From positions 13,668 to 77,667 of the forward strand of contig MQRK01204567.1 in NCBI GenBank assembly GCA_001938485.1: 64,000 nucleotides of DNA. Reading direction: 5' to 3'. Below, one piece after another: positions 1-64,000 of the stretch; position 1 is the first letter of the stretch; every line of letters begins with the position of its first letter. Made by a program: the position numbers and the translations under genes. The notes under the pieces are model-generated. The model saw nothing but the letters and a program-made list of their open reading frames with translations. It was not told the DNA's origin and made no database searches. Origin of the DNA: Girardia tigrina (lineage: Eukaryota).

Positions 1-226
1 TTCATGTGTAAAACATTTGAGAAGCTTTTTAGGTTTAACGAACTATTACAGGAAATTCTTAAAAGATTATGCAAAGTATTCAAAAGTATTGGAAGGACTA
101 TGCGGAAAGAATAAAGAAAGAAAGCTAATATGGACGGAAGAATGCAACGAAGCGTTTCAAAAATTAAAGGAAAAGATGATCAATACACCAATACTAGCAT
201 ACCCAGATTTCGGAAAAGAATTCATA
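1..226 (+). mobile_element. Ty3/Gypsy pol fragment (RT thumb/RNase H linker)
   Basis: LRSFLGLTNYYRKF...WTEECNEAFQKLKEKMINTPILAYPDFGKEFI. Ends at an inversion junction near 225. Confidence 0.9.
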
Positions 227-775
227 TCGCTATCTCTTGATCGACGTTATCATCGTCAATCATTTTGGCATAGACCAAGTTTGATAGTTCTTTCTTACCA
301 AACATTTTCTCCACTAATTTTCTATTATCTCATCTGCTTTGCGGAACGCAAGTGACGGGTCACCGCAACCTACTCTTAACTCTATGAGATCTTTCATCAA
401 ATCCAAAATAGATTTCTCTTTTAAAAATGCTGCTCGCATTCTCTGTTCGCAAGTACTCCCTAGGGCCTTCTCGTATCTCAGAATCGCATCTGGAGTCAAG
501 TAGGGTGTTACCAGTAAGATTTTTCTCTCCTCTGATAATCCCATATTCTTTGAATACCTGTTAAAACTTATCAGGAATTCTTCTAACTTGTGTTCGGATC
601 CATCGAATGTTTCTGGACCTTTGATGTTCGGAGTCACGTGGTGTGAAGTCGCCATGTTAAGAGAACTCACACATTTGACAGAACATTTATTACACTCACA
701 TTTCTTATCATCTTTATGATGATCAATATTATTGCTTTCACTTAGATCCATCAAACAATTTTCAATATCTCCCAT
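227..775 (-). pseudogene. Ty3/Gypsy gag fragment whose ORF starts inside the LTR
   Basis: PNIKGPETFDGS..KLEEFL..FNRY..LSEERKILLV.PYL resembles a retrotransposon Gag N-terminus. Continues past a frameshift near 314 (VEKMFGKKELSNLVYAKM). Confidence 0.75.
645..654 (-). other. Primer-binding site TGGCGACTTC abutting the LTR 3' end
   Basis: ...CTCTTAACA|TGGCGAC. TGG is complementary to tRNA CCA; TGGCGAC is a common (often tRNA-Arg-type) Gypsy PBS start. Confidence 0.7.
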
Positions 776-1111
776 TATAATCTTAACTATACTTGAGAAG
801 ATTATTTTATTTAAAAATATTTACTTTAAATTTTATTGGCTGAAATAAAATATTTTTATAGTCATTTTTAAACTTTAATTTAATTTTAATTATTAAAAAA
901 ATTACAAAAATAAAATCAATAAAATTATTTTAAGTTGCAATAATAAAAATTAAGAATTTGAATATTAAATCTAAATTTAAATAAATTAATTTCAGATTAT
1001 AAAAAATTAAATATTGATCTGGTTAGGAGAGGCACAATCCCAAATCAACACACAACATTTTAACATGCAAAAAACTACACAAAAACATCCACACACCAAA
1101 TATTCCTCACA
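655..1111 (-). mobile_element. 5' LTR (TG...CA, 457 bp) of the TGTGAGGAATA Gypsy family
   Basis: Starts TGTGAGGAATATT, ends CTCTTAACA, followed by PBS and gag; homologous to the solo LTRs in the window. Confidence 0.8.
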
Positions 1112-1248
1112 AGGTTAACATTATTCTGATTCACGACAGGGTCTTTGTAAAATACATTAATCGAAGTACCACTATTGTAATGATAATTTGAAAGATTTTT
1201 AAGTATAAAAAGCTTTGTAAAAATGTTTTTCATAAATTTTTAAAATTA

Positions 1249-2236
1249 CACTGATAAACACAAGTTTTGTTTCCTATTTGAAATTGCTTGTTTATAGTTA
1301 ATTTGAATGAGTTAATCATGAATCTGAACTTCATTTTTGTCGAGGACCTCTAGTTTATTATGTATACGTCAGTAGTGGCGATTGTTCATATACAGCTTCA
1401 AAAAGAGTTTGAAGGCAGTTCTACTGCACATAGGAAATAAATATCCATTTGTCCCTGTTGGATAAGCTGTGCATATGAAGGAGACATACCACAATATGGT
1501 GGAGATCCAGTATTCTAAGCATCAATGGGCTATTTGTCGTGATCTGAAAGTGACCGGGTTGTTACTAGGTATGCAAAGTGGCTATACAAAGTATTGTTGT
1601 TTTTTGTGTGAGTGGGATAGCAGAGCAAAAGAACAGCATTACATCAGACAAGACTGGCCACAAAGAGATATACTACAGCCTGGGCGCATGAATATCAGCT
1701 ATCAACCATTAGTGGATCCCAGAAAGATACTTCTGCCGCCACTGCATATTAAGCTAGGGCTAATGAAGAACTTTGTGAATGCAATGGGTCGAGGTACTGC
1801 TGGTTTCTGGTACTTGCAGGAGAACTTTCCGCACATAAGCCAAACGAAACTAAAGGAAGCAATCTTTGTTTGGCCATAAATTCGTAATGTTTGATCCAAA
1901 CTCTGACGTAGCACTTAAGTCAGATGAACTGGAAGCGTGGAATGCCTTCAAAGCCATCATCACACAGTTTCTCCAGAATGAAAAGTCCCCACATTATCAG
2001 CTCCTTCTCAATTTAATTTAATTTTTAAATACCTCCTACAGTAACTCTGTAAATACATGTTATCATATAAAGTTGCAATATTTTATTTTGTCTTACAACC
2101 AGGGTAGATGTAGAAGACAAATTAGAGGTTCTGGGCAGAACATAATAGTGGATTCGTAATCAGCAAGGGCGATTTAGTTGGAAAAAAGGATTTTCATAAA
2201 AGAAACAGACAGAAAGTTTAAACTTGTTTATTAGTG
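1249..2236 (+). mobile_element. Internally deleted Chapaev3-type DNA transposon
   Basis: Transposase fragment 1469-1879 (DLKVTGLLLGMQSGYTKYCCFLCEWDSR, LLPPLHIKLGLMKNFV). TIRs CACTGATAAACACAAGTT / CACTAATAAACAAGTT; 3-bp TTA duplication on both sides. Confidence 0.8.
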
Positions 2237-2239
2237 TTA

Positions 2240-2502
2240 TAATTGTAAATTAAAAATAATTTAATTTAATTTTAAAGTAAAAAGATTTAAAATAATTTTT
2301 GAATGTATTATTTATTTTTTTTAATGTAATTTAATTTTAACCAATTAGAATCTTTATAATTTAATAATTTTTATTAACAGATTTTCATTTATTGAAAATA
2401 ATTAGTTTGAACTCAGAAAAAATTGATCAAGAGAGATGTCAAATAGTGAATGCGCTTGTAATATTAATAAATGTTGTAAACCTCATATTGATGTTGTTAA
2501 TA
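2240..2502 (+). mobile_element. LTR 3' part (MSNSECAC subfamily)
   Basis: Closely similar inverted copy of 10748-11050; ends GATGTTGTTAATA. Confidence 0.8.
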
Positions 2503-3745
2503 ATAATATTAAAATAATTTTTAATTTATGTAAAGTAAATAACATTAAAATCTCTAGTAATCATTTCAAGAAAAAAAAGAAAAAAAATCTTTTAAATGTA
2601 TTTTCTATTTATGGGAAATAACTATTTATTTTTTTAATAAAAAAAGTTCAAATTATTAATTTTATTCTTCTAAAAAAAATTTTCAAAAATATCAAATTGA
2701 AATTAAATTTTCTATTAATTCGAATTGAAAAAATAATATAATACTTAAATTTAATGACACAAAAAAATAAAAAAAAATAATTTTCTAATTAAAGAAAACT
2801 TTTTTTGTGATTTACTCTTCAAAAATAAATATAAATATAAACAAATTTTTCATTAAAAAGTAAACAAGAATTATTTAAACAACATTGCAGGAAAAACAGA
2901 GAAAATCAGATTGATTGGAAAATTTTAATGGCTTACTTAAAATTTTAATTAAACTTCTTTATTAAAAAAAGAGAAAAAAAATATCAGAAAATAAATCATA
3001 AAATCAATGATAATTAAAACAAATATTAAAAATTTTATTAAATTAAAAAACATTGATTTTTTTCTAATAATTATTATATAAATAAAATTTACTAATAAAA
3101 AAACAACATTGGAAAATTATTTTTAATCAATAAATTTAATTTACCGCTAAATTAACTTTTATATATTAAAAAAAGCAATTATTAAAGAAATTCATTAAAA
3201 ACAAATTGTTTGCTTAAATGAGATAAAATAAACGAAATAAATTAATTTACTATTAATTATATTTAATACGAAAATGTAAATTTTTCAAGGAAAAAAAATT
3301 TTTGTTTTTTTTTAATGATTTTTGTTAATTCAAAATATTTATATAAATATTTAGAAATATTTTGTTTATAATTTAAAAAAAATTTATATACATTTGAAGA
3401 AATAAACAAATATTGATTAATGAAGAAACCAGATCTTATTTTTAAAGATTTTATTGATATATTTTTATTTTTGTTAAATTAAAAGAATATTAATAATTAG
3501 ATGAATATATAATATAAGATATATATAATATCATATAAAATTAGAAAAAATTATAATTAGAAAAATTATTTTTTTATAAATTATTTTTATAAAAAATATA
3601 TTTAAAATAATATATTATTTCTCTAAGAATTTGACGCTATTTAAGTATCTTATTTAATAACATAGAACAATTTAGGCGTAAACTTTACAAATCTTTAAAT
3701 CTGTGATCCTGACTTCCAACTTTTTTGAAGTTTTATGAAAATGTC

Positions 3746-4272
3746 TGTGAGGAATATTTTTGAATGGTTCTTGTTGCAGAGAATGAAAACGAATAACAAG
3801 TTCCTAAATTGTATTAAATAGAAAAAACGCGTTTTTCACAATAAACGGAATATTCAAACAAAATATAAAAATTGAATTAACAAGATTATTAATTTCGATT
3901 ATCATCTCATCCCACATGTTGTTTTAGGATTGTGTTTCTCCAACCCAAATGGAAGATTGATATTTTAAAACGTCGTACTATTTCATCAATTTTAAAATTT
4001 AAATAATTAACTTTAAAACTAAATTAATATATAATAAATAATATATTTAAAATGTTTTTTAAAATAAATATAGTTATTTCGTAATTTTAATTATAAATTA
4101 TTTTAAAATCGAATTGTAAATAAATTGTAATTTAAATTTGTTTGAATAATTAGACGTTTAAAAATAGAATTAAATTTATCAATTAAGAACGATGACTAGT
4201 TTAAAAAGTTCATGAGACAGTTCAAATTGCGATATCAATTAATGTATTGAAAATCCAATTAGTGTTTTTATA
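3746..4272 (+). mobile_element. Degenerate solo LTR
   Basis: TGTGAGGAATA start, U3 motif GTGTTTCTCCAACCCAAATGG, end GTGTTTTTATA; flanks ATGTC/ATGTT. Confidence 0.65.
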
Positions 4273-4403
4273 ATGTTATTTTGAGTGTCTTAAAACAACG
4301 TTTAAAAAGTGTCATATATTGTTAAATTAAGATCTTAAATGCAAATGGGAAACTTCCAAACCGCTTCACACAGATAATTTTGACGGATCAACCACAATCA
4401 TCA

Positions 4404-4620
4404 TGTGAGGAATATTTGGAATGTTGATGTTTTGTGTAGTGTTTGCAGGTTTAAATGTTGTATGTTGAATTATGAGTGTCTCTTCTAATCAGATGGATGA
4501 TTAAATAATTGAAAACTATTACATCATAAGTCTCAAAAACATGTCTTTTTTCTTATTATTTTTTTAAAATTAAATAAAGAGTTTTTTCGAAACAAAATTT
4601 AAGAATTATTTAAAAATTTT
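4404..4620 (+). mobile_element. LTR 5' fragment
   Basis: TGTGAGGAATATTTGG...GTGTCTCTTCTAATCAGATGGATGA; 3' end uncertain. Confidence 0.65.
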
Positions 4621-5121
4621 AATCCATCATAAAATTTTTGGTGATTCCTTTGAAGTATTCTCCGAAATATTTGGTGTTGTGCCCTATAGTTTTTATTTAA
4701 TATTTTTGATTATTTTATAATTATTTTTATTATTTATTATTTTTGGTGTATTTGTTGATGGGTCCCCACCAGTTTAAGAATATAAATTAATGAAAATATT
4801 TTGTCACCCTGACTAAAAATTCCGGATGAATTGTGTCCCGACAAATTTTCCACGACCAATTGACATGGACCCAATATGGAGAACTTATAATTTATAAGTA
4901 GATATTTTTCAATTAATATTGTTCAGGATTTTGTTTGTTCCAATTTTGAGACCTTAAAAATTTTTTTTGATATGATATTCACATTTTCATTTATTTTCAT
5001 CGAAAATGAGTATGTTGAGCAAAGTTTGAAGAAAATTGATTGAGTAAAATATTTTTCTAAATTCCATGGATATATATGTATATATATATAATAGACGCCA
5101 TTTTAAAAGTTTTTTATTTCC

Positions 5122-5156
5122 CAAAACATGTTTCGCCATTACGGCATCATCAGTTG
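5122..5156 (-). ncRNA. Minimal type I hammerhead ribozyme in a PLE 3' end
   Basis: CAA-CUGAUGA-U-GCC gtaat GGC-GAAA-CAUG-UU-UUG: stems I and II pair and stem III is palindromic; next to an N-gap and (TA)n. Confidence 0.7.
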
Positions 5157-7260
5157 TGAAGTAAATTTCAAATTACAAGTCATTTATATGGCACATTNNN
5201 NNNNNNNNNNNNNNNNNNNNNNNNNNNNNNNNNNNNNNNNNNNNNNNNNNNNNNNNNNNNNNNNNNNNNNNNNNNNNNNNNNNNNNNNNNNNNNNNNNNN
5301 NNNNNNNNNNNNNNNNNNNNNNNNNNNNNNNNNNNNNNNNNNNNNNNNNNNNNNNNNNNNNNNNNNNNNNNNNNNNNNNNNNNNNNNNNNNNNNNNNNNN
5401 NNNNNNNNNNNNNNNNNNNNNNNNNNNNNNNNNNNNNNNNNNNNNNNNNNNNNNNNNNNNNNNNNNNNNNNNNNNNNNNNNNNNNNNNNNNNNNNNNNNN
5501 NNNNNNNNNNNNNNNNNNNNNNNNNNNNNNNNNNNNNNNNNNNNNNNNNNNNNNNNNNNNNNNNNNNNNNNNNNNNNNNNNNNNNNNNNNNNNNNNNNNN
5601 NNNNNNNNNNNNNNNNNNNNNNNNNNNNNNNNNNNNNNNNNNNNNNNNNNNNNNNNNNNNNNNNNNNNNNNNNNNNNNNNNNNNNNNNNNNNNNNNNNNN
5701 NNNNNNNNNNNNNNNNNNNNNNNNNNNNNNNNNNNNNNNNNNNNNNNNNNNNNNNNNNNNNNNNNNNNNNNNNNNNNNNNNNNNNNNNNNNNNNNNNNNN
5801 NNNNNNNNNNNNNNNNNNNNNNNNNNNNNNNNNNNNNNNNNNNNNNNNNNNNNNNNNNNNNNNNNNNNNNNNNATATATATATATATAAAGCAAGCTAAT
5901 AAAAAAAATGGAAGACTATGAAGAACTGGTGAAAAATTTTTAAATTAAGACATATCTTGCTTCTATATTATCCTAACTCTAATTTTAAACTAAATACATT
6001 CATTCGTGTCAAGTTAACTTTATTTAAGTCACCATTATATATTATTACACGATATTAATAATTAATTATCTAAAAAATAGATTTCTCATATAATTATTCA
6101 ATTAATTTTATTAAAAACGAATGTGATAATTGAATTATTGATCGATCGGATCAGGAGATCTTATTAACAATGCTTCTCGCACCACTCTGTCTTTAACATC
6201 GTACAATTTAACATTATCGAATTAATCGAAAACATTTCCATAGATTATTTTATTAAAAGTTTTAATATCATTATATTATTTTGTAATTATAAATTATCTA
6301 TTTTTCTTTGGCTTATTAATGATTATTGATTAAGTAGTTGAATTAATGGCTATGAAATACTGATGAGACATAAAAGGATCAATATTTAATTACTTATGAA
6401 TAGAATCTTATTATTCTTCTGTTGCCAAGCCAACTGCCAGTTTTGGCCAGTTGCTCAAACTATGTTCTCAAAACATTTGACGAATGATCATTTTTAGAGT
6501 TTTGTTTTGCTTTAGTAATATATTGAATAAGTAATTATAAATTCTCCTACTGAGACTAATGTTCATTTTTCTTATTCAATAAAACAATTTCATAAATACA
6601 ATGACGAATTAATTTAACATTTCCTTCGTGTTTCGTTAATTTTTTAACGACAATCGAAGACTTAAGGAACCTTTGGTACAGTCAAGGACTTTTTATGATT
6701 TCTCTGTATGAGCTTAAGTTATAGTTTTTTTTAAAGTAAAATTTAAATATAAATACATTTTATTCTCGCATGAAAAGTTACCAAATTTATTCTCGGTTTA
6801 AATATTATTTAATTAAAAAAATACTAAAGATAGCCAAAGTAAACGTTTTACCTTAGTCTCCCTTTTGTATGCACCCTTATAGGGAAAATAGAGACTTATA
6901 TTGGGAGAATATTTGATAAAAACCCCAAGCAATACAAAAAAAATAAAAAGATTTGACTTTAAAATAACATTAATAAGTAATGAGTAAGCCACACGTTAGG
7001 GAGGGGCATTCACTCACAAATTACTTAATACACTCACCTACGAATCTGACATGCGCTGTGATTAAATGTTTAGCTTGTTTATATTTACGAATTCGACCAT
7101 TAGTATCTAAAAATATTTTCCCTTCCGTCTGACTCCTTTCTCTGGAGAGTTATTAAGGAAGTTGTAAACAGTTCTAAACCACATTCACTGAAAGAATTTT
7201 TTGAATGAAAAACTAACATTTTTTCATTTAATTATTCTGGAGCTTTGTCACAAAGTGTGA

Positions 7261-8521
7261 TTAGGTTGTTGCAACAGCAATGCAGGTTTTTGAACCTAAT
7301 CTTAAAACAAATGTAATTCAGCACCGAATAAAATTTATTAATCGAAATAACAATCATAAGAATAAATACATTTTTGCCAACGAGAAACTAGTAGTTTGAT
7401 ACTCCTAGTGTAGAACTCCTGAGTTCTGAATGCGATGAAAGCGTTAAAGGTGTTTTTGATGTCGTCTTCATTTCTGCAGCATGTTTCCAGGTATCAGAAA
7501 TTATGCATTATATTGTCATGTAGCGGATGTTTTTCAAGACATTATTCATTGTAAAATGTAAAAAAATAAATTTGTAAAAAATAAATGTAAAATAAATACT
7601 TGAAAAAATGGTAGTCAGTGGGCGAGAGGTCATTTGAGTAGGGTGGATGAGGCAGAAATACATAGCCCAATTTATTTAGCTTTTGAAAGGTCGGCTTTGC
7701 GATGTATGGCCGGGCGTTGCGTGGAGGAGAATTAACCCCTTCATATTGACCAATCTCGGACACATACGTCGGAGCTCGTGATGCATTTTGTCAATTTGTT
7801 AGCAGTACTTCTCTGCGGTGATCGCTTTGCCCGTATTCAGAAATTTATGCCACCACCATTGTACCGAATGTCGCCGATGAGAATCCACTTCTCATCACAC
7901 GTCACAATTCGATCAAGAAACGGGTCGTTCTTGTTGCTCAGAAGAAGCACGGAAGATACCTCAAAACGACGAATTTTTTATACTTTTGAACAATTCATGA
8001 AACACCTATATATCGAGCTTTTTTGATTTTGCAATTTGCATCAAGTGCCGAGGGACGGTTGAGAGATCAACGTTAGGCTCTTCTGCGAGTGCTAGAACAG
8101 TTGTGCGTGGATCGGCTTGACAATCGTCGATGGGCAGCTACAATGAAGCTCATCTTGCAGGCTGATATTTCAACAGCAAACTTTTGATACCAGCGCTGCA
8201 CAGTACATTTGTTGATACTTCCCTTACCTCAAACTTTGTTGATGTTTAAAGCGATTTGAGCTGCATTACGCCCTAACTTGAACTCGTAAAAGTAAATGTC
8301 GTGAAAATCACGTTTTGACATCTGCAACTAAAATCAAAATTATTAAAAAATGAAACATTATAATAAGTTTTAGACAGATATATCTGAAAGAGTATAAATT
8401 GAGTTGATGATTGTCAACTTATAACATCATACATTGCATAACATCATTGATACTTTAGTTGTATAACATTGCTGTAAATACAAAAAAATCAAAAACCTGA
8501 ATTCCTTTTGAAACAACAATT
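7261..8521 (-). mobile_element. Degenerate near-full-length mariner (cecropia-like)
   Basis: MSKRDF..YFYEFKLGRNAAQ N-terminus, RIVTCDEKWI, NARPY..HPPYSNDLSPTD; decayed TIRs; many frameshifts. Confidence 0.85.
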
Positions 8522-9590
8522 TATGTAGTGTATCGAAATAATTCGGAATAATTCAAGTATTTTAAATTAAATGTCATTTATTATTCTATTCTGTATATGG
8601 GTAATGTCAGAAAGCGTGATAAGTCTTGGTATAGATGTAAAAATAATGACATATTATTTCTTTCGGTTGTTTAAGAAAGCTAACTGATCCTCACTGATGA
8701 AGGGACTTCTTTAAACTTTAAATAACAAATAAATAAATAAATATTGTGAGAGGTGGTTGCAACATCGATATTCGAGTTCATTTTTTTAACACCAAAATTT
8801 ATTTATATAACAATTCACATATTTAAAGCAAATTTTCCTGTTAGTTTAATTATCTCTCCACAAATTAATCTATTAAATTCTTTTCGATTAAATTTTTAAA
8901 ATCCTGAAAATTTATTTCAAAATTTATTTAAAATTACTTATTATAAATATTTTTAATTTTAAAATATAGAATAAGCATATTAACATTAAAATATTTTACC
9001 CTTTCAATTAAAAAAATAATTAATTATTCTGGCGAGATAAAAATTTAAATTAACCCCTCATATATATAAAAAGAGAATTTAATTTAATTATAAACTGGAT
9101 AACATATTTGTAAAGATAGAGTGTATAGAAATGTTAAGAAAGAGATCACAGTAGATCAGGTCCGTGAGTAAATATAAATTAAACATTTTTTATAATTTGT
9201 CCTTCGATGTCAGGCCAAATAAAAAATGTTCTGTATTGCAGAAACAGTTATAGTAGATCTGATTCTTGATAATTTGGATATGAAGAGATTAGAGAAATTG
9301 AATCTTGCACTGAGTAGATCAAACGCTCTGGGGCATAAACCCGTTAATTATAAAATTTGACTTCAGAATAAGCGAAGAATAGCGGTAAATTTTTAAATAA
9401 AGGAAATATCAAAGAATTAACGACAGAATATTTAATTCTTTTTGGCAACGTGAATATAACGCTCATAGCTAATCGGCAATTATTTATTTTTTTGTAATTT
9501 TGAATTTGTATTATTTATTGATATTGTTATATGCAATATTTATTATGATTTATATGCATTTAAATTGCCAAAATTTAGATTTATTATTAT

Positions 9591-10134
9591 TATTAAGAAC
9601 ACCAACATGGGTTTTCAAACTTTTATTTTCAATACAGTCAGAATTGTCTTTTAGACAACTCTCAGCAAAACTCTCGTCATTCGACATCGTTCTAAATTGA
9701 TAATTTTTAGTTAATGTTTGTTAATAAACAATTATTCGAACAATTTTTTCATTATTTTCTGATTTTATTTTTACAGTTCAAATTTGGTAATTTTAGTATC
9801 AATTTATTTATTTTATCAACATATTTATTTTATTTAAAAAATATTTTATTGAAAGAAGAAACATTTATTTAATTCAAAACTTAGTTAAAACTATTTATTT
9901 TATTTAAATTTTAATATGAAAATTTGAAAAGATTTAANNNNNNNNNNNNNNNNNNNNNNNNNNNNNNNNNNNNNNNNNNNNNNNNNNNNNNNNNNNNNNN
10001 NNNNNNNNNNNNNNNNNNNNNNNNAAATATCAATTTTCCATCTGGGTGGGAGAAACACATTTCCAAATACTAAACTCAACATACAAAATTCAACAAACCA
10101 ATTTCAACATACCAAATTTAAAATATTCCTCACA
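9591..10134 (-). mobile_element. Solo LTR TG...TA with TSD ATTAT (contains an N-gap)
   Basis: TGTGAGGAATA ... GGTGTTCTTAATA; ATTAT on both flanks. Confidence 0.75.
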
Positions 10135-10747
10135 ATTATTATAGTAAATTTTCTTATATTTCTTATTTAACTTCAGCATCAACTCTTCCATCTCACCAAA
10201 ACGGTCGCCCAAAGCAAAACCCCTAGGTAAGGACAGGAAAGGTGATTAATGATACTAAGTTAGATAGATAAATAATATACTGAATATACATATTTGAAAG
10301 TAAATAAGAATATGACACGACATTATTCATGGACTTTGACATTTATTGGTTCTAAGATCTTTATAATTTTTTCTTGTAGTCAGATAACTACTACCGTTGT
10401 CTCTGAACATCTACGAGAAAGATATTCAAATGATACAGAAAATTTATATCTAAAGTTATAACATGATAATAAACCATTCCGATCTTAAAAGTAGAGTATT
10501 CTTCACGTGATACAAATGCCTATACTGTTAATACAATTATGTTATTAAAGGGAGCATTATTGATTACACATGAACTGAAAATTTGAATTTTGCCGACTCC
10601 TTATTCTGGAGACCCAACCATGTTACAAAAAGATAACTGTCAAACTGTAACCTCTTTGGATAACGCAATAACAATATCTTAATTCATGAGATTCATTATA
10701 ACCGATTTCTTTATGATGAAATATATATTCGGAATTTAAATTCAAAT

Positions 10748-11164
10748 TATTAACAACATCAATATGAGTTTTACAACATTTATTATTATCACAAGCGCAT
10801 TCACTATTTGACATTTTTCTTGATCTGGTTTTTCTATTTCTGAGTTCAAACTAATTATTTTCAATAAATGAAAATCTGTTAATAAAAATTATTAATTATA
10901 AAGAATCTATTGGGTTAAAATTAAATTTAAAATTTTTTTAAAAAAGAACATTTTAAATTAATATATCAAAATTTTAAATTACATTAAAAATAAATAATAC
11001 ATTCAAAATTATGGTAAATCTTTTAACTTTAAAATTAAATTAAATTATTTTTAATTAGTAGGAATCAAAGAAAATATCAATCATCCATCTGTGTAGGAGA
11101 GACACAATCCGAATTAACATACAACATGCACAATATCAACACAAAATTCAAAACCTTCCTCACA
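10748..11164 (-). mobile_element. Solo LTR TG...TA with perfect TSD CAAAT
   Basis: TGTGAGGAAGG ... GATGTTGTTAATA; CAAAT at 10743-10747 and 11165-11169. Confidence 0.85.
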
Positions 11165-12971
11165 CAAATTATTATATTTAAATGAATTATCATTATTTAT
11201 AATCCTTCATCAACTCCCTTGTCCAAGATAATAGAGACATTTATTTGTTTTGCCCATTGAATGACAATCTGTGATATTTTTTGCTGTGGTTTTCTTTTGC
11301 ATGTGCTATATATATATACTCAATTTACACATTTATTATAAACAATTTTCAAACAAAATTTTCAACTATTTTCTTAATTAATAATCAATCTACCGATCTC
11401 TATTTTCAAATAAGTTTTCATTTATTTTAGATTTTAATCAAATAAAATAATATTTAATTTTTTAATTTTCAAATTTTAATGAAAATATTTATGACAATTA
11501 TTATTTTAAGTATATTTAATTTTTAATCAAAATACTTCATTTTCAAATTTGTTGTTTATTTTAATATTTTTAAACAGTTTTTATTATAATTTTGTTTTTC
11601 AAATGAAATATTATATGCTGTTTTTAATTTTGTGTTTTTTAATAAAATATTTTATAATATATTTACTATTTTTGAAATTTTCGAAAATACCTTATATATT
11701 TAATATTCAATTTTTATATTTTAAATATTTTATTTTTTTAATCAAATCCTTAATTTAATTTAAAATTTGAAAAAAATTTTATTTGATAATTTTTATAAAT
11801 ATTAATAAATATTTTAATAGAATTCAAATTTTGACTAAAATTATTAATTTTAAAACTACTTAATCAGATATGTTTATGTTAACTCATTTTTCTACTAATA
11901 TAATATTTTAATTCAAATTAATTTATAAAGAATATTTTCAAATTCTTATTTTAAATATTAAAGTATCATTCTATGTATTAATTTAAAATTTTGAATTTGA
12001 TTTGGATTACAAATATTTTTTAAAACTATTTAAATTTCGATCAGTAAACTAAAAATTTATTAACTCTGCAACATTTTTTTAAAATCAATATATATACTTT
12101 GAAATTCTTCTCCAATTTTTCCAGAAAATTCTCAAACAACATTTTATCACAACGGGTCCAGCACATCCACACCGAACTCCCGTTCCAATTTCCAAGCACC
12201 TCTGCCACCACTGTTCGGTCTTCGAGGCAACTCGGGGATCGGGTGAATAATATGAATCGAAAGAAAACGTTTAAATTATTATTTTAGAGTTATTACAAAT
12301 AGAGTTTCTTATTGCTCATCAACATTTAATATTAAATGTGATAGTGTAAAAAAGTAATTTCGTAAAACTATTTTCTTAGCCGTTCCCCATTAGTCAAACT
12401 ATTTGCATTCTCGCAGAGGAAGGGTCTGTCTAAGAAAGGGGTCGAGAATAGACAGAAGAAAACGAATACGCATCACTGATTTATCCGACTGTATAATTTC
12501 GTATTAAATATCGATAAAGGTCGAAATCGGTGTAAATTATTCAGACTGAAAATTAAATCTCTCTTTAGCGTATTTCAAACTTTCTGTAGATAGATAATAT
12601 AATTATCAAAATATAAATTATTTTAATTATTTCTGCTCTTTTATTAAAGAGGAAACATAGATTATATAATTTGAATTTTTGTGGAAAGTGCTCAGTTAAT
12701 TATTCCTCTCGAATAGGCAATTATCTGGGTAACAATTGTAACAATATCGACATTGTCTAACAACTAGTAGGAAAATCCAAACTCTTTCGTCGTTCTGTAG
12801 AAGAACAATTTACCATCAAATTTGTAATAAAAACACTTATTTGTGAATGAAAATAGTTAATGAATAAAATTCTGAATAGGTTTATATTCCCGTGGGATTT
12901 TTTTCCGTTTAATGATAGGGAAATATCGTTTCAAAAACGCATAGTTCATTTAGCGTTTATGTGTTTCCATA

Positions 12972-13010
12972 TAATAAATAAAATAATAATAATAATAATA
13001 ATAATAATCA
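12972..13010. repeat. (AAT)n microsatellite
   Basis: Direct reading. Confidence 0.85.
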
Positions 13011-16000
13011 AAATAATCGTAGGATAACTTGAATATTTTATTTTAATAAGCTCATTGTTTATTATTGAATTATTTGTTTTGGTATAACTGTGAGAATTTT
13101 ATGTTTCTCTTTCCACTTGATCCTTTTTTTGCTTTTGGGAATAATTTGTTCCACGACTTTTAAAAGTAAAAACAAATTCAAATTTAAAAAAAAATCGAAA
13201 GATTATTAAACTTATTTTTGATAATGAAAATCGAATATTTTAGTTTGATTTAAACAACCTGTATTATGCTTTTAGGTAATTAATTTATAATTAATTAATT
13301 AATTAATATATCTTCTATTGGAAAGATTTTCGATTAAATTACAAACGATAAGTCCGAGTAAAACTACGGATCTTTCGTTATTTTTGTTTTTTGAAGTACA
13401 GGAAATAGAAAATATATCATTAAATATTTATTTGTTGCAAAAGATAATTAATTATTTGCAATATACATTTTTTTTAAATGATTTTTTTTAAATATAAAAT
13501 GAGTTATTTATTAAAGAATAACTAATAATAATATTAATAATAATAACAATAATATTATTATTTTATTTATAATACATTTATATGAATTAAATTAATTTAA
13601 TTTAATTTTAATCATTTCATATCAACTATTTTATTATTAATTTATATTTAACAGTATGAAAAATAATAAATTACAAAATATTAAAAATAGATTACAAGGT
13701 TTACAGGAATAAGTAATACTGAGTATTTAAATTGCTCAAATATAATTAAGTTATTAATAACATGAATTACTCAGGTTTATTATTATTAATTATAAAGAAA
13801 TAATCTATTCGTACCACAAACTTTGAAAATACAAATATATTATTTCCCTATATTAAAATTTACAGGAACAGTTTTATCAAACTATATATAGTTTGATGAA
13901 CCTATTTCCGTTGTAACTTATAAGTAACGAAATGATTAACCAATTTAACTAACTGAAGTAATTTAATCTGAAATAATAAATTTTGTACTGAAATGTATTT
14001 TGATTTGATATACTTCATTTTAGAAAAAAATTGTTCGCAAAAGTAAGTCGTGCCAAACATAAAAATAAACTGGCACGAAAATTTTTTTAAATTTGGAAAG
14101 TGGTCCAAATCCAAATTTTTATAAAAATCAATCAAGTTTTCTTCCTTAAATTTATCTTTAATACGCTCATCTTCCTGCAGTTCAATTACATCTATTTGAA
14201 AATGAGTTGGAATATTTCCAATATCACAATCGAACGGATTTTGAAAAAACCTTATTTCGGAGCATTAGCATCCAGTTCAGCAAAACGTTTCCGAAATTAT
14301 TGTTTTAGGTCTTCGATAACTATATTTGCGAAAGGCAAAGGAAATGTCCCTTGGCACGTTTTATACGATTCTACACAGCATTGCATATGTGTAAAATCAT
14401 AATTGTTTCTAGTAGTAGCAACTTTGCTCTGAATGCCTTTATATTTGTGTAAAAATCGCAAATTAAATTATTTTCACCTTTTAATTTTAAATTTAAATTG
14501 TTCATATGATTTACCAAATCTGTAAAAATCGCCAACTTCCAGAGCCATTCACGATTTGACAAAAGTGGTTTAGAGTGATCTTTCTCGGTAAGGAAAATAT
14601 CAATTTCATGTCTGAGTTGAAAGAAACGGAAAATAACTTTTCCACAACTAAGCCAACGAACAGCGGTGCACTATTTCAAATCTATATATTTGGAATCACA
14701 TTCTTCAAGGAAAGTTCGAAATTGATGATTATTAAGTGCATGAGCACGAATAAAGTTTACCATTGAAATGACTGACTTCAATACGCAGCTCATATTAATA
14801 TATTTTGTACAAAGTGTTTGTTGGTGGATCATATACAGTGAAAAAACATAGGTTTTGATTTTCCAATTATTTCACACACTTTTGAGATTTGTCCAACCAA
14901 ACTTTTTTTATACCAGCCATTTTTCTTGCGCCATCAATTGTAACAAATTGTAATCGAATCCAATCTAACTTAAAAACATTTAATGTTTTTTCAACTTCCT
15001 TGAAAATGTCATCTCCCGTTGTAGTGCTATGCATGCTACAAAGTGAAGCTAATTCCTGTGTAAGGTTAAGATTATTGTCAACGCCACAGAAACATACCTT
15101 AAGCTGTGCGGTATTAGAAATATCAGTTCATTCATCCAAAGCCAACGAGTACCAATTAAAACTTTGTGCTTTATTAATTGTTTGTTTAAAAATGTTGTTT
15201 CCGATATGTTCAACACGTCGACCAATTATATTTGGTGCAAAAAACATATTAATTTTTTTTGGACATAACTCAGTCTCTGCTTACATGATACAATCAGTGA
15301 ACGGTTTTCCTCTTTTAGCCAGCACATACGCAATTTTGTAACTTGCCAAGGTATAGTTTTCATTATCCTTTTTTCTGTTTAGTAAAAAATATTTGTTTGG
15401 ATTGTAAAGCTTGAGATAATGATTCAAATTAATTTAGCCGCTCTTTTTCTTTAAATTGGGAAAAGATTTCAGCATGTTTTGTGTCATAGTGACGACGTAT
15501 ATGATAAATTCTTTTCATACAGCTATTTTTTCTGTGCATATTACACAAATAGCTTTTCCTCCTGTTTTTGATTGCACGAAAAAGTATTTTATGCCCCATT
15601 CATCATTAAAAATACGCCCTTCGTCATCCACTTTTCGTTTCTTTTCATATGACTTTTTTAGAATCAATCTTCAATTTAAAAAGTAAAATTTATAAATTAA
15701 TTAAAAAAATAAATTTGTGAGATACTTACAATTATATATCGCCAAGTTTTGCGTTCTGATGATTATAATCGGTCGAAAAATTTCAGTCGTTTTCTTTCGC
15801 AACGAAAATATATAAGTAATTTGTCTAATTGGAAAAATCAAGAAATAATGTATATATCTTTCCAAACAGTTGCCAAAATAAAGTAAGATAAAACAAATTT
15901 TTACATAATAAAATTAATTAAATTTAACAAATATTTTCAAAAAAATTCTTGTAAACTCCGATTTCCGACGAATAGTTTGGCCAAATTTGCAAACGAAATT

Positions 16001-17140
16001 AAGTTATAAATAACAATATGTGATTTTAATATACAAGTATATTTACATGTTTAAAACTTTTCTTGTTAATATTAATAATAAAAAATGAAATTATTTTTTA
16101 TATTTATTAGTTTGGTCGAAAAATAATTGCGGTTTGGGGACACAAACTTCAAAGACGTGCAAATTCACAGAACCAAAAGTTTATTAATCAAAGTATGAAC
16201 CGTTGGCATCAATACATTTTTGCCAACGAGAAACAATTTGTTTTATTCCATCAGCATAAAATGCATCGGTTCTCGAAGCGACGAATTCTTGGAAGGCATT
16301 TTGAGCATCATTTTGGTTTTTGAAAATTTTTTCACGTAGGAAGTTGTACAAATTCCTGAAAAAGTAGAAGTCCGTTGGCGAGAGGTCTGATGAATATGAT
16401 GGATGAAGCAGGGTTTCATAGCTCAACTCATTAGGCTTCTGAAGAGTCACTTTTAAAATATGAGGTCTAGCGTTATCATGAAGAAGGATGGGACTTTTTC
16501 GATTGGCCAATCCCGGACAAAGGGTTTTCAATTTTTATGCATTTCATCAATTTCATGACAGTACCTCTCCGCTGTGATNNNNNNNNNNNNNNNNNNNNNN
16601 NNNNNNNNNNNNNNNNNNNNNNNNNNNNCACTGTGCAGATCGACGTCGGTTATCATACAGGATCCATTTCTCATCACAGGTAACAATACGATCAAGGAAT
16701 GGATCGTTTTTATTGCGAAGATGATTGGCAGAACAAATTTCATAGCGCTGGTTCTTTTGATTTTCATTTAAATCATGTGGAACCCATTTAACAAGTTTCT
16801 TGATTTTTCCAAGTTGTTTTAAATGATCCTGGACTGTTGAATGACTAATGCCCAACCCATCTGCAAGTTCTCTGATTGTTATTGTTCTCTGATTGTACGG
16901 GGATCTGTTTCCACAATTGTCCTCAAATTGTCGTTGTTCACAGCAACTGGACGACCACGACCTTCTTCATCTTCAAGGTTTTCATCTCCATCAGAAAACT
17001 GTCGGAACCATCGTTGCACTGTGCGCTCAGAAGCTGTGCCCTTGCCAAACGCTTTATTGATATTGTGAGCCGTTTCTGCTGCTTTACGACCCAGTTTAAA
17101 TTCGAATTGCTCAAATTGCAATTTTTTCCATTATTAATAG

Positions 17141-17232
17141 AAATATTCTAAATATTTCCATTATAAATAAAATATTCTAAAATATTCTAAATATTCTAAA
17201 ATATTCTAAATATTTTAGAAAAATATTCTAAA
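17141..17232. repeat. Tandem (AAATATTCTA)n minisatellite in the mariner 5' UTR
   Basis: About 7 imperfect 9-10 bp units. Confidence 0.75.
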
Positions 17233-17295
17233 AAATAACAGCAATATGTTAATAATGGCTATAGGAATATACAGCTAAGCATAAGATTTCAAATA

Positions 17296-17536
17296 CAGTA
17301 GATTTCGCTTATAGAGAACTTGCTTAAAGAGAATAAAATCGGTTAAAGAGAACTTTTTTTTTCAGCGAAAAATAACTGAGTTTATTTTTAAAAAATAAAT
17401 GTGTTGATTAGTAAAGTTTTTTTTGATATTTTTTTAAAAATTATCCTTATAAAAAAGTATCTGTTAAAGAGAAATATCGGTTATAGAGAACATTTTTTCA
17501 AGTCCCAAAAATATTCTCTTTAAGCGGTATCTACTT
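17296..17536. mobile_element. pogo/Tigger-type MITE
   Basis: TIRs CAGTAGATTTCGCTTATAGAGAA / AAGTAGATACCGCTTAAAGAGAA; TA TSD; repeated TAAAGAGAA subterminal motifs. Confidence 0.85.
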
Positions 17537-18472
17537 TAATATCTAACACTAACGCATTTAAACTTATATACATATCAAAGTAGATAAACAAAGTATAAAG
17601 CTCAAAAACCGCCATTATTTTTCGACCAACCTAATATTAATGAATTATTAACTTTACAATTTAAAGTTAAATTAAAATTTTAAATTATTGCAAATCGTTA
17701 TTTGATTTTTATATTCAATGTAAGTTGTCTACATTTGTGGAATTGTGTTGAGGGCCGGATAAAATTATGTCGCGGGCCGTAGTTTGGAGACCCCTGGTCT
17801 ATTGAATAGACCAAACTACCTCAGGGAATCATTAGAAAGAGGTCTAATAAGTACGTATTACTTTCGATGATTTAGAAGTACTAAATATAAATTTTAAATT
17901 CTTTTTTTAAATCTGAACTTCTTAATTTTATACTTTTATATCATTTAATATCAAATTCCCACATCAGTAATTCTTTTCGAATTCGACAACAAAACTGATC
18001 TGCTCATCAGCAAATAATGTGTTTACTAATATTATTTAGTTTCATTAAGCGATACCAAATAAGATCAATCGAACATCAAAGGACGCCAAATAAAAATTTT
18101 CAAAAAATTCAGTTTTATAATTATTGAAAATATTTCTGGAGAAAGCTTGTTAAAAATTTATGCTGAAAAGCAAAAATTATCAAATAAATTTTTCGTCTCA
18201 AAAATAAATATATAAATAAATCAGTGTTGATTAATTAAAACAAAAGCCGATTTTTTTTCTGAAAATATAAAATTATTGTTTTTCATGGCATAAATCTTCT
18301 AACATCCTTTCTAATTCCTTTTTGGAATAAATAATTTAAAAAAAACGTTTCGAGTTTTATTAATTAGGAACTGTCAATGTCTTCATAAAACTAGGTCTTG
18401 ATCAGATCCCAAAAACGATATTTTCAATTTTTATATACTTAAAAATAATACGAAGTCCGGATGAAAATCTTC

Positions 18473-19587
18473 TTTTAATAACCAAAGTCATCCATTTAAA
18501 AATATATTTTAAGACAATATATTTAGACGGATCTACCGTCATCTTCAGGTTACTAATTAATAATCAATTCACCTGTATATAAATAAAAAAAGGATGATTA
18601 TGTAATCTGGATCATTTGGTTGAAAGAAAATCTCTTAGTTGCGAGACTGGGATTTATAGGAAGCAAACTGATACAGGTTTATATACTTCACCAGACAGTT
18701 TTTGTAAACTTAAGTATAAAAGAAACATGATTAAAGGTTTAATTTATCGCTCCTGGTCGTTGTCTTCCATTTTTGTTAAATCTGTAGAAAGTGTTAATAA
18801 ACTAAGTTCGTTGTTAAATAAGAATGGTTATTCTAAATCTTTTCTAGAAAAATTAATAAAGGAAACAGGAGATAAAATACTTTTGAAAGATTTTTCGAAA
18901 AATCAGAGTTTGGCTTCTCCTGGTGGATCTAAGAAAGAAATCGAAGAATCATTAGATATGAATAATATGCCTAAATATTGTTTAATTGTACCTTATTCTG
19001 AAGGATTTAAAAAATTTAAAAATGCATTGTTAAAAGCAATTAACAATGAATTAAATTTAAAAATTATATCACGATCTCATAAAATTCAAAATATGTTCAG
19101 TAATAAATCTATTACACCTTTAACACTTTGTTCNNNNNNNNNNNNNNNNNNNNNNNNNNNNNNNNNNNNNNNNNNNNNNNNNNNNNNNNNNNNNNNNNNN
19201 NNNNNNNNNNNACGAATTCAAGAACATGGTCGAAAAGAGAGTAAGAGTAATATTGCAGAACATAGGAAAAAATATAAATGTGATGTTAATTTTGATAATT
19301 TCAAAATTCTGTGTAAGCATTTTGACAGTTTTTGTGAGAGAGTGTCGTGTGAAGCATTGTTAAATAGATCACGTTACCCTAAAATCAATGTTCAATCGGC
19401 AGTCTCAACCAGCTTATTGAGAATTTTTGATTAGCATGATTTCATGCAACCGATTACATAATCATCATTTTTGTATTTATATACAGGTGAATTGATTATT
19501 AATTAGTAACCTGAAGATGACGGTAGATCCGTCGAAATATATTGTCTTAAAATATATTTTTAAATGGATGATTTTTGGTTATTAAAA
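18473..19587 (+). mobile_element. 5'-truncated Penelope-like element with inverted pseudo-LTR
   Basis: ORF 18616-19434 is RT thumb (IYRKQTDTGLY) plus GIY-YIG endonuclease C-terminus (RIQEH..SNIAEH, EALL..YPKIN). 18473-18607 is an inverted copy of 19452-19587. Confidence 0.9.
19508..19546 (+). ncRNA. Minimal hammerhead ribozyme of a PLE
   Basis: CUGAAGA-U-GACGG uagau CCGUC-GAAA-UAUA-UU; stem I is weak. Confidence 0.7.
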
Positions 19588-19614
19588 ATAATATTTATAT
19601 ATTTATATAATATA

Positions 19615-20168
19615 TGTTATGCCAAATTTGTGTAATTGAAGAATTCGTTAATTAGACAAAAAATTGCCGAATTCGTGAATACGCCAAAATAAGTGCCGAA
19701 TTCACAAATAAGGTTAAATATTTTGCCGAGTTCGTGAATTCGGCAATAGTTTACTGAAATAGTGTAATTGCCGAATTTATGAAGAAATCATTTTTTGCCA
19801 AATATACTAGCTATATAAAAATTTTTCAATTTTTAAGGAAAGATTATGTATTTAATATGAAAAAAATAAAAATTTAATATGAAAAAATAAATTAAATATG
19901 AAAGAAATTTTAATTTATTATGCAAAAATAGATTCCAAATGTAAAATTTTTTATTCATAATTATTTAAATATCTTCATTGGTGGCAAACTGAATTGCAAA
20001 CGTTTGTATTTTAAAAGCATTTTTTCAAATTGAACTGATATTTTTTTCATATGAAATACAAAATTTTTCATATTAAATATTAATATCAATTTCATAATTG
20101 AATTAAAAAAAATTTTTTAAAAATTGCCGAGTTCGTGAATTCGGCAATTACTCAAATTCGGCATAACA
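19615..20168. mobile_element. MITE with TGT...ACA termini (Ginger-like)
   Basis: TIRs TGTTATGCC(A/G)AATTTG(T/A)GTAATTG; repeated GCCGAATTC motifs; flanks TATA/TTTA. Confidence 0.7.
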
Positions 20169-20458
20169 TTTACATTATATTTCAGAAGATGTAAAATAAT
20201 TTGGAAGAATAAATGGATCAGGAATCATTGACCTTAGTTAGTCATACTTCCATGTAGAATCCCAGCTTAACTATTAAATTAGTGTATATGAAAACACAAC
20301 TTCTTATTTTAATTGATTCGAGTCATATTCATTCTGATAAATTATCTATTTAAATCATTTTAGACTAACTTTCACTTCCATCACCCTTTCATTACTGTCA
20401 ACTTAATAAAAATGAACATTTCCGGAATCTAATCCTTTACTATTTTTGTCAAAATTTA

Positions 20459-20918
20459 TGTTAGGTTCGTAGTTGTGTTCTGATGAAAACTTAGATGAAG
20501 ACATTTTTGAAAATTTTATTTAATACAACATTATAACATAATATTTAAACAAGTTTTGTTTAAGTTAATTTTTTGAGGAACAATTTTTCATTTTTTTGCA
20601 CAAAAAAAATAATATCAAAATAAATTATAAGTGAATACAGTTTAATCAAATGTAAATTTAATTATTTTTGTAATTTTATATTTATTTAATTTTCTAAAAA
20701 ACCTGCTAAACTGTGCTTAAATGTTCTTAAAATCTTTAACTTTCGTTCTCAAATCTATTTAATTTAGAAATTTTAGTATTGTAAGTTTTATGTAAACTTT
20801 TTTTTACAATAACTTCTATTTTTGGTTTTATAATTTAATATTAATTTATTCTTTTTAACTATAACATTTTATCTTTAGTTTATTCAAAAAATTAGAAGAG
20901 TTTCCAAAATTCCTCACA
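20459..20918 (-). mobile_element. Divergent LTR (TG...CA) of the same family
   Basis: TGTGAGGAATTTTGG ... GAACCTAACA; U5 ORF MSSSKFSSEHNYEPN in the family phase; no TSD match. Confidence 0.5.
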
Positions 20919-20924
20919 CTAGTG

Positions 20925-21340
20925 TCTTTGATGCCGAGTGTTTGAAATAATTGATTTATATTGATCCATGCCAATCGACACGAGTGCTTGGACAAGACAA
21001 TTATAATAAAGAATCTATTTTTCAATATCTACAGAAAATGAGAAAAGTTCAAAAGCTTGGATCATGGGCACCTAACTATTCAAAGAAAGTCACATAAATC
21101 AAAGTGCTTCGATTTCTACATCTTTGCTCGTTCACCATTAATCTGATGTGCAACAAAATCAATCTTTCCTTTCCAGGATCGGGACATGTGATGAGAAATG
21201 GTGTCTGTTTGTAAATTTGAAATATAAAAAAAGCTTGAGTAATTCCTTAAAATCGACCACAATCACGTGAGAAACCCAAAATTGTGTATTTGGTCGGACC
21301 AAATTGGTGTTATTCATTACAAAATGCTGTCAATGATGAG
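20925..21340 (+). mobile_element. Mariner transposase relic
   Basis: KLGSWAPN (decayed WVPH) and RIGTCDEKWCLFVN. Confidence 0.7.
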
Positions 21341-23487
21341 TTTTTGTTCTACAAAAGGGGTCGAATCACATTACGTATGATAGTATGATAAATCTACAAC
21401 TCAATAATTAACGTCGAAAATAGACAAATAATTACTAGAAAATTTTAAATATTGTTGAAAAATAATTAGTAATGGAACACAATTGACTTGACAACGATTG
21501 TTAAAAAATAAATGATAAAATCGAAAACCAATAAAAAACATTAGCACATCATTATACCTTAAGTTCGAAAAATTACAGACGAATCATGATACGCGATCAA
21601 CGTATTGTATTACAGGTTTTAGAAGAAAAAGTGAGTTCAAGAAAATATTTAATGTTTCAAAATCCTCGTACCTAAACGGGTACCTTCCATTACCTCTATT
21701 TTCCTTTAAAACATTTAATCAAACGCACAATGTTTGACACAAAATTACCAAGGCATAATGTATATAATCAATTACTGATACCAGTATCTATTTACTAAAA
21801 AAAATAAACAAAACACTGAAAAATATTAAATAAATAAAGTTTGAATATGTGTTAGGTAAATTAGATTTTAAAATAACGAACGCTATTAATTTACATGAAG
21901 TATCAAAATTTGAAGTTTGTTTCACCAATTCACATTCATTTACTGTCTCAGGTGGAGATTATTCTGATAGTTAAGTGACACAGTATGTCCATGGTTTTTT
22001 GATAGTCCATGGCAGAAGATACTTCAGCGGTCTGCATTAAACGTATTTGAGACATTCATTTTTCATCAAAGTTTACCTGTTATTTTTCCAGGTAAGCCCA
22101 CTGTCAACTATATTACTGTGAGGATCATTATCTTGTACAACCCTCGGTGGGCTACAAGTCAAAGTAAAGTATAAAAACTGTATACTTACATATAAGTTTT
22201 TACAGACTTCAAATTCCATTTTTAACTCGCATAAAATTTTTAACTTAAGAAATAAATCTATTTTTATAAGTCTTCTAAATCTAAGAAATCTTTGATTAAT
22301 TTAGATTATTAAAAAGTTATATACGTCAAATTCAAAACTTCGTTAAATATTTATACATTAACATTAACTTCGTTAATATTTATTATACATTTTATTGTGA
22401 ATTCAGAAGAAAAAAAGGTTTTCATTGATAAACTGCTTTTACGCTTACTCCCTTTTTGTGAGTCCCAACGGCTCATATGTATTTATATTCTTGCCGACCA
22501 CCGCAAGTTGTCCATATTTTCTTTATACTTTTCTTAGTAAAATTTTAAGCTGTCCTTTAATTTATAAAATTATTTACTAAAATTTTCTAGAACTTGCTAT
22601 TGTTCCTTTCACATCAATTTGTACCATATTCGAAAGGACGTTTGCTATCAAAACATTATATATTTCAAAGATAAAACTCTTAGCATGACGACTTCGTTCT
22701 CCTGGGACACGTCCTTTTATACTTACAAGGTCTACCACTTCCTAATATTTATCTAATTTTAATGAAGAATAAAATACCGATAAACAAGGTCCATCCTGAT
22801 ATAATATACAATGTAATAATGAAATATTTTTCGGAAATACCAGGACAAGGGTTCAAGGTTTGTTTACAAATTACAATATAAATATTTATTCCAAATTTAA
22901 GTTTTTTATGTTTAGAAAAATCTATTTGTTTTTCTATTGTAAAAAACATGAATTAATTTATGTTTAAACAGAGAATCAACAGACGGCGAAGCCATCCACC
23001 GTGTTAATATTTTACAATCCATAAATAATTTTAATTAAATAAACCCGTACAATCAGTAATAATCAAGTATTTATGGAAGATAATTTAATCTAAATAAATA
23101 AAAAATAAATATTATAAATATGCAAAAAGAAACAGTTGACTATATTTTTTAATATAAATAAAAAATTAAAATTTTAATTTTAATTAAAAATTTAATTAAT
23201 TTAAATAATTTTGAATTTAATGAATTCCGTTATTATAAATTAGGAAATATTTTGTTTAGTTTTTAAGAATTTTTAATTAATTTTTTTATTATTCTAGACT
23301 TACAGACTTAGTTAGGATTTCTATTAATTTTTTGAAACTATTATCAAATGTTTTTGTAATTAGTATTTCTAGAATAAATAAATTAAGAAAACTATTTAAT
23401 TATTATAAGTCCATTTAACTTCCTTTATTTTCGTGATTTTTTTATTTTAAATTTTGTAATAATATAAATAATAATCATTATTATAAC

Positions 23488-24141
23488 TGTAGTGAGGAAT
23501 ATTTTAAATTTTATTAATGTGTGAATGTATTGATGCTGTATGTTTCCACCCAGATGGAAATTGGTATTTTTGTATGTGCGATAATTGATCATTCGAACAT
23601 AATTTAAATAATAATAACGAATTGATAATAATTTGATTAATTTAAATTTTTGAATTAACAATTAAAACCAATTTTAAAATAACTTTTTTTATTTAAATTG
23701 ATATTTCCAAAAATAATGAAATTTACAATATTTTAATTAAACGATATTTTTATAATTTTATAAAATTTTAAAGTAAAATTTTTATAATATATTTGTGACT
23801 TGAAAATTTTAAAATCATCAAATTCAAATTTAAAAAACATTATTACAATTGATAGAATATTTTATAAATCAAATAAAATATAAATTTATCTAGTTCTATT
23901 AACGTAGTGGTGTTTGATTAATTTTAACTAAATTTTAAGGTTTTAAAAAGGAACGTATAGGTTATTAATCTTAATAAATATTTTCGAAAGAGAAAGAAAA
24001 ATGGTTTAAATAATCATTTAAAAACACAAATAAAATCAATTAGAATAACATCAAATCATAAAAGATCTTCCGAGAGTTGTGAAGACTCTAAATGTAATGT
24101 TAATTTATGTTTTCATAATAATTTTGTCGCTGCTCTTAACA
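23488..24141 (+). mobile_element. Solo LTR (TG...CA)
   Basis: GTGAGGAATA start, CCACCCAGATGG motif, end GCTCTTAACA; flanks ATAAC/ATAAT if the start is 23488. Confidence 0.65.
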
Positions 24142-24161
24142 ATAATAATAATAATTGTATT

Positions 24162-24445
24162 TATTAAGAACACCAACATGGGTTTTCAAACTGTTATTTT
24201 CAATACAGTCAGAATTGTCTTTTGGACAACTCTCAGCAAAACTCTCGTAATTCGACATCGTTCTAAATTGATAACTTTTAGTTAATGTTTGTTAATAAAC
24301 AATTATTGGAACAAATTTTTCATTATTTTCAGATTTTATTTTTAGAGTTCAAATTTTGTAATTTTAGTATTAATTTTATTTACATATTAATTTTATTTAA
24401 AAATTATTTTATGGAAAGAACTATTTTATTATAAATAAATAATTA
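24162..24445 (-). mobile_element. LTR 3' part (TA end)
   Basis: Near-identical to 9591-9900. Confidence 0.85.
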
Positions 24446-24449
24446 TTTT

Positions 24450-24952
24450 ATGACAGGTGATAGTTACGTGTCAACGCTTAACAATAATTTTATACCCTGT
24501 GTGAAGAACTGGCCGCTTTGGAAGATGTGGTTTCAACAAGATGGTGCACCTCCCCATTACAGCATTGTCGCACGAAATTGGCTCAACAACAACTTTCCAA
24601 ACAGATGGATTGGTCGACGCGGTTCCGTCGAGTATCCTCCTCGCTCTCCAGACCTTACTCCTCCTGATTTCTTTCTTTGGGGTGTGTTAAAGAATTCAGT
24701 GTATGCCAAAAACCGGGAACAATAGATCAACTTGTGGCAATGATGATGAATTCTTGTACAGAAATTAGGGATGATTTAGACCGAAGTGCTTGCTATTCTG
24801 TCGTTCGAAGGACTGCAAAATGCATTAAAGAAGGCGGCCAACATTTTGATCATTTACTCCGTTAGATTATGTACACAATTTTAATGTAATAATAAATTGA
24901 ATTTTTAAAACCTGTATCGTTTTGACTGATCGGTGACTTTTGACTCACCCTG
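24450..24952 (+). mobile_element. 3' part of a Tc1/mariner DD41D (rosa-type) transposon
   Basis: WFQQDGAPPH with 41 residues to the D of PPDFFLWG; terminal GACTCACCCTG|TA. Confidence 0.9.
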
Positions 24953-26666
24953 TATTATACATACATATGCCATGAAGCGACAAAATGAAAAAGTGACTGA
25001 CATTCCATAAAGGATCATGTCTTGATTTGAATTGATTACAGTGAGAAATTTATGAATAAATAACGATAACAATAATATAATAATAATTTAAATATAAATT
25101 CCGAACAGATATTGTTTTAGTTTTTCTCTTGATTTATATGCATATTGATTTTCTTATTTTTAAAATGTAGATCTTACTAAGCCTATCACTTTCCAGGTTC
25201 CTTTCTTATTTGGATATGGAATGGTTCCGGAAAGTAGTTGTGCTTTCATATTTTTAGAATCTGTTACATAAAAAATGTTGCCTGAGTTATATATACAGAT
25301 ACTATAATATTTCCATTTACTGTTTGGCAGGAGTTGTAACAGACAGATATTAAATTTGTTTTTACCTTTATGTTTTGGTTTTACCACTTTTGGTTTCTTC
25401 TTTTTCTTTTCCTTTTTCGTTGTATATAAACAATCTTGATAATTTTTTTTTCTTTTTCAGGTCTTAAGAGGACAAAATTAATAGTCAAATTAATGGAAAA
25501 AATCAATTTAGTCCGAATTAATTGCTATTGGGCAAAAAACCTTTAGTAGATATTCATTTAGTGTTTTTTGTATTTATTTTACTTTTATAATTCTTTGTTA
25601 TTTATTGTTATTATCCTAATGTTGATTTGCTTTATGTTTTTGTGTGAGGTCTACTGTTCCTTGACTTCCTGCTTTTTGAAAAGTTTTGCATAAAAGTAGA
25701 GTACTCTAGATGTATGATACAAAATTTGAATGAATAAACATTTATGTAATTTTTTTCATTTAGAAAAATTAATTTTATCTGTTTGTATTTTTCTTTTTTT
25801 GAAGTAGTTGGAGGTTGAAGATTTATAAATGAAGATCACTCTTCAGTTTATAGGCAACGCAAGTACTAATTTTGCCTGCGGAGACTATTGACTATCCGAT
25901 AGTCGAGAAAGACATTCGGAAATAAAGATTTTCAATCAAAAGAATGGTCTTCAATAGAAAGGAGTTTTAGCCGCCGATCTAATAACAGCCAACGATAGAT
26001 GCTCATATTGCTTGCTGAATCAGTTGACACTCTGGTAGTTAAAAAATAGCTAACGCTCTAAAACATTGATGACAGTATCTTCAGAAAATACTTAAGTATT
26101 CTAGGAAGATATACAAAGCCTGCGAACAGATGAGAAATAACAGCAGGTGCTCATGGTGCCTACCGACACCGTATACAATTAGGCAGGGAAGCAGAAATGA
26201 AACTTTATTTAAACATCTTCAATTTCGTGGGAAAGATAAATTTGATAGTCCAACCACCATCAGTTTCTTTCCATTTTTCGTTATTGTTTTATTTTATGGA
26301 TTCATAAATCATTATGCACGCTTTGAGTTTATTCATACTTTTTAAACTGACATTTCGGAATAAAATAAAAGAGAATATTATGTATTCTAAAAGAAATAAC
26401 GTGTTTGAAATCAATATAGGCATGATCAGTGATCACATTTACAACAAAGATTATCAAAACATTATATGTTTACATTGTGATTAATTAAATCCCCCATTTT
26501 CAGATTTATAGAATATCAGTTATAAGGAACTGGAAAGATATTTGGTTTCATTCACTGGAATTATTGAAAGTACAAATAAACTTAACATGGTATGATATGA
26601 ATCAAGAAAAGGTTCATAATTGGTGTTCATGTCAAAATGTTGATGATAAACAAAAAAGGAATGTTA

Positions 26667-26667
<1 letters not shown>

Positions 26668-26699
<32 letters not shown>

Positions 26700-26912
26700 N
26701 NNNNNNNNNNNNNNNNNNNNNNNNNNNNNNNNNNNNNNNNNNNNNNNNNNNNNNNNNNNNNNNNNNNNNNNNNNNNNNNNNNNNNNNNNNNNNNNNNNNN
26801 NNNNNNNNNNNNNNNNNNNNNNNNNNNNNNNNNNNNNNNNNNNNNNNNNNNNNNNNNNNNNNNNNNNNNNNNNNNNNNNNNNNNNNNNNNNNNNNTATAT
26901 ATATATATATAT
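26668..26912. repeat. (TA)n microsatellite spanning an assembly gap
   Basis: TA runs on both sides of the N block. Confidence 0.85.
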
Positions 26913-27169
26913 TATGATTATGGTATATTTATGTCTTTTATTTATACATTATTAAGGAAAGTTTAAAAATATATAAAGCTTATTTTTTTAGTAATTGAAA
27001 ATTGGATTATTTTAACATTTCCTGTAACCGGTAAATTTAGAAATAAAAATAATATATCTATTCGTGTTTTATTTTTTAAAATTTATTTATATATACTAAT
27101 CAGATCTTTCTTAATTAAATTGTTCATATTATGATATTTTTTGATTAATTAATTATTAAGTCATTATGA

Positions 27170-28260
27170 AATGCATAGATTTGATTAAAAAATGGATTTA
27201 TTATACGTAATTTCTTATAAGAGACACTATAATTATTCAAAATGTGCTCCTGGAGCCTTGACGCACATTTGTCCTTTTATTCGTAGCTGATTTATGCCTA
27301 TAGAGAAGAAGCCTGGTAAACTCGAGCAAACGAAATCGTCAAAGGTATTTTATACAGCCAATTTGGAATCGAATTTCTTCATTCTAAGAAATTTGGTTAA
27401 TTTCTAGCGGAAAAAGAAATCAGTTAGAACAATTTTCAGCAAAATGGTTTCTAAAACCAGCTGCAAAATGTTTAATTGAGTCAAATTCGTGACCAAGTTT
27501 TAACGACCATTATTATGCAGTGAAATTAGTCGATCATTATTCCCTAATCTTCATTGCTTTCTTCAGATTTCTTCACTATTTTATCCAACTCGTTACAGAA
27601 GAAAGAAACAAATTCTCTAGGTTTCATGTAGCTGTATTGGATGATACTATGGCTGGTCAATCTAACTGGCATCATAAGCTTATTTAGAGGAATATTTGGT
27701 TTTGGTTAGTGCTTTTGCAGTTCTTTTTTATCCAACTATTGTGCCGACAGCATGAAATAGTTGCAAGAGATCCATATTTAATCATACGTGACGATACCAT
27801 GAAGAACGGTTCTCGTTTGTTACGTGAAAGTAAAGAAATGCATGCATCAAATGGATTTTCGATTTCTTTCTCATGTAAGTTATGTGAAACCTATCTATCT
27901 TCTTTCAGCTTTTTTAACTTTGTTGACTTGAAGCAAATGATTTAATATTGTTGGTATAGAAACATCAAATGTGATATATACTTATCATAAAGGCCTTCAA
28001 TTCATTATTATTCACTTTGGTTTAAGGTCTTCCATGAGGTTCATTTTCGATCCCAAAATCTCCGGAACAAAATTTCGTAAACCGACGACTAACTATGCTT
28101 AAGGGTTATTTTCACAAAACATATATATCAAGTTACGATATATTTGTGCTCTATTGGTTCCTCTGCGGAATTCATATTCCAAAATCACACTAATTTTTAA
28201 TCTATCCATAATTCTAAAAATATTGATTTAAAAAATGGAATTTTAGAGACAATTGCATAC
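27170..28260 (-). mobile_element. Highly degenerate mariner
   Basis: Decayed transposase (EPFFMVSSRM, RIVT-like region, FFSIGINQLRIKGQMCVKAPGAHF C-terminus). Confidence 0.6.
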
Positions 28261-29229
28261 ATCATGCGCGTTTAAAAGAGTAATGATAATCCCTCAGAAT
28301 AAACAAAATTCACAATCTCTCATTAGAAATTAGAACGTGAGAAATATTTAATCTTAAATTTAGTACTTAATAGATACATTCATTTCATACTTCATGAATG
28401 AAAGATTTTGAAATATTGTTCACAATCCCATTACCTTAGCTTCCTAAAAACCGTAAACAAATTTTACTTGTAAAAGATAAATCCAATAACAATCTATTTT
28501 TACAATTCCTTTAGTTATTGAATAACAATAACTGTGTAGAAAAACTTTTCTCTGTTTTTGTATTTGTTAGATGCATCAAAATAAAAGATACATCATTAAA
28601 ATAAAATATATAGAACCGATTTTTCAAATGTCATGCTAATCCAATTTTTAATGTTTGAAACACATATACAATTAACGATATTTCATCAAATATTAAAATT
28701 TTAAGGTCTGGAGGAATTGTCTACTCTGGTAAATTGCAACCCGGACCTGTGGACTTCCGATGAAAACGAAAGCGGGAAAATATCTGAATTTGCCGCTAAA
28801 TGGAGTGTCCCACTGGATTAAAGAATATATCGTTGGCATCGCCTCCTCCATGTAAGTCAAATGATATTCGGATAGACAATCGTTAGGTAACTGGTAATTC
28901 AAATTTTGAATTCACATTGCTGTTGTAGGTCATTAAATATTAGGTGATTCTTGAAGTTTTCTTCGTAAGTTTTGTGGTCCATATCTTCAAAAGGGTCGTG
29001 CAACACTGTTTCACGAGAAGTTAATTGCAACGAAATTCTTGTTCATTCAGGATTTAACAAAAAATCATTTACCGGAATCGTTATATTTGTAGGATTAGAA
29101 TTAATATTATATTAAATTAAATTCATGTAACTTTATCTAATTTAATTTAAATGATCATAGATTTGTTGTTTAATAATTTTTATGGATATTTGATCTTCAT
29201 TTTTTTCTTTGGCTAATCTTCTTAAGAAT

Positions 29230-30362
29230 TTCCTTTGAAAGGGACGTTGCGAAAATGATTTTGAATTGATATGGAACGGTGTTCATGAATTTCTACCGGC
29301 TTGGAGAAGTGCTAAAGTGGCGAACTTATGGAAAAAGTACAAGATCCGACCCGAACAACTATAGGGGTATCTTTCTCTTAGAAGTTACTGGTAAGGTTTT
29401 TGCGCGAATCATCGTAAATAGAATCATATCAGTGATGGAAGAAAGATTAAATCCCTGGCAATTTGGTTTTAGGTCGAAAATAGGCATGTTGCAGGCCATT
29501 AGTATACTCAGGCGTATACAGCAAGAAGGTCAATACAAGAACCAGAAGGTATATGTGATCTTCATTGATTTGGAAAAGGCATTTGACAGTGTCCCGCGTG
29601 AGGTTCTGTGGGCTCGTCTGAAAAGACTAGGATTAACCAAAAAGATTCTCTGTCTTATCAAAGAATTTCATGAGAATTTTATTGCGACTGTAGGACACAG
29701 TAATTTTCCCATGAAAAGAGGTGATAGGCATGGGTGTATGATGTGACCTAGTTTATTCAATTTGGTCTTCGATGAAGTGATGAAAACGCCTGTACTGAAA
29801 GGATTCGGTGGAGATGTCACCCTGATCGATGAGCAAGGCAATGAATTTCAACTGAACAGACTTGCATATGCAGATGACATCTGTATCATCGACTCTGATA
29901 TTGATCGAGCCTGTAAAAACCTGGGTATACTAAGGAGTATATTTCTGGAGTTTGGACTGACAATAAGTGCTACAAAGACAAAAGTCATGTGCCTTACTGA
30001 CGAATCAGGCTTCGGAATATTGCAAGTTAAATGTGGTAAGAATGTCATAGAATGGGTGAAAGAATTCTGTTTTCTCGGAAGTATATTGACTACTAGATGT
30101 AGTTGTAACCAGGATATTAGTCAACGAATACGAAATGGAATGCGAAAGCTTAAAGAATTGCAACCTGCAATTTAGAGTAACAGCGTCCCAATAGTATTGA
30201 AGAGAAAACTGATTGAGACTAGAATTTTCCCTGTGGTCTATTATGGTAGTGAGTGCTGGGCAACTCCTGAGGATGACGTTGTACAGTTACAAGCCTTCCA
30301 TAATTGCTGCACAAGGACAGCTCTCAAGAAGACCAAACTCGACAGGATCCCAAATAAGGATG
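29230..30362 (+). mobile_element. Non-LTR retrotransposon RT fragment (RTE-like LINE), pseudogenised
   Basis: NNYRGIFLL, QFGFR, FIDLEKAFDSV, LAYADD, FCFLGS motifs with in-frame stops. Confidence 0.92.
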
Positions 30363-31509
30363 TTTATTGTTCTGACGCCATTTTGGGAATAGAAATAATT
30401 GATCGATTGAATGTTAATTTTTTTAAAGGGTTTTTTTTTGTTTTATCGATTGAAATTTTGTTTTTGTGAGGTGGCGGGATTTCAAAAAAAATGTTTTTCG
30501 CCAAGCATTTTTTTGGTTTCTTGGTGATGAAAATTTTTGGGGAAAAATGTGTTATGGAAAAAAATAAAAGATTTGAGTTCTTTGAATTAATTTTTCAACC
30601 AAAACGTATTCAAATGATTATTTTAATGAAATTTTTGTCTCGCTTGTGTCGTAAATCGATCAGTTCGTTCTCAATCAGTACCTTTGAGCTTGCTTTAATG
30701 TGCGGTGTTTCTCATTATTCGGCCTCAAATGACAGAGACAGCAGATCGATCATATACATCGTTAAATATAAGCGTGCAATAGATTTCTTTTTGATTCCGT
30801 TACGGTTTGAAGAGGCTGACATCGCTTCACCAGTCTATTTTGTTGGAGAATCCTAACAGATTTTGAGCATACAGTCGATATTGAATCAAATCGGTTACAT
30901 TATTGTTTGGAACAATGCAAAAAATGAAATTCGAAAATTGCAAACATTTGTTCAAAAGAAAACTGAACAAATATTACAATCTAAAATATCTATTTGTCTG
31001 GTGTTAAATGATTCGATCAATTTATATTGTTCGGCAAGTGAACAGGGCATAGAAATCAGGGTTTACACAGTGCTGTAAACACATTTCTCTATGGCAAACT
31101 GAATGAACCTGTCATAGTTCCGTTTATCATCAGTCATGAATATATCCCGAAAGACTTTCATTTTAGATCCCGTTATATTTGGTCGTACAACAGTCTGAAA
31201 TTCCCATGAATGTTCACGTGGCAATTCTGGATGGTGCTATCTAGTAAATTAAATTTTTATTCCCCCCGACATGAAGACCCCCTACTCGTACCATGGTGCT
31301 GACGTCACGCTGCACACGCTGTCATCCATGCTCAAGAAACAATCTTGTTTCTCTTTCTCGGTCTATTTGTCGCTCTCTCTAAGAGACACTTCCCTCTTTA
31401 TATCAGTCAATCGGCAGATATCTCTTGCTTCTAAGCACACAGTGCCTCTGCCTCTCTTTTTATTCAACAATCTATAACAAATTATCTCTGAATCACTATT
31501 TTATCATTA

Positions 31510-32305
31510 TTAGGTTGTCCTAAAAGTTCCCGGTCAAGAATGAAAAATACAATTTTTTTGTGCAAGAATATATTTTAAATAAATAACAATTAATCTTCAA
31601 AAGTCCATCATTTTTGACTACTTTCTGCCAACGGTCTGCAAGCTTTTGGATCTGGTCAAAGTACCATTCCGGCTGCTTCGAATTGAAGAACTCTCGACAT
31701 GCTTGTTCAACTTCATCGAATGCTTCGATTCGCAGCCTTTCAAGAAGTGTTGCATGGATCGGAAGAAGCCATAGTCGGATGAAGCGCAATCAGGATTGTA
31801 AGCAGGATGCAGCAGGATTTCGACTCTATCAAACTCTCGGAACATTTCCGTGGTCTTCTTGGAGGTATCCAGCTTGGCATTGCCTTGCTGAAGCAGTGCA
31901 CGTTTTAAAGGCAGGTACTTCACGTTGTGTTTCTCGTAGACATGGTACAGCTGTTGACAATGGAGCTCCGCATTGATGGCCTAGCCGTTCTAAAGCAACT
32001 CAAAGTTCAACAAGACGAACAACATGATTTTCAAGCCAAATAGATCTTGTTTTGAAACTGACGGCTTTGCTGGACCGAGTGTTTGTGTACCTTTAACTTT
32101 GCAAATTACCTTGGAACAATATCGTGTTGTCAAGCCTTTCTTCCAATAGTGACGCACCAACACATGGATTTCAAGATTTGTAATCTCGTAGTCTATATAA
32201 TGCTATAAATAAATAATATATCAATATCAAATAAATACTGCCAAAAAGAAATTTGAAAAAAAATTATATTTTTATTATTGGCCGGGAACTTTTAGGACAA
32301 CCTAA
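31510..32305 (-). mobile_element. Internally deleted mariner (796 bp)
   Basis: TIRs TTAGGTTGTCCTAAAAGTTCCCGG(T/C)CAA; TA TSDs; LHPAYNPDCASSDY. Confidence 0.92.
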
Positions 32306-32344
32306 TATATAGTATATAGTATAGTATAATATATAGTATAGCAG

Positions 32345-32860
32345 TATTTCAGTTTATCAGCCAAATGATTGAATAAATTTGATAGTTTAGTCGAAGTAAA
32401 TTTTTTTTACAGAATTTGTCTGTTTTCTAGAAATTTTAAGATGTTTCTTGATCAAAAGCAGAAGTATTTTCCTGACTTGAATGATAAAAAATATTTGTTA
32501 ACATTTATGTTTCTGACTGACATAACATAAATTTAATAGATGACTTAAAAGCTACAATTACATTATCACACAGTAATTGATCTTTTCAACAATTGGAATG
32601 GATTTATAATAAAACTCGATATCTTTAGTCAGGATATCCATAAAGCATTCAATTACTTTTTAAATGGAAGAATCATTTAAATGTGAATTTAATATAGATT
32701 AGCTTCAGGAGTATATTGAAGTATTTAAAACAGAAATTGATTATTAAAGTAAAGACTAATATTCATGAACCCTTGTTTTCAAAGCTTTTTCAAACAGACA
32801 TGCATGATTTTACAAGTACCGAATCGCGACATTTTATTTATATGGATATTGAATATTTTT
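32345..32860 (+). mobile_element. Possible hAT transposase relic
   Basis: FMFLTDIT and DLFNNWNGFIIKLDIFSQDI resemble Buster/SPIN C-terminal segments. Confidence 0.4.
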
Positions 32861-33289
32861 AAATATAACAATGTTTTAGGTTTTTGTATATAGGAACACA
32901 AAACATTTTTGAACATAAGATATCTTTGGTTGAAGAACATGTGGAAAATTTGTTTTCTCTTCTCAACTGTTTGACATTTCGTCCGAGTTCTTTCATATGT
33001 TTGAAGAAAATTGTTGTTGCTCTGCTTTCAACTATTAACATCTTGGTCAGTGTAATTGATATCAGAAACTTATGCTACCGCTTCATACCAGAATGTTTCT
33101 TGGTTAATATTCTCACTATCGATGAAATACGGTTATTATATAATGTCCCAGAGTCTGAATGAGTATCCTGGCTGATTTTGCTAAACATGGTATTCAAATC
33201 TGCAGCTCCTATTGCTATGACCTTGTACAATAAACCAGAAAGCTTCAAAGAAAAAACAGAATGTGTGAGCTTTATTATTTACGTTACAA

Positions 33290-33670
33290 TGTTCATGTGC
33301 GCATAAGTTGAGTTTCATTGAAAACAATTGATGAATGTAGATTAAAACTTCTTCCGCATCTTCCGTACAGTACGGATTTAACCCCTTCGGACTTTTACTT
33401 GTTTAATCATGTTTAAAGAACTATGAAATGTGAGAAATTTACGTCAAAAGAAGAAGTGAAGATCAAATGACCCTTTTTTCCCTGAAAAGCCTTCTATCCT
33501 CTTCAAATTCGACTTTGAAGACCTAGTCACACACTTGAAAATTGTATTAACAAAAATAAAAATTAGTTTGAGAAATAAACTGTACAAGACTTCCTTGTAG
33601 TAAATATGAGTTATATTTACCTTTACTTTTTGCTTTCGATAAGAGTCTTACTACTAATTGGGTGCACCAT
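33290..33670 (+). mobile_element. Mariner 3' relic
   Basis: LLPHLPYSTDLTPSDFYLF. Confidence 0.75.
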
Positions 33671-34248
33671 ATATGTTGCCAATTTTAACCTATTGGCTAA
33701 GATCATCCAATGTCGGGACTCTCATTAATAATAAAAACTTTTAATACACATTTAATTTATTTTATTGTGGTTCCCATATTTATAAATATTACAATTTAAA
33801 ATTTAGTATAGAAAACATGCATGTACTGTTAGCACGTTGAATGACTTTTGTGAGTATTTTAAGTCTCGTTTAAATTTTTGAATAAAAGATAAAAAATATT
33901 TTAAATTAATATTTAATTATAAAAGTAAGAAATAGAAAGTTATTGTAAAATAAGTAAAGACGATAAAATCTGGTATAAAGTTTCAATATTAATAATTTTT
34001 AAAAATATATTAGATAAAATTTGAAATAATAAATTTATAATTAAAAAGAGTTTAAAAAACGTATTAGATTTAAACAAATAAAATTAATAAATAAAATAGA
34101 TTTGAAAGCGAATTAAATATAAGCTCCGGCAAATATTCTAAATATTTATTAAACTTTAAAATTAAATACAAAATAGAAAAAAAACTAAATATCATAATAA
34201 ATATTAATGAAGTTTAATAAAAGGTTTATTCAAAAGAAAATACATTGT

Positions 34249-34252
<4 letters not shown>

Positions 34253-34293
<41 letters not shown>
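34253..34293. repeat. (TA)n microsatellite
   Basis: Direct reading. Confidence 0.95.
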
Positions 34294-34300
<7 letters not shown>

Positions 34301-34789
34301 TAAAAGAAATAAATGTAAAATATTTTAAAATATTTTATGTTCATAATAGTTTAAAAAAATTAAAAAAATTAAATACAAAATAAAATTTCAAAAATAATAA
34401 AATTAAAATATTTTTATATTTACAATTATTTCGATATTATTTGTTTGTACAAGAAAAATAAAAAGTAGTTCCTCAGATTTACTTAAGCAAAACTTCTTTA
34501 AATAATGTTTTTTGTTGTTATTAAATAAAATTTTCAAAAATTTCATTATTTCAGAAATTTCATCGAAACAAAACCGCGAACCTAATAACTTTTAAATTAG
34601 ATTGGTTTTTAGTTAAGAAAAGGTTCTCAAAGCCTTCTTTATAGGGTGTTCAGAAAAAATTCTTTTTTAAACGATAACACGAATATTATATTCAACAATC
34701 AATAATTTAACAATAAACAAAAATCCAAAACTTCGAAGTAAAATTGCACCAGAAACTAAAGATGACAATAATATGAAACTTATTGTAAG

Positions 34790-35050
34790 CATTTATCGGT
34801 CGTGTTTGTCGAGGACGATCACCATCATCATCCATCCAAGCTCAGTTGTTCTGCTTTGTGAGCAGTGTATTTTCATATTTCCACTTCTCATCACTATGAC
34901 ATTCCAATGGATATCATGCAGATTTTTTCTGTCTCCATCACTTTTATAGCCTCTGCGAGATAATGTGGTACCCATCGGGTATATACACACACTCTTTTCC
35001 ACAGTTCTTCAGTTAAAATTGTATGACATAAGTACGACCAACTCAATGAA
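34790..35050 (-). mobile_element. Mariner relic
   Basis: VYTRWVPHYL (WVPHxL motif) in a frame not listed in the ORF track. Confidence 0.55.
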
Positions 35051-35149
35051 TTTTATTTAGCATTGTTAGACATGTACTTGGATAGTGTTGCACCAACACC
35101 AATACCAAATTTATGTTGTTAACGTTCTGTACGTCCAACCATCGACCAA

Positions 35150-35900
35150 AGCCGTCTTTACTTAAAAATTGCTTATGTCTTCAACTCTTGAACTCCTTCG
35201 TCAAGTTTTACACTTGTCTTCTCCTTCAGTCACGATAGTACAGATTAGCTCAGAGCTTGTCGATAAGTTGTGGAATTCAATCTTTAACAAGCCTGAATAC
35301 AGAAATACCTTTCCATTCGCTGCCAAAAAAACAAGTACATTATGCTAGCAAGATTCTTTGTTCTGCTAATCATTCATGCGTCACTGATGTTATCATTTCA
35401 AAAGCGAATGACACGATTATTGAAATAATTCCATGACGATTCAATTGTGAAAGTTTTTTCGTCATCAAAGACGTTAACAATTCTACTTGGACGGGATTTT
35501 ATGTCGTTCAAATGTGACTGACACCGTTCAAAGCGATTCTGCTTCATCATATTCGCTAACATACGTCTATTTATCGTCACAAGACTCTTGTCAATATATT
35601 TCTTGATTGCATGAATGATCTATGACTAATGAACACCAAACTTTGAAGGTTGAACTATAATTGATTACTTAAGAAGGGCATTGATGTATTTTCTCAGCTA
35701 GCATAGGTTTATTTTTGGTTTTCGACCACTTCTAGGCCTGTCGTAAAGACTCATGTTTACGGATTCGATCTATTATTGGCACAGAGAACCCCAGTTTCTC
35801 GGTATTTTCATCATCAAGGAGGCCCGCGCGAAGATATGTGGCTATCTCAGCGCGTTTTGCTGCCATCCTTAAATCTAGTGTCGAAGTACATTGACTATAT
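35150..35900 (-). mobile_element. Degenerate Tc1/maT-like transposase
   Basis: LYDRPRSGRKP and VFDDEKTFTIE...NNRVI. Confidence 0.6.
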
Positions 35901-36582
35901 TTTCAACACACACGGTATATATAATTTTCATAAAAAAAGCGAAAAAACGAAATTATTTTGAAACATTCAATATTTTTTATATATTTTGTAAAACTTGCCA
36001 GTTGTGACACATTAACTGTCAAATGGATTTGGATCCAAAACAAATAAAATTATTTATTTATTAACGTATTAGGTTCTCTGAAGTGCAAAAGGAGAATGTA
36101 TTATCGTAAGTAAGCAATAATAATAATTGGTAATAGCTTCAAAATAGCTCAACCGAAAGTGAATTAAAACAGCGAAATATATTTTGCAATAAATATTTGA
36201 TAAACAAACGGCATTTATCGTAATTATTTTTATGTTTGTTGTTAAGTATTATAGAAATTATTTAAGAGTTATTGTAAACTGTTCTCTATAAAGACTGAGA
36301 TTATTAGGAAATATTATTATGCTTAACAAAAATTATTTTCTAAATTAATTAAATAAACATTTCTAACTGTCGGATGTAATTATGTTTTGAATTAGTCCGA
36401 AAACTTTTCATCAATTGCAAAACTGTAAAAATATTCTCATATTTCGAATAAAAAATCATATAAAATCAGAAAAAAATATCAAAATAGATAAATATTTAAG
36501 ATTAATATTAGGTTGGTCAAAAGGTCATTACGTATTCCTGATTGTGCAAATATTGTAACAGAAAAAAACTGTCCATTATTTT

Positions 36583-36924
36583 TATTAAGAACACTTATAT
36601 GATTTCCAATACTTTTATTGATTTCACATCTCTAATGGCCATTAGGATAATGTCTAATTATTCAAACAAATTTAATTTAGAGTTCTACTAAAATAATTTA
36701 AAATTATATTCAAAAATATTTTTAATATATTTTAAACATATTATTAAATAAATCTTTAAGTTATAATATACTATTTAAAAATTTAAAATCATTTTTAAAT
36801 AGATTTAAAATATTTTAATATAAAAATATATTAATTTAATTTTAATGTTGCTATTTGTATTTGAAAATTATCCGAATAATTCGAAGATTCAAAACATTGA
36901 AAATACTCGAAAATATTCCTCACA
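36583..36924 (-). mobile_element. Solo LTR TG...TA with perfect TSD ATTTT
   Basis: TGTGAGGAATA ... AGTGTTCTTAATA; ATTTT on both flanks. Confidence 0.75.
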
Positions 36925-37031
36925 ATTTTTAATTACTTGCTTATAACTTTCCGGAAGCTTCCTTATTCTCGATAAAAAATTTTCCTGTCAGTGCCAGCAA
37001 AGAACGTAGTATAGGAACGATTTGATATCAT

Positions 37032-37418
37032 TATTAAGAAAACCAATAAGACTTAATATTTTTTATTAATATTACAAATTTGTTTTTCCTCAGGACAATC
37101 TTTGTCAAAGCTTTCGTAAGATTGCATCCGTCTAATTAATTATTGACTTTATTATTATCTGACCAAATGGAGATTAAATAAAGTTTTAAAATTCTTATTC
37201 CAAAAACTAATTATTTAAAAAAATATTAATTCAATTGTAAATAAAATTAATAAACTTATTTAAAATTTTACAATTATTTTAAATATTTTATTAAAAATTA
37301 CATATTTTTATAGAATCAGAATAAATATTAATCAGCCATCTGGGTAGGAGAGACACAATTGCAAATCAACACACAACATTCAAACACAAAACAATAAACT
37401 TTCAAATTATTCCTCACA
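37032..37418 (-). mobile_element. Solo LTR TG...TA with TSD A(T/C)CAT
   Basis: TGTGAGGAATA, U3 motif, end GGTTTTCTTAATA. Confidence 0.8.
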
Positions 37419-39984
37419 ACCATCACTGACGAATGCTTTTTTCTGTTTCAGGAATTCTACAGGGATCTAAATAAAGGAAAATCTGATTATGGCAAGTCTG
37501 AAAATTATGACGAGAGAGGGACCTCCCATCATTGAGATGAGTTTTTGTTTTGTCGTCAAACTTGTACGTAGTCTTCCGAATGAAACCAATGTCATAAAAG
37601 CGTTTGAAGTAGACTTTCGTTCTTATTGTTAGTAACCGAATACAGAAAGTAGTAAAATTACCTTTCTTTATTAATTGGCGTAATATATAGAAGATTGTTC
37701 ATCATCGGTGATAAAATGATGTCAAAATTGGACGAGTGACTTATCTTTGTTTCTTATATGTATTACGCCAATTAATACTTCTGAAATCCACGTATCAGCA
37801 TATAAGCCAAAATAAATAATTATTTATGAATTATCTTTATTTCTAGGTTCATAATATTGATTTATTTTCAAATTCAAATTATAATTTCCTTTTCGTTTTT
37901 AGCATCAATAATATCATGCTTTCTATTTTCTTATTTCACTTAAAATATATTTGAGTTAAATTATATTTCTTAAAACTTGTAAACATTTAAAATTGAAGTA
38001 TGATAATTATGATTTTAAATTAAATATCCAAATAAATATTTTAAATTGTACAATTATCAGAATTTTAATGGATAAATAAAAGATTATTTAAATAATAAAA
38101 TTGGCGAAAAAAGCGGAAGTTGTTTGAAATTATATATAGTTAATTATTATTATGAATTTAAATATTTATATAACTAATAATGTATTTAATAACGTTGATT
38201 ATCCATTTCCATTTTAATTTCTTAATAACGTACAGTAAAACAACTAAATTGTTACACCCCTATAAATGTAACACATCTCTATCTGTTATCTGTTACAGTT
38301 AAATATTGTACAAAGGCTTCAGTTAACTGTGTTCATTAACCCTCGAAATTTTACACCTACGCATGATTTGTATGTACTCATTGTATAATTTGAAAGTACA
38401 AACTGAGAAATTGTAAGCATAAATACACAAATATATTACATATGTATGTTATTGTACTATAATTTTATGTAACTTTTATCCTAGTTGATCTTCTGACGAG
38501 AAAATGGTATGTGTTACAGACATTTTTGGCCACAAACCAGAAACACTAGGAGAGGTTTCATTGTACTCTATTGATTATCGATTAATTAATTAAACCTTTT
38601 AAATTTCAAATTATTCATATATGATTAATAAACGTTTTTTTGATATTTTATATTTATATTTCATCAATAAAATAGAGTTCCAAATTACATTTGATTTTTC
38701 AAAAAAATTATATTTTTTGTATTATTTGTAACGTTATTAATAAAAACTTATGATATACATATCTGAGAGTTCACGTCTAAATTAAATTAATTATTGTTTC
38801 TAAATGAAATACTATATTAATTGTATTTTTTGCTTTAATAAAAAACAGTAAACTATGTTTTTTATCATATGATTCGGCTGAGTAAAAGGGTTGAAAATCA
38901 AAGGAATAAATTAGTAAGTTATCGTTATTCCTTTTATTAAATTATTCTTCGATAATTTGCTCTAATATTTGCGGCCTAAATACAGTAAAATTTGAAATTA
39001 AAATCTAATTAACAAACCGATTTTTAGAAAACTCTTACTACAATTAATCTTTTATTTATTTGAATAATTAATTAATAAGTCTTTTTATTATAACTTTTAC
39101 AAAAGAATCACATAAAAGCCATAAAATATTCAATCATTTCTATTAATGTTTCGGTTTATCAAATAGTTTTCTAAAATTTATATAATTAAAAAATATATAT
39201 TTTTGTATGAATTGGATAAATAACATTTTTTATATTATATTATTTTTTCAAAAAATAAAGTAATATATCTATTTATCTTTGTATATCTAAAATAATCACT
39301 GAAAAAAATTGTCTCGGAAAAAATAAAATAAAATAATATTTCTTTGTGTGTATTTAACAAAGATATTCTTTCAACTTCAAAAAATATAATTATTTCTTGT
39401 ACTTAATAAAAAAATAAGTCTGTCACTCAAAAAGCTTTTGAATTGTATATCGAGGGACTTTTGTATAATTGATTTTTTGATTATTTTCCTTTTTTTCTTT
39501 TTAAAAATGTATTTCTAGAAGAGAATTTATTATTGAAAATATGACATTAGAAATTCATTCTTTACAAGAAATTTATTTTTTTTTGAAAATTATTTTTTTT
39601 GTTATTTTAGAAGACTAATTGTTTAAAAATAAAAAAAACTTTATTTATAAATTATAATTAAGAATTTTAATTCAGAAAATGATATTTGATATTCTTTTTG
39701 TATTCAGAAAAATTCTTATTTTTTCTTCTCATTTATATAATTCTTATTATTATTAGTATTATATTAATAATTATTATTATATTAAAATAATAATAATAAT
39801 ATATTTACAATTATTAATAACAAACTTAATATTACTGTAAAATCCTGAGCATTAGATGCAGCACGTATTAGCTGCAGAGAACGATTTTATGAGTGTATTT
39901 TTTAGTCGTATAAGCTGCAGCAAGTGTTACCTGATGACACATGATTTTTAAATGAGCAACCTATCATTAAAAAACATATGTCAC

Positions 39985-53754: not shown

Positions 53755-55021
53755 CAGTCAATTTTTTATTTTACGAAATTTTATTTAAAGAAAATGTCAA
53801 TATTACGAAAAATATATTTTAAAGGTCCACGAAATTGTGTTTTAATATACAGTTTAACGAAATTTTTTTAACGAAAGACTAAAACCCATGACTAGCCGAG
53901 TGAATAATCAAAAGCAAACAAGAAGACATGTAAGTATTGATGAAAAAATTAAAATTCTAGATTACAAGTTACTGAATCCCGATGTTACACAACTTGGATT
54001 GACAAAAAAATTTAATATTTCGCTTGGAACAATCAATTCAATATTAAAAAAGAGAAAGATCTACGGAATGCTTTTTTGTGCAAATTTATCTGGTCAAAAA
54101 GAAATACCATTACTAATTGGAAAGGCACAGAGACCACACGGGTTTAAACACTTGAATTTGAATGACCTTGGGTTGGATTATAAAATCAGCAAAAAGGCTT
54201 GGATGACAAGCACTATTTTCTTTAACTGGATGAATCAACTTAATGACAGAATGCAAAAAGAAAATAGGAAAATTTTATTAATACTGGACAATGCACCAGT
54301 TCATAATATCAACAGTACTTTCTCTAATGTTCAACTATACTTTTTGCCACCAACAACCACCTCACAGATTCAGCCGTTAGATCAAGGTATAATTCGCTCT
54401 TTCAAGGCCAACTATCGTAAGTTTTTCATGCGAAAATTAACATTGAATGATGAAAAAGATGGTACATGCTATGCAAATTTGCTTAAAAACACAAAACTTA
54501 AAGATATTTTATCGTTGATTATTGAAGCATGGAATTGTGTGAGTGCCGAAACAATCACAAACTGTTTTAATAAAGCATTTAACAATTGGTCAAAAAATAC
54601 AGTTGACATAATAGATGATGATATTGAAGATACTCAAGAAAATAAACTTGATGTTGACTTTCCAGCTTGCAATGAATACATCGAACATGATGATTTAAAC
54701 AGTGAAGAAATTTGCATAGATGAAATACAACCAACCGAAGAAAAAGTCTCAGAGGAAGAGGAAGAGAAAGAAAAACTAGTTAGTTATAATGAGGTGATCT
54801 CAGATATTAATTTAGTGGAAGCTTATATGCTGCAAAACAGTTGTACTGATTTTATTAATCTTGGAAAAGTTAAAGAAGATATTATGAAAACAAAAAAAAG
54901 AAAAGGTATGAAAATCACGGATTATTTTAATAAAAAAATTCAATAAATTTCTGAATTTTCGTTATTTTTTTTACGAAAGACCAAAATCCGTGTAAATTGA
55001 TTTTCGTTAAACCGAACTTTG
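53755..55021 (+). mobile_element. pogo/Tigger element with in-frame internal deletion
   Basis: TA|CAGT start, repeated T(T/A)ACGAAA subterminal motifs, degenerate right TIR. Confidence 0.75.
53888..54946 (+). CDS. 352-aa deleted Tigger/CENP-B-like transposase (first HTH fused to a partial DDE domain)
   Basis: KKAWMTSTIF, LDNAPVH with 30 residues to QPLD, acidic tail. The second HTH and the NxDETG motif are absent. Confidence 0.85.
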   Translation: MTSRVNNQKQTRRHVSIDEKIKILDYKLLNPDVTQLGLTKKFNISLGTINSILKKRKIYGMLFCANLSGQKEIPLLIGKAQRPHGFKHLNLNDLGLDYKISKKAWMTSTIFFNWMNQLNDRMQKENRKILLILDNAPVHNINSTFSNVQLYFLPPTTTSQIQPLDQGIIRSFKANYRKFFMRKLTLNDEKDGTCYANLLKNTKLKDILSLIIEAWNCVSAETITNCFNKAFNNWSKNTVDIIDDDIEDTQENKLDVDFPACNEYIEHDDLNSEEICIDEIQPTEEKVSEEEEEKEKLVSYNEVISDINLVEAYMLQNSCTDFINLGKVKEDIMKTKKRKGMKITDYFNKKIQ

Positions 55022-55904
55022 TAATTTAAATGAAATATTTTTCAAATAAATTAAAGCATAAACCACGTAATTTTTGTAATATACTTTTATTTAAAAATTA
55101 TTCTTCATAGTGAATTTTAAATAAAATTTAAATAAAATAATTTTAAGTTAAAAATGCAAAATTGATTAATTTTCAACGAGTACTTAAATATTTTAAAATT
55201 AATTAAATATTTAATGTTATTATAGTAGTAGTATTCTATATCACTATGTATACTAATTGTATTTATAGCAAAACTACTATATATACATATATATGTATAT
55301 ATCTTGACATACTTGTATAAATATTTATATTTATTTTCTTTTTTGATGAATGAATCTCGATATTTCAATCGGTAAAAGTGTTATTAATTATTTCAGGATT
55401 GATATTTTTTTATAAATAAATCAAAAGATAAATCAGAAAATTACGACAAAAGTGATATTGTAAAAAATATATATAATTAAATAACAGAAAAATACTAGCT
55501 AATCGATATTGGCTAAGGCAATAATGAATATAGAGTGGTATATAAGAATATATTTAAATTTCAAAAGATCCAAAAATAATCAAATTACAAAAATCCTTTG
55601 ACAAAGACTTGAATTCAGCTTGGCTTTTTTGCAGTCCATTTGTAGGCTAAACCAAGTTACTCAAACGATAGCCTCGTGACTGTAGCAATCTCTTTCTTTT
55701 ACAAAATTCCGATAAAATGTCCCGAACACCAAATGGCTTTAAAAAGTGAATTTAAGGTTTTCCTTAGAAAAAGAGAACCATAAGAAAATCCAAAATATTC
55801 TTTGCAATTTGCTTAAACGAATAATTTTGGTTTGTCTGACTAATTAAAATTTGACAATAATAACCTCAATAAATTTAAGGTATTTTAAAAATGTTTATCA
55901 CTTC

Positions 55905-56140
55905 TATTAAGAACACCAACATGGGTTTTCGAACTTTTATTTTCAATACAGTCAGAATTGTCTTTTGGACAACTCTCAGCAAAGCTTTCGTAATTCGACA
56001 TCGTTCTAAATTGATAAATTTTAGTTAGTGTTTTTTAATAAACAATTATTCAAAATGTGTTTCTCCCACCCAGATGGAAAATTGATATTTTGGATGTTCA
56101 CGATGAATAATTATTTTAAAATATTATTTAAAGTCTTTTT
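55905..56140. mobile_element. Rearranged LTR: U5 end on minus joined to U3 segment on plus
   Basis: 55905-56052 matches 9591-9738; 56055-56090 is the reverse complement of 10025-10060. Confidence 0.75.
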
Positions 56141-57674
56141 AAAATCTTTTCTTTTCATTAAGTGCATATAGTATAAGTTATTAAAAAAAACGATTTTTAG
56201 CCGCTTTTATCTGGGTACCGAAATTGTCATTTAGTGTCGTCGAAAGGTTTTAACTTAATGAGGGCTTTATCTCGTTCACCTTCCATTTTGATTGCAAGGA
56301 CTTTTCTCACACAGGCTTTCATTGCGTGCAAACACAAAATTCAAGAAGTCTTTGAATTTCACCAAATTTTATTGTTGTAAAGTGCGTTTCGAAAAGTCAG
56401 TACTCAAACTTCATTCTTTATTATTTTTTCATAGATTGAGAGTAAGAATCAAAGTGATAATATTTTGATGTCATTTACAATGATTCCATAACATCGTCTT
56501 TTATCAATACACTATGTTATTACAAGCTTAGAATGATCGAAACATTTTTATTCTTATAAATGTTTTATAATTAAAACTGTTTAGGGAAATAAATAACTAA
56601 AAATTAAAAAGGGCTCTTAGAACACGTTTGTGACCATGAATGCTCTCAGTGGCCGTCATTTTGGTCATTCAACCTTACGAAGATTTTAAATTTTATCAGT
56701 TTATTTCTGTTTTCATAATGTTTTTGTTCGTTGAATCCTTTTTGTTGAATATGGTTTAACTTAAATTTTCTTTCTTAAATTTTGTATTATTTGACAGACT
56801 TATTTGTTAAGTAGCAATCGCTAATACAACCACTAAACATAGCGTTTGTCAGTAATCCATGATGCTTGTAACCCGTGAGAGATTACCCAAAATATTATTT
56901 AAAATTTAGATCATCTTTAATAAATTTTATAAAAATAAAATGGAATTTTTCCTAAGTAACCGCACGGTCTTATTTCCTGTTGTAACTCAAATATTCTGAT
57001 GATAAACAAGATCAATCAACATTTGTAGGAGCAAAGAAATCAACTCAGTGGAAATAAATCATTTTATTAATCAAAAATAACAAGAGTATTCTTTCTAGGG
57101 TTTCGATATTTTTAATGAATTTTCTAAAAAATAATTAAATTCTCATAATTCTTTATTAAAAATAGATGTCAAAGATAGCATCAATTGTTAATGAATGATA
57201 TCTTTATTATTAATAGTTGTGTTTTTATTATTGTTAGGAGTTCTTTTTGGTAAACTGTAAATATTTGATATTTTTAAATTAAAAATCGTATTTATATTTG
57301 AGATAAATTAAAAATAATGTTCTACTAATTAAAATGAAATAAGGTTTCATAAAAAAATATGGTTTATAGGTAATAATTGAATTGAATTTTTACAGGACAT
57401 GTCCATTAAAATATTTTTAAAGATCTAAATTTATATTTCAATTAATAAATATTGTAAAAATTAATAAAACAAAAACAAAATATGATTTATGAAAAATTGA
57501 ATAAAATAACATATATATATATATACATCGATATTATTATTTATATTTAGAATTTTAAAGTCTGGTTTATGTAACTGAAATATTGTTCCTCATAAATTTG
57601 TTTGAATAATGAAATTTGTATTAGAAATAAAGTTTGCGAATAATGACTTTGGATTTTAATCACAAACCCAATAA

Positions 57675-57679
<5 letters not shown>

Positions 57680-57720
<41 letters not shown>

Positions 57721-57777
57721 NNNNNNNNNNNNNNNNNNNNNNNNNNNNNNNNNNNNNNNNNNNNNNNNNNTATATAT
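57680..57777. repeat. (TA)n microsatellite with gap
   Basis: Direct reading. Confidence 0.9.
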
Positions 57778-57817
57778 TTCGAAAATATAATTTGATTAAA
57801 GCTTTTTTAATACAACT

Positions 57818-57859
57818 ATTGGACATGTTTCGATTTTTAAAAAAATCATCATCAGCAAT
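57818..57859 (-). ncRNA. Minimal type I hammerhead ribozyme with canonical GUC site
   Basis: AUUG-CUGAUGA-U-GAUUUUU uu AAAAAUC-GAAA-CAUG-UC-CAAU. Confidence 0.82.
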
Positions 57860-58048
57860 TTTCTATTGAATTGTTTGAATAATACAATTACGAATACTAA
57901 AAAATACAAATAATTTATAAATTCAGTTACATGAATGAATACAGACCTCAAGGATTCGGTTTGTCGTCTTAGTTTTCATTTGAGTCTCTAAAATACTTTT
58001 TTAATATTAAAAAAAGTGACATTTCTTTAAAACGATACTAAAAAATAG

Positions 58049-58281
58049 GTACCCCGGCAAATGTACGGACGACAAAAAAGCGATTTCAAAACCGATATTT
58101 TTACACATTAAGTAATTACAAAATTGGTAAATAAATATAAATTTACGGACATGAAATTGTTAATACTAAAAATATGTTTGAAATATAAATTTTTTGTTCA
58201 AATATATTAAATTGCTAAAAAGTTACTCGTTCATTGTGTAATTCGTTTTCGCGTATTTGTCGGCGCGAATTTGTCGGGTTA
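58049..58281. mobile_element. Mutator-like MITE, degenerate
   Basis: Imperfect TIRs built from CGACAAA repeats. Confidence 0.5.
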
Positions 58282-58851
58282 TGAAAAAAATTCAAAATTA
58301 CAAAATTAAGATAAAATGAATAATTATTGTTTAATTTAAGCAGTGAAACAGGACAATTTATAAAAAAAAGGTTTTTAGATTTAACTAAGAAATGATTGTT
58401 CTCTAGTATTTTGTCAACCGTTAAATGCGACTTCCGTCAATCTCTCGGACAACGTTTTGAAAAAGACCAAGACGAAAACGAATTCCGGGGAGGACTCAAA
58501 TGTTTCGTGATTCGCGAAAGACATTGATAGCATAAAAAAATTTCCCGTTCAATATATTCTAAACACTCAATTTTCCCCCTTTTTCAGTTCAAATGAAATA
58601 ATTGTTAATCGAGAAGAGAAATGAAGGATAAGCATGACGGATCGAACATGATTTCCCAATTTAGTTGGCATAATTCCTTATGTGTCACTATAGAATTACT
58701 ATGACTCTTCTTGTACATCCTTATAGGATATTTTATTAAATTTATAAGTTTCACTGAATGCGATTAGTACCGCCTTTTCGATTTACTCAGGTCAGAATAT
58801 TTTAATGATTGGATTTCATTTACGATAAGTAATAACAGACATTTTTAATTA

Positions 58852-59400
58852 TTGGGTTGGAAACTAAGTAATTGCCGATTTTAGATATAAAGATTTTGGG
58901 ATTTGAAAGGTACGGTGTATTTTGAGCTGCTTTAAAGGAATGAAGCCATTAACCGGAGGTATACTGAAGGAACCTGGACAAATTGAATGCAGCAGTCAAG
59001 AAAAAGTGACCAGAATCGGTCAATCGTAAAGGTGTTATTTTTCATCAGGATAATGCTAGGCCTCACACATGTTTGGCAATTCGGCAAAAATTGATTGATG
59101 TTAGTTCGGGATTGATTTCGTACCTACCAGATAGTGTTGATCTTGCGCCATCGGATAACTACTTATTTCGATCCCTGGATAACTTTCTTCGAGGTAAAAC
59201 GTTCAATGATAATGACGCTATTAAATCTCACATAACTCAGTTTTTGGCTGTAAAGGATCATACTTTCTACGAGTGTGGAATTTCAAAGTTGTCAAAGAGA
59301 AGGCAAAAGGTAATCGAATAAAATGGAAAAGTTCATTCTAACTAAAAAAACCTTTTTTATTTCATTGAACAAATCATCAATTATTTAGTTGCCAACTCAA
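58852..59400 (+). mobile_element. Internally deleted mariner (mellifera subfamily-like, 549 bp)
   Basis: TIR TTGGGTTGG(A/C)AACTAA(G/A)TAATTG; TA TSDs; HQDNARPH with 34 residues to APSD. Confidence 0.92.
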
Positions 59401-59859
59401 TATTCACAATTTGATTTGTCAGACAAAACTTGATATTCTTTACTACTTCTGAAGAGGATGTTCTTCTTCTTTTTCTAACCTTTTTTTAATATAATAATCA
59501 ACTTTGTAATTGAAAATAACAATTATGAATAAAGAAACGAAAGACATTTAAAGGAAAATGATTACAAGTAATATTTTCGAAACATTCATTTTTAGAAGTG
59601 TTGATTGAAAAGATACTAAAAATAAATATTATTAAAGTATGAATTTGTACAATAAGCTCTGGTAGGAACAATTAAATAGTGTCAAAACATAATACAAGTA
59701 AAACAATCTACAAAATTATCTCAATTTTTACATCAAATGCTCTCTGATACTCAGTGTCCTCTTCTAGTCTTGAATACTCTTCCAAGATTGTCTTCTTTTC
59801 TGATGACCGATATTGTCTTTCGTCTCATTAAAACAAATATATTATTTTACTGATTACAT

Positions 59860-60300
59860 TTAAACAAAGGTCGATTGTTCTTTTGGATAAGTTACAGCAT
59901 ATGTATCTATTTTTTCATTTTTTTTAGACTGACGTCGAATATCAGGAGTTTTCAGTTGAGAAGTCTCCACAGCAAAGCTTTCTGCTAGGTCAGACTTCAA
60001 ACAAGGGTTTGAGGAAAATCTTTCTTTGGGATTTTCATTGTACTTTTCGTCAGTAATTAATGGAGATGGATCAATATTGTTCATTATACGATGACAAATG
60101 GTAATGTCTTGGTTTAAATTGTTGGGAATTGTTTTGATTCTGGAATCATAGAAATTGTTACCATTCGAAGTGGAAACAATTGGAATCATAAAAGAATCCT
60201 CACAGGGTGTACTGGATGGATGATGGTAGAATAGTTGATCGTAATTGTAGCTTTGAGTTGACTTTTGGTTTAAAAAGGGGGGAGAATAATGTTGGTATTC
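59860..60300 (-). CDS. Candidate host-gene exon, unknown product
   Basis: Strong acceptor TTTTCTTTTTTTTTCAG followed by about 146 stop-free codons; no TE motif recognised. Confidence 0.45.
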   Translation of the reverse strand, partial: EYQHYSPPFLNQKSTQSYNYDQLFYHHPSSTPCEDSFMIPIVSTSNGNNFYDSRIKTIPNNLNQDITICHRIMNNIDPSPLITDEKYNENPKERFSSNPCLKSDLAESFAVETSQLKTPDIRRQSKKNEKIDTYAVTYPKEQSTFV

Positions 60301-61099
60301 TGAAAAAAAAAGAAAATATAGCACTTTTGTATTTTACAAAATATATGTATTTTACAACAAAAACATGTAAGGAATAGCAATTTGATCGTTTATATTCAAG
60401 TCAATTACTAACGTATTTACTTAAATGTTGTTTATTTTGAGGAACAACCCCTTTGGATTTTTTCTAACAAATTTATAGTCTGATATAGTTGTAAATTTTG
60501 ATGAATTTTAATACACTAAAACTAAAAATGAAAATTCTCTTAAAAATGAATTCCAGAAAACTATATGGCACAAATGGGTCTAAACGTCTCTTGATACACT
60601 AAGGCAATTGCTTCATCATACACATTATACATGATGTTCCATACGTTACTACTTTGCAGATTTATGGTTTGATTGAGTGTACACAGTCATTCTTTAACTC
60701 TTGAAGGGCCGTAAATGAGTTATCTCTTTCTGTGTTTCCGCACGAGTAACACCGCTCATACAAAATAAGCGAGTTAAACGCTATTCTTCGTCCTGTTTTA
60801 CTAGCTAAGATCGAATATTTTAACCGATACAATATCTTAAACCTAAAGTGACATCTCTTGGAATGATAAATCTATATAATCGATAAATCCATACTAAAAT
60901 ATCGCAGCATCTAATGAGTTATTTACCATTAAAAACATGTCTTCGTGTGCTATATTTTAGTTTTATATTGCATTTTAACTGATATCAGAGCTTCGTCAAT
61001 TGAGTTTCGTGATTGAGTATCAGCATAGTATCTTGAAAATTACCAGTCCAATATTGAACCACTTGAATGTCGGTGACAATAAATAGGCAAGGAAAACAT

Positions 61100-61600
61100 T
61101 CTAAATCACACAAATTATGGGCAAGCCTTGTATCCAAGTCAAGAATGGAGGAGTGAACACTGATATTGTTGAACAAATCTTGAATGCTGAGCCAACAATA
61201 AGGCGAGTTTGTGATCAATTGAAAATGCTACAGATTGTGTTTGCCGAATTATTCTTCAAAATTGAAAACAAATCCCTGAAGCCAACGCGTGCTCGGTATA
61301 TATCTCTTGATAACCGGATCAACAAAGTTAATTTCTAAAATGCTTATAACCTGGGTTTCTGGATTAGGAAAAATCCATACATTCGGAATCAATCAAAACA
61401 GTACCCATAATTGTTATGATTTTAACTGCGAAGTAATCATCCATTGTTGGGATATTCAGGTGCTTCAAAAATACTTTGTCTCGGAGTAGTTGAATAGAGG
61501 ATTCTATGGGTGCTATCATTTTAAACCAGATGGTGCTCCACCTCATACTGCCATACATATTTGAGCATGACTTATGAAAATGCATTTTGGAGAATTATTA
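61100..61600 (+). mobile_element. Tc1/DD41D-like relic
   Basis: FKPDGAPPHTA motif and a decayed N-terminal region. Confidence 0.55.
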
Positions 61601-61765
61601 AGAAAAATGTTGTGACTCCAATAGAAAGATGCTCAAACGAATGCCTTCGAACTATTTAAAAGGTTTTTAGACAGTTCAGTTTGGAATCGTTTTCTAATAT
61701 TCATGAGTACACTTTTCATACTTTGTTTTTGTATATTGAACTTCTTTTATTAAAGCTTGATATTA

Positions 61766-62110
61766 TCTTTATAATAGAATTATGATTTCTGTCTGTCATT
61801 CTGTCTCTGTGACGTTCCTGGTGTTCAGTAAAACAAATTTAATTGTTTTTATTAAAAAAGTGCACCGACACATTTAAGTTATTATTTCGGATCTGCCCCG
61901 ACGCATATGAATTTCGATACAGATTCGGAGGAAAATCGATCTCCATCACGGATGCGATTCCATACTGCCCCGACATAGAAATATCATCATTTTGGATTTG
62001 CCCCAGCATACATTGATTTTAAAATTTTAAAATAATCATGTAAATATTAATAATAATGGATTTAGTTAACAAAAATAATTGCCAGACCTGGCGAAACGGG
62101 TTCACCCTAG
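61766..62110 (+). mobile_element. Non-autonomous Helitron
   Basis: A|TC start, subterminal hairpin ACCTG-GCGAAA-CGGGT, CTAG|T end, no TSD. Confidence 0.8.
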
Positions 62111-62465
62111 TAATAAATAAATGATAATTATCCTCAATTTCTGATTTAAAATTGATATTTTTATTTGATTCTATTGATTTTCATTGTAATAGTAAATAAA
62201 TGATTTATTGGTAAAAATTTTGAAACGTCGTTACTTTTGGAACACAATGTTTTGAAAATAAATAAAAACGTCACAATGTATAAAATATGATAAAATTACT
62301 TACAAAAGTTTGCAGCATTGTCACAATAAATTAACATTTCCTTTACAGCTCCATCAAGAGTGTAACTATCGTCAATATAGGAATATATAATGTCTTAAAC
62401 TTAAGATATGTGATTGAACAATTACGAAACCGGAATATATTAAAAAGGTGTAACATATTTTAAAT

Positions 62466-62504
62466 ATTTATTAATTTCGACGGTTTAACCGTCATCGTCA
62501 GAAC
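62466..62504 (-). ncRNA. Minimal hammerhead ribozyme of a PLE
   Basis: GUU-CUGACGA-U-GACGG uuaaa CCGUC-GAAA-UUAA-UA-AAU. Confidence 0.75.
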
Positions 62505-63061
62505 AAATGATTTTTTAAACGAAATTTACCTATATAGTGCAGTTAATGATTATGCAATCAATACGTAATCAGTACATCATTTAAAAACTCTCAACAAAGT
62601 TGTAGAGAGTGCAGTTTGAACGTTAATTTTGGGATCCAAAGATCTTATATATAACGCTTCACATGTCACTCTCTCCCAATAATTTTTAAATTGAGTGCAC
62701 AGAATTTTAAAGTGTTGTGAAGTTATATCTCCTTTACAATGTCTTCTATGNNNNNNNNNNNNNNNNNNNNNNNNNNNNNNNNNNNNNNNNNNNNNNNNNN
62801 NNNNNNNNNNNNNNTGAAGTCTCTCCAATGTATGTGGCGTTACACCCATTACATGTATATTGGTAAATGAGATCCGAACACAATCCCAATGGCGTTGGAG
62901 ATTTATTGCCGAACATGCTTTCAATTTTCTGAGTTGAGAGTTTTTAAATGATGTACTGATTACGTATTGATTGCATAATCATTAACTGCACTATATAAGT
63001 AAATTTCGTTTAAAAAATCATTTGTTCTGACAATGACGATTAAACCATCGAAATTAATAAA
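62467..63061 (-). mobile_element. 5'-truncated PLE with inverted pseudo-LTR
   Basis: GIY-YIG motif LIYQYTCNGCNATYIGETS and CEALYIRSLDPKINVQ; 62467-62595 is inverted at 62933-63061. Confidence 0.9.
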
Positions 63062-63229
63062 CGTTTTCAATTGGCTTTCAAGTTTTGATTTTAATAACTT
63101 GCCAATTTTATTTCAATTTATACACAAATATTTTAAATATTATTTTATTTTTACATTAGAAACTAGTAATTGAAAAATGTCAATTTAAAATTGATTTTTT
63201 AATTTATATTTAGTAGGACTGATGTTTTT

Positions 63230-63720
63230 AACGCACAGAGACGAGAAAGACCAGTTAAAATTAATCAAAATAGTTTAGTGAAACATCGTGAAGAAATTAT
63301 CAAAACCTAAGGAAGGATCATAGTGAAGGTGTTTGAAGACAGTATGGATATTAGCAAAGGGAAAGCACATAAAGTGCCTCAAATCTTTAGTATACTGAGA
63401 ATGATTTCTATTCAATAGTGTTAATTCAGATAAGAGCTCGCTAAGACCCTATCTACCTGGTAGCAAGAAGGACTAGTCAAAATGAGAAATCATCACTGAA
63501 AGTGATGTCTGAAAACAATTCAACGATAAGTCTCTGTTGACTGAGTCTTGAGACAGCCATGGCCCAAGAAACTTGATTTAGCTGACAAAACAGTAAGATT
63601 GAAAGGTTCCTGCAATGCATCACTCAATCTCTGCATAGAAAGTCAGAGGCTCTCCATTTTGGCTGAGTTTTCAGTATAAGTAGTGAGATAATGGCTCCTA
63701 AGTTTAGAAGAAAACGTATG
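63230..63720 (+). mobile_element. Possible mariner relic
   Basis: RIIVKVFEDSMDISKGKAHKV resembles the second mariner HTH. Confidence 0.35.
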
Positions 63721-64000
63721 TTGTTAACTGCAGAATGTTTTCACGCAGTCCGGATATTTAATTGTCGAACCACATATTTTAGTTTTTCGTATTCTAAACC
63801 ATATTATTTTATTTATTTTAGATAATATTGTGGTACGTATAACAAACAATGGAGTTATAAATAAATCATATTACCTGATGTTTCACATAACAAACCGATT
63901 ATAATTAGTTTTCATTGAATATTTATTTTTATAATATTCTTAATAATTATTTATATGATTCCATCATTTCAATATATGAATAAGTTATGAAAGTATAATA

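Follow-up and report, generated by a model that had tools for sequence, protein, structure and literature searches.

Where does the gag gene of a Gypsy retrotransposon begin? The question is raised by a 64,000-nt stretch of the Girardia tigrina genome (hereafter the window), in which an open reading frame starts inside a long terminal repeat (LTR), crosses the LTR end and the primer-binding site (PBS), and leads into gag. The initial annotation of this DNA read the frame as a phase-conserved, Cys-containing Gag extension encoded by U5.

The window element and its gag start

The 5' end of a Ty3/Gypsy element lies on the minus strand of the window. The element has two LTRs, with an LTR length of 457 bp, and a 5-bp target duplication. 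The 3' LTR was located on the same contig upstream of the window (L352:1802-2267), behind a polypurine tract, and a tRNA-complementary PBS adjoins the 5' LTR. The assignment of the DNA upstream of gag to an LTR is upheld by the 3' partner, the polypurine tract, and the presence of AACCT on both sides. The features of the element are as follows.

655-1111, minus strand: 5' LTR, 457 bp, TG...CA (TGTGAGG...CTTAACA); 92.5% identical to the 3' partner LTR, with L035 as a two-LTR relative
1112-1116, minus strand: target-site duplication AACCT, repeated beyond the 3' LTR (flanks of both LTRs)
835-839, minus strand: CCAAT-like word found across family copies, with a putative promoter role
755-775, minus strand: upstream open reading frame of the family, 6 codons, MGDIEN-stop, whose stop reads TGT in the window LTR alone (3' LTR, family copies, RNA runs)
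656-751, minus strand: LTR-encoded Gag leader, 32 codons, MDLSES...VSSLN (37 of 55 copies open; relative P0001; pLDDT 37-43)
686-691, minus strand: likely poly(A) signal, AATAAA (Asn-Lys in the leader frame); TGT lies 6 nt before it, and a GT-rich tract follows
653-655, minus strand: junction ATG, formed by the last LTR base and the TG of the PBS
626-654, minus strand: coding PBS for tRNA-Arg(ACG), 7 contiguous pairs followed by bulged pairing into the T-loop; codons MATSHHVTPN
225-655, minus strand: gag capsid region, frameshifted near 320 and truncated near 225

The window copy is defective, as its gag frame is disrupted near 320 and cut near 225. The gene content was read from relatives. 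Gag is 380 aa long in P0001 and carries two CCHC knuckles, and Pol is a separate frame of about 1050 aa. The domain order is gag, protease, RT, RNase H, integrase (Pfam sets of P0004), and integrase does not precede RT as it does in Ty1/copia. Among solved structures, the RT is closest to that of Ty3 (E 7e-64). A Pfam search gave no match on the leader or the capsid. The predicted model has a two-lobe capsid fold from about residue 41, and the best matches in a fold search were dArc1, copia, Ty3, dArc2, and PNMA2, with weak E-values of 0.04-0.2 and probabilities of 0.8-0.99. Named Gypsy clades include Mag, CsRN1, and 412/mdg1. Database matches that bear a clade name are at most 40% identical to the window element, and the closer ones all lack a clade name. 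The genome is AT-rich and 1.43 Gb in size, and it holds at least 474 junctions of the window element's subfamily with an exact 16-base motif.

Rearranged copies were also seen. Positions 1-228 of the window (plus strand) hold an RT/RNase H piece of a close relative, head to head with the gag of the window copy; the neighboring DNA is masked, and an insertion is not distinguishable from an inversion there. L033 and L035 are two-LTR copies with internal deletions (about 2.0 and 2.7 kb between the LTRs), and gag is fused straight to RNase H sequence in L035.

At which codon does the frame start? All 10 peptides quoted in the initial annotation are present at their places, and the junction reads CTT AAC A|TG GCG as described. 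The proposed start at ATG 775 (MGDIENC) does not stand. It is in frame with gag only via a mutation private to the window LTR, in which codon 757-755 is TGT. This codon is TGA in the element's own 3' LTR, among 45 family copies it is a stop 40 times and TGT once, and place 755 reads TGA in all four RNA runs aligned. The start of the window family (family A) is ATG 751, 32 codons before the LTR end. Among 55 copies retrieved with a query that excluded the leader, and with 10 further copies set aside as truncated, the frame from ATG 751 is open in 37, has indels in 10, lacks the ATG in 5, and contains a stop in 3. A length of 380 aa, which includes the leader, is found in P0001 and in 10 of the 15 cluster members listed with it. 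The leader ATG of family A, with T at -3, is in a poor context and lies downstream of the short upstream open reading frame; the junction ATG is preceded by A at -3 and followed by G at +4.

The common ending of the leaders in Asn plus A, noted in the initial annotation, was rejected as independent evidence, and so was the junction ATG. An LTR end TAAYA followed by a PBS starting with TGG automatically yields A|TG, an Asn codon, and one frame closed by TAA. In line with this, families without any LTR ATG display the junction ATG and the Asn as well, and their gag begins at the junction. The TAAYA motif itself is no evidence because the sampling pattern partly contained it. A single synonymous pair at 56001 (GAG AGT to GAA AGC) was likewise rejected as evidence.

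In-frame LTR starts across the clade

An LTR-encoded extension in frame with gag, with no spacer, was found in many subfamilies, as the initial annotation had proposed. For this comparison, 163 LTR/gag junctions, from loci found without the leader in the query, were clustered. An open in-frame LTR ATG lies 9-96 nt upstream of the junction in 14 of the 18 clusters with at least two copies, and the other 4 have none; an out-of-frame open ATG alone occurs in none of the 18. The 11 single-copy clusters shown divide into 7 with an in-frame and 4 with an out-of-frame ATG, and 10 more were left unlisted and judged to be damaged members of larger families. The chance expectation from U3 word counts is 0.15 for ATG, or 0.38 when GTG and TTG are included, with the limit that the families are related, the counts are not independent, and p-values are overstated. 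The sets for subfamilies B and C were partly gathered with the leader in the query.

More distant relatives display the same arrangement. A profile search returned 162 proteins, and among the best 102 new ones 69 carry an MA(T/S) motif. A leader of 3-38 residues precedes this motif in 51 of the 69, nearly all ending in Asn, and 18 of 72 proteins lack one; these database leaders are gene-caller models that take the first start. In this clade, gag coding is shown to begin at the LTR/PBS junction; an open in-frame ATG lies a further 3-38 codons upstream in most families and is missing in a few. In a Gag tree of 16 rows, the leaderless families C6, C11, and C17 group together (94/95). The leader state changes along the tree, whose deep nodes are weak and which gives no resolution on the monophyly of the long-leader families.

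In five long-leader families and in none of the four leaderless ones, an out-of-frame ATG that is open across the junction lies 11-17 nt before it. Family A has four short out-of-frame ATG frames between the leader ATG and the junction. Because of such out-of-frame ATGs between the two starts, much leaky scanning is argued against, and a large share of a short Gag isoform appears unlikely from the sequence; the two Gag isoforms suggested as a possibility in the initial annotation are unsupported.

Further LTR copies with leader frames occur in the window itself.

10748-11164, minus strand: solo LTR, TG...TA, 22-codon leader, target duplication ATTTG
9591-10134, minus strand: solo LTR, TG...TA, 32-codon leader, flanks ATAAT/ATAAT, contains a run of N
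37032-37418, minus strand: solo LTR, leader 1 nt short, flanks ATGGT/ATGAT
20459-20918, minus strand: probable solo LTR, 15-codon Cys-free leader, no target duplication seen
2436-2502, plus strand: 3' part of an LTR, 22-codon leader
24162-24258, minus strand: 3' part of an LTR, 32-codon leader
55905-56001, minus strand: 3' part of an LTR, 32-codon leader
24051-24141, plus strand: decayed LTR end, open frame without ATG
48876-48933, plus strand: short LTR end, open frame without ATG

The suggestion that divergent copies carry a frame in the same phase was borne out insofar as the phase agreement exceeds chance; the copies at 24051 and 48876, which had been counted in its favor, have no ATG. The LTR termini are TG...TA rather than CA, with 5-bp target duplications, at 10748-11164, 9591-10134, and 37032-37418 and in most long-leader subfamilies. 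At 24051-24258, the LTR ends of two different subfamilies face each other on opposite strands, 20 nt apart.

Other elements were observed in the window. At 18461-19598, 147-nt inverted repeats flank a 235-codon frame that has no fitting Pfam match and looks similar to a Penelope-type RT end with a GIY-YIG part. Elsewhere, at L288:496-921, a Gag start continues in frame into sequence resembling the frame at window 18727, apparently through the insertion of one element into another. Positions 53888-54946 (plus strand) hold an open 352-aa frame of a DDE_1 (pogo/Tigger-like) transposase (E 6e-40), and positions 29285-29746 (plus strand) a non-LTR-type RT fragment (RVT_1, E 7e-15).

Nature of the LTR-encoded leader

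What do the leaders have in common? The sole fixed word of the long leaders is AAT AAA, at 37, 40, 43, or 28 nt from the LTR end; the long leaders supply only these four spacings. In the window element, it lies within the leader, 37 nt before the LTR end. AATAAA is in the gag phase in 10 of 10 families when it falls within the leader and in 4 of 13 when it falls outside. A TGT precedes it by 5-7 nt in 8 of the 10 families with AATAAA in the leader and in 6 of the 13 in which it is outside and untranslated, compared to 11% of the AATAAA words of the window. The Cys whose position is shared by 8 of 10 long leaders had been regarded as a feature of the protein; it rests on this TGT motif, which is also present where it is untranslated. 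In the leaders of distant relatives, Cys is nearly absent (1.8%). We infer that the recurring "C..NK" would be an RNA signal of the poly(A) type, TGT-N6-AATAAA, read in frame. AAUAAA and a GU-rich tract are known elements of poly(A) signals. A search for family-A copies that end in a poly(A) run downstream of AATAAA found none.

The position of AATAAA inside the leader makes the U5 label of the initial annotation doubtful. If AATAAA acts as a poly(A) signal, U5 would probably comprise only some 10-25 nt, and the leader would be mostly R. The RNA runs found for the family are contigs only, and no start, end, or poly(A) loose end was seen in these contigs across the leader. Contig ends at 671/672 in three runs were considered as a hint of cleavage and rejected, since common variants 30 nt away (701, 704) explain them. 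Runs X6 and X7, leaf-litter metatranscriptome contigs, cover gag across the PBS, and DNA carry-over is possible in them.

Is the amino-acid sequence of the leader conserved? Variants present in three or more copies (shared variants) were counted in six subfamilies. The leader has 14 synonymous and 48 non-synonymous variants and no stops (pN/pS 0.68), the upstream non-coding control 25, 74, and 16, respectively (pN/pS 0.79), and gag 65, 79, and 6 (pN/pS 0.33). The leader thus differs from gag (14/48 vs 65/85, Fisher p 0.005), and its ratio is near that of the non-coding control. Between subfamilies, the ratio is 0.5-1.6 for the leader and 0.2-0.6 for gag. These values do not support a conserved Cys-containing extension. 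The initial annotation had named a dN/dS near 1 as a result that would refute its proposal, and this is what the amino-acid sequence of the leader displays.

The absence of shared stops from the leaders (0 of 62, 2.1 expected, p 0.12) is not significant against the opportunity for stops, and a contrast with upstream DNA (p 0.0015) was dropped as inflated by stops already standing there. In 44 copies of family A, there are no shared frameshifts in the leader and four in the 100 nt upstream. When 18 leaders were compared to 300 stop-free dinucleotide shuffles, they had more D+E (53 vs 32) and S+T (71 vs 45) and fewer hydrophobic (86 vs 149) and K+R residues (34 vs 56), each count lying outside all 300 shuffles. 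Cys is mildly enriched (28 vs 18), a value reached by 2 of the 300. The distant leaders have 17.8% D+E and 7.8% K+R. In the predicted model, residues 1-39 are unstructured. An acidic, polar, predicted-disordered composition appears to be the profile of a translated disordered tail, and it appears that the frame and make-up of the leader, not its sequence, are under selection. Translation of the leader would likely yield a flexible, rapidly evolving tail and not a conserved Cys domain.

The reading that we consider fairly probable, based on sequence comparison and structure prediction, is that the gag frame opens in the LTR and runs through the LTR end and PBS, and that the leader is translated as a disordered acidic-polar tail of Gag, selected for frame and make-up. 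Could the leader instead be a functional part of Gag? It might form an acidic tail with Cys on the particle surface; such a tail could bind metal, carry a lipid, or diversify to counter host control, and the junction ATG might in addition give a short isoform. This possibility is doubtful. Upstream starts far commoner than chance, the acidic bias, and the recurrent, mildly enriched Cys agree with it, the strong context of the junction ATG agrees with a second isoform, and the pN/pS of the leader in families A (1.27) and C (1.13) would fit diversification. However, these two values are not significantly above 1, and a functional tail is opposed by the lack of sequence conservation, by a length that varies from 3 to 38 residues, and by the absence of the leader from 4 of 18 families and 18 of 72 database proteins. 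The scarcity of Cys in distant leaders, the untranslated TGT motifs (against their 11% background), and the out-of-frame ATGs between the starts also count against it. It is decidedly improbable that the leader is untranslated, with Gag made from the junction ATG in all families, RNA starting near the LTR end, and an open frame left as a side effect of conserved LTR signals and descent: the junction start of the leaderless families, the non-coding-like pN/pS, and the non-significant avoidance of stops are consistent with it, but the many differing leader lengths are all in phase, the phase of AATAAA depends on its position inside the leader, the protein-like composition exceeds stop-free shuffles, and the out-of-frame ATGs just before the junction would shadow a junction start.

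How would a translated tail be maintained? In the favored reading, ribosomes would scan the RNA and likely start at the LTR ATG, 96 bases inside the 5' LTR. Translation would then pass the likely poly(A) signal, cross the LTR end, and continue over the tRNA-Arg primer site, giving Gag with a tail. The first AUG of the RNA would have to remain in frame and stop-free, otherwise Gag would be lost, and the tail would be tolerated provided it is polar. An upstream start may also be favored, though this argument is weaker, because pairing with the CCA end of the primer would cover the UG of the junction AUG. A more far-reaching proposal, which is improbable as judged at present, is that the clade hides its Gag start under the primer tRNA, with primer binding acting as the switch from translation of the RNA to its reverse transcription. 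In most lineages, an upstream LTR start would have provided an escape from this switch or a way to tune it, thereby making the att site, the poly(A) signal, and the bulged PBS into a rapidly diversifying capsid surface tail with two Gag isoforms.

The primer, the coding PBS, and known elements

Which tRNA primes the element? An initial search for tRNA genes found none in 28 loci; tRNA-Arg(ACG) genes were found in tandem. An LTR-type end is joined to at least 18 bases of tRNA-Arg(ACG) complement at 107 places. These include some families with a perfect PBS and many long-leader LTRs followed by a tRNA copy and then unrelated DNA, and some of the joins reach deep into the tRNA and have no fixed base opposite position 58. 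On the strength of these joins and of the misreads at position 58, the primer is identified as mature tRNA-Arg(ACG). We read the joins as probable insertions of plus-strand strong-stop DNA copied from the mature tRNA. LTR ends joined to long or whole mature tRNA-Arg copies with CCA were observed at L082:350-425 (minus strand), L229, L165, L216, and other loci. The LTR-joined copies have mixed bases opposite position 58, and two whole copies have GCG for the ACG anticodon, as expected of modified bases. Since GCG is also the anticodon of one of the four tRNA genes in the tandem array L230, the change is no proof of inosine.

The native PBSs of long-leader families have 7-11 straight pairs followed by bulges into the T-loop. 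This pairing goes beyond that of tail shuffles in three of five long-leader copies (4/200 for the window copy) and does not in L124 and L163. A PBS of the tRNA type is rare. Of the 474 junctions, 100 were listed, 2 of which belong to another family; among the 98 from family A, 9 have it as counted by eye, and 2 of these 9 are joined to gag, both 2 nt short and out of frame. Five cases from other subfamilies, with shifts of -1 or +4, have likewise lost the frame. The rarity of these copies and their loss of frame indicate that the tRNA sequence is seldom inherited and is harmful when inherited. It appears that the PBS drifted into bulged tRNA pairing because it is coding, and copies that take over the tRNA sequence would lose the frame.

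These observations have several implications. The layout in which gag covers the LTR end and PBS is extended from Ty1 to a broad Gypsy clade, and its evolution is visible: frame and composition are kept, and sequence and length turn over. The genome serves as a natural record of reverse transcription, in which copies of the mature primer tRNA, misread at modified bases, are attached to LTR ends, rare frameshifted copies reveal the bulged pairing register, and primer inheritance can be measured from sequence alone. Solo LTRs with an ATG and a frame open to their end could donate starts to neighboring DNA. Gag N-termini of this type will be overlooked wherever annotation begins gag downstream of the PBS. 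A literature search confined to openly accessible papers returned no report of a Gypsy gag starting in the LTR, and nothing on gag starts was found in the accessible part of PMC4202319.

The closest known parallel is Ty1 of Saccharomyces cerevisiae. According to the accessible parts of the sources, Ty1 RNA has a 53-nt 5' UTR, a PBS at nt 95-104, and a Gag start before the PBS (PMC5454406); the PBS lies within the GAG frame, with extended primer contacts with the T arm (PMC4974528); and the primer sequence is not inherited (Lauermann and Boeke 1994, cited in PMC5371799). In both elements, the open frame of gag extends from within the LTR across the PBS, and, within the same limits, both have extended primer pairing and do not inherit the primer sequence. 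The layout thus works like that of Ty1 in a Gypsy element and is a real, clade-wide variant of a known layout. Unlike Ty1, the window element has the Gypsy domain order and a Ty3-like RT. The Gypsy clade further differs in its primer, which is tRNA-Arg(ACG) and not initiator Met, in the second, automatic ATG at the LTR/PBS junction, in a leader of 0 to 38 codons with a likely poly(A) signal read in frame, and in a pairing that forms one bulged helix instead of separate boxes.

Ty3 of S. cerevisiae gives the best RT match. In the accessible text, its PBS is not perpetuated from the tRNA (PMC5371799), as in the window clade, and its PBS segments lie at the genome ends, in contrast to Ty1's PBS in GAG (PMC4974528). 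The window clade differs from Ty3, as described there, in a gag coding region that covers the PBS and in two CCHC knuckles. The capsid fold resembles capsids of the Ty3, dArc, and PNMA type, matching dArc1, Ty3, dArc2, and PNMA2 at weak E-values. Burro elements of planarians are described, in the part of PMC6431247 available, as Gypsy-like elements of more than 30 kb with CCHC knuckles and one huge polyprotein in AT-rich animal genomes. On that description, the window family shares the Gypsy-like character, the CCHC knuckles, and an AT-rich animal host, but it has LTRs of about 450 bp and encodes Gag (380 aa) separately from Pol (about 1050 aa), and it has neither a length above 30 kb nor a single giant open reading frame.
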